Shown here: positions 1 through 64,000 of the stretch, piece after piece
Layout of the letters: every line of letters starts with the position of its first letter
Numbering within the stretch: position 1 is the first letter of the stretch
IMG/VR virus record: IMGVR_UViG_3300025889_000071
DNA length: 64,000 nt
From: a virus
Taxonomy: Duplodnaviria; Caudoviricetes
Direction: 5' to 3' (one strand)
Made by a program: the position numbers and the translations under genes
Notes under the pieces: generated by a model
Database searches by the model: none
Seen by the model: the letters and a program-made list of their open reading frames with translations, nothing else
Told to the model about the DNA's origin: nothing

Positions 1-2
1 CC

Positions 3-452
3 AAATATCAATTATTTTTAAATGACGTTTATTATTGGGGTTCGACAGAACTTTTATCTTATTCAATGGTAAAAACATATCTTGAAGATATTAATTTTTT
101 ACTTACTACACAAAAACAAATTAGATATAATAAGAGACAAGATAGACTTTATTTGGATATTGATTGGAATACGGTAAATGCCGGAGACTTTTTTATCATC
201 GATTGTTTTTCTGTTTTAGATCCAAATTCATATTCTGAAGTATGGAATGATTCTTTTTTGAAAAAATATGTGACTTCACTGATTAAGAAACAGTGGGGCC
301 AAAATTTAATTAAATTTCAAGGCGTAAAACTTCCCGGTGGTGTGGAGCTTAATGGAAGACAGTTATATGATGATGCTCAAAAAGAAATAGACGACCTAAT
401 GGAAAAAATGTCAAATACATACGAACTTCCTCCATTAGATATGATTGGTTAA
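3..452 (+). CDS. gp13: Neck protein gp13, 5'-truncated by window edge
   Basis: Frame is open from base 3 (KYQLFLNDVYYW...). C-terminus WLKKYxTSLIKKQWGQNLIKFQGVKLPGGVELNGRQLYDDA-like and position before gp14 match T4-like gp13. Confidence 0.9.
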   Translation, partial: KYQLFLNDVYYWGSTELLSYSMVKTYLEDINFLLTTQKQIRYNKRQDRLYLDIDWNTVNAGDFFIIDCFSVLDPNSYSEVWNDSFLKKYVTSLIKKQWGQNLIKFQGVKLPGGVELNGRQLYDDAQKEIDDLMEKMSNTYELPPLDMIG

Positions 453-456
453 TGCT

Positions 457-1878
457 ATGCTAAATCCATTTTTTCTACAAGGGTCGCAAACAGAGCAAGG
501 TCTGGTTCAAGATCTCATAAATGAGCAATTGAGAATGTATGGTGTAGAAGTACATTATATTCCTAGAAAATATGCAACTGAAAAGACAATAATCCAAGAA
601 GTCATTCAATCAAAATTTGATCAGGCTCATCCTATTGAGGCATATGTCAATAATTATGAAGGGTATGGTGATAATACAACTATCCTTTCAAAGTTTGGTA
701 TACAAGCAACAAATGAAATTGAATTGATAATTTCTAAAGAAAGATATGAGCAATATATATCACCATTACTCAAAGATAGGTCTAACGTAAAACTAACTAC
801 TCGGCCAAAAGAAGGAGACTTAATTTATTTTCCACTAGGCGATAGGATTTTTGAAATTAAGTTTGTTGAGCACGAAAAACCATTCTATCAACTTAGAAAA
901 AACTATGTTTATGTTCTGAAATGTGAACTATTCAGAATGGAACAAAATGATATCCTCGATACGGGTATTTCAGAAGTTGATGATGTTCTTACAGGAATCT
1001 CAACAAATTTAGACGATGGTTATGTCTCATTTGGTAGTGTACAAACTTTAAATATGGTTGGTGCAGGAGTGACTGCAACTGCATCCATATCTCAAGTGTT
1101 AAATGGATCAATTCAATATATTACAGTCACTAATCGTGGTGGTGGGTATTCAAGTGCACCAACAGTTGCTATATCCTCTGCACCTTCTGGAGGAACTACT
1201 GGAATAGCAACGGCAGTGATGATTAGTGGTATTGTTGTATGTACAGACAATACTAATCCTAACGCAAAGTCTGTTCAATCAGTTAATTTAGTTAATCCTG
1301 GTAGTGGTTATACCACTGCACCTGGAATTAGATTCATTGGAGGTGGTGGAAGTGGTGCAGCTGCGACTTCTATGATATCTACAGGTTCTATTGGTCCAAT
1401 TACAGTTTCGAATGCTGGATCTGGTTATACTGTTGCCCCACCTGTCACGTTTACAGGAATTTCCACAGTATCAGCCGCTGCCACTGCGGTGGTGAGTTCT
1501 GCAGGAACAATTACTGCAATTAATATTACAAATACTGGTACTGGATATACTGAAGCACCAACGGTCACCATAGGATCTCCATATTTGTCTGGAATTGGAA
1601 CTTATATTTTCAATGAAGTTATTACAGGTTCTACTAGTGGAACAACAGCAAGAGTTAGATCTTGGAATGTAAATACTAGTGTTCTTGAAATTGCTTCTGC
1701 TAGTGGAGAATTTGTTTCCGGAGAAACTGTCGTTGGTGAAGATTCTGAAGCATCTTATATGATAAGAACGATAACTGAATTTGAGGCATCAGATGGATTT
1801 AGTAGTAATGATGATATAGAGACAGAAGCTGATGCAATTATCGACTTTTCAGAGGGAAATCCTTTTGGTCAGGCATAA
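457..1878 (+). CDS. gp14: Neck protein gp14 with internal G(S/G/T)GY-x-x-AP repeat insertion
   Basis: MLNPFFLQG start, EIKFVEHEKPFYQL motif, C-terminal IIDFSEGNPFG, synteny gp13-gp14-gp15. ATG at 457 preferred over TTG at 445. Confidence 0.9.
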   Translation: MLNPFFLQGSQTEQGLVQDLINEQLRMYGVEVHYIPRKYATEKTIIQEVIQSKFDQAHPIEAYVNNYEGYGDNTTILSKFGIQATNEIELIISKERYEQYISPLLKDRSNVKLTTRPKEGDLIYFPLGDRIFEIKFVEHEKPFYQLRKNYVYVLKCELFRMEQNDILDTGISEVDDVLTGISTNLDDGYVSFGSVQTLNMVGAGVTATASISQVLNGSIQYITVTNRGGGYSSAPTVAISSAPSGGTTGIATAVMISGIVVCTDNTNPNAKSVQSVNLVNPGSGYTTAPGIRFIGGGGSGAAATSMISTGSIGPITVSNAGSGYTVAPPVTFTGISTVSAAATAVVSSAGTITAINITNTGTGYTEAPTVTIGSPYLSGIGTYIFNEVITGSTSGTTARVRSWNVNTSVLEIASASGEFVSGETVVGEDSEASYMIRTITEFEASDGFSSNDDIETEADAIIDFSEGNPFGQA

Positions 1879-1880
1879 AG

Positions 1881-1888
1881 TATAAATA
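1881..1888 (+). promoter_or_regulatory. T4-type late promoter TATAAATA
   Basis: Exact gp55 consensus 28 nt upstream of the gp15 start. Confidence 0.8.
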
Positions 1889-1916
1889 GAACTTATTGGC
1901 CCTCTAAAGTGTAGAA

Positions 1917-2921
1917 ATGTTTGATTATTTTTATCACGAAATTTTTAGAAAAACAATCATTGCTTTTGGAACATTATTCAACAGCATAGAAATTAGGCAG
2001 ACAAATTCTGCAGATTCTGTTGTTAATATAATGAAAGTGCCTCTTGCATATGGGCCCACACAGAAGTTTTTAGCAAGACTTGAGCAATCTCCGGATTTAA
2101 ATAAACCAACTCAAATGACACTACCAAGAATGTCATTTGAATTTACTGGTGTTACATATGATCCTTCTAGAAAAATTACCGCAACTCAACAATTTGTTGT
2201 AAAAAATCCAAATGATGGATCGGACGTTAAGAAATCGTTCATGCCTGTTCCATATAATATGCAGTTTGAATTGAGTATTATGACAAAACTCAATGATGAT
2301 GCTTTGCAAATAGTTGAGCAAATTCTTCCATATTTTCAACCAGCATATAATCTATCAGTGACTCTCGTAGAATCTGGAATAAATGAGAAAAGGGATATTC
2401 CCATTGTTTTAGAAAATGTCACAATGCAAGATGATTATGAGGGCGATTATTCTACAAGAAGAGTTCTTCTTTACACATTGAGGTTTAGTGCAAAGACGTA
2501 TCTTTTTGGACCTGTTTCTTCTGCATCCAAGGATATTATCAAGTCTTCAACAATCAGTTATATTACTGGTACAGATACTACAAATACCACAAGAAATCTT
2601 TCTTACACGGCCGTCCCAAGAGCAATTAAGAATTATAGTGGTGATGTATTAACCAATCTAACATCAGATATTGTAAAAACAGACACATCTATTGAAGTTG
2701 ATGATGCAAGTTCTATTACAAATAAAACGTATCTTGATTTGGAAGGAGAGCAAATATTTGTCACTCGAATTGATGGCAATACTATGACAGTGGAAAGGGG
2801 TAAAGATGGCACTACTATTACAGATCATCTTCGTGGTGCTCCGATAAAACCAATTACAGCAACCGATAATGCACTTGTCGAATTTGGAGATGATTTTGGT
2901 TTTGATGGTACTATAAGTTAA
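1917..2921 (+). CDS. gp15: Tail sheath stabiliser / tail terminator gp15
   Basis: MFDYFYHEIFRKTIIAFGTLFN, VPLAYGPTQKFLARL, LPRMSFE, QILPYFQP motifs and synteny. Confidence 0.92.
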   Translation: MFDYFYHEIFRKTIIAFGTLFNSIEIRQTNSADSVVNIMKVPLAYGPTQKFLARLEQSPDLNKPTQMTLPRMSFEFTGVTYDPSRKITATQQFVVKNPNDGSDVKKSFMPVPYNMQFELSIMTKLNDDALQIVEQILPYFQPAYNLSVTLVESGINEKRDIPIVLENVTMQDDYEGDYSTRRVLLYTLRFSAKTYLFGPVSSASKDIIKSSTISYITGTDTTNTTRNLSYTAVPRAIKNYSGDVLTNLTSDIVKTDTSIEVDDASSITNKTYLDLEGEQIFVTRIDGNTMTVERGKDGTTITDHLRGAPIKPITATDNALVEFGDDFGFDGTIS

Positions 2922-2934
2922 GTAATTAAAAAAT

Positions 2935-3363
2935 ATGACTAAAAAGTATGAAGATTTGAGCGATGCTTTTAATGTAGAAGCAGAAATAGTTCCTGAAAAA
3001 GAAAATGACATGAATGTACCTGTAATAACACCTGATGAAAAAAAGATTTCAAATGATGTTCAAAAAGATTATGAATATACGAGAGGAAATTTATATTCGA
3101 TAATTGAAAAAGGTCAAGAAGCAATTAATGGTATTCTTGAGTTAGCTCAAGAAACGGAGCAACCAAGGGCATATGAAGTTGCTGGTCAATTAATTAAAAG
3201 TGTTTCAGATGCGACAGATAAATTAATGGAACTTCAGAAAAAACTAAAGGATGTTGAGGAAGATAAAGGTTCAAAAGGTCCAACAAATGTTACTAATGCA
3301 CTCTTTGTTGGTTCTACAGCAGAATTAGCTAAACTCTTGAAAAAACAAAACGAAGATAAATAA
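2935..3363 (+). CDS. gp16: Terminase small subunit gp16
   Basis: DYEYTRGNLY, PRAYEVAGQLIK, NNALFVGSTAEL-like motifs; position after gp15. Confidence 0.92.
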   Translation: MTKKYEDLSDAFNVEAEIVPEKENDMNVPVITPDEKKISNDVQKDYEYTRGNLYSIIEKGQEAINGILELAQETEQPRAYEVAGQLIKSVSDATDKLMELQKKLKDVEEDKGSKGPTNVTNALFVGSTAELAKLLKKQNEDK

Positions 3364-3382
3364 CTAAAAATACAAGTGTGTC

Positions 3383-3715
3383 ATGGCAGCAACATCGGTA
3401 AATTTAACAATAGATAAAGGAACCGACTTTGAGGCAACTTTTAATCTAACAAATAGTGATGAATCGATTGCAAATTTGGCAAGTTCTTCAATATCTGCAA
3501 AAATTAAAAAACATCCAACAGCATCTTCTTCAGTATCTTTTGCATCAACCATAACTGAAGCAACGGGAAAAGTTATAATATCAATGGCATCCACAGTTAC
3601 TTCAGAATTAAGTTCTGGAAGAAATTACTACGATGTTTTGTTGACTGATAGTGGAGGTTCTGTATCAAAAGTTATTCAAGGTATGGTTTTAGTTAATGAT
3701 TCTGTATCATCATGA
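3383..3715 (+). CDS. Small beta-rich virion structural protein (baseplate/fibre adaptor-like)
   Basis: NLTIDKGTDF...GRNYYDVLLTD pattern common in cyanophage structural ORFs; late promoter TAAATA at 3357-3362. Confidence 0.6.
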   Translation: MAATSVNLTIDKGTDFEATFNLTNSDESIANLASSSISAKIKKHPTASSSVSFASTITEATGKVIISMASTVTSELSSGRNYYDVLLTDSGGSVSKVIQGMVLVNDSVSS

Positions 3716-4041
3716 CAGAATACAACGTATCTTTAACAAGTTCAGAATATAGCATTTCTTTAGATACCCAGTCTTCTTTAACAGTATCTAGTGTTAGTAT
3801 AGGAGCAACAGCTGTGCCTGCAAAATTTTCAGATCTTTCAGATTTTAATGGAGATTCAGTATCTGATAAGTACGTAATTATGTACAATTCGTCAACACAA
3901 ACTTATGAGGCAGTCAATCCTGATGAAATATTTACAGCTGCTGTAAATGAAACCTCATCTCCAGGAATATCTACTGTATTTTTAAATCAATTGGGAAGTG
4001 ATTTAGATAATCAAATAGATGTTGATGCTGGGACTTTCTGA
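3712..4041 (+). CDS. Hypothetical virion-associated protein
   Basis: ATGA overlap with the upstream gene; ends IDVDAGTF, a typical phage fibre-associated DxGxF motif. Confidence 0.6.
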   Translation: MTEYNVSLTSSEYSISLDTQSSLTVSSVSIGATAVPAKFSDLSDFNGDSVSDKYVIMYNSSTQTYEAVNPDEIFTAAVNETSSPGISTVFLNQLGSDLDNQIDVDAGTF

Positions 4042-4045
4042 AAGA

Positions 4046-4051
4046 TAAATA
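4046..4051 (+). promoter_or_regulatory. Late promoter TAAATA (second copy at 4084-4089)
   Basis: Intergenic, upstream of the fibre gene. Confidence 0.6.
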
Positions 4052-4108
4052 TTTTTAATGCCTGGTATATACTAGGTTTAAGGTAAATACCATCAATGAG
4101 GAAGTTGA

Positions 4109-7100
4109 ATGGCTGACCCAACGATAAGAATTAAAAGGTCTTCTGTCGCCGGAAAAATTCCGACAGGAGACCAATTATCTTTAGGAGAAATAGCCCTAAA
4201 CACATATGATGGTAAGTTTTACGCTTCTAAAAATGTTGGTATTGGAACTACAGTATTTGCAGTCAATACATGGTCTGCTGGAGTAGGGACTAATTATTAT
4301 GATACTTATTTTACTGAAGGTAATGTTGGAATAGGAACGACAATACCAACATCAAAACTTCATGTTGGTGGTGATATTTTAGTATCTGGGTTTTCGACAG
4401 TAAGTAATATTAAAATTGAAAATTCACTATATGATTCAAACAATAACGTAGGTTCATCTGGATCGGTATTAAGTTCCACAGGTTCCAATTTAATCTGGAT
4501 ATCTCAAGTTGCTGGAAATCAAGGTTTCCAAGGTGCACAAGGTAATCAAGGATATCAAGGAAACACAGGATCTCAAGGTGCCGCAGGGTCTACAGGTGCA
4601 CAGGGTTCACAAGGAACTTCAGGATCCCAAGGTAATCAAGGAAATCAGGGCGATACTGGAGTACAAGGTTCTACTGGAGCACAAGGTGCCACAGGTTCTC
4701 AAGGTGCTACTGGAGCTCAAGGTGCTACTGGTGCTCAAGGAGATGTTGGTGCACAGGGTAATCAAGGTAATCAAGGTAATCAAGGAACTTCAGGATCCCA
4801 AGGTAATCAAGGTAATCAAGGCGATACTGGTGCTCAAGGTGCACAAGGTGCCACAGGTGCTCAAGGAGACACTGGTGCTCAAGGTGCTCAAGGCGATACT
4901 GGAGCTCAAGGTAATGAAGGCGATACTGGAGCTCAAGGAGACACAGGTGCTCAAGGTAATCAAGGAGACACTGGTGCTCAAGGCAATCAAGGTAATCAAG
5001 GTAATCAAGGTGCTACAGGAACCCAAGGTAATCAAGGTAATCAAGGAGACACTGGTGCTCAAGGCAATCAAGGCGATACGGGAGCTCAAGGTGCCACAGG
5101 TGCTCAAGGAAATCAGGGCAATGATGGAAATTTTGGTGGTGCTACCTTTGATTATACATTTAGCACTACAACAACAGATTCTGATCCCGGTCAGGGAAAT
5201 TTAAGATTTAACAATGCTACTTTATCATCAGCTACATTAATGTATATTGATGATGAAGATGATAATGGAACTGACATACAATCATTTTTAAGAACTATTG
5301 ATGATTCCACTTCTACAATTAAGGGACATGTTAGAGTATCTAATAAATTAGACGCTAGTGATTTTGCACTGTTTACAATTAGTGGAACAAATGTAGAAGC
5401 AACTGGATATCATAAAGTAACTGTAACTTTTGTTTCTGGGAGTGCATCTTCATTTAGTGATAGTGAAGATATAATAGTTACCTTTGCTAGAACTGGTAAT
5501 ATTGGTGACACTGGAGCTCAAGGTGCTCAAGGTAATCAAGGTGCTACAGGCACTGGTGCTCAAGGAGACACTGGTGCTCAAGGTAATCAAGGACATCAAG
5601 GTCTTACTGGATCTGGAGCTCAAGGTGCTCAAGGAGATACAGGAGCTCAAGGTAATCAAGGCGATACGGGAGCTCAAGGTGCCACAGGTGCTCAAGGTAA
5701 TCAAGGCGATACTGGAGCTCAAGGTAATCAAGGCGATACTGGAGCTCAAGGAGACACTGGTGCTCAAGGTAATCAAGGAGATACTGGAGCACAAGGTAAT
5801 CAAGGCGATACGGGAGCTCAAGGTGCCACAGGTGCTCAAGGTGCTCAAGGAGATGTTGGTGCACAAGGTAATCAAGGACATCAAGGTGATACAGGAGCAC
5901 AAGGTAATCAAGGAGATACTGGAGCACAAGGTGCCACAGGTGCTCAAGGAAATCAAGGTAATCAAGGTAATCAAGGCAATCAAGGTAATCAAGGAAATAC
6001 TGGCGATACTGGTGCTCAAGGTGCCACAGGAAATACTGGTGCTCAAGGTGCACAAGGCAATCAAGGAAATCAGGGATATCAGGGAGATCAAGGTGATAAA
6101 GGAGGTCTTTTATATCTCTTTGATGGTGCAAGTCAGGCAAGTGACCCATCTAATGGAGATGTTAGATTTAACAATGCTACATTTGGTTCTGTAACAATAG
6201 TATATGTTGATGGACTAACATCAGATGCAGCAAATATAGAAACTTATGTTGATACTTGGGGAGATTCTACCAATACCGTTAAAGGTCATTTAATTATAAA
6301 ATCAAATACAAATTCGGATGTAACATATTGTATTTTTGAAGTTACTGGGGTTAGTGCACAAACTGGATGGACTAATATTAATGTCCAAAACCCAGTAGGG
6401 TCTGCACCATCAGATAATGAATCAATAGTTCTTGAATTTATTAGATCTGGTGATATAGGTGCTCAAGGTGCTCAAGGAGCACAGGGAAATCAAGGATATC
6501 AAGGTGATACTGGAGCTCAAGGTAATCAGGGCCATCAAGGAGACACAGGTGCTCAAGGCAATCAAGGTAATCAAGGAGACACTGGTGCTCAAGGTGCCAC
6601 AGGTGCTCAAGGAGATGTTGGTGCACAAGGTAATCAAGGTAATCAGGGAGATGTAGGTGCTCAAGGTGCACAAGGTGCCACAGGTGCTCAAGGAGATGTT
6701 GGTGCTCAAGGTAATCAAGGACATCAAGGACATCAAGGTGCCACAGGTGCTCAAGGAGACGTTGGTGCACAAGGTAATCAAGGCAATCAAGGTAATCAAG
6801 GTGCCACAGGTGCTCAAGGAGACACCGGAGCTCAAGGTAATCAAGGACATCAAGGAGACACTGGTGCTCAAGGTAATCAAGGACATCAAGGTGATACCGG
6901 AGCTCAAGGTAATCAAGGGCATCAAGGAGACACCGGAGCTCAAGGTAATCAAGGGCATCAAGGTGATACCGGAGCACAGGGAAATCAAGGATATCAAGGT
7001 GATACCGGAGCACAGGGAAATCAAGGATATCAAGGTGATACTGGAGCACAGGGTAATCAAGGACATCAAGGAGACACCGGAGCTCAAGGTAATCAAGGAC

Positions 7101-8971
7101 ATCAAGGTGATACTGGAGCACAGGGTAATCAAGGACATCAAGGAGACACCGGAGCTCAAGGTAATCAAGGTTATCAAGGCAATCAGGGCACTGAAGGTAA
7201 TTTCGGTGGTGCCACATTCTATTACACCTTTGAAACAAATACTACAGATGCCAATCCTGGTGCTGGAGATTTAAGATTAGACAACTCTACGCAAAATGCT
7301 GCAACTGGTATCTATATCTGTGATACTGATGAGAGCGGTAATGATATATCATCTTATCTACAAACTATTGATGACTCTACGAGCACTATCAAGGGCCATG
7401 TCAAAATTTCAAACAAAACAGACGCAAGTCAATTCATATTATTCACAATTTCCAGCCTGACTGACAACACTGGTTATTTTGATATTACAGTAAGTCCTGT
7501 TGACTCATCAGCAACCAATCCATTTAGTGATGGTGAAGACATTATCATTACTTTTGCTAGAACTGGTGATAAAGGAGACACTGGAGCTCAAGGCAATCAA
7601 GGTTATCAAGGTAACACTGGAGCACAAGGAGACACTGGTGCTCAAGGTAATCAAGGTAACACTGGAGCACAAGGAGACACTGGTGCTCAAGGTAATCAAG
7701 GTAATCAAGGTGATACTGGTGCTCAAGGTAATCAAGGTAATCAAGGACATCAAGGAGACACTGGTGCTCAAGGTAATCAAGGACATCAAGGTGATACCGG
7801 AGCTCAAGGTAATCAAGGTCATCAAGGAGACACCGGAGCTCAAGGTAATCAAGGGCATCAAGGAGACACTGGTGCTCAAGGTAATCAAGGACATCAAGGA
7901 GACACTGGTGCTCAAGGTAATCAAGGACATCAAGGACATCAAGGTGATACGGGTGCACAAGGAGATGTTGGTGCACAAGGTAATCAAGGACATCAAGGAC
8001 ATCAAGGTGATACGGGTGCACAAGGAGATGTTGGTGCACAAGGTAATCAAGGACATCAAGGACATCAAGGTGATACTGGTGCACAAGGTAATCAAGGACA
8101 TCAAGGACATCAAGGTGATACCGGAGCACAGGGAAATCAAGGATATCAAGGTGATACTGGAGCACAGGGTAATCAAGGACATCAAGGTGATACCGGAGCA
8201 CAGGGAAATCAAGGTTATCAAGGCGATGATGGTGCTCAAGGATTCCAAGGTGAAGCTGGAGGTGGAGGCGGCGGTGGTGGATTTGACACCGGAATCACAA
8301 CCTCTGCTTATGCTTCTTCATCGGATGATATTGATGGATTCACTGCTATTGGTGTCACTTTCCCGGCAACTGCAAGTAAGAGATATGTCATTGAAAGTGT
8401 GCACATCACAAATGTGACAGCAAGTGATTTGTATGTGACCACTAGAATGGATTATGATGGTGGACAGAATGTTCCAATCACGAATAAAATTATTGTTCCT
8501 TATCAAGGTGCACTAGAAGTTGTTGATCAACCACTGGTCGCAAATCCATCAGACAATCTTCGTTTTGCTTCTTATGCTGGTCTCGGAACTAATCCTGCAG
8601 GAGTTGCAAATGGTCTTGATTGTTGGATTACATATAAGCAAGATGATGCAACGGATTATATTGGAATCGGTTCAAATATTACTGCAACCACAGATCAAAC
8701 AGTCTTTACTTCTGTCACTAATCCATCAGTAATTAATACGATTGTGCTTGCAAATTATAGTGATACTGTAGATGTTGATGCATCTATTTCTATTTTCAGA
8801 GGTGGTTCTGTTCGTGTTGGATATCTGGCATATAATCTTACGATTCCTCAAAACAGCAATGTTCAGATTCTTCCAAGACAAAAGAGAATCGAAGCCACTG
8901 ATACAATTGTTGCCACAGCATCAGTTGCAAATGCTTTAACTGTGAATGTTGCAGGCAAATATATAACCTGA
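4109..8971 (+). CDS. Collagen-like tail fibre/spike protein, 1620 aa
   Basis: N-terminus [14 protein letters not shown]...[16 protein letters not shown] (Mtd N-terminal-like fibre anchor), [16 protein letters not shown] motif, four long Gly-X-Y tracts, three copies of a ~120-aa globular domain, C-terminal beta-rich domain. Confidence 0.85.
4517..8257 (+). repeat. Four coding Gly-X-Y tracts (approx 4517-5128, 5498-6100, 6452-7198, 7568-8257)
   Basis: 9-nt units ggtaatcaa / ggtgctcaa / ggagacact / ggacatcaa encoding [12 protein letters not shown]. Confidence 0.95.
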
Positions 8972-8998
8972 TATAATTAGAATATTTGATTTGAATAT

Positions 8999-9577
8999 AT
9001 GTTTAATATTAAACAGGGGGATATTTTTCCTACCAGGTTTTATAGTGTAGATATTTTTGAGCACGATGAAAATCAAAAATATAAAAACTTTTTGATTGAT
9101 ATGTCGAAAAAGACACCCGGAACTGTGAGGAGTAATCGTGGTGGGTGGCAGAGTGAAACAAATTTGTGGGAACATGAAGTATTCAAACCACTACTAGAAA
9201 AGACGACGGCAATTACTCAAAGTATTATTGAAAATTTATCAAAGAATCGTCCACAGATGGTGATTCGTTCAATGTGGGGTAATATAAATCCAAAAGGTGG
9301 AATGAACTTTACCCATGTTCATCCATCTGGCTGGATGAGTGGAGTTTACTATATACAATTGCCACAGGGAACAGATGTAATTAACTTTGAGGATCCAAGA
9401 CCTGCAAGAATGATGGATTTTCAAATGTCTTGTATTGTGAACGATGAATACTTTGCACACAATCCTAAAGTTGGTGAACTGCTTTTGTTTCCTTCTTGGC
9501 TTCCACACTTTGTTCTTCCAAATACATCTGATGAAGAACGAATTTCAATCTCATTTAATATCGAACTAATAGTATGA
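8999..9577 (+). CDS. 2OG-Fe(II) oxygenase, TIGR02466-like
   Basis: HVHP...SGVYY...FEDPRP...LLLFPSWLPH...RISISFN gives an HxH...H...R double-stranded beta-helix signature. Confidence 0.85.
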   Translation: MFNIKQGDIFPTRFYSVDIFEHDENQKYKNFLIDMSKKTPGTVRSNRGGWQSETNLWEHEVFKPLLEKTTAITQSIIENLSKNRPQMVIRSMWGNINPKGGMNFTHVHPSGWMSGVYYIQLPQGTDVINFEDPRPARMMDFQMSCIVNDEYFAHNPKVGELLLFPSWLPHFVLPNTSDEERISISFNIELIV

Positions 9578-10233
9578 GCGTTTTAATTGCACTGCCTTGT
9601 TATGGTGGAATCGTTAGTGATAAGACTGCCAAAGGGTTATTTAATCTTGGAAAAGAATTAAGAACAAATCAAATTGATCATGGATTAATCACTCTGGCAA
9701 ATGAGAGTTTGATTACCAAAGGTCGGTCAAGAATTGCCAACTTCTTTATCAATAACACACAATATGAATATGTAATGTTTATTGATGCGGACATTGGATT
9801 TGAACCACAAGATGTATTAAAACTTTTATCATATCAAAGAGATATTGTTTGTGGAGCTTATCCTATGAAGAGTATTCCATTACAATACAATTATAATATT
9901 TCACAACCACCATTAGCAGAGGATGGATTGATTAAGATTGATAGTATTGGATTTGGGTTTGCTCTTATTCACCGTAGAGTTTTTGATAAAATTCGTGAGA
10001 ACTATGAGGATTTAAAATATACTCCTTCACTGGGACACTCATCTTATCCAATCACAGAAGCAGAATATCATAATTCATATCATTATTTTAATGAACTCAA
10101 AAAAGATATGGCATTCTTACCAGAGGATTTTTCATTCTTTGAGAGAGCAAGTAGTGTTGGATTTACATCATGGTTAGACACAAGTATTAAATTGTGTCAT
10201 GTTGGTTCTCATGTCTTCCAGGAGAATAAATAA
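9574..10233 (+). CDS. GT-A fold glycosyltransferase (GT2-like)
   Basis: VLIALPCY, ESLITKGRSRI, MFIDADIGF (DxD), EDFSFFER, LCHVG. Confidence 0.75.
   Translation: MSVLIALPCYGGIVSDKTAKGLFNLGKELRTNQIDHGLITLANESLITKGRSRIANFFINNTQYEYVMFIDADIGFEPQDVLKLLSYQRDIVCGAYPMKSIPLQYNYNISQPPLAEDGLIKIDSIGFGFALIHRRVFDKIRENYEDLKYTPSLGHSSYPITEAEYHNSYHYFNELKKDMAFLPEDFSFFERASSVGFTSWLDTSIKLCHVGSHVFQENK
10227..10232 (+). promoter_or_regulatory. Late promoter TAAATA
   Basis: Just upstream of the first Kelch-like gene. Confidence 0.6.
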
Positions 10234-10253
10234 AAAAAATAGTGTACTGATAA

Positions 10254-12176
10254 ATGTCTGGAGTTTTTGGTTTATCGGATGTAAGAACGGAGCAAATAGA
10301 TAGAACCTGGCCAGAATTTACGAATTATGGTTATTTTGTTGGTGGTGTAGCTCCTCCTGGATTTGCAGAGTCACGTATTGATCGATTTGAGATAGCAACG
10401 GAAACAATAAGTCAACCACCTAACTTTAGTCAGTATAGCTCTGGTCAAGCAATTTCGGATGCTGTAGAAGCTTCTTCATCAGAATATGGTTATATTGCTG
10501 GAGGTGATAATAGAGGAGGTAGTCCTGCAGCGAGAAGTTATATACGTAGAATTGATTTTTCACACGAACTTGATAGTGTTGTAGGGATCACACAAATTCC
10601 TGCCACACTACCTGCGAATCAGGACAACATGGCATCAATTTCCACCCCACAATATGCATATTTTGGTGGTGGTGCTGCTCCTTATGTGTGTAATATTCAT
10701 AGACTTGAATTCTCATCAGAAACAATGTCTACAGATGCTTCAAATCTCACACAAAATAGAGGATTTCTTGCAGGTGTATCTGGTTCTCAATATGGATATT
10801 TTTGTGGAGGATTTTCCACTCCACCTCCAACCAGACATTCTACAATTGATAGGATGGATTTTTCTACAGAAACTGGAAGTGTTCCTCCTGTTGAAGGTCA
10901 ATTGACAGTTGGAAGAAGTCACCTCAATTCTTTTGAGAGTTCAGAACATGGTTATATTGTTGGTGGTTTGACACCGGTTGTTTGTACCGTTGACCGATTA
11001 GATTTTTCTTCAGAAACTGTTGCGGCAACTACAGGAGTACCTGAAATAATAGCGGCAGGAATAGATTTTTCTGTTAAAGAATATGGTTATATTGGTGGTA
11101 ATGGCCCAGGAGCAAAATCCACTATCTATAGATTTGAGTTTTCATCCGAAACATTTTCAGCACCAGGAGCAATTTTAAGTAGTGTGAGGGGTTATGGTTC
11201 TGGAGTTAGAGACAGTAGTCGTATAAAACCAAATTCACTGAAAGGAACTGATATTGATGGAGTTCCTATTTCCAGCACTTATGGATATTTTATTGGTGGT
11301 TTTTCTTTTAGTACTCCACCTCCGGTCACTAGTTATCACACTACTATTGACCGCATCAATTATTCTACCGAAACTGTATCGTCTAATATATCTCCTAGAG
11401 GATATTTATCTTCACCAGGAAGAAATGGTGCAGGAGCAGTATCTAATTTCAATTATGGGTATGTTGCTGGTGGACTTTCTCCAATTAAAACAACAGTTGA
11501 AAAGATGGATTTTACTAATGAAATTACATCATTACCGGGAAATAATTTATCTCAAGCAAGAGCATATTTAGCAGGAGTTTACAATAATAATTATGGATAT
11601 TTTTGTGGAGGATTCCATCCAACACCAGCATATTATAGCACTATTGATCGTATTGATTTTTCTACAGAATCTGTATCAACTCCTCCGGTAAAAATGAATA
11701 ATGAATTGAGTATACCTAATGGTGGAACCGTATTTAATCCAAGTTATGCATATATAACTGGATTTAACGGATATGTTTGTACTATTGACCGATTAGAATT
11801 TTCTACAGAAACAATGGTAGAACCATCCCAGCAATTAACTAGAGCGGCTTTGGGTTTTGGTACATTGCAGAATTCAAATTATGGTTATTTTTGTTCTGGA
11901 AGAACTTCACCAACTGTGCGTCCGGCAGTCATAGATCGTATGGATTTTTCAAATGAAACTGTAAGTTCACCTATTGGCAATGTGTCTCAAGCAAGACCGG
12001 GTTTAGCAGGAGTTTACAATAATAATTATGGTTATCTTGGTGGAGGAGAAATACCACCACTTAGTCCTGATTATGTCTGTACAATTGACCGATTAGAATT
12101 TTCAAATGAAACAGTATCGGAACCAAGTTCAGAATTGACAAGAAGTAGAAGCAATGCCAGAGGCCTCTCAAACTAA
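10254..12176 (+). CDS. Kelch-like beta-propeller repeat protein A (12 repeats)
   Basis: 12 repeats of YGY(F/I)xGG...IDR(L/I)(D/E)FS.ET, arranged 6+6 around a linker TDIDGVPISS. Confidence 0.75.
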   Translation: MSGVFGLSDVRTEQIDRTWPEFTNYGYFVGGVAPPGFAESRIDRFEIATETISQPPNFSQYSSGQAISDAVEASSSEYGYIAGGDNRGGSPAARSYIRRIDFSHELDSVVGITQIPATLPANQDNMASISTPQYAYFGGGAAPYVCNIHRLEFSSETMSTDASNLTQNRGFLAGVSGSQYGYFCGGFSTPPPTRHSTIDRMDFSTETGSVPPVEGQLTVGRSHLNSFESSEHGYIVGGLTPVVCTVDRLDFSSETVAATTGVPEIIAAGIDFSVKEYGYIGGNGPGAKSTIYRFEFSSETFSAPGAILSSVRGYGSGVRDSSRIKPNSLKGTDIDGVPISSTYGYFIGGFSFSTPPPVTSYHTTIDRINYSTETVSSNISPRGYLSSPGRNGAGAVSNFNYGYVAGGLSPIKTTVEKMDFTNEITSLPGNNLSQARAYLAGVYNNNYGYFCGGFHPTPAYYSTIDRIDFSTESVSTPPVKMNNELSIPNGGTVFNPSYAYITGFNGYVCTIDRLEFSTETMVEPSQQLTRAALGFGTLQNSNYGYFCSGRTSPTVRPAVIDRMDFSNETVSSPIGNVSQARPGLAGVYNNNYGYLGGGEIPPLSPDYVCTIDRLEFSNETVSEPSSELTRSRSNARGLSN

Positions 12177-12179
12177 CAC

Positions 12180-12185
12180 TAAATA
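12180..12185 (+). promoter_or_regulatory. Late promoter TAAATA
   Basis: Upstream of the GT4-FkbM gene. Confidence 0.6.
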
Positions 12186-12206
12186 ATCAAAACTACATTA
12201 TTGTAT

Positions 12207-13844
12207 ATGAAGTCCGGAGCAACTGAAAGTTCTTTTTATTATCTTGCTCAACATTATACTTTTCCAGAGAATGTTGATGTTAAGAGAACGACGAATGAAA
12301 TTATAAAGTCCAATAAACAGTATAAAATTATCTGGGCTCATGATAATTGTGACCAGATGGGACACAAAGACCTTCCACAATATGTGAATAAAATTGATGG
12401 CATTGTTTGTGTTTCGAACTGGGAACGAGAGCAGTATATAAAGTATAAAAGAGCACCAGCAGAGAAACTTCATGTAATTCCAAACGGAGTTCATGATATG
12501 TTTCGTCCTTCTGGAAAACCAAAATCAAAAACTTGTATCTTTTTTTCTGCACCACATAAAGGAGTTGCACCTTTAGTTCCAATTTGGAAGGAAGTTATTA
12601 AACATCATCCAGATGCAAAACTCAAAGTGTTTTCTTCGATGTCTCTTTATGGTGATATTCAACCAGGAGAAGGTGACAATGAAACAATCACAGGACCAAA
12701 TGGATTAGAGCCATCACCATTTATTTCTGTTTATAAAGAACTTCAGAAACTTCCTGGTGTTGAGTATTCACCTTGTATTGATCGTGAAGAGTTGCTACCT
12801 CATATTCAGGATGCAGCTTTTTATATTCATCCCAATGTTTGGGAGGAAACTTTTTGTGTATCATTAGCAGAAGCAATGTCTTGTGGATGCTTTCCAATAA
12901 CAACAGACATGGGAGCACTTCCAGAAACGGCAAATGGAATTGGAAAGTTTATTCCAATGTCAGGAAAAAACACACCAAGAGGATGGATACCTGACGAAAC
13001 ATTTCATAAAAACTTTGCCGAAGAAATGATTCGTGCTTTTCATTTCTTTGATGTTGCAAGAGATGAATATTATCAGGCATCAGAACTGATATCAAATTAT
13101 GCAATAGAAAATTATAATTGGAAAAGAGTTGCTGGACTGTGGAAAAGTTATATTGAAAAGTATGATGATTATTATGAAAGATTTTCCGAAATCTTAATGA
13201 CTCCATATGATCATATTGATTATCTCTATCAGATGAAGTATGAGCAATCAATAAATCCAAAAGTGATTTATGATATTGGTTCCAATTGTTTGCACTGGTC
13301 AAAGGTTGCACAAATGGTATGGAAAGATTCTAATATTTTTCATGTTGATGGATATGACCAATTCGAATCTCTCTATAAAAATAAGAAAGTTAATTATGCC
13401 ATTGAGGTATTAAGTTCAGTAGATGATAAAGTTGTAACTTATTTTCAGAATGCCAGAAATCATGGAGGGTGTTCTTATTATGAATTAAACTATAAGGATT
13501 TTCCTTATAATCAAAATGCATTTAGAAATCAACATTACTCTGAAGTTAAGAGAAGGACAAAGACTTTAGATACTCTAATCAGAGAGAAAGGATGGCCAAA
13601 ACCTGACTTGATTAAGATGGATGTTCAGGGATGTGAATTAGATATTATCAAAGGTGCTGTTAGTGCTATTAAATATTGTCCGAATATTATTCTTGAGTTG
13701 CAAAACAAAGAGTATATGAAAGGTGCTCCAATGAGAGATGAAGTCATTTCTTATATGAAATCGATTGGATATGTTCTGTCTTCACACTTTACACAAAACT
13801 CATCTGATGCTGATGGAGATTATCACTTCTCCAAACATAAATAA
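12207..13844 (+). CDS. Glycosyltransferase (GT-B, GT4-like) fused to FkbM-family methyltransferase
   Basis: IIWAHD, VCVSNW, HVIPNG, EETFCVSLAEAMSCGCFPIT (GT-B ExxxxxxxE); C-terminal IYDIGS...TLDTL...PDLIKMDVQGCELDIIKG. Confidence 0.85.
   Translation: MKSGATESSFYYLAQHYTFPENVDVKRTTNEIIKSNKQYKIIWAHDNCDQMGHKDLPQYVNKIDGIVCVSNWEREQYIKYKRAPAEKLHVIPNGVHDMFRPSGKPKSKTCIFFSAPHKGVAPLVPIWKEVIKHHPDAKLKVFSSMSLYGDIQPGEGDNETITGPNGLEPSPFISVYKELQKLPGVEYSPCIDREELLPHIQDAAFYIHPNVWEETFCVSLAEAMSCGCFPITTDMGALPETANGIGKFIPMSGKNTPRGWIPDETFHKNFAEEMIRAFHFFDVARDEYYQASELISNYAIENYNWKRVAGLWKSYIEKYDDYYERFSEILMTPYDHIDYLYQMKYEQSINPKVIYDIGSNCLHWSKVAQMVWKDSNIFHVDGYDQFESLYKNKKVNYAIEVLSSVDDKVVTYFQNARNHGGCSYYELNYKDFPYNQNAFRNQHYSEVKRRTKTLDTLIREKGWPKPDLIKMDVQGCELDIIKGAVSAIKYCPNIILELQNKEYMKGAPMRDEVISYMKSIGYVLSSHFTQNSSDADGDYHFSKHK
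13838..13843 (+). promoter_or_regulatory. Late promoter TAAATA
   Basis: Upstream of the 13876 ORF. Confidence 0.55.
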
Positions 13845-13875
13845 AAAAAATTGAACTGATATCTATAGGAGTTCT

Positions 13876-14721
13876 ATGTCAAATAATTATAAAGAAATTG
13901 CTCTTGCAAAATCCGATGAAGTTCTTGATGAGAGTAATGAATTTATGCTCAAGGTTCTTGCGGAGTGTGATCGTTGGAAAGAATCTGAAAGAGAACTTGC
14001 ACAAGGAAGGTCAAACTTCCAGATTGAAAAGTTTATCGTTCATGATAATTTTACCATTCCATCAGCATTCAAAGCTGCAATTATCAACCGCAAGTCTGTG
14101 GCAGAGAACCTTCTAAATGGAATTCAGGATGCAAAGAAAATTGTAAGAGAGTTTCATTATAAGTGGGAAGGTAAAGATAAAACTCAACCAATCTGGTGGA
14201 AGAATCGTGAAGGTGGTGAAGACCTTTGTTGGTATGATATTGATGAATTCAATTTTCATCGTTTTATTGATGGATTGAATGCTGGATTCAAAGCACAGAC
14301 AACTGAACTTGAATTCTTTGATAAATTGATTGAAAGATTAATCGAATTGAACGGTGGTCATCCTCCAACAAAAGAAGAATTTGATGCCGATCAACCAGTT
14401 TATTGGGAAAGAAGATTTGCCAACCAGGCTCTTGATGAACTTCTTGCTGCACAAACAGGAGTCTCTGGTGGTAATATTCGTTCTATGAGAAGAGCAACCG
14501 CACCAACAGTTCTTGAGGATGATGTGAATCGTATTAAGGAAGGCTATGCAGATCCAAGCAATTCAATCGCATTCCTTGAGAGTCTTCAGAGACATGTTGC
14601 TTCTGGTATTGAGGAAATTAGTGGACTATCAAATAATATTCTTCAAGGAAGAAAGGAGCAAACAAAACAATTAAGTGAGGAAAAAGTTTCGTTATTTAAC
14701 GAAGAACTTCGCAAAAAATAA
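13876..14721 (+). CDS. Hypothetical alpha-helical / coiled-coil protein
   Basis: Long ORF with aggag SD, charged helical composition, GRSNFQIEKFIV motif; no function recognised. Confidence 0.75.
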   Translation: MSNNYKEIALAKSDEVLDESNEFMLKVLAECDRWKESERELAQGRSNFQIEKFIVHDNFTIPSAFKAAIINRKSVAENLLNGIQDAKKIVREFHYKWEGKDKTQPIWWKNREGGEDLCWYDIDEFNFHRFIDGLNAGFKAQTTELEFFDKLIERLIELNGGHPPTKEEFDADQPVYWERRFANQALDELLAAQTGVSGGNIRSMRRATAPTVLEDDVNRIKEGYADPSNSIAFLESLQRHVASGIEEISGLSNNILQGRKEQTKQLSEEKVSLFNEELRKK

Positions 14722-14725
14722 GTAA

Positions 14726-16579
14726 ATGCCATCAGATGTTTTTGGGTTAGATGTAGTTTATGATAGACAGGTCGATTCTAATTGGCCAGAGTCTGCGAAT
14801 TATGGTTACTTTGGTGGTGGTATTGCTCCACCTTTTGTTTGTACAATAGACCGCATAGATTTTTCTAGTGAAACTGTATCGGAACCAAGTAGTGAATTAA
14901 CTCAAGCAAGATATCTGTTAGCAGCAGTTTCTAATTCTAATTATGGTTACTTTGGTGGTGGTTATGCTCCACCACCTTTTGTTTGTACAATAGACCGATT
15001 AGATTTTTCTAGTGAGACCGTAACAGCACCAAGTAGTAATTTAACTCAAGCAAGAAACGGTTTAGCGGCAGTTTCTAATTCTAATTATGGTTACTTTGCT
15101 GGTGGTTTATTTAATTCATCTTATCTTTGTACAATCGACCGTATAGATTTTTCTAGTGAAACTGTATCGGAACCAAGTAGTGAATTAACTCAAACAAGAC
15201 AGGGTTTAGCAGCAGTCTCAAATTCTAATTATGGATACTTTGCTGGTGGTACAGCTCCACCTTTTGTTTGTGCCATTGACCGACTAGATTTTTCTAGTGA
15301 GACTGTAGCAGTGCCACCAGTAGGAGATCAATTAACTCAAGCAAGATATCAATTAACAGCAGTCTCAAATTCTAATTATGGATACTTTGCTGGTGGTACA
15401 GCTCCACCTTTTGTTTGTACCATTGACCGACTAGATTTTTCTAATGAGACTGTATCGGAACCAAGTAGTGAATTAACTCAAGCAAGATATATTTTAGCAG
15501 CAGTCTCAAATTCCAATTATGGTTACTTTGCTGGTGGTAGTGTTCCAGCTATTGTTTGTACCATTGACCGTTTAGATTTTTCTAATGAAACTGTATCGGA
15601 ACCAAGCAGCAACTTAACTCAAGCAAGAAGTTATTTAGCGGCAGTTTCTGATGGAAAATCAATAAACGCAAAAGGAGTTAAAAAAGGAACTGATGTTAAT
15701 GGAGTTCCCATCTCTAGCACTTATGGATACTTTGGTGGTGGTGATGCTCCAGGTGTGGGTGTAGTATGCACCATTGATCGTATTGATTTTTCAAATGAAA
15801 CGACATCAGTTCCATCAGTTGATAATCAATTAAGTGCTGCGAGGGATGATTTAACGGCAGTTTCTAATTCTAATTATGGATATTTTGCTGGTGGTTTTTC
15901 TCCACCTTTTATTTGTACTATTGACCGTTTAGATTTTTCTAACGAAATTACATCAATACCAAGTAGTCAATTGACTAGAAAAAGGGGAGATTTATCATCA
16001 CTCTCTAATTCAAATTATGGTTATTTTGGTGGTGGTGCTAATCCACTCAGTACTTCTACTGTTGATCGTATAGATTTTTCAAATGAAACTGTATCTGAAC
16101 CTAGTTCAGATTTAACTCAAGCACGGCATGAACTTGCGGCAGTATCTAGTTCTAGTTATGGATACTTTGCCGGAGGAAATCCCCTTCGTAGCACGATTGA
16201 TAGATTAGATTTTTCTAATGAAACTATAATTGTCCCTCCAGTAGGAAATCATTTACCACAGGCTAGATCATTATTATTTGGAGTTTCTGATTCTAATTAT
16301 GGTTACTTTGCTGGTGGTTCTCCTCCAGCACATTCTACTGTTGACCGTTTGGATTTTTCTAATGAGACTACATCAGCTCCATCACCAGAATTAGGAACGA
16401 CAAGATTAGGACTTTCTGGAGTTTCTAATTCTAATTATGGTTACTTTGCTGGTGGAGATAATCCTTCCATTGGCTTTCTCAGTAGTTTTGATCGCATAGA
16501 ATTTTCTACTGAGACTATTTCAGCACCAGCAAATAATTTACCTCAACCAAGAGGTACTTTAGCAGGAGTCTCAAACTAA
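14726..16579 (+). CDS. Kelch-like beta-propeller repeat protein B (12 repeats)
   Basis: 12 repeats of SNSNYGYF(A/G)GG...CTIDR(L/I)DFS(S/N)ETV..PSS.LTQAR, arranged 6+6 around linker TDVNGVPISS. Confidence 0.8.
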   Translation: MPSDVFGLDVVYDRQVDSNWPESANYGYFGGGIAPPFVCTIDRIDFSSETVSEPSSELTQARYLLAAVSNSNYGYFGGGYAPPPFVCTIDRLDFSSETVTAPSSNLTQARNGLAAVSNSNYGYFAGGLFNSSYLCTIDRIDFSSETVSEPSSELTQTRQGLAAVSNSNYGYFAGGTAPPFVCAIDRLDFSSETVAVPPVGDQLTQARYQLTAVSNSNYGYFAGGTAPPFVCTIDRLDFSNETVSEPSSELTQARYILAAVSNSNYGYFAGGSVPAIVCTIDRLDFSNETVSEPSSNLTQARSYLAAVSDGKSINAKGVKKGTDVNGVPISSTYGYFGGGDAPGVGVVCTIDRIDFSNETTSVPSVDNQLSAARDDLTAVSNSNYGYFAGGFSPPFICTIDRLDFSNEITSIPSSQLTRKRGDLSSLSNSNYGYFGGGANPLSTSTVDRIDFSNETVSEPSSDLTQARHELAAVSSSSYGYFAGGNPLRSTIDRLDFSNETIIVPPVGNHLPQARSLLFGVSDSNYGYFAGGSPPAHSTVDRLDFSNETTSAPSPELGTTRLGLSGVSNSNYGYFAGGDNPSIGFLSSFDRIEFSTETISAPANNLPQPRGTLAGVSN

Positions 16580-18470
16580 ATACAACATAAGGAAATAGAT
16601 ATCATGCCATCAGGAGTATTTGGTTTAGAAAAAACATATAAGAAGCAAAGAAAAAAAGATTGGCCAGAGTCTGCGAATTACGGTTATTCTGTGGGAACCA
16701 CAAATCCTACACTTGCACCACCAACTGGAGGAGCTTGTATTATTGATAGACTGGATCTTTCTACAGAAGTTGTTTCTAGTCCTGGATCAATTGCGAATTA
16801 TACTTATGCCATGTTTGACATGTCATCCCTAATTGGTAGGAATTATGGATATCTTGTCGGTGGAAAATCTCCATATAGTGCTGGTGTTCATTGTACAATA
16901 GTAAGACTTGATTTTTCAAATGAAACTTTTGAGGATATTGGTACTCATTTAAATTCATCTAAACAATGGACTTCTAGTGTCAACAGTCCGGAATATGGAT
17001 ACGTTTGTAGTGGTAGAGTTCCAACTCCAGCAGACATATCTACCATAGATAGATTGGATTTTTCTAGTGAAACTTTAACGTCTTCACTATCCAATCTTAC
17101 GACATCTAGAACAAATGCTGGGTCAACTTATTCGACACAATATGGATATATTGCTGCTGGTTTTGATGGCACATCTAATGTTGCTACAATAGATCGATTT
17201 GATTTTACCAACGAATCATCATCTGTGATTTCTGGAACATTAAATAATCCAGGCAGAACCGGATTATCTCAACATATACAAAGTCAGAGTTATGGATATG
17301 TTGCTAGTGGCAGTTCATCTTATCCCACCGTAGTGGATAAAATTGATTTTTCAAATGATAGTTTTTCAAGAACAACAGATATAACTGTAGGAAGAGGTTC
17401 TGCTGGAGGAGCATCTACTTTAAATTATGGATACTTATTGGGAGGTATGTTTCCATATCGTTCTGATATGGATAGAATAGACTTTTCAACGGACAGTGTA
17501 TCAACACCTTCTTCAACACAAACTTTGAATAATAGGGGAGGTTCTACAGTAATTGCGGGTGGAATAAACAAGAGTGCAAAATCAAGAAGATATTTTCTTG
17601 ATGTTGATGCTGTCCCTATAGGAAATGCTACTGGTTACTTTGCTGGTGGTGGTGCTCCGGCTGTTGTTTGTACAATCGACCGTATAGATTTTTCTAATGA
17701 GACTGTATCGGAACCAAGTAGTGAATTAACTCAAGCAAGATATCAGTTAGCAGCAGTCTCAAATTCGAATTATGGGTACTTTGCTGGCGGTTTTGCTCCA
17801 CCTCAAGTTTGTACAATAGACCGATTAGATTTTTCTAATGAGACTGTATCAGCACCAGGTAATGATTTAACTCAAGCAAGACAGTATTTAGCATCAGTCT
17901 CTAATTCTAATTATGGTTATTTTGGTGGTGGTGCTACTACTCCATCTTATGTTTGTACTATTGACCGATTAGATTTTTCTAATGAAACTGTATCAGAACC
18001 AAGTAGCAATTTAACTCAAGCAAGAAATCAATTAGCAGCAGTCTCAAATTCGAATTATGGTTACTTTGCTGGTGGTGGTCCAGGTAATGTTTGTACTATT
18101 GACCGACTAGATTTTTCTAATGAGACTGTATCGGAACCAAGTAGTGAATTAACTCAAGCAAGAACTGCTTTAGCAGCAGTCTCTAATTCTAATTATGGAT
18201 ACTTTGCTGGTGGGTGGGCCCCACCTCAACTTTGTACAATAGACCGACTAGATTTTTCTAATGAGACTGTATCGGAACCAAGTAGTGAATTAACTCAAGC
18301 AAGAAATGGTTCAGCAGCAGTCTCTAATTCTAATTATGGATACTTTGCTGGTGGTGCTACTCCATCTTATGTTTGTACTATTGACCGACTAGATTTTTCT
18401 AATGAGACTGTATCGGAACCAAGTAGTGAATTAACTCAAACAAGATATACTGCAGCAGGAGTCTCTGGTG
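14786..18470 (+). repeat. Dispersed/tandem ~141-nt coding repeats shared by Kelch-like genes B and C
   Basis: An identical 57-mer gaccgactagatttttctaatgagactgtatcggaaccaagtagtgaattaactcaa starts at 15425, 18101, 18242 and 18383. Confidence 0.95.
16577..16582 (+). promoter_or_regulatory. Late promoter TAAATA overlapping the stop codon
   Basis: Upstream of Kelch-like gene C. Confidence 0.6.
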
Positions 18471-19174
18471 GATGGGCTACTGCACCATCAATCGGACCAA
18501 GATCTGGACCAAGAACATCTGTCAATCCTGGTGGTGAAGGTGGTGGAGGTGGTGAAGGTGGTGGAGGTGCATCATCACAAATGACATTTAAGTATTATGG
18601 TTATGGATCAAATACGGGAACTTTATCCGTTCACTGGGCACCAGGACCACCCACTTCTAATACAATCAGTGCCGCACTTCCATTTACTGCCGATGGTTCA
18701 ACAGTAACATCAATCTCCGGACAAACGCATCCAGGACCAGGACAAACTTGGAAATCTGCTACTGTAGATTTAAGTCCATTATCACCGAGCACCGGACACT
18801 TTGTATTTAAATATCGTACTGGAACAAGTTTTAGAGGAGACTTCCAACTTGATGATATGGAATTCACACACTCTGGAGGAACTGATGATTTAGATCCGGA
18901 TTTGAAGAGAACTGCATCAACCGATAATTGGCAAAAATGGAATGCTGGCCCACCAGCAACATACAATACATCTTTCTTTTCTAATGTGACAGTTTCAACT
19001 TCTGCTCCTGGTGGATGGAACTATGATGCCGGAGGAACACCATCTGGTTCTACTGGAACGACATCAGACTCTGATGGGAGTCCAACTGGATATTACATCT
19101 ATGCAGAAACTTCTTCACCAAACTATCCACAGAAATATATGTGGTTGAGAACTGCAACTCCGGTTACGATTTAG
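16604..19174 (+). CDS. Kelch-like repeat protein C (12 repeats) with Gly/Pro linker and C-terminal MAM-like domain
   Basis: 12 YGY..GG repeats, GGEGGGGGEGGGG linker, then F.YY.YG..TGTL.V, W....VDL, GDFQLDD and TPSGSTG...GYYIYAETS motifs. Confidence 0.8.
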   Translation: MPSGVFGLEKTYKKQRKKDWPESANYGYSVGTTNPTLAPPTGGACIIDRLDLSTEVVSSPGSIANYTYAMFDMSSLIGRNYGYLVGGKSPYSAGVHCTIVRLDFSNETFEDIGTHLNSSKQWTSSVNSPEYGYVCSGRVPTPADISTIDRLDFSSETLTSSLSNLTTSRTNAGSTYSTQYGYIAAGFDGTSNVATIDRFDFTNESSSVISGTLNNPGRTGLSQHIQSQSYGYVASGSSSYPTVVDKIDFSNDSFSRTTDITVGRGSAGGASTLNYGYLLGGMFPYRSDMDRIDFSTDSVSTPSSTQTLNNRGGSTVIAGGINKSAKSRRYFLDVDAVPIGNATGYFAGGGAPAVVCTIDRIDFSNETVSEPSSELTQARYQLAAVSNSNYGYFAGGFAPPQVCTIDRLDFSNETVSAPGNDLTQARQYLASVSNSNYGYFGGGATTPSYVCTIDRLDFSNETVSEPSSNLTQARNQLAAVSNSNYGYFAGGGPGNVCTIDRLDFSNETVSEPSSELTQARTALAAVSNSNYGYFAGGWAPPQLCTIDRLDFSNETVSEPSSELTQARNGSAAVSNSNYGYFAGGATPSYVCTIDRLDFSNETVSEPSSELTQTRYTAAGVSGGWATAPSIGPRSGPRTSVNPGGEGGGGGEGGGGASSQMTFKYYGYGSNTGTLSVHWAPGPPTSNTISAALPFTADGSTVTSISGQTHPGPGQTWKSATVDLSPLSPSTGHFVFKYRTGTSFRGDFQLDDMEFTHSGGTDDLDPDLKRTASTDNWQKWNAGPPATYNTSFFSNVTVSTSAPGGWNYDAGGTPSGSTGTTSDSDGSPTGYYIYAETSSPNYPQKYMWLRTATPVTI

Positions 19175-19177
19175 AAC

Positions 19178-19183
19178 TAAATA
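19178..19183 (+). promoter_or_regulatory. Late promoter TAAATA
   Basis: Upstream of the prolyl-hydroxylase-like gene. Confidence 0.6.
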
Positions 19184-19211
19184 TTTTTAAAGATTGAGAA
19201 ATTGAGTTTGA

Positions 19212-19871
19212 ATGAATCATTTACTTGGTAATATCCTTATTCAACCAAATGTTGTGACAAAGGAAGGATGTAAATATCTCACAGAATATGTAAAGAAGGC
19301 ACCCAAAATGAGGATGGGTGTTTATGATGCCGAAAAATCAAATGAAACAAAAAAGGATGAATCAAAAGTAGATCCAAATGTAAGAGATGTAGAGTGTGCC
19401 GATATACAACCAATCATGGCAGACGTTAAATCTCTTTATGATGATATGGTATATAATGTCATCAATCCTTTTTATGACTTTTATATCAACGATAGTGAAG
19501 TTCCCCAGTTTTTATATTATAGGGAAGGAGGACACTACAAACCTCATTATGATGGTGAAGCCTTATGGGTAAATCCTGATGGAACAAAGCAATGGAAAAA
19601 ATCTATTGATAGAGATATTTCTACTGTTTTATTTTTGAATGATGATTTTGAGGGTGGAGAGTTTGTATTTCCAAAATACAGAATTCGTATTAAACCAGAA
19701 CCAGGCCTTCTGATCGCATTTCCATCAACACATCATTATCTGCATGGAGTAGAACCAGTTAAATCTGGTGAGAGAATCGTCAGTGTTTGTTGGATGAGAG
19801 TAAAAGGAGTTCCAACAAAGGATGAGCAAGATAAACAGATTGCAGATAAATATGGAATAGAGGTCTATTAA
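19212..19871 (+). CDS. 2OG-Fe(II) oxygenase, prolyl 4-hydroxylase-like
   Basis: QFLYYREGGHYKPHYD, ISTVLFLNDDFEGGEFVF, LHGVEPVKSGER: HxD...H...R. Confidence 0.88.
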   Translation: MNHLLGNILIQPNVVTKEGCKYLTEYVKKAPKMRMGVYDAEKSNETKKDESKVDPNVRDVECADIQPIMADVKSLYDDMVYNVINPFYDFYINDSEVPQFLYYREGGHYKPHYDGEALWVNPDGTKQWKKSIDRDISTVLFLNDDFEGGEFVFPKYRIRIKPEPGLLIAFPSTHHYLHGVEPVKSGERIVSVCWMRVKGVPTKDEQDKQIADKYGIEVY

Positions 19872-19877
19872 TTTAAA

Positions 19878-20432
19878 ATGACACAACTTTTAAAACATTA
19901 TTGGGTAGATAGGGATAATACCAGTGTCTTTGCAATTTCTTCATCAATGTGGAGTCGTCCCAGATTTGGATATGTGGCTCCTAATATCGCAGGTCTTGAG
20001 ATCGTTCATAGAATAACTGATAGTAATGGTATTCCTTTTTGCTTATCGACTTGCCCCGATGATACTACCATCACAGAAGAAGATGGTCTTGAAATTCTGA
20101 CTCAAGCAGAATGGGATGCAGAAATTGCTACTTATGATACCGCACAAGAAACAAAAAGATATGTTGAGGTAAGAAGTATTCGAGATAAACTTCTGTCCGA
20201 GACTGATTGGATTGTCACAAAATCGTTGGAGACAGGTGTTGCTCTGTCATCAGAATTTACAACCTGGAGAACTGCTTTAAGAAATCTTCCAAATGGTTCT
20301 GAATTTCCACTTACTCTTCCTGATGCACCAGTTGCAGTTTCTGTAAGTAATGCAGAATATCTGGCACAAGTAACTCAAATTCCGATGATTAATGATCCAA
20401 ATGTTGTGGAAGAAGAATTACCTGGTGAGTAA
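19878..20432 (+). CDS. Tail fibre assembly chaperone-like protein
   Basis: VRSIRDKLLSETDWIV...WRTALRNLP matches the R.R..LL..TDW...YRQALRDLP tail-assembly chaperone pattern. Confidence 0.75.
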   Translation: MTQLLKHYWVDRDNTSVFAISSSMWSRPRFGYVAPNIAGLEIVHRITDSNGIPFCLSTCPDDTTITEEDGLEILTQAEWDAEIATYDTAQETKRYVEVRSIRDKLLSETDWIVTKSLETGVALSSEFTTWRTALRNLPNGSEFPLTLPDAPVAVSVSNAEYLAQVTQIPMINDPNVVEEELPGE

Positions 20433-20999
20433 GGAATAACACTTCTCATTTCTATCATAAGCATAGTCAGCATACTCACCATTCTTTCTGACATAGTGTA
20501 GAAAGAGTTGCATAAACCTATCGTTCTTATGTGTTCGTAGTGGTGACCTCCAGTGAGGAACGATAGTTCCAAGATATGCAACACCATGTCCAACAGGTGT
20601 CACGACCTCTCTACGCTTCCCTGTGAGGTCTTTAAGTTTAATAGGCCACTCTGCATCACCACAGATATTCATCGTTACAGAGACCTCACAGGAGGGTCTG
20701 TCAGTGTGACAATTCATCCATCCTTTATTATGATATGTTGTAGTAAACCAATATGATGGAATGAGTTCCTCTCCAAGTAGTTCTTCAAGAATAGGTTTCA
20801 TTCTCTTCACAACAAATGTGGAGGACTCTGGAGCATAACAACACATCACATTTCCTCTTTCAGGATCATAATGAGTTTTAAGACCTCCAAGATCATGAAT
20901 TGCACCCATTAGATTCTGATATTTAATTTGTATTGCTTCTTGTTTACTAATAATGTCTGGTATATAATGCCAACCTTTCTTTGCAAATGATGAAGTCAT
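20418..20999 (-). CDS. 2OG-Fe(II) oxygenase (only clear minus-strand gene)
   Basis: HTDRPSCEVSVTMNI...VPHWRSPL...QLFLHYV; minus-strand TAAATA at 21020-21025. Confidence 0.85.
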   Translation of the reverse strand: MTSSFAKKGWHYIPDIISKQEAIQIKYQNLMGAIHDLGGLKTHYDPERGNVMCCYAPESSTFVVKRMKPILEELLGEELIPSYWFTTTYHNKGWMNCHTDRPSCEVSVTMNICGDAEWPIKLKDLTGKRREVVTPVGHGVAYLGTIVPHWRSPLRTHKNDRFMQLFLHYVRKNGEYADYAYDRNEKCYSLLTR

Positions 21000-21019
21000 A
21001 TATAAATTTCATGTTATAA

Positions 21020-21025
21020 TATTTA
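21020..21025 (-). promoter_or_regulatory. Late promoter TAAATA on minus strand
   Basis: Forward tattta, 20 nt upstream of the minus-strand start codon. Confidence 0.55.
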
Positions 21026-21042
21026 GAAAAATCTTATTGATT

Positions 21043-22284
21043 ATGAATTATAAGTTTAGCATTATCACCCCAGCACACAAAAAAAATCCATACCTTGAAG
21101 AACTTTATGATAGTATTTTGGCACAAACATATTCAAATTGGGAATGGGTTCTTTGGTTGAACAATCATTTAAAAGAGCATAATATATCAGAAAGAATTAG
21201 GAATGATGATAGGGTAAAGATTTTCAGGACAGAAAATACCTCAAAAAATATTGGATATCATAAACATCATGCGTTTCATAAAGGAACGGGTGATGTTCTG
21301 GTTGAAGTTGATTATGACGATATGATTACTTCAAATTGTTTAGAAGAATTGAATAAAGCATATCAAGATGAGAATATTGGATTTGCATACAGTAATGCTA
21401 TCCAATATAACATGAAAAAGGAATTTATTCCATATAATCCGGCCCATGGTTGGTCATATTCGAAAGTCAAGTTTCGTGAAGAAGAAAGATATGTAATGAA
21501 TTCTTGGCATCCAAGTAGTCATAGTCTTTCATTTATTTGGTATGCTCCAGATCATGTGAGGTCTTGGAGATCTGATTTATATAAAAAAGTTGGAGGACAT
21601 AATCAAGAACTTGAAATATGTGATGATCATGAATTAATGATAAGGACATATTTAAATACAAATATGTATTTTATAGAAAAACCGCTTTATGTTTATAGAG
21701 TAACTGGCAACAATACTTATTTGAAAAAAAATTCACAGATTCAAAAAGAAACTGTAAGACTTGCTTATGAGAATGTTTATGCTCTTGCTGAACATGATGC
21801 TGAAAAAAATAATTTACTAAAAGTAGATCTTGGTGGAGGTTTATACCCCAGGGAAGGATATATGACAATCGATCAACATGATGCGGATATCATTTGTGAT
21901 TTAAATGATGGAATTCCTCTTCCAGATAATAGTGTTGGAGTTTTGAATGCCAGTCATGTGATTGAGCATTTGAGAGATCCAATTAAAACAATGAGAGAGA
22001 TACATCGGGTTCTTGCACATGGTGGTTGGGCTTTAATTGAAGTTCCTTCTACAGATGGACGCGGGGCATGGCAAGATCCGACTCATGTGAGTTTTTGGAA
22101 TGAACATAGTTTTTGGTATTATACTGACAAGAGTAAAGCAGAATTTATTAGGAATAAAGATATTAGATTTCAATCATATCGCCTAGATACATGGGAAATG
22201 TCTCCCCATATTCCTGTTGTTACCACAAATTTAGTTGCAATTAAAGAAGGTGGAAAAAGACTTCCAGGTATTTTAAATATTTGA
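21043..22284 (+). CDS. GT2 glycosyltransferase fused to class I SAM-dependent methyltransferase
   Basis: FSIITPAH, VEVDYDD, ICDDHELMIR; then KVDLGGG, SHVIEHL, EIHRVLAHGG, QDPTH. Confidence 0.85.
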   Translation: MNYKFSIITPAHKKNPYLEELYDSILAQTYSNWEWVLWLNNHLKEHNISERIRNDDRVKIFRTENTSKNIGYHKHHAFHKGTGDVLVEVDYDDMITSNCLEELNKAYQDENIGFAYSNAIQYNMKKEFIPYNPAHGWSYSKVKFREEERYVMNSWHPSSHSLSFIWYAPDHVRSWRSDLYKKVGGHNQELEICDDHELMIRTYLNTNMYFIEKPLYVYRVTGNNTYLKKNSQIQKETVRLAYENVYALAEHDAEKNNLLKVDLGGGLYPREGYMTIDQHDADIICDLNDGIPLPDNSVGVLNASHVIEHLRDPIKTMREIHRVLAHGGWALIEVPSTDGRGAWQDPTHVSFWNEHSFWYYTDKSKAEFIRNKDIRFQSYRLDTWEMSPHIPVVTTNLVAIKEGGKRLPGILNI

Positions 22285-22285
22285 T

Positions 22286-22876
22286 ATGAATTATTTTTTA
22301 AAGAATCAAAAACTCAATGAGTCTCCAAGTCCAACATTATGGGTTGTAGATAATTTTTATGATGATCCACATTCTATTAGAAATTTTGCATTGGAACAAA
22401 ATTTCATTTCTGACAGTGGATATAAAGGAAAGAGAACTGAACATCAATATGAAATTCCTGGAACAAAGGAAAGATTTGAGATGATTATGAATAAAAAAAT
22501 TACTGGATGGACAGACACATATACAATGTGTGGAAGATTTCAGTATTGCACTTGTGAAGACCCATTAGTATATCATGCAGATTATCAAAGATGGGCCGCT
22601 ACTGTTTACCTAACACCAGATGCTCCGTATGAGTGTGGAACATCTTTACTTGCACATAAAGAAACAAGGATTAGGCATGTTAGTGTTGAAGGATCTGATG
22701 TAATTTGGTCTAAAAAGTTTTTAGATCCTACACCTTGGGATCATATTGATGTTGTTGGCAATGTTTTTAATCGATTAGTCATATGGGATGCAAAGTGCCC
22801 TCATGCTGCGTCTAAATATTTTGGATATGATAAATATGACTCTAGATTATTCCATATGTTCTTTTTCGACACTTAA
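22286..22876 (+). CDS. 2OG-Fe(II) oxygenase-like protein (DUF6445-like)
   Basis: VVDNFYDDP, YHADYQRWAATVYLTPDAP, NVFNRLVIWD..PHAA, RLFHMFFF. Confidence 0.75.
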   Translation: MNYFLKNQKLNESPSPTLWVVDNFYDDPHSIRNFALEQNFISDSGYKGKRTEHQYEIPGTKERFEMIMNKKITGWTDTYTMCGRFQYCTCEDPLVYHADYQRWAATVYLTPDAPYECGTSLLAHKETRIRHVSVEGSDVIWSKKFLDPTPWDHIDVVGNVFNRLVIWDAKCPHAASKYFGYDKYDSRLFHMFFFDT

Positions 22877-22881
22877 AGGCA

Positions 22882-24468
22882 ATGAGTTCTCTTCAAGAAA
22901 AATGGTCAGATAAATATAAAAAGAGTATTGACTGCAATAACCCAAAGGGTTTTAGTCAGAGAGCTCACTGCCAGGGTCGCAAAAAGAAAATGAGTGAAGA
23001 AAAAAAAGATCACGAATATTCTATGGCTAGGTCAGAATTAAAGACCGTAGCAAGTGCTGTTAAACGTCTTCAAAAGAAGATGGGTAAAAAAGGTGAGGGT
23101 AATTTACAAGCCTGGGTTCAATCTAAAATTACTAAAGCAGCAGATTACATTGATACTGCAGCAGATTATGTTACTAACGAAGAAACGAAAAGTGGTGATA
23201 GTTCTTTGCGTGACTGGTTTAGCAAGAGTCGCTCTTCTGATGGCACCCCTGGTTGGGTTCAACTGGGCGGCAAGTATGCAGGAAAACCCTGTGCAAAGCA
23301 ACCAGGTCAAACAACCAAACCCAAGTGCGGTTCTTCAAAAATGAAGCGTAATCTTTCTAAAGATGAGGAAGAAGCAGCTTTTAGACGCAAGAATCGAAAA
23401 GATCCAAATCCAGATAGAAAAGGGAAGGCAATTAACGTGAAAACAGAAGAAGCAATGATCGAAGCAGCAGGTGAAAAAGATGCTTGTTATCATAAAGTAA
23501 AATCTCGTTATAAGGTTTGGCCTTCTGCATATGCTTCTGGGGCTTTAGTTAAGTGCCGTAAAAAAGGTGCTGCTAATTGGGGAAATAAAACTAAAAAAGA
23601 AGAAATTGACCTCGGTGAAAAGTGTTGGCCTGGTTATGAGAAAAAAGGTATGAAAAAAATGTTTGGAAAAAAATATCCAAATTGTGTCAAAAAAGAAGGA
23701 TATGAATTTTCTAATTGGAGAGACGATTTCAAGGCAACTGAATATGAGTTTATTGACCTCATCAAACCAGAACCTTGGAAATCAGTAAAAGAAGAATGTG
23801 GTGTTCAAAGATATTGTCCAAAATGCAAAAAGAATGAATTAAGAACCGAATGTAAGTATGGTGGTCACTATTGGGATATGTTCTCAAAACCAGCATCTTT
23901 AGCACCAGAAACTCCAGAGGATTTTGTACCATCAGAATCATCTGATGGTGGTGGTGACATTGGTGAAGCAGTAAGAGTTCCACAAAGAACTGGAAATATA
24001 ATTGTGGTAACTTTGAGTTGGAGAGGAAAGTTTTACATGATTAAGTTGTTCTTCCCACAAATTACAAAACCAAGTAGAAAAGAAGTTCAAGACCAAATTG
24101 AAAAAGTCTATCCCGGTTCAAAAGTAAATACCTATTATGTAACTGATTACAAACCAGGGGAGCAATTGCTTTATGTGTCTGAAGAAGAGGTTGATGAAGA
24201 TTGGCAATCTGTAAATCGCAAAGACAAAACCGATGGTTTAAGTCAAAAAGCAGTTGATGCCTATCGCAGAGAGAATCCAGGTTCAAAACTGAAAACTGCA
24301 GTTACTAAAAAACCATCAAAATTGAAAGCAGGTTCTAAAGATGCAAAGCGTCGCAAGTCGTTCTGCTCAAGAATGAGTGGTATGAAGAAGCGTCTCACTT
24401 CTGCTAAAACTGCTAGAGACCCAGATTCCAGAATCAATAAAGCCCTCCGTCGTTGGAACTGTAACTAA
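22882..24468 (+). CDS. Mosaic protein of short basic/Cys modules (DUF5872- and DUF6321-like segments), candidate internal head polyprotein
   Basis: Modules such as ACYHKVKSRYKVWPSAYASGALVKCRK and RRKSFCSRM separated by acidic E/EE joints. Confidence 0.7.
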   Translation: MSSLQEKWSDKYKKSIDCNNPKGFSQRAHCQGRKKKMSEEKKDHEYSMARSELKTVASAVKRLQKKMGKKGEGNLQAWVQSKITKAADYIDTAADYVTNEETKSGDSSLRDWFSKSRSSDGTPGWVQLGGKYAGKPCAKQPGQTTKPKCGSSKMKRNLSKDEEEAAFRRKNRKDPNPDRKGKAINVKTEEAMIEAAGEKDACYHKVKSRYKVWPSAYASGALVKCRKKGAANWGNKTKKEEIDLGEKCWPGYEKKGMKKMFGKKYPNCVKKEGYEFSNWRDDFKATEYEFIDLIKPEPWKSVKEECGVQRYCPKCKKNELRTECKYGGHYWDMFSKPASLAPETPEDFVPSESSDGGGDIGEAVRVPQRTGNIIVVTLSWRGKFYMIKLFFPQITKPSRKEVQDQIEKVYPGSKVNTYYVTDYKPGEQLLYVSEEEVDEDWQSVNRKDKTDGLSQKAVDAYRRENPGSKLKTAVTKKPSKLKAGSKDAKRRKSFCSRMSGMKKRLTSAKTARDPDSRINKALRRWNCN

Positions 24469-24776
24469 TGAAAAGTTTTAAACAATTTTTAACCGAAAGC
24501 ATCACCATCAATGGTGATTTCAATGGAACTCTCAATGTAGGAGGTTCTCAACCAGAACAGGCACAAGAGTCATTCTTTGCCGATGTTGTCTGGGAAGGTA
24601 AGTTATACCGTCTTGAAGTAGAAGGTAAAATGCTTTCCAAAAATGAATTGGCAGAGCAGATTCAAGGAGAATATCCAGGTGCAATTGTTCATCAAATTTA
24701 TCCAGGAAATTCTCCTTCTTCAAAAATCAAAAACGCACAAAGATATCAACCAGAAAGATTAAGTTGGAGTGACTAA
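24468..24776 (+). CDS. Hypothetical protein with capsid-targeting-like N-terminus MKSFKQFLTE
   Basis: TAATG coupling; N-terminus resembles the T4 internal-protein leader. Confidence 0.7.
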   Translation: MKSFKQFLTESITINGDFNGTLNVGGSQPEQAQESFFADVVWEGKLYRLEVEGKMLSKNELAEQIQGEYPGAIVHQIYPGNSPSSKIKNAQRYQPERLSWSD

Positions 24777-26338
24777 TGGCTCAGTGGAATAAAACTACAC
24801 AAGATTACCTCAATCAAGAGAGAAGTCTATTTGAGGTTTACATGTGTGCCGACAGATACGGCAACATTGATGGGTGCAATGGAACTGCGAGTGGTAGTGG
24901 TGCATTTGGAGAACAAATTGTATCTCAAATCACCCCAGTCCTTCAACTTGATGGTCTGTATGGTTTAAACTCAGATAGATTTGAACTCTACTCATTTGGT
25001 ACTGGTAGCACTAGTGATGCTAATAATTTGATGACTACATCAACAGGAACTGGTGCTTATGGTTATGGAGTTGTTCGTTCTAAAAGATCTGTAAGATATC
25101 GTCCAGGACAAGGTGCTCTCGCAAGATTCACAGCACAGTTTTCTGGTATTGCAACAGGATATACACAAAGAGCAGGATTCTTCACACAAGAGCAAGCACT
25201 TCAAGTTGGATACAGCACTGAAGGAAGGTTTGGTATTCTTCGTGAGAATGGTGGTAAAGCTCACATTCATAGATTTACTATCACAACACCTTCAAGTGGC
25301 ACAGAGAATATAACAGTCACTCTTGCTGGTGTCGCATCCACAGTTACTATTGGATCAGGAACAACAACACAAAACGCAACTGGTATTGGAACTCATACTT
25401 ATGCTGGTTGGATTGCCGACTATAAGAATGGTTATATTGATTTCTTATCCACAAGCGTCGGTCCAAAAACAGGCACATTCTCTATTGTAAGTAATGGTGA
25501 CCTGGTAGCTACATCAACAACTTCTCAAACAGGTGTAAATCATACAAGCAACTGGACATATCAAGAGGACTGGAACTTTGATACGATGACTGGTGTTGGT
25601 GGCACCACCAATCCATCAGGAGTTACATTAGATCCAACCAAACTGAATGTATACCAAATCAACTTCCGTTGGTTGGGTGCTGGTGAGATGAGATTTGCTA
25701 TTGAAAATCCCACAACGGGAGATATGATGCCCGTTCATCATATTCACTATACAAACAGGAATAATACTGTTCATTTAGATAATCCATCACTCAAGATTGG
25801 ATATGTGGCTGCCAATCTGGATGGTAATACTGGTGCTGGTGTAACAGTCTCTGGCGCATCTATGATGGGTGCGATTGAAGGTGTTATTAATACCACAACC
25901 CTTCCAATCGGTGCCTTTAGAACAAAGACTGGTGGAATGAATAGTACTGGCACAAAATTCCACCTGATTACCATTAAGGGCGGTATGATTGTCAATAACA
26001 AAATTAATACCAGAGAACTTATAGTAAAGAAAATTAGTGCTCTAACAACATCGGCAGGAACAGCACCTTGTTTTATCTATCTGTATATTGATCCAATAAC
26101 AGCAGATCCTTTAGATTTCACACCTCTTGGAAATGCTTCTTCATATTCAACAACTGATACAACAATCACTGGTGGAGATCCAGCAGCAGTTTTTTGTGTT
26201 ACATCGGGTGCTCCAGAAACAATTGATCTTGATGAGTTGAGAATTGTTTTACCACCACAAAGACTATTCACGCTAGCAATTTCTTCCAGTGCTGTTCTAC
26301 AAAATGCAGATGCTGCAATAACATTTGTTGAGGATTAA
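24776..26338 (+). CDS. Hypothetical beta-rich (Thr/Gly-rich) virion protein
   Basis: 520-aa ORF, TAATG coupled, composition typical of structural/fibre proteins. Confidence 0.7.
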   Translation: MAQWNKTTQDYLNQERSLFEVYMCADRYGNIDGCNGTASGSGAFGEQIVSQITPVLQLDGLYGLNSDRFELYSFGTGSTSDANNLMTTSTGTGAYGYGVVRSKRSVRYRPGQGALARFTAQFSGIATGYTQRAGFFTQEQALQVGYSTEGRFGILRENGGKAHIHRFTITTPSSGTENITVTLAGVASTVTIGSGTTTQNATGIGTHTYAGWIADYKNGYIDFLSTSVGPKTGTFSIVSNGDLVATSTTSQTGVNHTSNWTYQEDWNFDTMTGVGGTTNPSGVTLDPTKLNVYQINFRWLGAGEMRFAIENPTTGDMMPVHHIHYTNRNNTVHLDNPSLKIGYVAANLDGNTGAGVTVSGASMMGAIEGVINTTTLPIGAFRTKTGGMNSTGTKFHLITIKGGMIVNNKINTRELIVKKISALTTSAGTAPCFIYLYIDPITADPLDFTPLGNASSYSTTDTTITGGDPAAVFCVTSGAPETIDLDELRIVLPPQRLFTLAISSSAVLQNADAAITFVED

Positions 26339-26351
26339 AAGGAGTTTTGTT

Positions 26352-27230
26352 ATGAGTGACGTATATCTTGGCAATCCATTATTAAAAAAAGCAAATACTG
26401 CGATTGAATTTACTCAAGAACAGATTGAGGAGTTTATTAAATGTCAGAGTGACCCAGTATATTTTGCAAAAAATTATGTGAAGATTGTGACTCTTGATAA
26501 AGGATTACAACCTTTTGAGTTATACCCATTTCAAGAAAAGTTAGTTAATAACTTTCATAATAATAGATTTAATATCTGCAAGATGCCACGGCAGACAGGT
26601 AAATCAACAACTGTGGTTTCTTTTCTTTTACACTATGCAGTATTTAATGATAATGTCAATATAGGCATTCTAGCAAACAAAGCTGCAACCGCAAGAGAAC
26701 TTCTTGATAGGTTACAAACTGCATACGAGAACTTACCAAAGTGGATGCAGCAAGGTATCATAGCATGGAATAAAGGTAGTTTGGAGTTAGAAAATGGCAG
26801 TAAGATATTGGCAGCTTCTACATCTGCAAGTGCTGTCCGAGGCATGTCGTTCAATATCCTCTTTCTCGACGAATTCGCCTTCGTCCCTAATCACATCGCT
26901 GACTCCTTCTTTGCATCTGTTTATCCTACTATTACTTCTGGTAAAAGCACAAAAGTCATCATAGTTTCAACGCCACATGGTATGAATCATTTCTACCGTA
27001 TGTGGCACGATGCGGAAAAAGGTAAGAACGAATATATTCCCACAGATGTTCATTGGTCAGAAGTTCCAGGTAGAGATTCTAAATGGAAAGAACAGACTAT
27101 TGCAAACACATCAGAGCAGCAGTTTAAAGTTGAGTTTGAATGTTTGGATGGAAATACATCGATTGAAATTTTAGATGAGAATAATACCATTCAAAAAATT
27201 TCAATGGAAAACTTATATAAACGGTTGTGA
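26352..27230 (+). CDS. gp17: Terminase large subunit gp17 N-terminal part (ATPase) fused to split-intein N fragment
   Basis: Walker A MPRQTGKST, Walker B LFLDEFAF, motif III IVSTPHG; ends QQFKVEFE-CLDGNTSIEIL...LYKRL-stop. Confidence 0.95.
   Translation: MSDVYLGNPLLKKANTAIEFTQEQIEEFIKCQSDPVYFAKNYVKIVTLDKGLQPFELYPFQEKLVNNFHNNRFNICKMPRQTGKSTTVVSFLLHYAVFNDNVNIGILANKAATARELLDRLQTAYENLPKWMQQGIIAWNKGSLELENGSKILAASTSASAVRGMSFNILFLDEFAFVPNHIADSFFASVYPTITSGKSTKVIIVSTPHGMNHFYRMWHDAEKGKNEYIPTDVHWSEVPGRDSKWKEQTIANTSEQQFKVEFECLDGNTSIEILDENNTIQKISMENLYKRL
27141..27227 (+). mobile_element. Split intein N fragment (29 aa, CLDGNT...LYKRL)
   Basis: Intein block A (C1-L-x-G-x-T) begins exactly where gp17 similarity stops. 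Confidence 0.92.
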
Positions 27231-27241
27231 GTTTTTTGGAT

Positions 27242-27249
27242 TATAAATA
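27242..27249 (+). promoter_or_regulatory. Late promoter TATAAATA
   Basis: Exact consensus 9 nt before the endonuclease start. Confidence 0.75.
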
Positions 27250-27258
27250 ATTAAAAAA

Positions 27259-27828
27259 ATGTATTATATTTACTTTCTTAAAGACTTGGATGGAAAAGTC
27301 AAATATGTTGGACAGACTCAAAATTTAGATTCTAGAAGAAGAGAACATAAAAGAAATAAACCACCACATAAATTTGAAATAAGTGAGCAGATAGATATTT
27401 CAGAAAAAGCAAAAGAAGCAGAAATTTTTCATATAGAAAAATTTGATACTTTTAAAAATGGATGGAATAAATCTACTGGTGGAGAAGGATTTGATGACTA
27501 CGAAAGAAAAGGAATTGGTGGAGCAAAAAAGGGAACTATTCCTTGGAATAAAGGAGTCAAAAATTGTTTCTCTGAAGAGACTATAGAAAAAATGAGCAAT
27601 TCTAGAAAAGGTAGAGTTTTTAGTAGAAAAATAAATGACGATCAAATAAGAGAGATAAGGAAACTATATAATGAAAAACCAGAATTACAAAATGTCGGTG
27701 CAATTATGAAAAATGGTAAAAGATTATCATATATTCAGGCATTTTGTAAGGAATATGCAAAAGATTATAATTTAACTCCACAAGGGATAAAAAGAATTAT
27801 TTTAAAGGAATGCTGGACAAATGTTTAA
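27259..27828 (+). mobile_element. Free-standing GIY-YIG homing endonuclease with NUMOD3-like DNA-binding motif
   Basis: YYIYFL...YVGQT...R..EH...E...I...F..GWN (GIY-YIG); PWNKG...SEETIEKMSNSRKG (NUMOD3-like). Confidence 0.88.
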
Positions 27829-28129
27829 ACTTAATAAAAATATTAAAGTAAAAACTCCTAGTGGATTTAAATATTTTTCTGGAATTCAAAAAGTTTACAA
27901 ACCATTTTATCATTGGATAATATTTGATGATGGAACAGAAATAAAATGCTCTGACAATCATTCTTTTGGGAAAGAACAAATAAAAGCATCAATGATTAAA
28001 GTTGATGATTTTTTTCAGGGGAAAAAAGTAGTTTATAATGAAATAGTAGAAGAAGAAATATACCTTTATGACTTACTTGATGTTGGTGAAGATAATCTTT
28101 ATTTTTCAAATGGAATAATATCTCACAAT
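27821..28129 (+). mobile_element. Split intein C fragment (103 aa, ends SHN; Cys+1 at 28130)
   Basis: Blocks B, F and G present; terminal His-Asn followed by Cys. Confidence 0.92.
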
Positions 28130-28984
28130 TGTGAGTTTCTAGGGTCTGTTGATACACTTATTGCTCCTAGCAAATTGAGAAGTTTAATTTATGATCATCC
28201 TAAAGTAAGAAATAAAGGTCTTGATGTTTATGAAGACCCCAAAAATGACCACGACTATTTGATGACAGTTGATGTTGCTAGAGGAGTGAGTGAGGATTAC
28301 TCTGCATTCGTAGTTACTGACATAACAGAATTTCCACATAAAGTAGTTGCAAAGTATAGAAATAATGAAATCAAACCAATGCTATTTCCGAATATCATAT
28401 ATGAAGTAGCAAAAAATTATAATGGAGCCTATATTCTTTGTGAGGTAAATGATATTGGAGATCAGGTTGCAAGTATTCTTCAATATGATTTAGAGTATCA
28501 AAATCTTCTCATGTGCTCAATGAGAGGAAGAGCTGGTCAAATTGTTGGTCAAGGATTTTCTGGAAAGAAAACTCAACTGGGAGTTAAGATGTCCAAGACC
28601 GTAAAGAAGGTTGGGTCATTAAACCTCAAGACAATGATTGAGGAGGATAAATTAATCTTCAATGACTATGAAATTATTTCGGAACTTACAACTTTTATCT
28701 CAAAACATAACTCATTTGAGGCTGAAGAAGGGTGTAATGATGACCTTGCAATGTGTCTTGTTATCTATGCATGGTTGGTAGCACAAGACTACTTTAAGGA
28801 ACTTACTGATCAAGATGTTCGTAAGAGATTATATGAGGAGCAGAGAAATCAAATTGAACAAGACATGGCACCATTTGGGTTTATATCTGATGGTCTAGAT
28901 TCAAATTCATTTGTGGATGCTGAAGGTGATCGATGGTACACTGATGAATATGGTGATCGTTCATATATGTGGGATTACCTTTAA
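27821..28984 (+). CDS. gp17: Split-intein C fragment fused to gp17 C-terminal nuclease domain
   Basis: IKCSDNH (block B), LYDLLDV...YFSNGIISHN followed by CEFLGSVDTLI; nuclease DVARG, EVND, DDLAM. Confidence 0.95.
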   Translation: MFKLNKNIKVKTPSGFKYFSGIQKVYKPFYHWIIFDDGTEIKCSDNHSFGKEQIKASMIKVDDFFQGKKVVYNEIVEEEIYLYDLLDVGEDNLYFSNGIISHNCEFLGSVDTLIAPSKLRSLIYDHPKVRNKGLDVYEDPKNDHDYLMTVDVARGVSEDYSAFVVTDITEFPHKVVAKYRNNEIKPMLFPNIIYEVAKNYNGAYILCEVNDIGDQVASILQYDLEYQNLLMCSMRGRAGQIVGQGFSGKKTQLGVKMSKTVKKVGSLNLKTMIEEDKLIFNDYEIISELTTFISKHNSFEAEEGCNDDLAMCLVIYAWLVAQDYFKELTDQDVRKRLYEEQRNQIEQDMAPFGFISDGLDSNSFVDAEGDRWYTDEYGDRSYMWDYL

Positions 28985-29220
28985 TGGATTTAGATGGTCA
29001 AATAAAACTTGGTCATTTACTTTTAAATGATAGGAGATGTAGAATATGTGGAGAAACTAAAAATTTAATAGAGTCATTTTATAGAACCAGAAAAGATAGA
29101 GGAGCTGTAGCATCGTCATATTCATATGAATGTAAAGACTGCACAAAGCAAAGAATAAAGAAACAGAGAAAAAAAATTAACTCAATATCTAAAATTAAAG
29201 ACGTATATCCCGATTGGTAG
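28984..29220 (+). CDS. Small CxxC...CxxC zinc-finger-like hypothetical protein
   Basis: CRIC...CKDC; TAATG overlap with the gp17C stop. Confidence 0.65.
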   Translation: MDLDGQIKLGHLLLNDRRCRICGETKNLIESFYRTRKDRGAVASSYSYECKDCTKQRIKKQRKKINSISKIKDVYPDW

Positions 29221-29260
29221 CGTTCACGTCGAACTTCCCCAGTGTAAATTTGCTTTTTAA

Positions 29261-29266
29261 TAAATA
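29261..29266 (+). promoter_or_regulatory. Late promoter TAAATA
   Basis: Upstream of gp18. Confidence 0.7.
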
Positions 29267-29301
29267 TTTTTTAGATAAACTGAAAAAATACGGAGAGAAA
29301 A

Positions 29302-31521
29302 ATGGCAACTCCTCAATTATCTCCCGGAGTACTTACGAGAGAGGTTGACTTAACAGTAGGAAGAGTTGATAATGTTTTAGATAATATTGGTGCTATTGCA
29401 GGTCCTTTCCCTATTGGTCCAGTCGATTTTCCTATCGATATTGCTACGGAACAAGACTTAATCAATGTTTTTGGAAAACCTCTTTCAACAGATGCTCAAT
29501 ATGAATACTGGATGAGTGCATCCTCATTCTTGTCATATGGAGGAGTTCTGAAAGTTGTAAGATGTGGAGATGAAGACCTCAACAATGCAAATGCCGGTGT
29601 TGGAATTGCATCCACTAATGCACTTCAAGTTCTTAACTATGATGACTACAGTGCAAATCACTATGAGGCAACTAATTTTACATATGCTGCAAAAAATCCA
29701 GGTTCATGGGCGAATGGATTAAAAGTTTGCACAATTGATGACTTTGCAGACCAAACTATTGGAATTAGCACTGTAAGTCCGCTACTTGCCGGTGCTCAAA
29801 TTGGATATGGTGTTACCGCAGGTATTTCAACTACTCTTGCTGGAGTTGGTACAGAATCTACGCTTGGTGGTTACCTCAAAGGAATTATCGTAGGAGTTAC
29901 CACAGATGGTACAAATGGCAATTCAACGATTGATGTAAAGATTGTTTCAAGAGTTTCTGCTGGTGGAACTGAAACAGCAATAACATATGCAGAAGGTTCT
30001 CCGACCAGATCTTTTGATACTTCGGATGAATTGTATTTTGTTAATAATTCTGGTATTAATACTGGATTATCTGCGGATGTTGGAGCATACACACCAGCTA
30101 CTTCTGTTGATTGGTATGATCAACAAGTCTTGACTTTAGAAAATGCCACGATTTTCTGGAAAACTATTGCACCAAGACCAATAACCAATCAATATGTATT
30201 GGATAGAAATGGTAAAGGTGATGGATTACACCTTGCAGTTGTTGATGACTATGGACTAGTTACCGGCAATCAAGGAACACTTATTGAAAAGCATGTTGGC
30301 CTTTCAAAAGCACTTGATGCGGTTTCAACAGTAAATGCACCACAAAAAATATATTACAAGCAGTATATTGCAGATTTCTCTGCCAATGTTTATGCTGGAT
30401 ATAATCCATCACAAGCAGAAGATACATATCATGGTACTGCACCAAGAGCTGTTGGATTCTCTACAGATTTTACTGCAGTAACAACAGGAAATGGTTTGTG
30501 GGGACAAACAGCACAAGATATAACATTCTCTGCAATTGGAAATGTAACATACTCTCTTGCTGGTGGTGAAGATTATTCTTCCGGTGTTCCTGAATCTGGA
30601 TCAAATGGTAGAATGAAGGCAGATTTGGGCCAATTAATGTCTGCTTATCGTCTTTTCAGTAATAGAGACGAAATTGCGGCGGATTATTTAATCATGGGTC
30701 CTGGAGGTTCTACTGTATTTGAATCACAAGCAAAAGCAAATCAACTTATCTCTATTGCAGAAGAAAGAAAGGATTGTATAGCAGTCATTGGTCCTCACAG
30801 AACAGATCTTGTTGGCCAAACAAACACAACGACTCAAACTAATAATCTTATCAGATACTTTGGTGATATAAATTCTTCATCATATGCAGTATTTGATAGT
30901 GGTTATAAGTACACATATGATAGATTCAATAATGAGTTTAGATACATTCCAGTCAATGCTGATATTGCTGGTTTAATGTGCCGCACAAATATTACGGCAT
31001 ATCCTTGGTTCTCTCCTGCTGGACAGCAAAGAGGCATTATTAATAATGCCATTAAACTTGCATATAATCCAAATAAAGCACAAAGAGATCAACTTTATCC
31101 TAAGAGAGTTAACTCCATTATCACCAAACCTGGTGTAGGAACAATGCTTTTTGGAGATAAAACTGCTCTTGGTTATGCTTCTGCTTTTGATAAAATTAAT
31201 GTTCGTCGTCTTTTCATCACAGTTGAACAGGCACTTCAAAGAGCTGCTGAAGCACAGTTATTCGAACTTAATGATGAACTGACAAGAGCTAACTTCAGAA
31301 ATATCATTGAACCTTATCTCAGAGATATTGAAGCTAAGAGAGGAATTTATGGATTCCTTGTTGTATGTGATACAACAAACAATACTCCAGATGTCATTGA
31401 TAACAATGAATTTAGAGCAGACATCTTTCTGAAACCTGCCAAGTCTATTAATTATGTAACACTCACTTTTGTTGCAACTCGCACAGGAGTAAGTTTTGAA
31501 GAAGTAGCAGGTAGAGTTTGA
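29302..31521 (+). CDS. gp18: Tail sheath protein gp18
   Basis: QLSPGVLTREVDLT, PWFSPAG, INVRRLFI, FRADIFLKPAKSINY. Confidence 0.97.
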   Translation: MATPQLSPGVLTREVDLTVGRVDNVLDNIGAIAGPFPIGPVDFPIDIATEQDLINVFGKPLSTDAQYEYWMSASSFLSYGGVLKVVRCGDEDLNNANAGVGIASTNALQVLNYDDYSANHYEATNFTYAAKNPGSWANGLKVCTIDDFADQTIGISTVSPLLAGAQIGYGVTAGISTTLAGVGTESTLGGYLKGIIVGVTTDGTNGNSTIDVKIVSRVSAGGTETAITYAEGSPTRSFDTSDELYFVNNSGINTGLSADVGAYTPATSVDWYDQQVLTLENATIFWKTIAPRPITNQYVLDRNGKGDGLHLAVVDDYGLVTGNQGTLIEKHVGLSKALDAVSTVNAPQKIYYKQYIADFSANVYAGYNPSQAEDTYHGTAPRAVGFSTDFTAVTTGNGLWGQTAQDITFSAIGNVTYSLAGGEDYSSGVPESGSNGRMKADLGQLMSAYRLFSNRDEIAADYLIMGPGGSTVFESQAKANQLISIAEERKDCIAVIGPHRTDLVGQTNTTTQTNNLIRYFGDINSSSYAVFDSGYKYTYDRFNNEFRYIPVNADIAGLMCRTNITAYPWFSPAGQQRGIINNAIKLAYNPNKAQRDQLYPKRVNSIITKPGVGTMLFGDKTALGYASAFDKINVRRLFITVEQALQRAAEAQLFELNDELTRANFRNIIEPYLRDIEAKRGIYGFLVVCDTTNNTPDVIDNNEFRADIFLKPAKSINYVTLTFVATRTGVSFEEVAGRV

Positions 31522-31531
31522 TAATATTATC

Positions 31532-31537
31532 TAAATA
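31532..31537 (+). promoter_or_regulatory. Late promoter TAAATA
   Basis: Upstream of gp19. Confidence 0.7.
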
Positions 31538-31556
31538 AAAAAAGGAGGAAAAATCA

Positions 31557-32156
31557 ATGGCAACTTCAAGACCCAATCAATCTATCTCTCAATTTAAATC
31601 GGCTCTAATTGGGGGTGGAGCCCGTCCAAATCTATTTGAAGTGGAATTGGCAACTTTCCCAGATGCTGCTGTAAATGCAGCCTGGGATCCAAACAACTTT
31701 AGATTTATGTGTAAAGCGGCAAATCTTCCTGCTTCGAATATTGCTTCAATCGATGTTCCATTTAGAGGAAGAATTTTCAAAGTTGCTGGAGACAGGACAA
31801 TTGATACTTGGACTGTAACAGTAATTAATGATGAGAATTTTGCTGTTAGAAATTCGTTTGAGCAATGGATGCAAGGTATTGCTAGATTGGAAAATAATCT
31901 AGGAGCAACAGATCCATCAGCATATATGGCAAATGCTAAAGTATTCCAACTTGGAAGAGGTCAAACCTCATCAAGTCGTGACAGTTCTGGAGAATCAAAT
32001 ACAGTATTAAAAGAGTATGAATTTATTGACATTTTCCCAACAAATATTTCTGCAATTGATCTTTCATACGATTCCACAGACACAATTGAAGAATTCACCG
32101 TAGAATTCCAAGTTCAGTCATTTAGTCTTGCTGGAGCAGGTAGCCCCAACGGTTAA
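31557..32156 (+). CDS. gp19: Tail tube protein gp19
   Basis: GGARPNLFEV, VPFRGR..KVAGDRT...WTVTVIND, FPTNISAIDLS. Confidence 0.97.
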   Translation: MATSRPNQSISQFKSALIGGGARPNLFEVELATFPDAAVNAAWDPNNFRFMCKAANLPASNIASIDVPFRGRIFKVAGDRTIDTWTVTVINDENFAVRNSFEQWMQGIARLENNLGATDPSAYMANAKVFQLGRGQTSSSRDSSGESNTVLKEYEFIDIFPTNISAIDLSYDSTDTIEEFTVEFQVQSFSLAGAGSPNG

Positions 32157-32162
32157 TAAATA
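32157..32162 (+). promoter_or_regulatory. Late promoter TAAATA
   Basis: Upstream of gp20. Confidence 0.7.
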
Positions 32163-32184
32163 AGTAAAAAGTTCAAAATAAATT

Positions 32185-33846
32185 ATGGCAAAACTGTTTG
32201 GGTTTTCGATAGAGGATACAGAACCTCTATCACCTTCATCGGTTTCCCCCGTTCCTCCAAATAACGAGGACGGGGTTGACCATTATATGAGCAGTGGATT
32301 TTTTGGATCCTATGTTGATATTGAAGGTGTATATAGAACCGAATATGATTTAATAAAAAGATATCGTGAAATGGCACTTCACCCAGAATGTGATAGTGCC
32401 ATTGAAGATATTGTAAATGAAGCTATTGTTTCTGATACTAATGATACTCCTGTTGAAATTGAACTTTCTAATTTAAATGCAAGTGATGGTATAAAGAATA
32501 AAATAAGAAAAGAATTCAAACATATTTTAAATCTTCTCGATTTTGATAAGAAATCTCACGAAATTTATAGGAATTGGTATATTGATGGTAGAATTTATTA
32601 TCATAAAATTATAGATTTAAAAAATCCTCACGAAGGAATACAAGAATTACGGTATATTGATGCAATGAAAATGCGTCATGTACGCCAATCTAAAAATACT
32701 GAAAAAGAAAATAGAAGTCCTATAAATCTGAGAAGCAATGATCCAATGGATTATAAGTTTCCAGAAATTGAAGAGTATTACATTTACAATCCAAAAGGAA
32801 CATATCCGACTGGAAATATGAATGCAACTGGCGCAAGTCAGGGAATCAAAATTGCAAAAGATGCAATCACGTATTGCACTTCTGGTCTTGTAGATAGAAA
32901 CAAAGGTTCGGTTCTTTCATATCTTCACAAATCCATCAAATCTCTCAATCAACTTCGAATGATTGAAGATTCTTTGGTAATCTACAGATTATCAAGAGCA
33001 CCAGAACGTAGAATTTTTTATATTGATGTTGGCAATTTACCTAAAGTAAAGGCAGAACAATATCTTCGCGATGTCATGATGAGATATCGCAACAAACTTG
33101 TATATGATGCAAACACTGGAGAGATTCGCGATGACAAAAAATATATGGCAATGCTCGAAGATTTTTGGCTTCCTAGAAGAGAAGGAGGAAGGGGAACAGA
33201 AATCTCAACTCTGCCAGGAGGCCAAAACCTTGGAGAAATTACTGATATTGAATACTTTAAGAAAAAATTATTCAGGTCCCTTAATGTTCCCCCATCAAGA
33301 ATGGATGGAGAAGGTGGGTTTAACTTGGGGAGATCTTCTGAAATCTTAAGAGATGAACTCAAATTTACAAAATTTGTTGGAAGATTGAGAAAGAGATTCT
33401 CAAATATGTTTAATGATATGTTGAGAACTCAATTGATTCTCAAAAATATTATTACTCCAGAAGATTGGGAGGTTATGAGTGAGCACATTCAATATGATTT
33501 CCTTTATGATAATCACTTCTCCGAATTAAAAGAAGCTGAGATTATGAATGAAAGATTGGGTATGGTTGCAACCGCAGAACCATATGTTGGTAAGTATTTC
33601 TCTCAAGATTATGTAAGAAGAAAGATTCTTCGTCAAACAGACATTGAAATTTTAGAGCAAGATAAATTAATTGAAAAAGAAATCAAAGATGGAATTATTC
33701 CAGATCCAAGTATTCCAATTGATCCACAAACAGGTGCTCCATTAGATTCTAATGCATCAATGGATTTGGGACAACCTGTAATGGAACCGGAAATTGATGC
33801 ATCGTCAGTGGAAGCTCCTGAAATGCCCAAGGGCGGGGAAATATAA
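32185..33846 (+). CDS. gp20: Portal vertex protein gp20
   Basis: YRLSRAPERRIFYIDVGNLPK, EDFWLPRREGGRGTEISTLPGGQN. Confidence 0.98.
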   Translation: MAKLFGFSIEDTEPLSPSSVSPVPPNNEDGVDHYMSSGFFGSYVDIEGVYRTEYDLIKRYREMALHPECDSAIEDIVNEAIVSDTNDTPVEIELSNLNASDGIKNKIRKEFKHILNLLDFDKKSHEIYRNWYIDGRIYYHKIIDLKNPHEGIQELRYIDAMKMRHVRQSKNTEKENRSPINLRSNDPMDYKFPEIEEYYIYNPKGTYPTGNMNATGASQGIKIAKDAITYCTSGLVDRNKGSVLSYLHKSIKSLNQLRMIEDSLVIYRLSRAPERRIFYIDVGNLPKVKAEQYLRDVMMRYRNKLVYDANTGEIRDDKKYMAMLEDFWLPRREGGRGTEISTLPGGQNLGEITDIEYFKKKLFRSLNVPPSRMDGEGGFNLGRSSEILRDELKFTKFVGRLRKRFSNMFNDMLRTQLILKNIITPEDWEVMSEHIQYDFLYDNHFSELKEAEIMNERLGMVATAEPYVGKYFSQDYVRRKILRQTDIEILEQDKLIEKEIKDGIIPDPSIPIDPQTGAPLDSNASMDLGQPVMEPEIDASSVEAPEMPKGGEI

Positions 33847-33849
33847 ATA
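33842..33849 (+). promoter_or_regulatory. Late promoter TATAAATA
   Basis: Exact consensus before the small acidic ORF. Confidence 0.75.
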
Positions 33850-33871
33850 CTACTAGTTTTTATTAAACAAT

Positions 33872-34042
33872 ATGGATGATCTTTTAGATTTAATTGCTTC
33901 TGGTGAAAAACAATCTGATGTGAGTTCTGCTATCAAAGATATTTTATATACAAAAGCAGCAGCAAAAGTCGATTCTATCAGACCTGATGTTGCAAATTCT
34001 TTTTTTGATAATGTAGAAACAGAATCGGAAGCAGAAGAATAA
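33872..34042 (+). CDS. Small acidic prohead core protein (gp67-like), not in the ORF track
   Basis: 56 aa MDDLLDLIASGEK...ETESEAEE; located after gp20 behind a late promoter. Confidence 0.65.
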   Translation: MDDLLDLIASGEKQSDVSSAIKDILYTKAAAKVDSIRPDVANSFFDNVETESEAEE

Positions 34043-34073
34043 TAAATAACTATTAAATGAATTTCTAAAAAAA

Positions 34074-34343
34074 ATGGCAAGAATATTAGTCTCTGCTGCT
34101 GAAGTAGATATCACAGCAGGTGTTGCAAATTCTACCACTGTGAATAATGCCAGATTCGTAAGAATTTATAATAATTCTGGAGGTGTGGCAACTTTGTATG
34201 TTCAAGATGCAGGTTATAATGGAATTGGTTCTGTTTCCATTAAAGATGGTGCAGTTGAAGTAATTGAAAAGCATCAAGAAGATACAATTTATTTTGATGG
34301 AAGTGGGACAATTAAAGCAGCAAGAATAGGTATCACCGCATAA
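34074..34343 (+). CDS. Hypothetical head-region protein
   Basis: Late promoter TAAATA at 34043-34048; lies between portal and protease genes. Confidence 0.7.
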   Translation: MARILVSAAEVDITAGVANSTTVNNARFVRIYNNSGGVATLYVQDAGYNGIGSVSIKDGAVEVIEKHQEDTIYFDGSGTIKAARIGITA

Positions 34344-34349
34344 AAATCA

Positions 34350-35000
34350 ATGAAACTAATCAGAGAAGAAATCGAAAAGGTTGAAGTTGTTACTGAGAGT
34401 GTGAATGGTAAAAAGACCTTGTTTATTCAAGGACCCTTTTTACAGACCGAAAAAGAAAATAGAAATCACAGAGTTTATCGTAGACCTGTGATGGAACGTG
34501 AGGTAAAAAGATATACCGAATCTTATATTAATAAAGGTCGTGCTCTTGGTGAATTAGGCCATCCCGATGGTCCAACTATCAATCTTGATCGGGTTTCTCA
34601 TAAAATTGTTTCTCTTGAGCAAAAGGGAAATGATTTTCATGGGAAAGCACAAATCCTTTCAACACCAATGGGAAAGATTGCAGAATCTCTTCTTAAAGAA
34701 GGTGTGACACTTGGAGTTTCTTCTCGTGGAATTGGTTCTTTAAAAATGTCCAAAGAAGGATGGTCTGAAGTTGGTGAAGATTTTATGTTAGCAACTGCTG
34801 CTGATATTGTTGCCGATCCTTCTGCACCCGATGCATTTGTTTCGGGAATTATGGAAGGAAAAGAGTGGGTTTGGGAAGGTGGAATTCTTCGTGAACAACT
34901 CGCAGAAAAAACTTACAAGAGAATTAATACACTTGTAGACCAGAAAATACTTGAGGAACATAAATTGGATTTGTTTAACAATTTCCTAAATAGTCTTTGA
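34350..35000 (+). CDS. gp21: Prohead protease gp21
   Basis: ALGELGHPDGP, GVSSRGIGS, ADIVADPSAPDAFV. Confidence 0.97.
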   Translation: MKLIREEIEKVEVVTESVNGKKTLFIQGPFLQTEKENRNHRVYRRPVMEREVKRYTESYINKGRALGELGHPDGPTINLDRVSHKIVSLEQKGNDFHGKAQILSTPMGKIAESLLKEGVTLGVSSRGIGSLKMSKEGWSEVGEDFMLATAADIVADPSAPDAFVSGIMEGKEWVWEGGILREQLAEKTYKRINTLVDQKILEEHKLDLFNNFLNSL

Positions 35001-35021
35001 CTATACATAAAATAATTTAAT

Positions 35022-35033
35022 TATAAATAAATA
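35022..35033 (+). promoter_or_regulatory. Tandem late promoters TATAAATA/TAAATA
   Basis: Upstream of gp22. Confidence 0.75.
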
Positions 35034-35068
35034 TAGATTTAAAAAAATCAGGTAAACGGAGAGTTCAA

Positions 35069-36172
35069 ATGTCTAGTGACAACAATTTACAAGAGATGGA
35101 GGTAAAGACACAGCAATCCAAAACCGCTGTAAATGCCGGTGCTAAAGCTGGCGATGCAATGGATACATCGGTTGCTGGTTCTGTAGAGGATCTTGGCGGT
35201 CCAACTCCAGAAAACTACAAGCCCGATGACGATTCGGCAAAACTTAAGGAACCTTCACTTGCAACAGTTAAAGATGTTGTAAACAAGGGTGCCAAGCCTG
35301 CAATGGCAAAAGAGGAAGTTGAAGAAGAGGAAGAAGTAGTGTCCGAAGAAGAAACTTCCGAAGAAGAAGTTGTTGCAGAACAAGAAACTTCTGAAGAGGA
35401 AGAAGTAGTGTCCGAAGAAGAAACTTCCGAAGAAGAAGTTGTTGCCGAGTATGATATCGAAGAAGATGTAAATGCTCTCTTCGGTGAAGAAGAACTCTCC
35501 GAAGAATTCAAAGAGAAAGCAGCAACAATCTTTGAGGCTGCTATTAACTCGAAGGTTTCTAAAATCCAAGAGGATCTCGAAACTGCATATGCAGCAACAC
35601 TTGCTGAAGAAGTAGCAGAAATTAAATTAGAACTTACAGAAAGAATGGATTCATATCTTGAGTATGTTGCTCAAGAATGGATTCAAGAAAATGCCCTTGC
35701 AGTTGAGCAAGGACTTAAGACCGAAATGACTGAGAGCTTCCTCTCGGGCATGAAGGAACTTTTTGAAGCACATTATGTATCAATCCCTGAAGATAAGTAT
35801 GATGTTGTCAATAACATGGTAGAAAAACTTGATGAAATGGAAGCAAAACTCAATGAGCAAATAGAGAAAAATATCCATTTAAACAAGCGTCTCGCAGAGT
35901 CGGTTGCAGATGGAATTTTTGATGAAATTTCTGAGGGGCTTGCTGCTACTCAGAAAGAGAAGCTCGCTTCACTTGCCGAAAGTGTTGAGTTTGGATGTGA
36001 AGAAGAATATCGTGAAAAACTGGAGACCTTAAAGGAAGCATATTTCCCATCAAAGGTATCATCTCCAACTGCTAAGAAAGAAAATCTTTCAGAAGGTGTT
36101 GATAGTTCGCCCGAATCAATTTCAGGTTCTATGAGTGCTTATCTGAATACACTTTCTAAATTTAGCAAATAA
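35069..36172 (+). CDS. gp22: Prohead core scaffold gp22
   Basis: Glu-rich; IFEAA, DSYLEYV..EW..EN; position between gp21 and gp23. Confidence 0.93.
   Translation: MSSDNNLQEMEVKTQQSKTAVNAGAKAGDAMDTSVAGSVEDLGGPTPENYKPDDDSAKLKEPSLATVKDVVNKGAKPAMAKEEVEEEEEVVSEEETSEEEVVAEQETSEEEEVVSEEETSEEEVVAEYDIEEDVNALFGEEELSEEFKEKAATIFEAAINSKVSKIQEDLETAYAATLAEEVAEIKLELTERMDSYLEYVAQEWIQENALAVEQGLKTEMTESFLSGMKELFEAHYVSIPEDKYDVVNNMVEKLDEMEAKLNEQIEKNIHLNKRLAESVADGIFDEISEGLAATQKEKLASLAESVEFGCEEEYREKLETLKEAYFPSKVSSPTAKKENLSEGVDSSPESISGSMSAYLNTLSKFSK
35324..35445 (+). repeat. 53-nt exact direct repeat with 69-nt period inside gp22
   Basis: gaagaggaagaagtagtgtccgaagaagaaacttccgaagaagaagttgttgc at 35324 and 35393. Confidence 0.85.
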
Positions 36173-36225
36173 TTGAATTCAATATAATTCAAACAAAAAC
36201 CCGTAAACTTATTAGGTAAAAGCAA

Positions 36226-37650
36226 ATGTTCCAATCAGAGCAATTGCAGGAAAAGTGGGCACCTCTCCTCGATCATGAGGGAGGAATCAAAGATTCCCAT
36301 CGTAGAGCTGTAACAGCCGTCCTGCTCGAAAACCAAGAAAAATTCCTTCGTGAGCAAACTGCATTCAACAATGGTTCAATGCAGAACCTCATGGAAACCC
36401 CAACAAACAGTGGTAATGCTGCTGGTGGTTCTGGTGCCTTCGGTGCCGATTCTGCCGCTGCTGGTCCTACCGCTGGTTTTGACCCCGTTCTGATCTCTCT
36501 GATCAGACGTTCAATGCCTAACCTGATCGCTTATGATCTGGCTGGCGTTCAACCAATGAGTGGTCCTACTGGACTTATCTTTGCAATGCGTTCCCGCTAT
36601 GCAAATCAAAGCGGAACCGAAGCATTCTACAACGAGCCTAATTCTGCATTCTCTGGTCAAGATGCTGGCAACGATGAGTATGCTGGTCATTCTGACAGTC
36701 TTGCTGGTATGGGTACTACCACCCAGTCCGGCACTAACCCTGCTGTTCTGAACCCTGTTGGTAGTGCTTCCTCAACCGCATATGATGTCGGTCAGGGAAT
36801 GGTCACTGGTGATGCCGAGAACCTCGACGGCACTGGTGCAGATGCATTCAACGAAATGGCTTTCTCGATCGAGAAAGTTACCGTTACTGCGAAGTCAAGA
36901 GCACTGAAGGCCGAGTATTCACTCGAACTCGCTCAAGACCTCAAGGCAATCCACGGTCTGAATGCTGAAGCAGAATTGGCAAACATTCTCTCCACAGAGA
37001 TTCTTGCTGAAATCAACCGCGAAGTCATCAGAACCATCTATAAGGTCGCTGAGCAAGGTGCTGTTGCTAACACCGCTACTGCTGGCGTATTCGACCTCGA
37101 CATCGACTCCAACGGTCGCTGGTCTGTTGAGAAGTTCAAGGGTCTCCTGTTCCAAATCGAGCGTGATGCTAACGCAATCGCACAAAGAACTCGTCGCGGA
37201 AAGGGCAACATCATCATGTGCTCTGCAGACGTTGCTTCTGCACTGACCATGGCTGGTGTTCTCGACTACACCCCTGCACTCAACGCTAACCTCAACGTTG
37301 ATGACACTGGTAACACCTTCGCTGGTGTTCTCCAAGGTAAGTATCGTGTTTATATCGATCCTTATTCCTCCAACCTCACCTCTGCTAACGCATCGAACGG
37401 CAATCAGTATTACGTCGTCGGTTATAAGGGTTCTTCACCTTATGACGCCGGTCTGTTCTATTGCCCATATGTACCTCTGCAGATGGTACGTGCCGTTGGT
37501 GAGAACTCCTTCCAGCCAAAAATCGGATTTAAGACTCGCTACGGCATGGTCGCTAATCCATTCGCAGAAGGAATCAACCAAGGCCTTGGTGGTCTTAATG
37601 TTAACCAGAACCGCTACTATCGTCGCGTTGCTGTTAAGAACCTCATGTGA
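36226..37650 (+). CDS. gp23: Major capsid protein gp23
   Basis: GVQPMSGPTGLIFAMR, KSRALKAEYSLELAQDLKAIHG, FQPKIGFKTRYG. Confidence 0.99.
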   Translation: MFQSEQLQEKWAPLLDHEGGIKDSHRRAVTAVLLENQEKFLREQTAFNNGSMQNLMETPTNSGNAAGGSGAFGADSAAAGPTAGFDPVLISLIRRSMPNLIAYDLAGVQPMSGPTGLIFAMRSRYANQSGTEAFYNEPNSAFSGQDAGNDEYAGHSDSLAGMGTTTQSGTNPAVLNPVGSASSTAYDVGQGMVTGDAENLDGTGADAFNEMAFSIEKVTVTAKSRALKAEYSLELAQDLKAIHGLNAEAELANILSTEILAEINREVIRTIYKVAEQGAVANTATAGVFDLDIDSNGRWSVEKFKGLLFQIERDANAIAQRTRRGKGNIIMCSADVASALTMAGVLDYTPALNANLNVDDTGNTFAGVLQGKYRVYIDPYSSNLTSANASNGNQYYVVGYKGSSPYDAGLFYCPYVPLQMVRAVGENSFQPKIGFKTRYGMVANPFAEGINQGLGGLNVNQNRYYRRVAVKNLM

Positions 37651-37672
37651 TCCATACTCACAAGAGTTTATC

Positions 37673-37700
37673 AGAGAGTCCTTCGGGACTCTCTTTTTTT
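37673..37700 (+). terminator. Rho-independent terminator with cUUCGg tetraloop
   Basis: agagagtcc-ttcg-ggactctct followed by a T-tract. Confidence 0.92.
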
Positions 37701-37703
37701 ATC

Positions 37704-37709
37704 TAAATA
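37704..37709 (+). promoter_or_regulatory. Late promoter TAAATA
   Basis: Upstream of gp3. Confidence 0.65.
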
Positions 37710-37730
37710 TTTCAATAGTGCAGTTCCATA

Positions 37731-38285
37731 ATGGCAAACAGGGAAACACAAATAGAAAATAGAAACTTTTTATCTCCAGTAGGTTTTAAATTTGTATTGG
37801 AAAGAAGTCCAAAGGCAGTATTTTTTTGCAACCAAGCCAATATTCCAGATTTAAACTTGGGTGTAACTTTTCAACCCAATTATCTCCGTGATATTCCAAC
37901 TCCTGGTGATAAAATAGAATTTGGAGATCTTAATATTAGATTTTTAGTTGATGAAGATCTTGTAAATTATATGGAAATACAAAATTGGATTCGTGGATTA
38001 GGTTATCCCGATTCAGTTCAAGAATTTAGAGACCTTGATGTAGAAGGTAGAATCAGAGTCAATTATTCTAATAAAGGTCACAACATCTACTCTGATGGCA
38101 CTCTGCAAATTTTAAGCAGTAATATGATATCAAAATTTAATGTCATTTTTACAGATTTATTCCCATACTCATTAACTACACTCTCATTCGATGCCACCGA
38201 TACTGACATTGAATACTTTACGGCTGAGGTGTCTTTCAAGTATACTAGTTATAGAGTAGAGACACTATCCGGAACTTCCTTATGA
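37731..38285 (+). CDS. gp3: Tail completion / tube terminator gp3
   Basis: NFLSPVGFKF, ANIPDLNLG, PGDKIEFGDL..RFLVDEDL.NY; position after gp23. Confidence 0.85.
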   Translation: MANRETQIENRNFLSPVGFKFVLERSPKAVFFCNQANIPDLNLGVTFQPNYLRDIPTPGDKIEFGDLNIRFLVDEDLVNYMEIQNWIRGLGYPDSVQEFRDLDVEGRIRVNYSNKGHNIYSDGTLQILSSNMISKFNVIFTDLFPYSLTTLSFDATDTDIEYFTAEVSFKYTSYRVETLSGTSL

Positions 38286-38719
38286 GTTTTGACCTTGATA
38301 AAATACAAGAGATGTGGGAAAAAGATTCTTCTATTGACCGAGACAATTTACACGAAGAATCATTAAACATTCCTTCACTCCATGCAAAATATTTTGAAAT
38401 ATACAATACCATTTTTTTGTTAAGAAAAAAAGCAGAGCAACAAAGAAAAAATATAAGGCACGAACGATACGAATATTTTAGTGGGAAAGCAGATCCAGAT
38501 GTTTATATAGAACAACCTTTTCCCAAAAAAATTCGTGATAAAGATACCATGCAAAAATATCTTGATGCTGACGAAAAACTTTCATCAATATGCTTAAAGA
38601 TTGATTACTATGATACCATGCTGGTATACATTGAAAGTATTTTAAAGCAAATAACAAATAGAACTTATCAAATAAAAAACGCAATAGAGTTTATGAGATT
38701 CAATGCAGGTTTAGGTTAA
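38282..38719 (+). CDS. uvsY: Recombination mediator UvsY
   Basis: WEKDS.ID...ESL.IP.LHAKY, R.YQIKNAIE; adjacent to uvsW. Confidence 0.88.
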   Translation: MSFDLDKIQEMWEKDSSIDRDNLHEESLNIPSLHAKYFEIYNTIFLLRKKAEQQRKNIRHERYEYFSGKADPDVYIEQPFPKKIRDKDTMQKYLDADEKLSSICLKIDYYDTMLVYIESILKQITNRTYQIKNAIEFMRFNAGLG

Positions 38720-38907
38720 TGGAAGAAGATTCATTTGTTTTAAACTTTTCTATTGAAGATGTACATTTAATGTATCATTGTGTAAGTGAAAGATTAAAAA
38801 ATTGGGAGGGATTTCCTTCTCGACATCCTCAAGAACAAGAACATTTGAATTATTTAAAGAGTGAGTTATATAAATGTATTTTAGATTTTAAGTTTAATGA
38901 TATGTAA
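38719..38907 (+). CDS. Hypothetical protein
   Basis: TAATG-coupled 62-aa ORF. Confidence 0.6.
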   Translation: MEEDSFVLNFSIEDVHLMYHCVSERLKNWEGFPSRHPQEQEHLNYLKSELYKCILDFKFNDM

Positions 38908-38934
38908 TAAATAGATTTAGATGAATGGATCATC

Positions 38935-40416
38935 GTGATTGACACAACAGCTAATCTTGTTATATCTAAATCTAACGAAGTATTTTTAAAAATAAACACG
39001 GAACCACATATAGAATATGAACTTAGAGATCACTTTAAGTTCGAAGTTCCAAATGCAAAATTTATGCCACAGTATCGTGGTAGAAATTGGAACGGCGAAA
39101 TACATTTATATGATATGAGGTCTAAACAGATATATGTTGGCCTTTTGGATAAGATAGTTCAATTTTGTGAGAATTACGGATATACTTACAAATTTGAAGA
39201 TAATAAATTTTATGGAACTCCATATGAAGAGAACAATGGAATTTCATATGAAGGTGTAAAAGATTATATGAATTCTATTTGCACACATAAACCCAGAAAG
39301 TATCAAATAGAAGGTGTTTATGGTGCATTGAAACATAACAGAAAATTATTAATAAGTCCTACTGCATCTGGTAAATCTTTGATGATTTACTCTCTTGTGA
39401 GATACTATGTTGCTAAAGGAGAAAAAATTCTTTTAGTTGTTCCAACAACAAGTTTAGTGGAACAGATGTTTAAGGATTTTATGGATTATGGGTGGGATGC
39501 AGAATCACATTGCCACAAAATTTATTCAGGTAAAGAAAAGAGTAATAATGCACCAGTTACTATAACCACTTGGCAATCTGTTTATAAGTTAGAGAGATCA
39601 TTCTTCGAAGATTATGGTGTCATTATAGGTGATGAAGCTCATTTGTTTAAGAGCAAATCTTTAGTCTCTATCATGACTAAACTTCATCATGCAAAATATA
39701 GATTTGGATTTACTGGTACATTAGATGGCACCCAAACTCATAAATGGGTACTAGAAGGATTGTTTGGACCATCATATAAAGTCACAAGAACTGACGAATT
39801 GATGAGACAAGGACATCTTTCAACATTGGATATACAATGTATAGTATTAAAACATGAACCTCAAAAGTTCCAAACGTATGAGGATGAAATTAAGTATTTA
39901 ATTTCTCATGAACAAAGAAACAGATTTATTACAAATCTTACTTTAGATTTGAAAGGTAACACTCTGGTGCTATACAGTCGTGTTGAAACTCATGGTGCAA
40001 TACTATTTGAAAAGATAAATAATCTTAAGCGAGATAATCGCAAAGTCTACTTCGTTCATGGAGGAGTAGATGCTGAAGAACGAGAAACAATACGTGAAAT
40101 TGTTGAAAGAGAAAATAATGCAATTATTGTAGCTTCATACGGAACTTTTTCAACAGGTATTAATATTAAAAATCTTCATAATGTAATATTTGCATCTCCC
40201 AGTAAATCGAGAATTAGAAATCTACAATCGATTGGTAGAGTTTTAAGAAAAGGAAAAAACAAAACAAAAGCAAAACTTTATGATTTAGCTGACGATATTA
40301 CATATAATTCGAAAAGAAATTACACGCTAAATCATTTGATTGAAAGAATTAAAACTTATAATGAGGAGAATTTTAATTACGAAATAATCACTATAAAGAT
40401 AAAAAGAAATGATTGA
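38935..40416 (+). CDS. uvsW: SF2 DNA helicase UvsW
   Basis: SPTASGKS, GDEAH, GFTGT, QSIGRVLR. Confidence 0.96.
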   Translation: MIDTTANLVISKSNEVFLKINTEPHIEYELRDHFKFEVPNAKFMPQYRGRNWNGEIHLYDMRSKQIYVGLLDKIVQFCENYGYTYKFEDNKFYGTPYEENNGISYEGVKDYMNSICTHKPRKYQIEGVYGALKHNRKLLISPTASGKSLMIYSLVRYYVAKGEKILLVVPTTSLVEQMFKDFMDYGWDAESHCHKIYSGKEKSNNAPVTITTWQSVYKLERSFFEDYGVIIGDEAHLFKSKSLVSIMTKLHHAKYRFGFTGTLDGTQTHKWVLEGLFGPSYKVTRTDELMRQGHLSTLDIQCIVLKHEPQKFQTYEDEIKYLISHEQRNRFITNLTLDLKGNTLVLYSRVETHGAILFEKINNLKRDNRKVYFVHGGVDAEERETIREIVERENNAIIVASYGTFSTGINIKNLHNVIFASPSKSRIRNLQSIGRVLRKGKNKTKAKLYDLADDITYNSKRNYTLNHLIERIKTYNEENFNYEIITIKIKRND

Positions 40417-40822
40417 AGACGATTTTTACGCAACAATAAAATTTAAAAATGGTGAAGAGATATTTGCTAAAGTAGCTCCTTCAGAAGAAGAAGAGGAAAC
40501 TTTTTTAATTGTTTCAAATCCAATAGTAATAAGTGAAGTCAAATCTAGAATGGGAGTAGTTGGATATAAACTAGATCCTTGGTTAAAAACCTGTGATGAA
40601 GATATGCTTATTGTTAGAATGAGTGAAATATTAACCATCTCCGAATCAAAAAGTATTGAAATGATCATGATGCATCAAGCTTTCATTAGATCTAATGAAA
40701 GAGATGAAAACAATGAACCTCCAATATCAAGAGAAATGGGATACATTTCTAATGTTAATGATGCTAAAACTCTTTTAGAGAAGCTATATAATAGTAATTC
40801 TTTTCAACCTCCACAAAGGTAA
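40409..40822 (+). CDS. Hypothetical protein (possible Sm-like fold)
   Basis: IKFKNGEEIFA motif; conserved position between uvsW and gp55. Confidence 0.7.
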   Translation: MIEDDFYATIKFKNGEEIFAKVAPSEEEEETFLIVSNPIVISEVKSRMGVVGYKLDPWLKTCDEDMLIVRMSEILTISESKSIEMIMMHQAFIRSNERDENNEPPISREMGYISNVNDAKTLLEKLYNSNSFQPPQR

Positions 40823-40843
40823 TTGTACACAAATATTGAAGGG

Positions 40844-40872
40844 TTGTCAAGTAGACATATAAATGTTATTAT
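40844..40872 (+). promoter_or_regulatory. Possible sigma70-like promoter TTGTCA-17-TATTAT
   Basis: Correct 17-nt spacing upstream of gp55. Confidence 0.45.
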
Positions 40873-40897
40873 TTCTATATGATGATGGTATAAACTT

Positions 40898-41443
40898 ATG
40901 ATATCTACTAATATGTCCAAGAGAAAACGTTCAGAACATTACGTAAACAATAAAGAACTCTTGGAGGCAATGATTGTTTATCGATCCAAGGTTGAGAAAT
41001 CTTATTTGGAAGAATTCGGTAAGGATCTTAAAGAGCTTCCAAAACAAGAAAGAGCAAAGAGATGGAAAACGAAACCAAGGATACCTAGGTATATTGGAGA
41101 GTGCTTTCTTAAGATTGCAACACATTTATCGTTTAAACCAAACTTTGTAAATTATATGTTTAAAGAGGATATGATTTCTGATGGTATAGAAAATTGTGTC
41201 CAATACGTTCATAATTTTGATCCAGAAAAATCTCAAAATCCTTTTGCTTACTTCACCCAGATTATTCATTATGCTTTTCTTCGTAGAATTCAAAGAGAAA
41301 AGCGTCAGTTAGAGATTAAAAATAAAATTCTTGAGCGTTCTGGATTCTCGGAAGTTTTTGATGACAATAATACAATTGAAGGCAATAACTATAGTGACTA
41401 TAATCAAATTAAAGACAATGTTCACAGTAAGTTGAGGAGTTGA
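40898..41443 (+). CDS. gp55: Late transcription sigma factor gp55
   Basis: HYVNNKELL, DMISDGIENC, NPFAYFTQI..YAFLRRI..EK. Confidence 0.95.
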   Translation: MISTNMSKRKRSEHYVNNKELLEAMIVYRSKVEKSYLEEFGKDLKELPKQERAKRWKTKPRIPRYIGECFLKIATHLSFKPNFVNYMFKEDMISDGIENCVQYVHNFDPEKSQNPFAYFTQIIHYAFLRRIQREKRQLEIKNKILERSGFSEVFDDNNTIEGNNYSDYNQIKDNVHSKLRS

Positions 41444-41468
41444 CAAAAGACAATAATTTGATTATGAT
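41440..41468 (+). promoter_or_regulatory. sigma70-like promoter TTGACA-17-TATGAT
   Basis: Near consensus, upstream of gp47. Confidence 0.75.
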
Positions 41469-41489
41469 AGGAGCCCTAAAGTAATTAGT

Positions 41490-42530
41490 ATGAAAGTTGC
41501 CATTATTACAGACACACATTATGGGTGTAGAAAAAATTCGCAACTTTTTCATGATTATTTCAAAAAGTTTTATAATGATATTTTCTTTCCATATTTGAAA
41601 AAAGAAAATATCAAAACCATTGTCCATATGGGTGATGCTTTTGATAGTCGTAAAGGTATTGACTTTGCAGCATTAACTTGGGCGAAGGATAATATTTTTG
41701 ATACGATTAAGTCTGAAGGAATTAAACTTCATTTAATTGTTGGCAATCATGATTCTTACTATAAGAATACTAATGATGTAAATGCTGTTGACCTTCTTTT
41801 GAGGGAGTATGATAATATTGAAGTATACTCTAAACCTAAAGAAGTAAAGTTAGACAATCTAGATGTATTTTTTATACCTTGGATTAATAAAGAAAATGAA
41901 GCAGAAACTTTTAAACTTATTGAAAAGACAACTAGCAAGATCGCGATGGGGCACCTTGAACTCCAAGGATTTAGAGTTAATCGACAAATCATCATGGACC
42001 ATGGTGCTGATCGCCAGCTATTTGAGAAGTTCACCAAGGTCTACAGCGGTCACTATCACACTCGATCGGATGATGGACGGATCTATTACTTGGGAAATCC
42101 CTACGAAATGTTCTGGTCAGATGTCGGTGATAGGAGAGGATTCACCATCTTTGATACAGAAACTCTGGAACATGTTTCGATAGATAATCCTTATCGTCTG
42201 TTTTATAATATCTACTATGAAGATACAAATCATCAAACATTTGATTTTAGAGAGTATCATGGAAAAATTGTAAAACTTATTATAAGAAAAAAATCTGATA
42301 CTAAAAAGTTTGAAAAGTTCATTGATAAACTTTATAATGTTGGAGTTGCAGAATTAAAAATTGTTGATAATTTTCAACTTGAAGAAAATAAAGATTTTGA
42401 AGCTTTTGAGTCTGAAGACACTCTTTCTATTTTGAATAGATATATTGAGGAATCTGAAGTTGATTTGGAAAAATCAATTTTGAAAAATATGATTCAGGAA
42501 GTTTACAAGGAGGCTTGCGAATTGATTTAA
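41490..42530 (+). CDS. gp47: Recombination nuclease gp47 (Mre11/SbcD-like)
   Basis: ITDTHYG, GDAFD, VGNHD, GHLE, SGHYH. Confidence 0.96.
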   Translation: MKVAIITDTHYGCRKNSQLFHDYFKKFYNDIFFPYLKKENIKTIVHMGDAFDSRKGIDFAALTWAKDNIFDTIKSEGIKLHLIVGNHDSYYKNTNDVNAVDLLLREYDNIEVYSKPKEVKLDNLDVFFIPWINKENEAETFKLIEKTTSKIAMGHLELQGFRVNRQIIMDHGADRQLFEKFTKVYSGHYHTRSDDGRIYYLGNPYEMFWSDVGDRRGFTIFDTETLEHVSIDNPYRLFYNIYYEDTNHQTFDFREYHGKIVKLIIRKKSDTKKFEKFIDKLYNVGVAELKIVDNFQLEENKDFEAFESEDTLSILNRYIEESEVDLEKSILKNMIQEVYKEACELI

Positions 42531-42805
42531 TGTATATCTTAACACGCGAAGGTAAGGAAGATGAGGGTGCATATTCTGTAAGAAATGAAGTTGGGGATAA
42601 TATTCTTTACATTTTCAAAGAGAAGGATGATGCCGTTCGTTTTGCTATGATGCTGGAGGAAGATGGTTCATCTGAAATGAGTGTAATGGAAGTTGAACCA
42701 GAAATGATAATTCCAGCTTGCCAAGTGAATGGATATGAGTATATAATATTTACATCTGACGACATTGTAATACCTCCTAAAACTGTAAGAAATGATTATA
42801 TTTAA
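42530..42805 (+). CDS. Hypothetical protein (DUF3110-like)
   Basis: EGAYSV...LY.F.E.DDA.RFA.MLE; TAATG coupling favours ATG at 42530. Confidence 0.6.
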   Translation: MYILTREGKEDEGAYSVRNEVGDNILYIFKEKDDAVRFAMMLEEDGSSEMSVMEVEPEMIIPACQVNGYEYIIFTSDDIVIPPKTVRNDYI

Positions 42806-44501
42806 AAAAATTAGGTGGAAGAATTTTTTGTCTACCGGACAGCATTATACTGAAATTGATTTTCAAAAAAATAATACGACTCTTATTGTCGGTTCAAACG
42901 GTGCAGGAAAAAGCACAGTGTTGGATGCATTGACTTTTTCTTTGTTTGGAAAACCATTTAGAAAAATCAATAAACCCCAATTAGTTAATGCTATCAATGA
43001 AAAAGATTGTAGTGTAGAAATTGAATTTACAATTAACTCCATTGAATGGAAGGTTGTGCGTGGAATTAAACCAGCAATCTTTGAGATATGGAAAAACGGC
43101 TCCGTAATGGATCAAAGCTCTTCTGCGGTTGACCAACAAAAGTGGTTGGAACAGAATGTGCTTAAAATGAACTATAAGTCTTTTACACAGATTGTTGTTC
43201 TTGGTAGCAGTTCATTTGTGCCTTTTATGCAACTTTCTACATCAAATCGTCGTGATGTGATTGAAGACTTATTGGACATTAGAATTTTTTCTTCTATGAA
43301 TAATATCATTAAAGAAAAGATGAGAACACTTAAGGATGAAATTAAAACCCTTACACTGAAGAAAGAATCCTTAAGTGATAAAGTGTTGATGCAGCAGAAT
43401 TTTATTGAAGAGTTGGAGCAACTGGGTAAAAAAAATATTGAAGAGAAGGAATTAAATATTCAGAAACTTCTTGATGAAGAAAATAATTACATGCATAATA
43501 TTGATTCCTTGAATAGTGATTTCCAAACAGTTGAGGCAGAACTTGAAAAGTATTCTGGAGCTACTGAAAAACTTCGCAAACTTGGGAATCTAAAGGGTAA
43601 GATTTCTAATAAAGTAACTACTATTACAAAAGAACATAAATTTTTTACAGAGAATACGGTTTGCCCAACATGCACCCAGTCTATTGAGGAAGAGTTTAGA
43701 ATAAATAAAATTGATGACGCTCAAAATAAAGCAAAAGAGTTGCAATCTGGTTATAAAGAACTGGAGGAGGCAATTAAAGATGAGGAAGAGCGAGAGCGTC
43801 AATTTTTAACTCTTTCTAAGGAGATTACAAAACTCACGCATGAGATTTCTAAAAACAATACTAAAATCAGTGGATGTCAGAGACAAGTCCGAGATTTTGA
43901 AAATGAAATTCAAAGAATTGCCAGCCAACTTAAAAATAGAAATATTGAGCATGAGAAATTAGAAGAGTTTAAGGGGAATTTAAAAAATACTGATGTTGAA
44001 TTAGTTGAAAGGAAAGAAAATATCAACTACCTAGACTACTCATACAACCTACTAAAAGATGGTGGAGTAAAGACCAGTATTGTAAAAAAATATCTTCCAT
44101 TAATTAATCAGCAAGTAAATCGTTATTTGCAGATGATGGATTTTTATATCAACTTAAAACTTGATGAGGAGTTTAATGAAACTATTGAATCTCCAATTCA
44201 TGAAGATTTTTCATACGCATCTTTTAGTGAAGGTGAAAAAGCCAGAATTGATTTAAGTCTTTTATTTGCATGGAGGGAAGTTGCAAGACTAAAAAATTCT
44301 GTAAATTGCAATATTCTTCTTTTTGATGAAGTTTTTGATTCATCATTGGATGGATTTGGTGCGGATGAATTTCTGAAGATTATTAATTATGTGGTTGCAG
44401 ATGCAAATATTTTTGTAATTTCACATAAAACAGGATTAGAAGATAAGTTTGAAAATGTAATAAAATTTGATAAAATAAAAGGATTTAGTAAGATGTCATA
44501 A
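42792..44501 (+). CDS. gp46: Recombination ATPase gp46 (Rad50/SbcC-like)
   Basis: GSNGAGKS, CPTC zinc hook, FSEGEKARIDL, LFDEVFD. Confidence 0.97.
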   Translation: MIIFKKIRWKNFLSTGQHYTEIDFQKNNTTLIVGSNGAGKSTVLDALTFSLFGKPFRKINKPQLVNAINEKDCSVEIEFTINSIEWKVVRGIKPAIFEIWKNGSVMDQSSSAVDQQKWLEQNVLKMNYKSFTQIVVLGSSSFVPFMQLSTSNRRDVIEDLLDIRIFSSMNNIIKEKMRTLKDEIKTLTLKKESLSDKVLMQQNFIEELEQLGKKNIEEKELNIQKLLDEENNYMHNIDSLNSDFQTVEAELEKYSGATEKLRKLGNLKGKISNKVTTITKEHKFFTENTVCPTCTQSIEEEFRINKIDDAQNKAKELQSGYKELEEAIKDEEERERQFLTLSKEITKLTHEISKNNTKISGCQRQVRDFENEIQRIASQLKNRNIEHEKLEEFKGNLKNTDVELVERKENINYLDYSYNLLKDGGVKTSIVKKYLPLINQQVNRYLQMMDFYINLKLDEEFNETIESPIHEDFSYASFSEGEKARIDLSLLFAWREVARLKNSVNCNILLFDEVFDSSLDGFGADEFLKIINYVVADANIFVISHKTGLEDKFENVIKFDKIKGFSKMS

Positions 44502-44531
44502 ATATTAATGATATCTATGATATTTTAGATA

Positions 44532-44735
44532 ATGGAATATAAACCATACTCACATGAGTGGCATCGTAAAAGATATTTAAAAGAAGCATTGGACATGTAT
44601 TTAAATGAATATGTAGACAATTCTGTCATTTACAATGATATTCTTGATATTCTTTCTGATAGATCTGAATTAGCATATTCAGATTTTAATAAAACGACAG
44701 AATTGGAATACATGATTCAATCTAAAAAGTATTAA
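44532..44735 (+). CDS. Hypothetical protein
   Basis: Late promoter TAAATA at 44499-44504. Confidence 0.6.
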   Translation: MEYKPYSHEWHRKRYLKEALDMYLNEYVDNSVIYNDILDILSDRSELAYSDFNKTTELEYMIQSKKY

Positions 44736-44737
44736 AT

Positions 44738-44986
44738 ATGAATCCCCAATATTTTTGGCTAATCTTATTTTGTATCGTGGCATATGTTGTCATAACAGAT
44801 AAGAATGTAGCTCAAGCATATGATTATGTTCTTAAAATACTAAACAATAAGATTCGACATCATTGGTGGTGGATGACCAATAATCCTGCCAATCCTTTAG
44901 TAAAGTATATGATGTATCGTAAAAATCTTAAACTTGCTAAAGAATTAAGGGCAAAGATTGATAAGTATTATCAAGAAAATAAATAA
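44738..44986 (+). CDS. Hypothetical protein with N-terminal hydrophobic segment
   Basis: YFWLILFCIVAYVVI stretch. Confidence 0.6.
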   Translation: MNPQYFWLILFCIVAYVVITDKNVAQAYDYVLKILNNKIRHHWWWMTNNPANPLVKYMMYRKNLKLAKELRAKIDKYYQENK

Positions 44987-45006
44987 GAATCTATAGGAAA
45001 AAAAAT

Positions 45007-45321
45007 ATGCTTTCCACTCAATATAGGCTTCGTTTAGAATTTATTTGTAAGAAAATTGCAAATAAAGAAGAAGTTAAGTTAGAAGATATGATATGGGCAG
45101 AGAAACTTGCCAAAGCACATACTCTTGCTAGAGATTGGTTAAATAAAGCAAGACGCCAAGCTGCTCATGATATTGAAGAGGGCAGTATGGATGATTTTAT
45201 GAATAGGATGGGGTTAGGTGACCCCGACCCATCCAATTATAAGACGGGGTTTGATAGTGCAGATGAAATTGTAGATTGGTTTAAACAAGACAAACCTGAC
45301 GACTGGAGGCAACGTGACTAA
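45007..45321 (+). CDS. Conserved hypothetical phage protein
   Basis: MLSTQYRLRLEFIC...LGDPDPSN; aggaa SD; TAAATA at 44980-44985. Confidence 0.7.
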   Translation: MLSTQYRLRLEFICKKIANKEEVKLEDMIWAEKLAKAHTLARDWLNKARRQAAHDIEEGSMDDFMNRMGLGDPDPSNYKTGFDSADEIVDWFKQDKPDDWRQRD

Positions 45322-45454
45322 AAAACATGTTCCCTGGTGGAGATTGCATCAAATTGCCCAAGAAGTTGATGGTGAGCTAAAACAATTTACTATTCAAGAT
45401 AGTACTGGAAAAGTTTTTAAAAGAATTGTAATCGATTACAAGGAGGAAAACTAA
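45314..45454 (+). CDS. Small hypothetical protein, not in the ORF track
   Basis: GTG start after ggagg SD, 46 aa, TAATG coupled to the next gene. Confidence 0.5.
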   Translation: MTKKHVPWWRLHQIAQEVDGELKQFTIQDSTGKVFKRIVIDYKEEN

Positions 45455-45690
45455 TGCAAGCAGTAATCTATTCAAATGGAAGTCAAGAGTGTGAGAGAAT
45501 GACATCTCTTCTCAAAACACTTGATGCACAAATCTTGGAGTATAAATTAAATAACCATTTTACGCAACGTGCATTTGAATCTGAATTTGGTCCTGAAGCA
45601 ACATATCCACAAGTATCTCTTGGGTATAATCATATTGGAGATATGAAAGAAACTCTGAATTTTATGAAGGAGAGGGGATTGTTTGGATGA
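45454..45690 (+). CDS. Glutaredoxin-like protein (SxxC)
   Basis: VIYS...SQEC..., TYPQV, HIGD pattern of the Grx fold. Confidence 0.65.
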   Translation: MQAVIYSNGSQECERMTSLLKTLDAQILEYKLNNHFTQRAFESEFGPEATYPQVSLGYNHIGDMKETLNFMKERGLFG

Positions 45691-45875
45691 ATTTCGAACT
45701 GTCAATGGAGGATTACACTATAATCCTTAATGCTCTTCATTATTATAAAAAAGTTGAGAAGCGTGGTAATTTTTCGGACTTTGATGAGCAAAAGATTAAT
45801 GATTTGCGTGATAAGTTAGCATATCAAATTATTTGGAATAATACTGATATAGATAAATTTATAGACAAGGAGTAA
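45687..45875 (+). CDS. Hypothetical protein
   Basis: ATGA overlap; 62 aa. Confidence 0.6.
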   Translation: MNFELSMEDYTIILNALHYYKKVEKRGNFSDFDEQKINDLRDKLAYQIIWNNTDIDKFIDKE

Positions 45876-45876
45876 C

Positions 45877-46086
45877 ATGAAACCTTTAATCCTAGTTGCT
45901 TGTTTTTTACCGTTAGGCATCATTTGGATTATCATGAAACTTTCATTATGGATTTCAGCTATCAACGAAGAACAGAGTTATGTCAGAGCAGAATCCAAAA
46001 AACCACACGGACCTTATGTGGCAAACCCATATGAAGACGTTGATGAGGAGGAAGAGGAATATGGAGATCGAACAGATTATCGATGA
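45877..46086 (+). CDS. Small membrane protein
   Basis: aggag SD; hydrophobic N-terminus, acidic C-terminus. Confidence 0.6.
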   Translation: MKPLILVACFLPLGIIWIIMKLSLWISAINEEQSYVRAESKKPHGPYVANPYEDVDEEEEEYGDRTDYR

Positions 46087-46210
46087 TGCACTTTATCAGT
46101 ATTATGTGGTAGAACGTGGTGAAAAGGTTCCAAACTGGAGATACATGAAAGATGCTGATTGGTGGATAGAATATCTTAAGTCTCTGGGCATTGACCCCAA
46201 GAATCCATGA
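46061..46210 (+). CDS. Small hypothetical protein
   Basis: ATG at 46061 after gagga; MEIEQIIDDALYQYY... Confidence 0.5.
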   Translation: MEIEQIIDDALYQYYVVERGEKVPNWRYMKDADWWIEYLKSLGIDPKNP

Positions 46211-46239
46211 TGGTAAAATAGAAATCATACCAAAGAACA

Positions 46240-46413
46240 ATGCAAGTCCCAAACTGGAAGCACCATTCCAAGAAAGAACAGAAACGAAAATTAAAACCGC
46301 AAGCAATGCGAGCACGGAGAGAAGCACTGTGCCAGTTTAAAAAGCGGTACATGACCTCGCCTAAAAGGCGGGGTTCTTTTGTATTATGGCCACATACGAA
46401 AGGAAGCGAATGA
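46240..46413 (+). CDS. Small basic hypothetical protein, not in the ORF track
   Basis: MQVPNWKHHSKKEQKRKLKPQAMR..., 57 aa; its 3' part overlaps regulatory elements. Confidence 0.4.
   Translation: MQVPNWKHHSKKEQKRKLKPQAMRARREALCQFKKRYMTSPKRRGSFVLWPHTKGSE
46329..46387 (+). promoter_or_regulatory. Dyad motif GTGCCA-N10-CGGTAC(A) with -10 TATTAT
   Basis: Imperfect palindrome with A-rich spacer ending 30 nt before TATTAT (46382-46387). Confidence 0.5.
46354..46380 (+). terminator. Probable intrinsic terminator
   Basis: acctcgcct-aaa-aggcggggt followed by tctttt. Confidence 0.55.
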
Positions 46414-48575
46414 CCGTCTCTCACGAAATCAAGTCTCAACTTGCCAAACTGCTTGCCACTGAAGACTTGGTGGTGGAGCACAAGAATGTTCAAACTGCTT
46501 GCTTCAATGTTCATACTCGTGTTCTGACTCTGCCTATGTGGGATAAGGCAAGCAATGTTGTGTACGATATGCTTGTTGGTCACGAAGTCGGTCATGCTCT
46601 TTATACTCCTGATGAGAATTGGCTAAAAGAGTATAAAATTCCTCCACAGTTTGTAAATGTGGTTGAGGATGCTCGCATTGAAAAATTGATGAAACGAAAG
46701 TATCTGGGACTTGCCAAAACTTTTTATGGTGGGTATAAAGAACTTTCTGAAAAAGATTTCTTTGAACTTGAAGGTGAAGATATCAGCAAGATGAATCTTG
46801 CTGACCGAGCAAACTTGTACTTTAAAATTGGTAACTATGTAGATATTCCTTTTGATGATTATCTTGAGATGCCAATCATTCGCATGATTGAGGGCTGCGA
46901 AACTTTTGCAGATACTTTGATTGCTGCAGAAGCTTTGTATAAGTTTTGTAAGAAAAATAAAGAAGATGAAAAACTGAATGATATTCCTACTCCTCCTCAA
47001 AATTCAGGAAATTCAAACTCTGAAGAATCTGAAGAGACGAATGAAAATCCTGGCAAATCAGAGGGCTCTGGAGATTCTGAAGAAAAGAGTGATAGTAAGA
47101 ATCCTTCAAGTGATTCTCCAGAAGTAGTTTTTCAGGATGAACCTGAAGTTTCTACTGCAAATAATCTTGAGGAAAATCTTCTCGATCTAGTAGATACGAA
47201 TCCTTTTGAGAGGGAAAATGTTTATCTGGAAATTCCTAAACTGAATTTGGAAACTGTTATTGCACCAAACTCTGAAATTCATAGTACAATTGATAATTAT
47301 TTCAATGCTTTCCAAGAAAGACTTAATGAAAAAAGACTTGAAGGTGGTAGAGAAATCTTTAATCCATTTAAAGATGTAGATTCTAATTTTGCAAAATTCA
47401 AACGTTCTGCACAAAAGGAGGTAAATTATCTTGTCAAAGAATTCGAATGTCGAAAATCTGCTGATAGTTATGCTCGTGCTTCTGTATCTCGGACTGGAGT
47501 TTTGGATTGCACTAAACTCCACACTTACAAATACAATGAAGACTTGTTCAAGAAAGTAACTACTCTTGCTGATGGTAAAAATCATGGTTTGATTTTTGTG
47601 TTGGATTGGAGTGGTTCTATGGCTCAAACTCTTTTAGACACTTGTAAGCAACTGTTTAATCTTATTTGGTTCTGTAAGAAAGTGTCTATTCCATTTGATG
47701 TGTATGCTTTCACGAATGAATGGAATCGTACATACTATGATGATGAACAGCAAAAGTATATTCCTGCATCAACCACTCCACATTATGTAAAAAAGGAAGG
47801 TCTTCTTTCTGTTGGTAGTGAGTTTTCTATGTTGAATATGCTTTCCAGCAAGTCTTCATTGAAAGAACTTGAGCATCAAATGTTAAACATTTGGAGAATT
47901 GCTTGTTATTATGGAAATGTTTATAGTTGCTATTATTCTTCTCCCGAAAGATTGAGTCTTTCAGGAACTCCTCTGAATGAATCACTTGTAGCTCTCCATG
48001 AAATTCTTCCCAAATTTCAGCAAGAAAACAAACTTCAAAAAGTTCAGTGTGTTATCTTGACTGATGGTGAGGCAAATCATCTCACTCATCATGTTGAGAT
48101 TGAAAGAAAGTGGGAAGATCAACCATATATTGGAACCCGACGAATTAATCCTAACATTACTTTTATTCGTGATCGTAAACTTGGAACTACATATAAGGTT
48201 GGATATGGTTGGCACGAATTCACTGACATTCTTCTTCGCAATTTAAAAGATAAGTTTCCCTCTGTGAATTTTATTGGCATTCGAGTTCTTGCATCTCGTG
48301 ATGTGAATAGCTTTATTCGCCTTTATCACAATTCCGATGATAAAGAATTGCAATCCATTCAAACTGATTGGAAAAAACTTAAAAGTTTTAAAATTACTAA
48401 ATCTGGATATGATGCATACTTTGGGATGTCTGCAACATCATTGGCACAAGAATGTGAATTTGATGTAAAGGAAGATGCAACAAAATCTCAAATCAAAACA
48501 GCCTTTGCTAAAAGTCTTAAGGTTAAAAAACTAAATAAAAAAGTATTAGGAGAATTTATTTCTTTAGTGTCATGA
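46410..48575 (+). CDS. HExxH metallopeptidase-like plus vWA (CobT-like) protein
   Basis: HEVGH, NVVEDARIE; MIDAS DWSGS, SGTPL, LTDGE. Confidence 0.85.
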   Translation: MTVSHEIKSQLAKLLATEDLVVEHKNVQTACFNVHTRVLTLPMWDKASNVVYDMLVGHEVGHALYTPDENWLKEYKIPPQFVNVVEDARIEKLMKRKYLGLAKTFYGGYKELSEKDFFELEGEDISKMNLADRANLYFKIGNYVDIPFDDYLEMPIIRMIEGCETFADTLIAAEALYKFCKKNKEDEKLNDIPTPPQNSGNSNSEESEETNENPGKSEGSGDSEEKSDSKNPSSDSPEVVFQDEPEVSTANNLEENLLDLVDTNPFERENVYLEIPKLNLETVIAPNSEIHSTIDNYFNAFQERLNEKRLEGGREIFNPFKDVDSNFAKFKRSAQKEVNYLVKEFECRKSADSYARASVSRTGVLDCTKLHTYKYNEDLFKKVTTLADGKNHGLIFVLDWSGSMAQTLLDTCKQLFNLIWFCKKVSIPFDVYAFTNEWNRTYYDDEQQKYIPASTTPHYVKKEGLLSVGSEFSMLNMLSSKSSLKELEHQMLNIWRIACYYGNVYSCYYSSPERLSLSGTPLNESLVALHEILPKFQQENKLQKVQCVILTDGEANHLTHHVEIERKWEDQPYIGTRRINPNITFIRDRKLGTTYKVGYGWHEFTDILLRNLKDKFPSVNFIGIRVLASRDVNSFIRLYHNSDDKELQSIQTDWKKLKSFKITKSGYDAYFGMSATSLAQECEFDVKEDATKSQIKTAFAKSLKVKKLNKKVLGEFISLVS
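48532..48537 (+). promoter_or_regulatory. Late promoter TAAATA inside the 3' end of the vWA gene
   Basis: 34 nt upstream of the 48572 ORF. Confidence 0.5.
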
Positions 48576-49132
48576 AAACTTTTCAAGAATTTATGGTAGA
48601 ATGTATTTCTATACAAGAGACATCTTTAAATAGAATTCGTTCTAAATCACAGAAAGGTGGAATGGCTATCCTCTCTGGACAAAGGGGGGATAAATCTCCT
48701 AAAGAAAATAAAGAAAGAAGTAAGAGAACTGAAAGAAGAATCCGTGGTGCCGGTCTTCCTGGCCCTACAAAAGTTTCTGGAAGATACACAGAAAATCCTG
48801 GAACACCTCAAGAAAAGAAAGTGGGTGAGAAGTCTCATGTAGTTTCTTCTGGTAAGATGGGTAAGAGGAAGTTCAAAAAGACAGTTGAGAAACTGGGTAC
48901 AGAGGCTGGACTTAAGCGTAAAAAGAATGTAAAATCAGGCTCATCCAGAGATGATCAGGATTCAGTTCTGATTCAACGCAAAAAAGGAGGATCTGCTACC
49001 CTAAAAGGAACTTCCAAAACATCTTGGCCTGGTAAGGGTAAGAATGTTAAAGTTGGGAAGATGAGACCAGGACGCACTGGTGAATTTGATACTAAAGTGA
49101 AAAACAAAACATTTACTTATGAAGAAAACTAA
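48572..49132 (+). CDS. Basic protein with capsid-targeting-like leader MKTFQEFMVE
   Basis: Lys/Arg/Gly-rich; leader resembles T4 MKTYQEFIAE. Confidence 0.7.
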   Translation: MKTFQEFMVECISIQETSLNRIRSKSQKGGMAILSGQRGDKSPKENKERSKRTERRIRGAGLPGPTKVSGRYTENPGTPQEKKVGEKSHVVSSGKMGKRKFKKTVEKLGTEAGLKRKKNVKSGSSRDDQDSVLIQRKKGGSATLKGTSKTSWPGKGKNVKVGKMRPGRTGEFDTKVKNKTFTYEEN

Positions 49133-49307
49133 ATTTCCATTTCCACATCACGTTCTTGAAGAAAAAAAAGAAGTTTGGATTCTCTGCAACAGTAGCATTA
49201 CTGCTATGGGTATTCCTACCCTTGTGAAGCAATACTATCCAGGTTACATTGGCCATATTGCAAGTGAGGAGCATTTCAAACAGATTGGTGGTCAAATAAA
49301 AAACTGA
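49119..49307 (+). CDS. Hypothetical protein
   Basis: 62-aa ORF overlapping the previous stop. Confidence 0.55.
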   Translation: MKKTKFPFPHHVLEEKKEVWILCNSSITAMGIPTLVKQYYPGYIGHIASEEHFKQIGGQIKN

Positions 49308-49346
49308 CCACTCTGCCCCCGACTCTGCCCCACTCTGCCCTATAAT
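49288..49346 (+). promoter_or_regulatory. Promoter with GTGGTCA-N10-TGACCAC dyad, three ACTCTGCCC repeats and TATAAT
   Basis: Perfect dyad 49288-49311; repeats at 49310, 49322, 49332; TATAAT at 49341-49346. Confidence 0.7.
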
Positions 49347-49375
49347 AACTTCAGTTGAAACAAACAACCCACATC

Positions 49376-50464
49376 ATGTCTCTTTCCCCCGACTACATTC
49401 GCACCTCTCTCCAGTCTCTCTATGGTGAGTCTGTAGCAAGTGGCGATATTCGTGCTTGGTGCGCGATGAATGGTGCCAACTATCAGACTGTGACCAATAA
49501 ACTATCTCAATACAAAGTTGGTCGTGGCAAGTGGAATCTGGAAGTAACTCACGAAAAGGTGGAAGAAATTGAACGCACTTATCAGGCACCTGCTGCTTTG
49601 CCTGCAATTGAACAAAACCTTATTCCTGTAAAAGATGATTCCTTCGTCCGCTTTGGTAACTTCAGCGATATTCGCAAAATTATTCAATCGAAACTGTTTT
49701 ATCCAACGTTCATTACGGGCCTTTCTGGTAACGGTAAAACGTTCTCGGTTGAACAAGCATGTGCTCAATTGGGTCGGGAACTTATCCGTGTAAACATTAC
49801 TATTGAAACTGATGAAGATGATCTTATTGGTGGTTTCCGTCTTGTTAATGGCGAAACCGTCTGGCACAATGGCCCAGTCATTGAGGCACTCGAACGAGGA
49901 GCTATCTTGCTCCTTGATGAAATCGACCTCGCTAGTAACAAAATTCTCTGTCTCCAAAGCGTTCTTGAAGGAAATGGAGTCTTCCTTAAGAAAATTGGGA
50001 AGTTTGTCCGACCCAGTGCAGGTTTCAACGTCATCGCAACCGCAAACACTAAAGGTAAAGGTTCAGACGATGGACGATTCATTGGAACTAACGTGCTCAA
50101 CGAAGCATTCCTTGAGCGATTCCCAGTAACTTTTGAGCAAGAATATCCTACTGTTGCTATTGAAACCAAGATCCTCAACAAACTCTGTGCAGATGAGAAC
50201 TTCTGCAAGCGTCTTGCTGACTGGGCTGATATCATCCGTAAGACTTTCTATGACGGTGGTATTGAGGAAATCATCAGCACTCGCCGCTTGGTTCACATTG
50301 TCAAGGCATTTAACATCTTTGAAGATAAGGCAAAGGCAATTCAAGTTTGTGTGAATCGTTTTGATGATGAAACAAAGCAGGCATTCATGGAACTGTACGA
50401 TAAGGTTGATGCAGATTTCCAAATGCCTTCCGAGGATTCTATTGACGTACAAACTTTCTCTTGA
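49376..50464 (+). CDS. cobS: MoxR/CobS-like AAA+ ATPase
   Basis: GLSGNGKT, LLLDEID, FNVIATAN, LNEAFLERF, ISTRRL. Confidence 0.92.
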   Translation: MSLSPDYIRTSLQSLYGESVASGDIRAWCAMNGANYQTVTNKLSQYKVGRGKWNLEVTHEKVEEIERTYQAPAALPAIEQNLIPVKDDSFVRFGNFSDIRKIIQSKLFYPTFITGLSGNGKTFSVEQACAQLGRELIRVNITIETDEDDLIGGFRLVNGETVWHNGPVIEALERGAILLLDEIDLASNKILCLQSVLEGNGVFLKKIGKFVRPSAGFNVIATANTKGKGSDDGRFIGTNVLNEAFLERFPVTFEQEYPTVAIETKILNKLCADENFCKRLADWADIIRKTFYDGGIEEIISTRRLVHIVKAFNIFEDKAKAIQVCVNRFDDETKQAFMELYDKVDADFQMPSEDSIDVQTFS

Positions 50465-50470
50465 TATAAT
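50442..50470 (+). promoter_or_regulatory. sigma70-like promoter TTGACG-17-TATAAT
   Basis: Near-consensus with correct spacing. Confidence 0.75.
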
Positions 50471-50498
50471 GGCAGTATATAATCATATTCTTAAACTT

Positions 50499-50930
50499 AT
50501 GAGTGAAAGAGAAGAAAGTGTTGATTCTTCATCAGAAGTTCCAACCCAAAATTATCCTGGGTTTTATCCAATTTCTGATGAAATTATCAATCCTGATAAT
50601 AGTGCCTATGAATTTTTAATCTCTAACAAAATGACTGAAAACCGCAAATACAAATATAGTGAGGATTCAATTCTTAAAGAACTAAACGATTATATTGCTG
50701 GCACATATAATCAGCACTACTCTGCCGGTGACGACAAGATTCAAACTTTGGATCTGATTGAAGCTTGTGGCGATGGTGAAGCATTTTGCCGTAGTAACAT
50801 CCTCAAGTATGCCTCTCGTTATGATAAGAAAGGCACCGCACGTCGTGACATTATGAAGATTTTGCATTATGCTGTTCTTCTAATGCATTTCAATGACAAG
50901 AATGCACAACGTGAAACTTATCCGCAATGA
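50499..50930 (+). CDS. DUF3310-like protein
   Basis: HYS...IQTLDLIE...FCRSNILKYASRYDKKG...DIMK..HY; start uncertain (50469, 50499 or 50630). Confidence 0.7.
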   Translation: MSEREESVDSSSEVPTQNYPGFYPISDEIINPDNSAYEFLISNKMTENRKYKYSEDSILKELNDYIAGTYNQHYSAGDDKIQTLDLIEACGDGEAFCRSNILKYASRYDKKGTARRDIMKILHYAVLLMHFNDKNAQRETYPQ

Positions 50931-50947
50931 AACTGAAAGAACATACA

Positions 50948-51613
50948 ATGAAACTCTCTGACAAAACTATTTCTGTTCTTAAAAATTTTTCTTCCATTAA
51001 TCAATCTATTTTGTTTAAGGAAGGGAACAAACTCCGCACCATTAGTGTGATGAAAAATATTCTTGCAGAGGCAACTGTCACTGAAGAATTTTCTAAAGAT
51101 TTTGGTATCTATGACCTCAATCAATTTTTGAATGGAATGAGTCTTCATAAAAATCCTGAACTGGATTTTAGTAATGATGGATATGTTGTCATCAAAGAAG
51201 GTAAGTCTCGTACAAAGTATTTCTTTGCTGATCCTAATGTCATTGTCACTCCTCCAGAAAAAGAAATTTCCATTCCGAGTGAAGATGTTTGTTTTGAAGT
51301 GAATACTGATCAACTTACCAATCTTCTGAAAGCAGCTGCAGTTTATCAACTTCCTGATATTTCTGCTGTAGGTGAAAATGGTGTTGTCAAACTGGTTGTT
51401 CGTGATAAGAAGAACGATACTTCTAATGACTTTTCAATTGTTGTTGGAGAAACTGTAAATGAGTTCTGTTTCAACTTCAAAGTAGAAAATATTAAAGTTC
51501 TCCCTGGAACTTATGAAGTTGTTGTTTCTCAAAAACTTCTTTCACGATTTACTTCCAAGAACCATGATTTGACATATTACATTGCACTTGAACCAGATTC
51601 TACATTCAAATAA
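50948..51613 (+). CDS. gp45: Sliding clamp gp45
   Basis: MKLSDKTISVLKNFSSINQSI, FGIYDLNQFL, YYIALE. Confidence 0.95.
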   Translation: MKLSDKTISVLKNFSSINQSILFKEGNKLRTISVMKNILAEATVTEEFSKDFGIYDLNQFLNGMSLHKNPELDFSNDGYVVIKEGKSRTKYFFADPNVIVTPPEKEISIPSEDVCFEVNTDQLTNLLKAAAVYQLPDISAVGENGVVKLVVRDKKNDTSNDFSIVVGETVNEFCFNFKVENIKVLPGTYEVVVSQKLLSRFTSKNHDLTYYIALEPDSTFK

Positions 51614-51948
51614 TGAAACACATCCTTTTCACTCTTAAAGGGTGTGATAAAAATCTTTTAAATGATGAGGCAATGATAAGAGATGTTGTCTGCATGGCAT
51701 CAGTCAAATGTAAATCAACTCTTTTGGCATTAACTTCTCATAAGTTCGAACCTCAAGGTGTAACGTGCGTTGCTATGCTTGCAGAGTCTCATATCAGTAT
51801 TCATACATGGCCTGAAAAAAATATGGCAGTATGTGACGTTTTTACTTGTGGGGACCACACCACCCCTCAAGAGGGTGTAGAATCAATGAAGATGGATCTT
51901 AAAGCAAGTGACATCATTTCTCGTGAATTTACTAGGCCTTTAGAATGA
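51613..51948 (+). CDS. speD: Pyruvoyl-dependent S-adenosylmethionine decarboxylase-like proenzyme
   Basis: HKFEPQGVT...LAESHISIHTWPE...DVFTCG. Confidence 0.92.
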   Translation: MKHILFTLKGCDKNLLNDEAMIRDVVCMASVKCKSTLLALTSHKFEPQGVTCVAMLAESHISIHTWPEKNMAVCDVFTCGDHTTPQEGVESMKMDLKASDIISREFTRPLE

Positions 51949-52472
51949 ACATCTTTGTTACTTCTCCCGATCCTTGGGAATCTGCTAGGGTTCTACCCGA
52001 CAAGCACATTGTCAAGATGCCTCTGGAGACTTGTCAGATGCTTGCTATTGTATGTTCAGACAAATGGGGACATGGATTTGGCACTCTTCCTAAAGCAGAT
52101 GGTACACCCTATGCTACAGAGAAGGGTGCTTTTCGCAATCACCCATGTACAATATGGGCTTCAGAATATGTCTTGAACTGGCAGTGGTTGCTCGCTCATG
52201 GATTTGCTCTTTGTGCAGAGTATGCTGCCCGCTACGGCAAGGTTCATACGTGCTTCCTAACCCTATGTGCTGCCCGTGAGATACTGCCCACAGGAGACCC
52301 TACAGGACGCTCTGGAAAGGAGCCAACACCATTTGCACGAGCAATGCCTGACGAGTTTAAACTTGATACAAGCATCTCGACCTTTGATGCTTATAAGATG
52401 TATATTTCATCTAAACCTTGGGTAAAAGATAATTATCTTCGGTTGCCTCATCGTAAACCAGAGTGGATTTGA
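51945..52472 (+). CDS. Pyrimidine-dimer DNA glycosylase (DenV)-related family protein
   Basis: MNIF...SA..L.DKHIVKMPLET.QML, HPCTIW, ARYGK.H. Confidence 0.6.
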   Translation: MNIFVTSPDPWESARVLPDKHIVKMPLETCQMLAIVCSDKWGHGFGTLPKADGTPYATEKGAFRNHPCTIWASEYVLNWQWLLAHGFALCAEYAARYGKVHTCFLTLCAAREILPTGDPTGRSGKEPTPFARAMPDEFKLDTSISTFDAYKMYISSKPWVKDNYLRLPHRKPEWI

Positions 52473-52497
52473 TTATGAGTGATTTTATTTGAGTGTA

Positions 52498-52959
52498 ATG
52501 AAAGAATTTGATTATGGACTTGATTACAAAACTCTGGATTTTACAGAACCCGACACCAGAAGAAAGTATCGCATTGGCAGAGGGGAGCAGGGAGTGCTTC
52601 TTGTTAGGCCTTACACTAACGATATATGCGCTCATTGGAGATTCGTAAATGAGACTGCAGCTCGCAAATCTTCTAATAAGATATACTCCATGTTCTGTGC
52701 ATATAGAGACTCTGGAGACTTCATTGGAATGGACATGTCAAGGAAATTCCTTGAGATGGGTTTTACACGCGCCCGCCGGTATGCAAATCATTCTAGTGGA
52801 AGGAAATACGCTGAAGACGGTTCAATTAGACCCCAACAGGCAGATGCACTTTCTAATGTCAAGGCGAAGGCTGCAAGAATCTTCAAAGAAGTAAGAGATA
52901 TGGCTGCATATGATCCAAAATATGTTACAATGAGAAAGGAATGGAGAGCATCTGAATGA
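52498..52959 (+). CDS. DUF4385-like protein
   Basis: YRIGRGEQGVLLVRPY...HWRF, DM.RKFLEMGFTRARRYANH. Confidence 0.75.
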   Translation: MKEFDYGLDYKTLDFTEPDTRRKYRIGRGEQGVLLVRPYTNDICAHWRFVNETAARKSSNKIYSMFCAYRDSGDFIGMDMSRKFLEMGFTRARRYANHSSGRKYAEDGSIRPQQADALSNVKAKAARIFKEVRDMAAYDPKYVTMRKEWRASE

Positions 52960-53900
52960 ATAATGATTTTATTTGGGTCGAAAAATATCGGCCACAAACT
53001 ATTGAAGAATGTATTCTCCCTGAAGCAACTAAAAAAATGTTTCAGGACTTTCTAAATAGAGGTGAGATTCCCAACATGCTACTTGCGGGACCTCCTGGTA
53101 TTGGTAAGACTACAGTAGCTAAAGCACTTTGTAATCAACTTGGAGTTGACTATTATGTCATCAATGGATCCGATGAGGGACGATTCCTCGATACTGTCAG
53201 AAACAATGCGAAAAACTTCGCTTCGACCGTCTCGCTTTCGTCAACTGCTAAACACAAAGTCATCATCATTGATGAGGCAGATAACACGTCCAATGATGTA
53301 CAACTCTGCTTACGGGCATTTATTGAGGAGTTTGCTGGCAACTGTAGATTCATCTTCACCTGCAACTACAAAAACAAAATCCTTGAACCCCTCCACTCAC
53401 GATGTGCCGTCGTTGAGTTTGGAATTAAAGGAAAAGAACGTCAGGAAATTGCCGCACAATTCTTCAAACGCATCCAACAAATCTTGGGTGCAGAAGGTAT
53501 TGAATATGATAACAAGGTCCTGGTAGAACTAATCAATAAACACTTCCCTGATTGGCGTCGTGTTCTGAATGAGTTGCAACGTTATTCAGTAAGTGGTAAA
53601 ATTGATTCTGGTATTCTCGCAACATTCTCTGATGTAGCTGTCAATGATCTTATCAAAAATCTTAGGGATAAAAACTTTGCGGAAGTACGTAAGTGGATCG
53701 TTTCTAATTTGGACAATGATACTAGCGTACTTCTCCGGCGTGTGTATGATTCTCTTTACGACTCGCTGGTTCCTGGTAGTATTCCTGCTGCTGTGCTTGT
53801 TCTCGCTAAGTATCAGTATCAAGGAGCATTTGTCGCAGACCAAGAGATAAATATGCTTGCTTGTATGACAGAACTAATGGTGGAGTGTACTTTCAAATGA
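52956..53900 (+). CDS. gp44: Clamp loader ATPase subunit gp44
   Basis: WVEKYRP, GPPGIGKT, IIDEAD, PLHSRC. Confidence 0.97.
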   Translation: MNNDFIWVEKYRPQTIEECILPEATKKMFQDFLNRGEIPNMLLAGPPGIGKTTVAKALCNQLGVDYYVINGSDEGRFLDTVRNNAKNFASTVSLSSTAKHKVIIIDEADNTSNDVQLCLRAFIEEFAGNCRFIFTCNYKNKILEPLHSRCAVVEFGIKGKERQEIAAQFFKRIQQILGAEGIEYDNKVLVELINKHFPDWRRVLNELQRYSVSGKIDSGILATFSDVAVNDLIKNLRDKNFAEVRKWIVSNLDNDTSVLLRRVYDSLYDSLVPGSIPAAVLVLAKYQYQGAFVADQEINMLACMTELMVECTFK

Positions 53901-54106
53901 AAAAAGAAAAACAAAAACTTAAGGCACAAGTTAAGTCAAGGTTTTATTACGTTTTCTGGGGTATTGCAACAATTGCTGTTGTTTCTGGGCAACTTTATGT
54001 TGGAACTGGGTATCGTGTTTTGCACAAAGATATGCGTGAGCTGCTATCAAAAGTTGATGGAGTTCTGCTACACAAATCAAATCAACTTAATCTATATTCA
54101 AAATGA
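53897..54106 (+). CDS. Small membrane protein
   Basis: FYYVFWGIATIAVV hydrophobic segment; ATGA overlap. Confidence 0.6.
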   Translation: MKKEKQKLKAQVKSRFYYVFWGIATIAVVSGQLYVGTGYRVLHKDMRELLSKVDGVLLHKSNQLNLYSK

Positions 54107-54396
54107 ACGTAAAACTTTTTCGTATTATTACTGGTGAAGAAGTAGTTGCTGAACTACTTGAAGAAAATGATACTACTGTAAAAGTGCAGAATGGTTTGGT
54201 TGTTTTGCCAACATCATCTGGAACGGTGGGTTTTGCACCATGGGCTACAGTTATTGACAGGGAAAATCCTGAAATAGAAGTATCACGCAATCATATTGTT
54301 TATATTGCTGAAGTTGATGAAAGTATCAAGAACAAGTATAATGAAGTCTATGGAAGTAAGTTAGTTACTCCAGACAAGAAGAAACTTATACTTTGA
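54103..54396 (+). CDS. Hypothetical protein (possible Sm-like fold)
   Basis: VKLFRIITGEEVVAE motif. Confidence 0.7.
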   Translation: MNVKLFRIITGEEVVAELLEENDTTVKVQNGLVVLPTSSGTVGFAPWATVIDRENPEIEVSRNHIVYIAEVDESIKNKYNEVYGSKLVTPDKKKLIL

Positions 54397-54400
54397 TATA

Positions 54401-55525
54401 ATGATAATCAGTGAAAGTGATGCCGTTTGGGCTGCGGATGAGTTCATCAAATATTTTTCACAAATGGGAAATATTGAGGACTATTTGCGTTTTGTTAAAA
54501 AGGAAGTAATCAAATCTACTAATTCTCTTGCACCTTTGCATGATGAGTTCTTCAATGAAGATATTCATCCACAAGAGATGGAGTTTGATATCAAATTTGT
54601 TGGTGCTAGATTTCAACAATCTATCCAACAAGAACACTATGTAAATCTTTTAAGAGCAGTATCTTCTCATAATAATGAGAGCAATATTCCTGGTAGGGAA
54701 CTTCGTTGGATGGTATTCGAAAAGAATACTCAAAAAGTTCTTGGATTTATTCGTTTTGGTTCTCCTACAATCAATTCCAAACCAAGAAATATTTGGTTGG
54801 GTAAAGCACCAAATCTTTCAATCTTCAATCGCCATGCAGCCATGGGATTTGTGATTGTGCCATCTCAACCGTTTGGATACAACTATCTTGGAGGTAAACT
54901 CCTAGCACTTCTCTGCTGCTCTCACTATGCCCGTGAGACACTCAATGAGGTCTTTGAGAAGGATATCGCCCTCTTTGAAACTACTTCGCTGTATGGGTCT
55001 ACTACAGATGCTTCTCAATACGATGGCCTAAAACCATTCATGAGATACAAGGGATTGACTGAAAGTAAGTTTCTGCCACTTCTTCATGATGAGGCATTTC
55101 ACAAACTTCATGACAGATTTACTTTACTCAATAACAATACTCCTCTGACAGATAATAAAGCATCATCTAAAAAGATGAAGCGTCAGACAAAGATGATTTC
55201 TATCACTCGTAACTCTCTCAAAGAGTATGGTTTGAATGAACAACTAGAGCAGTTTAATACTGTAATAAACACTGCACTTGCCCTGACACAAAAGAAGAGA
55301 ACATATTTCTGCGAGTATGGTTATTCCAATGTTCGTGAAGTAATTCTCGGTGAGCAGGATGAACTTGTGCTTGGCCCTAACTGGGATAAGTTCTATCTTG
55401 AGAACATCATTGCTTGGTGGAAAAAGAAAGCAACCAAGCGATATGAAAAACTTAAGGCAGAAGATAGGTTCAGAACTAAAGTCGAACTCTGGACAGATGA
55501 TGATGACATTCAAATTATTCGCTGA
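54401..55525 (+). CDS. DUF4338 / DruA-like protein
   Basis: PGRELRWMV.E..T.KVLGFIRFGSP, IVPSQPFGYNYLGGKLLALL, FETTSLYG. Confidence 0.6.
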   Translation: MIISESDAVWAADEFIKYFSQMGNIEDYLRFVKKEVIKSTNSLAPLHDEFFNEDIHPQEMEFDIKFVGARFQQSIQQEHYVNLLRAVSSHNNESNIPGRELRWMVFEKNTQKVLGFIRFGSPTINSKPRNIWLGKAPNLSIFNRHAAMGFVIVPSQPFGYNYLGGKLLALLCCSHYARETLNEVFEKDIALFETTSLYGSTTDASQYDGLKPFMRYKGLTESKFLPLLHDEAFHKLHDRFTLLNNNTPLTDNKASSKKMKRQTKMISITRNSLKEYGLNEQLEQFNTVINTALALTQKKRTYFCEYGYSNVREVILGEQDELVLGPNWDKFYLENIIAWWKKKATKRYEKLKAEDRFRTKVELWTDDDDIQIIR

Positions 55526-55905
55526 TGGAACTCAAAGATTGGTTGAACTCAATAACCTTTAATAAGGAAAACCTTATTAAAGAAAACCCCGATATCGTTA
55601 AACAATATCCTCCATACATCATCAATCGTTGTCTTTCTGGACACATAGATTGCATAATGTTTGCTAATGAGATGAATAGAAATCATCAGTTAGATAAAGA
55701 TATGCAATATTCATTTTATCTAAATAGTTTGAGGAAAAAGAAGAGATTCTCTCCCTGGTTAAAACAAGACAAAATCAAAGACCTTGAATACGTCAAGAAA
55801 TACTATGGATATAGTAATGAAAAGGCAAAACAAGCTTTGAAAATTCTCACAAAGGAACAAATCAACTTTATTAAATCGAAATTTGAGACTGGAGGAAAAC
55901 GATGA
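55525..55905 (+). CDS. gp62: Clamp loader small subunit gp62
   Basis: WLNSI, YPPYIINR.LS, KKRFSPW, YYGYSNEKA. Confidence 0.92.
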   Translation: MELKDWLNSITFNKENLIKENPDIVKQYPPYIINRCLSGHIDCIMFANEMNRNHQLDKDMQYSFYLNSLRKKKRFSPWLKQDKIKDLEYVKKYYGYSNEKAKQALKILTKEQINFIKSKFETGGKR

Positions 55906-56339
55906 GTGGAACTATTGAACCTACCGTAGAATGGTCGGCAGATAAAATGGTAGAAGTGATTCTGGGAGAACCAGATGACTTTCTCAAGGTTCGTGAAACA
56001 TTGACAAGAATTGGTGTTGCTTCTCGCAAAGAAAAGAAACTTTATCAATCTTGCCATATTCTTCATAAGCAAGGAAGATATTATATTGTTCACTTTAAGG
56101 AATTGTTTGCACTGGATGGCAAACGTGCTAATCTTACTGTAAATGATGTCCAACGTAGGAATCGTATTACAAGATTGCTTTCTGATTGGGGATTGATTGA
56201 TATTGTAAATGAGGAATTGATTCTTGATATTGCTCCTCTTAATCAAATTAAAGTTTTGGCTTATAAAGACAAGAACGATTGGATTCTTGAGCAGAAATAC
56301 AATATTGGGAAACGAACCAAAGAGCAGGAAACCGAATAA
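55902..56339 (+). CDS. regA: Translational repressor RegA
   Basis: DDFLKVRETLTRIG, LYQSCHILHKQGRYYIVHFKELF.LDG. Confidence 0.97.
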   Translation: MSGTIEPTVEWSADKMVEVILGEPDDFLKVRETLTRIGVASRKEKKLYQSCHILHKQGRYYIVHFKELFALDGKRANLTVNDVQRRNRITRLLSDWGLIDIVNEELILDIAPLNQIKVLAYKDKNDWILEQKYNIGKRTKEQETE

Positions 56340-56345
56340 AAAGAT

Positions 56346-56370
56346 ACGGGGTTCCACACCCCGTTTTTTT
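56346..56370 (+). terminator. Intrinsic terminator after regA
   Basis: acggggt-tccac-accccgt followed by a T-tract. Confidence 0.85.
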
Positions 56371-56377
56371 ATGGAAG

Positions 56378-56386
56378 TGTTATAAT
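56378..56386 (+). promoter_or_regulatory. Extended -10 promoter TGnTATAAT for hsp20
   Basis: tgttataat about 58 nt upstream of the ATG. Confidence 0.7.
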
Positions 56387-56391
56387 TAGTA

Positions 56392-56447
56392 GTGGATGCC
56401 GTAAGGGTCCACACAACGCAATCTCGCTTTTAGGAGAGCTACAAATG
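56392..56447 (+). promoter_or_regulatory. Two-hairpin 5' UTR, ROSE-like RNA thermometer candidate
   Basis: GUAA-capped hairpin 56392-56412; UCUCGCU pairs with AGGAGA (SD) leaving a bulged G. Confidence 0.6.
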
Positions 56448-56879
56448 ACTAACTTAATGAAGTATAATGCTGCCAATTTGGATCAGCTTCTAGACCGCAT
56501 AAGTAGGAATAGCATCGGTATGGACGAATACTTTGATCGTCTATTCAACCTTCACGAAACAACATCAAACTATCCACCATATAATCTAGTCACGGTCAGC
56601 AACGTAGAATCTAGACTGGAACTAGCACTAGCAGGATTTAAAAAGAAAGAAGTCTATGTCTACACACAAGATGGTAAACTCTTTGTCGAAGGTCAGAAAG
56701 AAGACAAAGAAACGGAAACAAAATATCTTCACAAGGGTCTGGCTCAACGGTCGTTTACACGAGCGTGGACACTCTCTGAAGACACGGAAGTTAGATCAGT
56801 TGATTTTGAGGATGGGCTTTTGAGTATTGTGCTTGGAAAAGTTGTTCCCGAAGCACACAAACGTAAGGATTATCTGTAA
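56445..56879 (+). CDS. hsp20: Small heat shock protein Hsp20
   Basis: NYPPYNL, LALAGF, YLHKGLAQRSFTR, DGLL. Confidence 0.95.
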   Translation: MTNLMKYNAANLDQLLDRISRNSIGMDEYFDRLFNLHETTSNYPPYNLVTVSNVESRLELALAGFKKKEVYVYTQDGKLFVEGQKEDKETETKYLHKGLAQRSFTRAWTLSEDTEVRSVDFEDGLLSIVLGKVVPEAHKRKDYL

Positions 56880-56918
56880 ATCTTAACAATTAATTTATAA
56901 TTTAGTTGTGGTTGCTAC

Positions 56919-56947
56919 AAAAGTGTATCATAGTGATACACTTTTTT
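56919..56947. terminator. Perfect 12-bp inverted repeat, probable (bidirectional) terminator or operator
   Basis: aaaagtgtatca-tag-tgatacactttt. Confidence 0.55.
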
Positions 56948-56979
56948 CTATATAATTATGTAACAGTTTGGAGGAAACT

Positions 56980-57063
56980 ATGAACTTTACCATATCCACT
57001 TTATTATTTGGAACTGCTTCCACTCTTTTTTTCGGATGGCCAATCGCCTTCTTGGTTTCATAA
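56980..57063 (+). CDS. 27-aa hydrophobic micro-protein
   Basis: ggagg SD, TATAAT at 56951; MNFTISTLLFGTASTLFFGWPIAFLVS. Confidence 0.5.
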   Translation: MNFTISTLLFGTASTLFFGWPIAFLVS

Positions 57064-57106
57064 TACTTCCTGACTAAATAATCATCTATTAAGTATTAAT
57101 ACTCAT

Positions 57107-57193
57107 ATGGAACTTCTAGCAATCCCAGCAATCTTAACCGCAATTGGCGGATCAATCTTCGGAGCATATAAACTCACACCAAAAACCAAATAA
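57107..57193 (+). CDS. 28-aa single-TM micro-protein
   Basis: TAAATA at 57075-57080; MELLAIPAILTAIGGSIFGAYKLTPKTK. Confidence 0.5.
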   Translation: MELLAIPAILTAIGGSIFGAYKLTPKTK

Positions 57194-57220
57194 ATAAAAC
57201 TGAATATCGTCGCTGCAGAC

Positions 57221-57265
57221 GGGGAGGTAACTGGCTAAATCCAGTTGACACCTCCTCTTTTTTTT
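57221..57265 (+). terminator. Long hairpin with T-tract
   Basis: ggggaggt-aactgg-ctaaat-ccagtt-gac-acctcctc followed by T-tract. Confidence 0.7.
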
Positions 57266-57273
57266 CTTATAAT
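57245..57273 (+). promoter_or_regulatory. Perfect sigma70 consensus promoter TTGACA-17-TATAAT
   Basis: Exact consensus, upstream of the gp43 operon. Confidence 0.85.
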
Positions 57274-57296
57274 TATAAAGAGGTATAATAAAAGTA

Positions 57297-57728
57297 ATGA
57301 CTGTCAAAATTTTAATGCTTAAATCTGGCGAAGATGTGATTGCAGATGTAAGTGAAATGGTTTCTCCAGAAGAAAGACTTCTTGGATATTTCATGAAAAA
57401 ACCATATGTAGTCAAACTTCATCATAATGAATCTTTTGAAGAAAAATCTGACCCTGATAAAAAGACTGAATTTTCTATTAAATTATATCCATGGATGCCT
57501 ATTGCCAAAGAAAAAACAGTCCCTATTCCTGTTGATTGGGTTGTATCTATGGTTACTCCAATAGATAAACTGGAAGAGTTGTATGTGAATAGTTTGGGTA
57601 AAACATGTAAAGATAAAGAAGACGATATTAACGTATGGGATCCTGGTTTGGATAGAAATGAATCTAATGGAGATGGAAAAAATGTCGGAAACGAAGATGA
57701 TCAAAGTGATTCTGTTAGTGAACAGTGA
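57297..57728 (+). CDS. Hypothetical protein (possible Sm-like fold)
   Basis: VKILMLKSGEDVIAD motif. Confidence 0.7.
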   Translation: MTVKILMLKSGEDVIADVSEMVSPEERLLGYFMKKPYVVKLHHNESFEEKSDPDKKTEFSIKLYPWMPIAKEKTVPIPVDWVVSMVTPIDKLEELYVNSLGKTCKDKEDDINVWDPGLDRNESNGDGKNVGNEDDQSDSVSEQ

Positions 57729-57945
57729 AAGATTAATTAGTGAAATTGAGGAAGTTGTTGCCGATATCGGCCAACCAGATTGTAAACTGATTAAACCACA
57801 TGAAATTTGGGAAGGTCCTAATTTGTGTCCATGGATGATGGACGTTACTAAACAGGATACTTTTATGATAAGCTCTGACAAGATTCTTACTCTTGTAGAT
57901 CCAACTCCTACTCTTCTTGAAAAATACGAGGACCTTATTAAATAA
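57697..57945 (+). CDS. Hypothetical protein (possible Sm-like fold)
   Basis: MIKVILLVNSERLISEI; TAATG coupled to gp43; start may be 57682. Confidence 0.65.
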   Translation: MIKVILLVNSERLISEIEEVVADIGQPDCKLIKPHEIWEGPNLCPWMMDVTKQDTFMISSDKILTLVDPTPTLLEKYEDLIK

Positions 57946-60449
57946 TGAGTCAAGACTTTTATACTAATGTTCAACTAGTTGGTAATAATATTCTAGTTCG
58001 TGGTGTTGAGAATGGAAAAAGAATTGAAAAGCGAGAAGAGTTTTATCCAACTCTTTTCGTTAAATCTGAAAAAAGAACAAAGTATAAAACTTTAGATGGT
58101 AATTATGTAGAATCTATTAAACCTGGAACAGTTCGGGATTGTAGGGAATTTTATAAGAAGTATGAAGGTGTAGAAAATTTTAAAGTATACGGAAACGAGA
58201 GATATATCTATCAGTATATTTCTGACAAATATCCTGGTGACATTAAATTTGATACCAGTAAAATTAAAATCACAACTCTTGATATTGAGGTTGCATCAGA
58301 GAATGGATTTCCTGATGTAGAATCTGCTGCAGAAGAAGTTCTTCTAATTACAATTCAAGATTATGAGACCAAGCAAATACGTACTTGGGGTCGTGGGCCT
58401 TTTGATAATAAACAAAAGAATGTTATCTATAAAGGATTTCGTACCGAGCATGAACTTTTAAGCAGTTTCATTAACTGGTGGATGATTGAGAGCAACACAC
58501 CAGATGTTGTGACTGGATGGAATAGTGAATTGTATGACATTCCATATTTGGTTCGTCGTATTGATCGTATTCTTGGCGAAAAGTTGATGAAACGAATGTC
58601 ACCTTGGGGATTGGTGACAGAAAAGGAAACGTTCATACAAGGTCGCAAACACATTTCTTATGATGTTGGTGGCATTACACAACTTGATTACCTAAATCTT
58701 TATAAGAAGTTCACTTATAAAGCGCAGGAATCCTATCGTCTGGATTACATTGCGAGTGTAGAACTTGGTCAAAAAAAGTTGGATCACTCCGAGTTTGATA
58801 CTTTTAAAGACTTCTACACAAATGGGTGGCAAAAGTTTGTAGAATATAATATCATTGACGTGGAACTTGTTGACCGTATGGAAGACAAGATGAAACTCAT
58901 CGAACTTGCTCTTACTATGGCCTATGATGCGAAAGCAAACTATGCCGATGTTTTTTCACAAGTTCGTATGTGGGATACTATTATCTTTAATTATTTGAAA
59001 GAAAAGAATATAGTAATCCCTCAAAAAGAAGTTTCTTCCAAAAACGAAAAGTATGCAGGTGCTTATGTTAAGGAACCGATTCCAGGAAAGTATGATTGGG
59101 TTGTGTCTTTTGACCTCAACTCTCTGTATCCTCATCTTATTATGCAGTACAACATCTCCCCAGAGACGTTACGGGATTCCCGCCACCCATCAGTCACAGT
59201 TGATAAGATACTTAACGAAGAACTGACCTTTGAGATGTATAAGGACAATTCGGTATGTGCCAATGGTGCTATGTACCGTAAGGATGTTCGTGGATTTCTG
59301 CCAGAACTGATGGAGAAGATCTATAAGGATCGGACTATCTATAAAAAGAAGATGCTTCAGGCAAAGCAAGATTATGAAAAGACACCTACCAAAGCACTTG
59401 AGAAAGAGATTGCAAGATGCAACAATATTCAGATGGCTCGCAAGATTCAACTCAACTCTGCATATGGTGCTATTGGTAATCAGTACTTTAGGTACTATAA
59501 ACTGGCCAATGCGGAGGCGATTACGCTTTCTGGTCAAGTCTCTATCCGTTGGATTGAGAATCGGATGAACGAATATCTAAATAAGATTTTGCAAACGGAT
59601 GGGGAAGATTATGTCATCGCATCTGACACTGACTCAATCTATCTTAATATGGGACCTCTTGTTAATAAATTTCTTGATAGTAAGTCTGACGATAAAACAA
59701 AGATTGTTACTCTACTTGATAAGATCTGCCAAGACAAATTGGAACCATTCATCGAATCCAGTTATCAGGAACTTGCGGAGTATGTTCAGGCATATGAACA
59801 GAAAATGATCATGAAGCGTGAGAATATTGCTGATCGTGGTATTTGGACTGCGAAGAAGCGTTATATCCTCAACGTGTGGAACAGTGAAGGTGTTCAGTAT
59901 TCTGAACCAAAACTGAAAATGATGGGTATTGAGGCAGTTAAATCATCTACTCCTGCACCATGTCGGAAGATGATTAAGGATGGCCTTAAACTGATGATGA
60001 ATGGAACTGAAGATGAAGTCATTGAGTTCATTGATGAATGTCGTCGTGAATTTAAGACACTTCCCCCAGAATCTATTGCTTTTCCAAGAACAGCTTCTGA
60101 TGTTCAAAAATATAAATCTCATTCCAGCATTTATATAAAGGGAACTCCCATTCATATTCGCGGTTCTCTTCTGTTTAATCATTACATTAAAGAGAAGAAA
60201 CTTACAAATAAATATTCTCTTATTAATAATGGGGAAAAAATTAAGTTCCTATATTTGAAAAAACCAAATATTATTCATGAAAATATTATCTCATTCATTT
60301 CTGATTTTCCTAGGGAACTTGATCTTGACAGATACATAGATTATGACCTACAATTTGAAAAAAGTTTTGTTGAACCAATTAAAACAATACTTGATGCGAT
60401 TGGATGGTCTATTGAAAAAGTTGTAAGTTTGGAGGACTTCTTTTCATGA
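57945..60449 (+). CDS. gp43: Family B DNA polymerase gp43
   Basis: DIE exonuclease motif, SFDLNSLYP, KIQLNSAYG, DTDS. Confidence 0.99.
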   Translation: MSQDFYTNVQLVGNNILVRGVENGKRIEKREEFYPTLFVKSEKRTKYKTLDGNYVESIKPGTVRDCREFYKKYEGVENFKVYGNERYIYQYISDKYPGDIKFDTSKIKITTLDIEVASENGFPDVESAAEEVLLITIQDYETKQIRTWGRGPFDNKQKNVIYKGFRTEHELLSSFINWWMIESNTPDVVTGWNSELYDIPYLVRRIDRILGEKLMKRMSPWGLVTEKETFIQGRKHISYDVGGITQLDYLNLYKKFTYKAQESYRLDYIASVELGQKKLDHSEFDTFKDFYTNGWQKFVEYNIIDVELVDRMEDKMKLIELALTMAYDAKANYADVFSQVRMWDTIIFNYLKEKNIVIPQKEVSSKNEKYAGAYVKEPIPGKYDWVVSFDLNSLYPHLIMQYNISPETLRDSRHPSVTVDKILNEELTFEMYKDNSVCANGAMYRKDVRGFLPELMEKIYKDRTIYKKKMLQAKQDYEKTPTKALEKEIARCNNIQMARKIQLNSAYGAIGNQYFRYYKLANAEAITLSGQVSIRWIENRMNEYLNKILQTDGEDYVIASDTDSIYLNMGPLVNKFLDSKSDDKTKIVTLLDKICQDKLEPFIESSYQELAEYVQAYEQKMIMKRENIADRGIWTAKKRYILNVWNSEGVQYSEPKLKMMGIEAVKSSTPAPCRKMIKDGLKLMMNGTEDEVIEFIDECRREFKTLPPESIAFPRTASDVQKYKSHSSIYIKGTPIHIRGSLLFNHYIKEKKLTNKYSLINNGEKIKFLYLKKPNIIHENIISFISDFPRELDLDRYIDYDLQFEKSFVEPIKTILDAIGWSIEKVVSLEDFFS

Positions 60450-60643
60450 AGGATCAAAATTCTATTGATGATGAAGAGTCTAAACAAATTAAATGGAACA
60501 GGGGACTTGATTTATTCATTGAATCAGTTTTAAAACCGGACCATGCACTTAGAGAATGTGCACACAATCAAAAATGTTATCATGAACTAATGGATATTCG
60601 TGATGATGTACTGGAATACTTGAAAACCAAACGTTGGAACTAA
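60446..60643 (+). CDS. Hypothetical protein
   Basis: ATGA and TAATG coupled between gp43 and uvsX. Confidence 0.65.
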   Translation: MKDQNSIDDEESKQIKWNRGLDLFIESVLKPDHALRECAHNQKCYHELMDIRDDVLEYLKTKRWN

Positions 60644-61662
60644 TGGATTTTTTAAAAGATATTGTAAAAGAGATTGGTGATGATTATACCAAACTCGCAG
60701 CAGACATTGATGAGACTGAAACTTATGTTGACACAGGTTCGTACATTTTTAATGCACTGGTGTCAGGTAGTGTATTTGGTGGTGTATCTGGGAATAAGAT
60801 TACTGCTATTGCTGGAGAGTCTTCTACTGGAAAAACTTTCTTCAGTCTCGCCGTTGTTAAGAATTTTCTCGATTCCAATCCCGATGGTTATTGTCTCTAT
60901 TTTGATACTGAAGCAGCTGTCAATAAGTCACTCCTAGAAAGTCGTGGAGTTGATCTCACTCGAACTGTAGTTGTAAATGTTGTCACAGTAGAAGACTTTC
61001 GTAGCAAAGCACTCAAGGCAGTTGATATTTACTTAAAAAACCCTGAAGAAGAACGCAAACCCTGTATGTTTGTGTTAGACTCTTTAGGAATGCTTTCAAC
61101 GGAAAAGGAAATCAATGATGCTCTGAACGATAAGCAGGTTCGTGATATGACGAAATCTCAACTTATCAAAGGTGCCTTCAGGATGTTGACTTTGAAGTTG
61201 GGGCAGGCTAACATTCCTATGATTGTGACAAACCACACTTATGATGTCATCGGTTCTTATGTTCCTACTAAAGAGATGGGCGGTGGTTCTGGTCTTAAGT
61301 ATGCTGCCAGTACCATCATTTATCTCAGCAAGAAAAAAGAAAAAGATGGAACAGAAATTGTCGGAAATCTTATCAAAGCAAAGACTGCTAAGTCGCGTTT
61401 AAGTAAGGAGAACAAGGATGTTACAGTACGTCTTTATTACGATGAGCGTGGTCTTGATCGATATTATGGTCTTCTTGAACTCGGTGAGATTGGCGGACTT
61501 TGGAAAAACGTTGCTGGTCGATATGAAATGACTGTTGATGGTGAGACCAAAAAAGTATATGCCAAAGCAATTCTAAAAGAACCTGAAACTTATTTCACTC
61601 CCGAAGTGATGCAACAACTTGACGAGATCGCAAAGAAAGAATTCTCTTATGGAACGAATTGA
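60643..61662 (+). CDS. uvsX: RecA-like recombinase UvsX
   Basis: AGESSTGKT, VLDSLG, TNHTY, MGGGSGLKYAAS. Confidence 0.96.
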   Translation: MDFLKDIVKEIGDDYTKLAADIDETETYVDTGSYIFNALVSGSVFGGVSGNKITAIAGESSTGKTFFSLAVVKNFLDSNPDGYCLYFDTEAAVNKSLLESRGVDLTRTVVVNVVTVEDFRSKALKAVDIYLKNPEEERKPCMFVLDSLGMLSTEKEINDALNDKQVRDMTKSQLIKGAFRMLTLKLGQANIPMIVTNHTYDVIGSYVPTKEMGGGSGLKYAASTIIYLSKKKEKDGTEIVGNLIKAKTAKSRLSKENKDVTVRLYYDERGLDRYYGLLELGEIGGLWKNVAGRYEMTVDGETKKVYAKAILKEPETYFTPEVMQQLDEIAKKEFSYGTN

Positions 61663-63022
61663 GACCACTATTCTCAGAAACTTAATACATAATGAAGATT
61701 ATTCTCGTAAGGTCATTCCATTTATTGAACCATCTTATTTTGAGCAAAGATCCGAAAAGGTAATCTTTGAAGAGATTACCCAGTTTATTGTAAAGTATGG
61801 CTCTGCAATTACATCTGAAGCACTAAATATTGAGGTTGAGAATAGAACAGATCTGAACGAGAGTGAAATTAAAGAGACAAGAGATATTTGCAATTCTTTT
61901 AATGACTCTCCTGTAGATCATCAATGGTTGCTAGACACTACTGAAAAGTGGTGCCGTGACCGTGCGATTTATCTTGCCTTGATGGAATCGATCAGCATTG
62001 CTGATGGTCAAGATGATAAGAAGAATCGGGATGCGATTCCGAGTATTCTGTCAGATGCTCTGGCAGTTTCTTTTGATAATAATATTGGACATGATTACTT
62101 ACAAAACTACGAAGAAAGATATGACTACTATCACAAGAAGGAAGACAAGATTCCCTTTGATCTCGAATACTTTAACAAAATCACAAAAGGTGGTCTACCT
62201 AACAAGACTCTTAATGTCGCGCTCGCTGGTACAGGTGTCGGCAAGTCTCTATTCATGTGCCACGTCGCTAGCTCCGTGTTGCTCCAAGGACGGAACGTTC
62301 TCTATATTACAATGGAGATGGCAGAAGAGAAAATTGCTGAACGAATTGACGCAAACCTATTGAATGTTCCGATTCAAAACCTGACAGATCTTCCAAAGTC
62401 AATGTTTGAAAATAAAGTAACAAATCTTGCAAAGAAAACTCAAGGATCTCTTATAATTAAAGAGTATCCTACAGCATCAGCACATAGTGGACATTTTAAA
62501 GCACTTCTTAATGAACTTGCACTTAAGAAGTCATTTAGACCTGATATTATTTTCATTGATTACCTTAATATATGTGCTTCCTCCCGCTATAAGTCAGGCA
62601 TGTCTGTCAATTCATATAGCTATATTAAAGCAATTGCAGAAGAACTTAGAGGGTTGGCTGTCGAAGCCGAGGTCCCTATCGTATCTGCCACCCAGACCAC
62701 TCGTTCTGGTTATGGTAGCTCTGATGTTGACCTTACTGACACTTCTGAGTCCTTTGGTCTCCCTGCTACTGCTGATCTTATGTTTGCCCTTATTAGCACA
62801 GAGGAACTTGAACAGATTGGACAGATTATGGTGAAGCAGTTGAAGAATCGATACAATGACCCAACAGTGAATAAAAGATTTATTGTGGGTATCGATCGTG
62901 CAAAGATGCGTCTTTATGATTGTGAACAAACTGCACAAGACAACATACTTGACTCTGGGCAAGAAGAGGAGTATAATTACGAAGATAAACCTAAGAAGTC
63001 ATTTGACGGATTCAAGTTTTGA
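61649..63022 (+). CDS. gp41: Replicative helicase gp41
   Basis: AGTGVGKS, IFIDYLN, SATQTTRSG, VKQLKNRY. Confidence 0.97.
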   Translation: MERIETTILRNLIHNEDYSRKVIPFIEPSYFEQRSEKVIFEEITQFIVKYGSAITSEALNIEVENRTDLNESEIKETRDICNSFNDSPVDHQWLLDTTEKWCRDRAIYLALMESISIADGQDDKKNRDAIPSILSDALAVSFDNNIGHDYLQNYEERYDYYHKKEDKIPFDLEYFNKITKGGLPNKTLNVALAGTGVGKSLFMCHVASSVLLQGRNVLYITMEMAEEKIAERIDANLLNVPIQNLTDLPKSMFENKVTNLAKKTQGSLIIKEYPTASAHSGHFKALLNELALKKSFRPDIIFIDYLNICASSRYKSGMSVNSYSYIKAIAEELRGLAVEAEVPIVSATQTTRSGYGSSDVDLTDTSESFGLPATADLMFALISTEELEQIGQIMVKQLKNRYNDPTVNKRFIVGIDRAKMRLYDCEQTAQDNILDSGQEEEYNYEDKPKKSFDGFKF

Positions 63023-63264
63023 TTTACTATACAGTATATGATAGTAAAGGAAATAAGATTGCTGATTGTGGAAACGAAAGAGATGCTAAATGGTTAGCAG
63101 AATGTCGTAAAGGCACTTTCAAATCTAATCGTTTGGAGTGGAAAGAAACAGTCACTATTGAACCTTTGGAATCTCTAAAGATTCCTTCTATCAAAATTGG
63201 GGGTCAGGAAATCCCCCTACAGCAAAAATTACCAGACACACAACAACAACCTTTGGACTTATGA
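63019..63264 (+). CDS. Hypothetical protein
   Basis: TTG start overlapping the gp41 stop; ATGA overlap with mazG. Confidence 0.55.
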   Translation: MIYYTVYDSKGNKIADCGNERDAKWLAECRKGTFKSNRLEWKETVTIEPLESLKIPSIKIGGQEIPLQQKLPDTQQQPLDL

Positions 63265-63725
63265 CCATTTCAATTAGCAAAGAAGATACACCTGAAGGAA
63301 CTAAATTTACTATGTTTGAAAGAAAAATTGATTTTGAACGTTATCAAAAATTTGTGGATGCTGTTACTAGCGACGCCTCTACTGATTTTGTTGCCCTTAG
63401 TGATCGTCTTGTCGAACTTGACGAAAAGGGTGCCAATATTGAACGACTTCTTACTGCTGGCGTTGGAATCAATGCTGAGGGTGGTGAGTTTCTTGAAATC
63501 ATCAAGAAGATGGTTTTTCAGGGAAAACCTTGGGACGACCATAACCGTGAGCATCTTATTATTGAACTCGGTGATCTTATGTGGTATGCTGCTCAAGCCT
63601 GCATGGCACTCGGTGTTTCATTCGATGATGTGATTGCCCGCAATGTGAAGAAACTAGAAGCACGATATCCTGGTGGTGCATTTGATGTATACTATTCTGA
63701 AAATCGTGCGGAGGGAGACCTGTGA
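63261..63725 (+). CDS. mazG: MazG-like nucleotide pyrophosphohydrolase
   Basis: GINAEGGEF..IIKK, ELGDLMWY, NVKKL.ARYP. Confidence 0.93.
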   Translation: MTISISKEDTPEGTKFTMFERKIDFERYQKFVDAVTSDASTDFVALSDRLVELDEKGANIERLLTAGVGINAEGGEFLEIIKKMVFQGKPWDDHNREHLIIELGDLMWYAAQACMALGVSFDDVIARNVKKLEARYPGGAFDVYYSENRAEGDL

Positions 63726-63907
63726 GTGAAGAAAAGAAAGTAGCATTAGAACTGTCTGTATATCAGGCAGCAGCAATTCGTGAGTCTTTGTTTACCGACA
63801 CTAAACTGTATACATATGGTGATGCGTGTCCTGAACGAGTTTCTCAAATTCGTGAAGCAATCGTTCAGATTGACAATCAACTTGAAGAGATACTGAAAGA
63901 AGACTGA
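63722..63907 (+). CDS. Hypothetical protein
   Basis: GTG start overlapping the mazG stop, gaggg SD. Confidence 0.6.
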   Translation: MSEEKKVALELSVYQAAAIRESLFTDTKLYTYGDACPERVSQIREAIVQIDNQLEEILKED

Positions 63908-64000
63908 TGTATACGATTTTTAACTACTTGACAGCATTCTGGACGGTAGTTATAATGAATTGTATACAACCTGTTAACTGGCAGTATTGCTATCGGGTTG

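Follow-up and report, generated by a model that had tools for sequence, protein, structure and literature searches.

The atypically split terminase inteins AceL-TerL and GOS-TerL are reportedly the work of Thiel et al. 2014 and Bachmann & Mootz 2015, respectively. Both reside in a TerL protein of the T4 type and are split directly after block A, as is Cat, the engineered consensus of the two, and all three trans-splice in experiments (reviewed in PMC11766414). Dassa, London, Stoddard, Schueler-Furman & Pietrokovski 2009 (PMC2677866) described ‘fractured genes’, in which an essential phage gene is divided into two halves on the same strand, each half has a split-intein piece, and a free-standing gene for a GIY-YIG or Vsr-like endonuclease separates them. 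Their set included a Lake Gatun ‘Terminase’ locus, the one case with an unusual split point and a long C part; the preliminary description of the present DNA was right that the class is already known from metagenomes.

In the 64-kb stretch of viral DNA analysed here (the window), terL (gp17) consists of two ORFs, at 26352–27230 and 27821–28984, with an endonuclease gene at 27259–27828 between them. All three ORFs are intact and lie on the + strand. This arrangement is far beyond chance expectation and has the organization of the fractured genes, i.e. halves on one strand that each carry a split-intein piece, and an intervening endonuclease gene, here of the GIY-YIG type. By direct reading, a Shine–Dalgarno sequence (AAGGAG) is found at 26339–26344, 7 nt upstream of the ATG at 26352, which is where the alignment with terL homologues begins. 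The N-extein (26352–27140; 263 aa, 789 nt) carries the TerL ATPase domain (Pfam Terminase_6N, E 1.3e-23), has the C-terminal sequence ...QQFKVEFE and is followed by IntN (27141–27230), which runs for 29 codons from Cys1, contains block A only and then stops at TGA. The downstream ORF has the N-terminal sequence MFKLNKNIKV, contains CSDNH and has ...ISHN directly before CEFLGS. Its first 103 residues form IntC (27821–28129), with blocks B (S44-D-N-H47), F (D84, D87) and G (S101-H102-N103); the remainder is the C-extein (28130–28984; 284 aa, 852 nt plus stop), which begins with the +1 Cys and carries the TerL nuclease/translocation domain (Pfam Terminase_6C, E 3.4e-16). The sequences and coordinates first quoted for the locus hold to the base, and joining 263 and 284 residues does give a protein of 547 aa (computed mass 62.7 kDa). 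The computed masses of the precursors are 33.4 kDa for TerL-N with its 29-aa IntN and 44.8 kDa for the 103-aa IntC with TerL-C, and the cassette between the exteins spans 989 bp (27141–28129).

The exteins were then compared with other terL genes. With the 989-bp insert removed, the joined sequence (1644 nt) aligned without gaps to a viral-metagenome terL that lacks the intein (L013), which served as the reference and in which the counterparts of both exteins are uninterrupted. Identity was 97.1% over the joined gene and 98.4% over the N-extein at the nucleotide level, and only three of the 47 nucleotide differences are non-synonymous. Megablast alignments with terL genes of cultured cyanophages were interrupted exactly at window positions 27143/28130. 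The joined exteins matched T4 gp17 at 36% over 534 aa, with the N-extein aligned to residues 87–353, and the C-extein matched the RB49 and T4 gp17 nuclease-domain structures 3C6A and 3EZK. The insertion point, between the codons matching T353 and A354 of T4 gp17, falls where the ATPase domain meets the nuclease domain. The source virus is a T4-like marine cyanomyovirus.

Judged by its sequence, the window intein is an atypically split TerL intein of the AceL-TerL/GOS-TerL/Cat family. IntC matched CatC (PDB 6DSL_B) with E 8.5e-54 and about 84% identity, 16 of the 103 positions being different, and IntN matched CatN (PDB 6DSL_A) with E 3.4e-7 and 19 of 28 aligned residues identical (about 68%), which bears out the kinship with Cat proposed in the preliminary description. 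Its reading of a fractured terL, each half carrying a piece of an atypically split class-1 intein, is likewise upheld by the Pfam domains, the matches to 6DSL and the ungapped L013 alignment. The split falls directly after block A, as in the three described inteins, so that SDNH, D84/D87 and SHN are all within IntC. The lengths are also similar: 29 aa for IntN, compared with 30 in Cat, 25 in AceL and 37 in GOS, and 103 aa for IntC, compared with 104 in both Cat and AceL (lengths from PMC11766414). The window intein shares the Cys1/Cys+1 pair with AceL and Cat, whereas GOS-TerL has Ser at position 1; it is a natural marine cyanophage allele, whereas Cat is engineered. The IntC of the Dassa terminase locus, from a freshwater sample, is longer at 122 aa. 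IntN and IntC both have a net charge of about −2, and this lack of opposite charges fits the hydrophobic docking reported for atypical TerL split inteins (PMC11766414).

Two cultured phages carry more distant relatives. In the TerL of Vibrio phage VP-1 (MH363700), the homologous site is occupied by a homologous intein that is also atypically split (...FDQEYD|C... and ...SHN|CSFLGS) and has an IntC that is 33% identical. Unlike the window locus, VP-1 has its IntN fused in frame to a GIY-YIG endonuclease and a second mini-intein in the P-loop. The related mini-intein of Vibrio phage vB_VmeM-32 (KU160494), which is 36% identical over the IntC part, is contiguous and lies at the Walker B site (...VDE|C) rather than at the domain border.

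The set of class-1 splicing residues is complete (C1, S44/H47, D84/D87, H102-N103 and C+1). The catalytic residues of IntC and the +1 residue of the extein are the same in all 117 representatives of related protein clusters, and C1 is kept in all eight IntN alleles seen. By analogy with its close relatives, the window TerL halves would be expected to trans-splice, and packaging of the phage DNA would then depend on this reaction. An alternative is a non-covalent terminase assembled from the two halves, with the intein pieces acting only as a dimerization clamp or being dispensable, and no peptide bond being formed. The position of the break at the domain border (T353/A354 in T4 gp17) is compatible with this, as separately folded domains could associate, and there is a precedent in Aeh1 nrdA, which is fractured by an endonuclease gene without an intein and whose parts form a functional ribonucleotide reductase (Dassa et al., PMC2677866). 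However, a mere clamp would not require Cys1, the SxxH motif, the block F Asp, the His-Asn end and the +1 Cys, all of which are kept, and close relatives of the window intein splice efficiently in experiments (PMC11766414). We therefore regard a non-covalent terminase as very unlikely.

The arrangement is also widespread. The preliminary description had held that natural alleles are rare, and this was not borne out: IntC matched at least 346 protein clusters (90% identity clustering), an identical C-half is present on at least 24 assembled metagenome contigs and the intein is present in 12 of the best 80 IMG/VR loci. The three-gene architecture recurs in seven IMG/VR loci and in every contig with the identical C-half. 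Values of dN/dS were between 0.05 and 0.25 across the exteins, IntN, IntC and the endonuclease. These data bear on a second alternative, in which terL is broken and non-functional, either in a defective or dying lineage or as a chimera assembled from variants with and without the intein. Contigs from three assemblies (L087–L089) do end within the N-half, a short way before the cassette, and this may point to a heterogeneous population at that position. Against this, independent assemblies of many samples gave the identical arrangement, on contigs as long as 215 kb, dN/dS is well under 1 in every part, the three ORFs are intact and the closest intein-less allele differs mainly at synonymous sites, as given above. 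A broken or chimeric gene is thus even less probable than a non-covalent terminase.

The insert bears signs of foreign origin and of mobility, in that it is poor in GC and is much less diverged than the gene that it interrupts. The GC content of the insert is 0.24–0.28 (IntN 0.27, IntC 0.24), compared with 0.35–0.37 in the exteins. When compared with the L004 allele, the cassette is 88–92% identical at the nucleotide level (dS 0.3–0.5), whereas the flanking exteins are only 75–77% identical (dS about 2). Among the relatives there is also an allele without the endonuclease (L008), paralleling the endonuclease-less gp41-7 of Dassa et al. 2009, and there are terL alleles with two inteins. A tblastn search of the 64-kb window gave no second copy of IntN, IntC or the endonuclease. 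We looked for a homing-site signature around the insertion point, where four synonymous differences from L013 fall within the 25 nt on the 5′ side. No nucleotide difference around the insertion site is fixed between the 13 intein-plus and 67 intein-minus alleles; nothing was therefore drawn from the cluster of four differences, and the homing target site cannot be read from these alleles.

The endonuclease noted between the terL halves in the preliminary description is a free-standing gene for a protein of 189 aa with a pI of 9.5. Its GIY-YIG domain (Pfam, E 7.3e-8) scored 33.1 bits against a cut-off of 22.6, and NUMOD3 scored 19.4 bits, slightly below its cut-off of 20.4. An orthologue of the same length is found at the same position in seven other alleles (L001, L003, L004, L006, L009, L010 and L011), and dN/dS for the gene is 0.08–0.23. 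Phage group I introns frequently carry GIY-YIG endonucleases (general knowledge and Dassa et al., PMC2677866), but removal of the insert as RNA, in the manner of T4 td/I-TevI, has a negligible probability, given that the borders of the insert are in-frame intein motifs which continue the reading frames of the exteins, that the two intein pieces correspond to the two chains of a split intein of known structure (6DSL), and that no Rfam family, intron families included, matched at E ≤ 1 in 26000–29300.

To describe how the three genes might be expressed, we compared the sequences around the endonuclease gene between alleles. The A/T-rich spacer that precedes it (27231–27258, 28 nt) has no Shine–Dalgarno sequence upstream of the endonuclease ATG. 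It includes TATAAATA at 27242–27249, which corresponds to the T4-type late-promoter consensus and is present and invariant in all eight alleles, as is GGATTATAAATA. Dassa fractured genes likewise have TATAAATA upstream of the endonuclease. In the window as a whole, TATAAATA is not enriched (four found against 5.1 expected), so that its significance comes solely from its invariance across alleles; we regard the spacer copy as a putative promoter. An RBS-sequestering hairpin, as at the start of Aeh1 mobE and in 15 of 16 endonuclease leaders in PMC2677866, was unsupported at the window locus. The folds of five alleles were no better than those of shuffled sequences and were unconserved; the best hairpin in the window spacer is all A-U (−3.9 kcal/mol, z +0.73 relative to shuffles), and other alleles do not preserve it. 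At its 3′ end, the endonuclease gene overlaps the start of IntC by 8 nt (ATGTTTAA, 27821–27828), within the span of 6–69 bp given for such overlaps in PMC2677866, and the overlap is kept in seven other alleles. A Shine–Dalgarno-like AAGGA lies within the endonuclease gene at 27805–27809, 11 nt upstream of the IntC ATG, and is replaced by AAGGAG, AAAGAG or AACGAG in other alleles. The conserved overlap suggests translational coupling of the endonuclease and IntC ORFs.

We consider it very probable that terL has been split by a mobile cassette, consisting of a mini-intein broken by a free-standing GIY-YIG gene, and that its halves are rejoined by trans-splicing. The homing endonuclease gene would have broken the mini-intein directly after its first motif, so that two polypeptides are made. 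Expression of the C-half would probably rely on read-through transcription, on the conserved TATAAATA of the spacer or on both, and the C-half would be translated from its own ribosome-binding site inside the 3′ end of the endonuclease gene. The short IntN would then dock into the nearly complete IntC and complete the HINT fold. A thioester at Cys1 would be attacked by the +1 Cys, and cyclization of Asn103 would release a scarless TerL (...KVEFE-CEFLGS...). In mixed infections, the endonuclease would cut intein-less terL alleles, and repair would copy in the whole cassette, with the intein rendering the insertion harmless to the phage. It is conceivable, although we think it highly doubtful, that the split at the ATPase/nuclease border and the late-promoter element are exploited by the phage rather than just tolerated. 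Trans-splicing, possibly made sensitive to redox state or temperature by the two cysteines, would in that case serve as a checkpoint on timing or quality, where the packaging nuclease is joined to the motor only late in infection.

The window locus is an ordinary member of a well-described and common family, and it opens no new question. For protein engineering, it provides one further natural allele that pairs Cys1 with Cys+1 and has an IntN of 29 aa; the practical benefit is slight, because an optimized consensus from the same family already exists. The atypical split inteins of the Cat, AceL and GOS type gain a genomic home, in a lineage of T4-like cyanomyoviruses represented in many aquatic metagenomes. 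The homing model gains detail from natural history: to an intein-less allele with 97% identity are added a cassette far less diverged than the gene around it, an allele that lacks the endonuclease and alleles with two inteins, the last three being details new here and all predicted by the model.

Three ORFs on one strand occupy window positions 26352–28984. The first (26352–27230, + strand), whose ATG lies 7 nt after AAGGAG, encodes the N-terminal half of the large terminase, TerL (gp17): a 263-residue N-extein that ends ...QQFKVEFE and carries a T4-type terminase ATPase domain (Pfam Terminase_6N, E 1.3e-23), followed by a 29-residue IntN tail with cysteine as its first residue and then a TGA stop. 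After a 28-nt A/T spacer, the second ORF (27259–27828, + strand) encodes a basic endonuclease of 189 residues (pI 9.5) with an N-terminal GIY-YIG domain (Pfam, E 7.3e-8); a NUMOD3 motif in this protein scored below the Pfam threshold. The third ORF (27821–28984, + strand) starts 8 nt upstream of the end of the second. Its first 103 residues, terminating ...ISHN, constitute IntC, and the 284 residues from CEFLGS onwards form the C-extein with the terminase nuclease domain (Terminase_6C, E 3.4e-16). The joined exteins have a computed mass of 62.7 kDa, and reading the sequence confirmed the residues quoted in the preliminary description and its count of 263 + 284 = 547 amino acids.

Megablast against cultured phages found intact terL genes of Synechococcus phages (best S-SCSM1, 82%), and these alignments end at window position 27143 and restart at 28130. 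The gene is also unbroken in L013, one of the best 80 IMG/VR loci retrieved using the C-half. When positions 27141–28129 were removed from the window in silico, the remaining 1644 nt matched L013 end to end without gaps at 97.1% identity, which sets the length of the insert at exactly 989 bp. The GC content of the insert (0.24–0.28) is low relative to the exteins (0.35–0.37) and the whole window (0.365), indicating that the insert is foreign DNA. In the alignment, the break falls between T353 and A354 of T4 gp17. Taking the ATPase domain of gp17 to be residues 1–360 and the nuclease domain to begin at 361, this position lies at the domain border. The joined exteins differ from L013 at 47 positions, with only 3 of these changing an amino acid. 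Separately, 17 of the 47 are packed into ∼80 nt of the C-extein (window 28670–28750; joined gene 1329–1407), a cluster that looks like a short recombination patch with no relation to the insertion site.

The 103-residue head of the third ORF matched chain B of PDB 6DSL, 'Consensus engineered intein CatC' (E 8.5e-54, ∼84% identity), and the 29-residue tail of the first matched chain A, CatN (E 3.4e-7, 19 of 28 residues identical). The splicing residues are present in the window: Cys1, block B S44-D-N-H47, block F D84/D87, the terminal H102-N103 and the +1 cysteine. Across 117 aligned cluster representatives from a collection of 5.8 billion proteins, those of IntC and the +1 cysteine are invariant; cysteine occupies IntN position 1 in all eight readable alleles. 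The sequence identifies the insert as an atypically split intein, and the fractured terL proposed in the preliminary description is borne out by the 6DSL matches, the residue set and the exact insertion relative to L013. Cat was designed as the consensus of GOS-TerL and AceL-TerL, with an IntN of 30 and an IntC of 104 residues, and trans-splicing has been seen experimentally for all three (PMC11766414). This family docks through hydrophobic contacts, whereas canonical split inteins pair electrostatically (PMC11766414). Both window fragments have a computed charge of about −2 at pH 7, with no opposite charges, which fits the docking of the Cat family and is unlike canonical split inteins.

It is very probable, on these features, that the terL halves are joined by functional trans-splicing. 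Halves acting purely non-covalently are conceivable because the break lies at a domain border; we consider this improbable, since it leaves the invariance of all the nucleophiles and the asparagine unexplained. Less probable still is a defective gene or an assembly artefact: JGI and ENA assemblies made independently of each other show this trio of genes (292, 189 and 387 residues), at least 24 contigs of up to 215 kb share the identical C-half, and dN/dS is 0.05–0.25 in the exteins, IntN, IntC and endonuclease. Removal of the insert by RNA splicing is scarcely credible, as its edges are in-frame intein motifs and a comparison of the region with Rfam gave nothing at E ≤ 1.

Within the spacer, GGATTATAAATA is unchanged in eight of eight alleles, while the remainder varies in length and sequence. 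The sequence TATAAATA is the T4-type late-promoter consensus; it is not enriched across the whole window. Dassa et al. 2009 (PMC2677866) saw it 5′ of ten endonuclease genes; the hairpin they described had no support at the window spacer. There is no Shine–Dalgarno sequence at the endonuclease start. AAGGA lies 11 nt 5′ of the IntC start, within the 3′ coding end of the endonuclease gene (AAGGAG in most alleles), and the endonuclease end and IntC start share an 8-nt overlap. We infer that the endonuclease would be translated weakly and the C-half efficiently, possibly by coupling, from transcripts that may arise by read-through, by late initiation in the cassette, or both.

The intein is of the AceL-TerL/GOS-TerL/Cat family, and the locus is arranged like the 'fractured genes' of Dassa et al. 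2009 (PMC2677866). Their list already included a gp17-like terminase whose break was described as 'at an unusual point', leaving a long C part. The supposed rarity of natural alleles did not hold: at least 346 clusters (90% identity) match IntC, at least 120 of them at ≥84% identity over its full length. No close copy of the window intein was found among cultured phages in the GenBank collection, though two such phages have distantly related inteins. Vibrio phage VP-1 (MH363700.1, 74807–78149), a cultured member of the Ackermannviridae, has its TerL interrupted at the corresponding position by a homologous split intein. The VP-1 IntN forms an in-frame fusion with a GIY-YIG protein, whereas the window endonuclease is free-standing, and the P-loop of this TerL holds an additional mini-intein. 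The VP-1 genes are annotated 'terminase large subunit' and 'terminase like family protein', and the IntC ORF begins 5′ of the annotated second CDS. Vibrio phage vB_VmeM-32 (KU160494.1, 1102–3216) encodes a 704-residue TerL interrupted at the Walker B site (...VDE|C...SHN|CAF), which differs from the window site, by a contiguous mini-intein that shares 36% identity with the window IntC. The window locus adds another allele to a known class, and its splicing outcome is unlikely to surprise.

Directly 5′ of terL is a 520-residue ORF (24776–26338) with no Pfam match; relatives retain its N-terminus (MAQWNK...) just 5′ of terL but differ widely in length (276–520 residues in L008, L009 and L011). 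Between terL and the tail sheath gene, a small ORF (28969–29220; 83 residues from GTG, 78 on sister contigs) has CxxC...CxxC motifs and a basic tail and no Pfam match. It is apparently absent from L004, another allele of the fractured terL, whose alignment to the window skips 28968–29242. Three contigs from independent assemblies (L087, L088 and L089) end inside the terL N-half, ∼390–440 nt 5′ of the endonuclease gene, where assemblers may have been confused by strain heterogeneity, either intein-plus versus intein-minus or mosaic alleles.

In L003 (35–1909) and L004 (1530–3404), the N-half ORF of the fractured terL has 624 residues as against 292. The extra ∼330 residues contain LAGLIDADG homing-endonuclease domains (Pfam LAGLIDADG_3, E 4.3e-11), which points to a further intein, a contiguous one, within the ATPase domain; if so, each of these terL genes would depend on splicing twice. 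In the L008 allele (3116–5185), which has no endonuclease gene, the IntN stop (3994) is followed by the six bases GGGCAA and the IntC ATG (4001). Its sister allele L009, which has the endonuclease gene, carries the same six bases immediately before the IntC ATG. L008 thus appears to have lost that gene by a clean deletion, which corresponds to the decay step in the scheme of Dassa et al. 2009 (PMC2677866). A comparison of 13 intein-plus with 67 intein-minus alleles revealed no cleavage site: within 60 nt of the insertion site, no nucleotide consistently separates the two groups.

The window exteins are 97% identical to those of intein-less L013. Between the window and L004, the cassettes share 88–92% nucleotide identity (dS 0.3–0.5), whereas the flanking exteins share only 75–77% (dS about 2); the cassette and its host gene thus have different histories. 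These comparisons are evidence that the cassette is mobile now or was so recently, and invasion of new terL alleles by the cassette, driven by the endonuclease, would be expected to produce such differing histories.

Follow-up and report, generated by a model that had tools for sequence, protein, structure and literature searches.

A short ROSE-like element with a predicted weak Shine-Dalgarno hairpin in the hsp20 leaders of T4-like cyanophages

The hsp20 gene of T4-like cyanomyoviruses is preceded by a short leader, which we read as a phage-borne short ROSE-like element with a phage-type promoter and a weaker Shine-Dalgarno (SD) hairpin. The leader was studied in a stretch of viral DNA of 64,000 nt (IMG/VR record IMGVR_UViG_3300025889_000071; the whole stretch is called the window below) and was compared with the leaders of related phages and of bacterial small heat-shock genes. 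On this comparison, we hold with high confidence that the leader is a homologue of the bacterial ROSE elements. It is also fairly probable, although distinctly less sure, that the leader works as a thermometer in infection, a reading which is drawn by analogy with the short ROSE elements of Pseudomonas.

In BLAST comparisons with phage genomes the window was assigned to a T4-like cyanomyovirus (Kyanoviridae), and BLAST and Pfam together gave the local gene order gp62, regA, hsp20. By Pfam, a clamp-loader subunit is encoded at 55525-55905 and the RegA translational repressor (regA) at 55902-56339, where the ORF ends at 56339. The hsp20 gene (56445-56879, plus strand) encodes an IbpA-type small heat-shock protein (sHSP) of 144 aa with an alpha-crystallin domain (Pfam HSP20, E 4e-14; 53 bits, cut-off 20.8). 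The best NCBIfam models for the window Hsp20 are IbpA and IbpB, both under their cut-offs (IbpA reaches 93.5 bits, and the equivalog cut-off is 212), and the cyanophage Hsp20 proteins also have their top NCBIfam scores with these two models. Among cultured Synechococcus phages, the highest identity is found with the Hsp20 of Synechococcus phage S-SCSM1 (85%). A terminator scan revealed intrinsic terminators on the plus strand at both sides of the gene, one 3' of regA (56346-56370; a 7-bp stem with five G-C pairs, then a T-run) and one 3' of hsp20 (56919-56953; a 12-bp stem, then a T-run), so hsp20 is a stand-alone unit, apart from the upstream operon. The DNA polymerase gene gp43 starts downstream, at 57945. 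The hsp20 gene belongs to the 25 core genes of cyanomyoviruses, and its role has merely been guessed at (PMC3037559).

Some further features of the neighborhood were recorded. A 374-aa ORF between the clamp-loader genes (54401-55525, plus strand) matches the Druantia DruA domain (Pfam PF14236, E 1.3e-9), and this domain family is unexpected inside a cyanophage replication module. Past the hsp20 terminator, at about 56980-57063 on the plus strand, there are a TATATAAT box, a GGAGG SD and an ORF of 27 codons for a very hydrophobic peptide. A perfect sigma-70 promoter (57245-57273, plus strand; TTGACA, 17 nt, TATAAT) is followed by two overlapping DUF6561 ORFs just before gp43, of which the first is a weak match (57297-57728) and the second a strong one (57658-57945). 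P-SSM2 has a strong manA RNA (Rfam RF01745, 181.6 bits; L082 854-1051) directly ahead of its hsp20 unit, flanked by regA and purL.

The initial annotation of this region, made from the sequence alone, had described two hairpins, an anti-SD, an SD and a bulged G at 56426, and all of them are present in the sequence at the coordinates given here. Hairpin I (56392-56412, plus strand; GUGGAU-G-CC-GUAA-GG-GUCCAC) is identified by the RNAalifold consensus, by covariation and by the alignment to the Rfam model ROSE_3. Its core at 56394-56410 consists of GGAU-G-CC and GG-GUCC, with a bulged G at 56398 and a GUAA tetraloop at 56401-56404. Next comes a CA-rich linker, ACAACGCAA (56413-56421, plus strand), which is predicted to be single-stranded from the leader alignment A1. 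In hairpin II (56422-56437, plus strand; RNAalifold consensus), the anti-SD UCUC-G-CU (56422-56428) pairs with the SD AGGAGA (56432-56437) around the bulged G56426, leaving a UUU loop. The AUG start codon of hsp20 is found at 56445, 8 nt past AGGAG and directly after the leader (56392-56444).

The register of hairpin II, as it had been drawn in the initial annotation, was recovered in the consensus of 125 leaders with its bulged G, but the energy model for the window itself slightly prefers another one. In this model, a 4-bp UCUC/GAGA helix with an 8-nt loop has -4.1 kcal/mol, and the bulged-G register with its 3-nt loop has -2.9; GGAG is covered in both. The single-sequence fold of the window leader is unremarkable and uninformative (z-score -0.52). 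The pattern CTCGCT-N2-12-AGGAG has one match in the window with 0.11 expected, and at least one match occurred in 10 of 100 shuffles. The case for the leader beyond chance is made by the comparative data and not by the window sequence alone.

For this comparison, 160 IMG/VR loci with close relatives of the window Hsp20 or of the Syn9 Hsp20 were used together with the cultured phages Syn9, P-SSM2 and ACG-2014f, and alignment A1 comprises 125 distinct cyanomyovirus hsp20 leaders. Run on these 125 leaders with no structural hint, RNAalifold gave exactly two hairpins with both bulged Gs and placed the SD in the second, where columns 46-48 and 50-51 pair with columns 61-65. The six core pairs of hairpin I are not broken in any leader, and compensatory changes were found at three of them, in 2, 19 and 50 sequences. 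A fourth pair varies among U.G, C-G and U-A, and the loop is a UUCG or GNRA tetraloop across the leaders. The covariation score of hairpin I is 0.132, compared with 0.059 for shuffled alignments and at most 0.038 with slid partners. The initial annotation had also included the outermost pairs in the element, and this could not be upheld: pair 13/34 (G56392-C56412) is formed in only 26 of the 125 leaders and pair 45/66 (U56422-A56437) in 34, so both are lineage-specific, as is the outer hairpin I pair 56393/56411.

Hairpin II is conserved in a different manner. The sequence CUCGCUU, with UCGCU within it, is invariant in 125/125 cyanophage hsp20 leaders, which bears out the proposal that a UCGCU motif faces the SD upstream of an sHSP gene; AGGAG is invariant or nearly so. 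With 2.00 bits per column, the anti-SD is as conserved as the SD and the AUG; for loop II and the spacer between SD and AUG the value is about 1 bit. The linker has a mean of 1.39 bits per column, and its ACACAA part is well conserved in cyanophages. G56426 (A1 column 49) is invariant and is predicted to be unpaired in the consensus structure. Because hairpin II is invariant within the phages, it has no internal covariation; the check on covariation across phage hsp20 leaders, which the initial annotation had proposed, thus succeeded for hairpin I and was silent on hairpin II. One leader with the SD AGGGG retains the pair as U.G. The window and Syn9 share 73% identity in the leader, 52% in the coding sequence and about 38% in the Hsp20 proteins.

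Many leaders have AGGAGC, which makes an alternative GCUUU/GGAGC register possible, and the energy model slightly favors it. Only the ROSE register accounts for an invariant CUC at columns 46-48; GCUUU/GGAGC does not. Columns 45 and 66 of A1 (window 56422 and 56437) were observed to co-vary, either as U with A, which is a pair, or as A with C, which is not. With C at column 66, the otherwise bulged G can pair in the shifted GCUUU/GGAGC register, and two SD-occluding registers may coexist.

Two other observations concern the parts of the leader outside the hairpins. The ACACAA linker (A1 columns 33-39, window 56411-56417) is nearly invariant in cyanophages and has no predicted partner, and the bacterial leaders lack it; it may serve as a standby site or as an enhancer. 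In seven leaders (L013, L034, L042, L044, L086, L110 and L119), a further long and G/C-rich hairpin separates the -10-like box from hairpin I; it is situated about 40 nt before hairpin I and brings the number of hairpins in these leaders to three.

The initial annotation had further claimed an extended -10 promoter giving a leader of about 55 nt. A -10-like promoter box, TGTTATAATTA (56378-56388, plus strand), is indeed present 5 nt before hairpin I, and TGTTATAAT at 56378-56386 reads as an extended -10 (TGnTATAAT). The window sequence TATAATTA has one mismatch from the late-type TATAAATA (the T4-type late promoter, an octamer centered near -10 that has no -35) and is at the same time a TGnTATAAT extended -10. 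However, the leader comes to about 51-53 nt, and the upstream TG of the window is not conserved in the family, where the box is aTAA(A/T)TA. In 118 related leaders, this box spans -12 to -6, counted from the first G of the hairpin I core, and ends 5 nt before the hairpin. The cyanomyovirus late promoter is NATAAATA (PMC2984593). Judged by its letters, the family box resembles this late promoter as much as a sigma-70 -10, and it fits both. Transcription is predicted to start at about 56393-56394. The T4 spacing from the box would place +1 at the first G of the hairpin I core, at about 56394, which would explain why the outer pairs of hairpin I are not conserved. The supplement of PMC5082946 assigns the hsp20 of P-HM2 to a middle expression cluster.

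The link to bacterial ROSE elements was found in both directions. The Rfam model ROSE_3 (RF02523) aligned to the window leader over all 69 model positions, with GAUGCC...GGGUC and the bulged G falling on the core of hairpin I and CUCGCU/AGGAG on hairpin II. The Rfam scan for ROSE, another check that had been suggested for this leader, therefore gave a full-length match, yet one whose score (21.8 bits; E 0.063 in a 1-kb scan) missed the gathering score of 43 bits, a curation threshold which is tuned on Pseudomonas and is not a biological criterion. At E up to 10, ROSE_3 was the one ROSE model listed for the window, with neither ROSE nor ROSE_2 among the matches, and no Rfam family reached its threshold on the leader. 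In whole-genome scans with ROSE_3, the top match was on the hsp20 leader in Syn9 (17.6 bits) and in P-SSM2 (16.7 bits), and there was no match in the genomes of HTVC008M and ACG-2014f. When 20 related loci were scanned with Rfam (E up to 10), the matches were manA RNA, a tRNA and noise and none was to ROSE, as the ROSE scores are too low to be listed in that search space.

In the other direction, a covariance model built from phage leaders only (R1) has a single match in the 64-kb window, with 69.6 bits. In 41 unselected Pseudomonas genomes, R1 gave three matches with E < 0.01 and all three are ibpA leaders, while the weaker ones are unrelated. The ibpA-type leader of Ferrovibrio terrae is the only genome-wide match of R1 at E up to 1 (24.7 bits), and the window Hsp20 is 36% identical to the protein of this ROSE-led alphaproteobacterial homologue. 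A DNA pattern was also derived from the phage leader, consisting of the hairpin I core and CTCGCT and leaving out all information on the SD and the gene. It has at least 120 matches in bacterial genomes, and downstream of at least 22 of them there is an SD with a start codon and a reading frame for an IbpA-type protein; among the matches listed, such ibpA-type leaders come from Pseudomonas, Stutzerimonas, Azotobacter and several Alphaproteobacteria.

When phage and bacterial leaders are placed in one model-fitted alignment, 98.9% of the cells pair. Phages have U-A as the inner pair of hairpin II beside the SD core, where Pseudomonadaceae have G-C and Alphaproteobacteria C-G, and this change is the only compensatory evidence for hairpin II, taken from an alignment whose fitting to the model biases it toward pairing. 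Since the models match reciprocally and the proteins are IbpA-like, the gene and its leader seem to descend jointly from an ibpA-type cassette. The assignment to a ROSE-like class in the initial annotation is in this way borne out by ROSE_3 and R1 and by the presence of the motif on proteobacterial ibpA leaders.

The comparison extends to pelagiphages. In HTVC008M and its relatives, hairpin I and its bulged G are preserved through many compensatory changes, and their anti-SD CUUUGCU, with the ROSE motif in its UUGCU form, stands opposite AGGAGG. From 10 pelagiphage-like leaders, RNAalifold recovered hairpin I and did not recover hairpin II, which is assigned in this clade by inspection only. 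A deeper pelagiphage-like clade (L180-L187) retains hairpin I and has CUGUCU in place of U(U/C)GCU, about 30 nt upstream of the ATG. Opposite AGGAGG, this CUGUCU would make a G.A mismatch and not a bulged G.

The two-hairpin ROSE elements of P. putida and P. aeruginosa were studied by Krajewski, Nagel and Narberhaus in 2013, and short ROSE elements of this design were experimentally shown to be thermometers (PMC3669281). In these elements, heat locally melts hairpin II and not hairpin I, hairpin II is sufficient alone for control, and hairpin I may stabilize the mRNA (PMC3669281). As the phage element has the same parts, we infer the same mechanism for it. The hsp20 mRNA would start at or beside the stable 5' hairpin I and would continue into the short and weak hairpin II, formed by the invariant CUCGCU(U) and the SD AGGAG around the bulged G. 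At low temperature, the ribosome-binding site would be hidden by hairpin II; on warming, this hairpin would melt locally, the 30S subunit could bind, and more Hsp20 would be made. Hairpin I would remain folded and probably shields the 5' end or aids the folding of hairpin II. The weaker phage hairpin would bring the response into a lower temperature range, suited to ocean hosts.

The predicted stabilities are consistent with such a shift. In the ROSE register, hairpin II of the 125 phage leaders has a predicted median of -2.8 kcal/mol at 37 C (-3.4 as MFE), compared with -5.8 kcal/mol at 37 C for 22 bacterial homologues. The phage hairpin is predicted at about -4.4 kcal/mol at 25 C and first reaches -5.8 at about 15-20 C. 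In Pseudomonas, more stable hairpins repress more strongly, over a range from -4.1 to -7.6 kcal/mol, and -5 to -6 kcal/mol is said to be necessary for repression (PMC3669281). The phage hairpin II stays under this value, so repression at ocean temperatures may be partial. We suggest tentatively, and as something that may well prove otherwise, that cyanomyoviruses and pelagimyoviruses, which rank with the most abundant viruses of the sea, carry a cold-shifted ROSE element on a core gene, with an SD hairpin perhaps tuned about 15-20 C below that of Pseudomonas, so that translation of the chaperone would track sea temperature in the course of infection. Lineage differences in loop II and in stem length might then set thermal set-points which match the niches of the host ecotypes.

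The modeled weakness of hairpin II fits an ocean-shifted thermometer and a weak constitutive damper equally well. According to the second explanation, the leader came along with the ibpA-type gene as a genuine ROSE relative but senses no temperature in the phage; hairpin I would stabilize the 5' end of the mRNA, and the weak hairpin II would act as a fixed, low-level damper at all ocean temperatures. It can draw on the predicted difference of about 3 kcal/mol between the phage hairpin II and its bacterial counterparts, and a 5' hairpin starting at the predicted +1 suits a role in stability (discussion in PMC3669281). It can also point to the folding of whole leaders, where no clear trend with temperature emerged from partition-function calculations between 5 and 50 C. 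In these calculations, the accessibility of the SD was inconsistent even for the bacterial leaders taken as ROSE-type, and for this reason whole-leader folding was set aside as evidence. Melting curves of hairpin II against an open chain were likewise discarded, as their midpoints were unrealistically high (>60 C), and only relative stabilities were kept. Any weak helix would do for a damper, however, and the exact CUCGCU with its bulged G need not stay invariant across phages whose Hsp20 proteins are about 38% identical. Moreover, weak and imperfect SD helices are what makes thermometers respond (PMC3669281). We therefore regard a fixed damper as an unlikely explanation, though one to be taken seriously, and keep the thermometer as the preferred reading.

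Another explanation takes CUCGCUU and the ACACAA linker as the binding site of a trans-acting factor, such as RegA, another protein or a small RNA, with the pairing to the SD being incidental. The position of regA directly upstream of hsp20 in most of these phages agrees with this, and so does the conservation of a CA-rich linker for which no pairing is predicted. On the other hand, the CUCGCU/AGGAG hairpin also precedes ibpA in bacteria without RegA, and the leader is still intact in Syn9, where hsp20 and regA are not neighbors. The inner pair of hairpin II covaries as a helix would, and no AU-rich operator of the RegA type is evident. A trans-acting factor as the main reason for the conserved sequence thus seems quite improbable. 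Finally, the pairing as a chance feature of an AT-rich intergenic region beside a strong SD can practically be dismissed, since the unremarkable z-score of the single fold and the appearance of the short motif alone in 10% of the window shuffles are contradicted by an element conserved with covariation in more than 120 leaders and by the two-way detection with bacterial ROSE elements.

With the thermometer preferred, it is probable that T4-like cyanophages, whose numbers in the ocean are very high, adjust their chaperone to temperature, as argued from the Pseudomonas analogy. If thermosensing is true, synthesis of the phage chaperone would be proportional to temperature, which offers a testable handle on the role of hsp20. 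ROSE is the most common class of RNA thermometers, and the leader extends it beyond Alpha- and Gammaproteobacteria to viruses that infect cyanobacteria and SAR11, in which the regulatory leader appears to have travelled together with its gene. The leader places the short ROSE class in viruses, with a phage promoter and a predicted weaker sensor hairpin. The initial annotation knew of no described phage ROSE element, and this agrees with a full-text literature search, with most subscription journals outside its scope, in which no phage ROSE element was found and no ROSE or other RNA thermometer was described on cyanophage hsp20. The phage leaders also provide a natural series of weaker ROSE hairpins for studying how the set-point of a thermometer is tuned. 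Temperature strongly shapes cyanophage-host dynamics in a warming ocean, and a direct viral thermosensor would be relevant to marine virologists.

Several known systems can be compared with the cyanophage leader. In the thermosensor of the phage lambda cIII mRNA, the translation start region restructures with temperature between two alternative structures. Both are found on phage mRNA, but cIII is unrelated in sequence and mechanism, belongs to a different gene class and has no ROSE motif. The classical ROSE elements of Rhizobiales and the ibpA ROSE elements of E. coli and Salmonella (Rfam ROSE and ROSE_2) are located in the 5' UTR of sHSP genes, with U(U/C)GCU opposite the SD and a bulged G. 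The phage leader shares all three of these features. The classical elements differ from the two-hairpin phage leader by having three or four hairpins and a longer final hairpin, which often includes the AUG (PMC3669281). The ibpA-type leaders of Alphaproteobacteria, for example that of Ferrovibrio terrae (L233), have a near-identical hairpin II (CUCGCUU, an AU loop and AAGGAG) and the same hairpin I core. The Ferrovibrio leader differs in its GC-rich flanks, its bacterial promoter context and a protein that is only 36% identical. The short ROSE element of Pseudomonas ibpA (ROSE_3, RF02523; PMC3669281) has two hairpins only, as in the phage, with the hairpin I core GAUGCC...GGGUC and its bulged G, a hairpin II of CUCGCU/AGGAG around a bulged G, an unpaired AUG and a gene for an IbpA-type sHSP downstream. 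In contrast to it, the phage element is carried in a virus genome behind a phage -10/late-type box and not behind a sigma-32 promoter, and the inner stem of its hairpin II has U-A and an AU-rich loop where the Pseudomonas element has a GA/UC extension and a G-C clamp.
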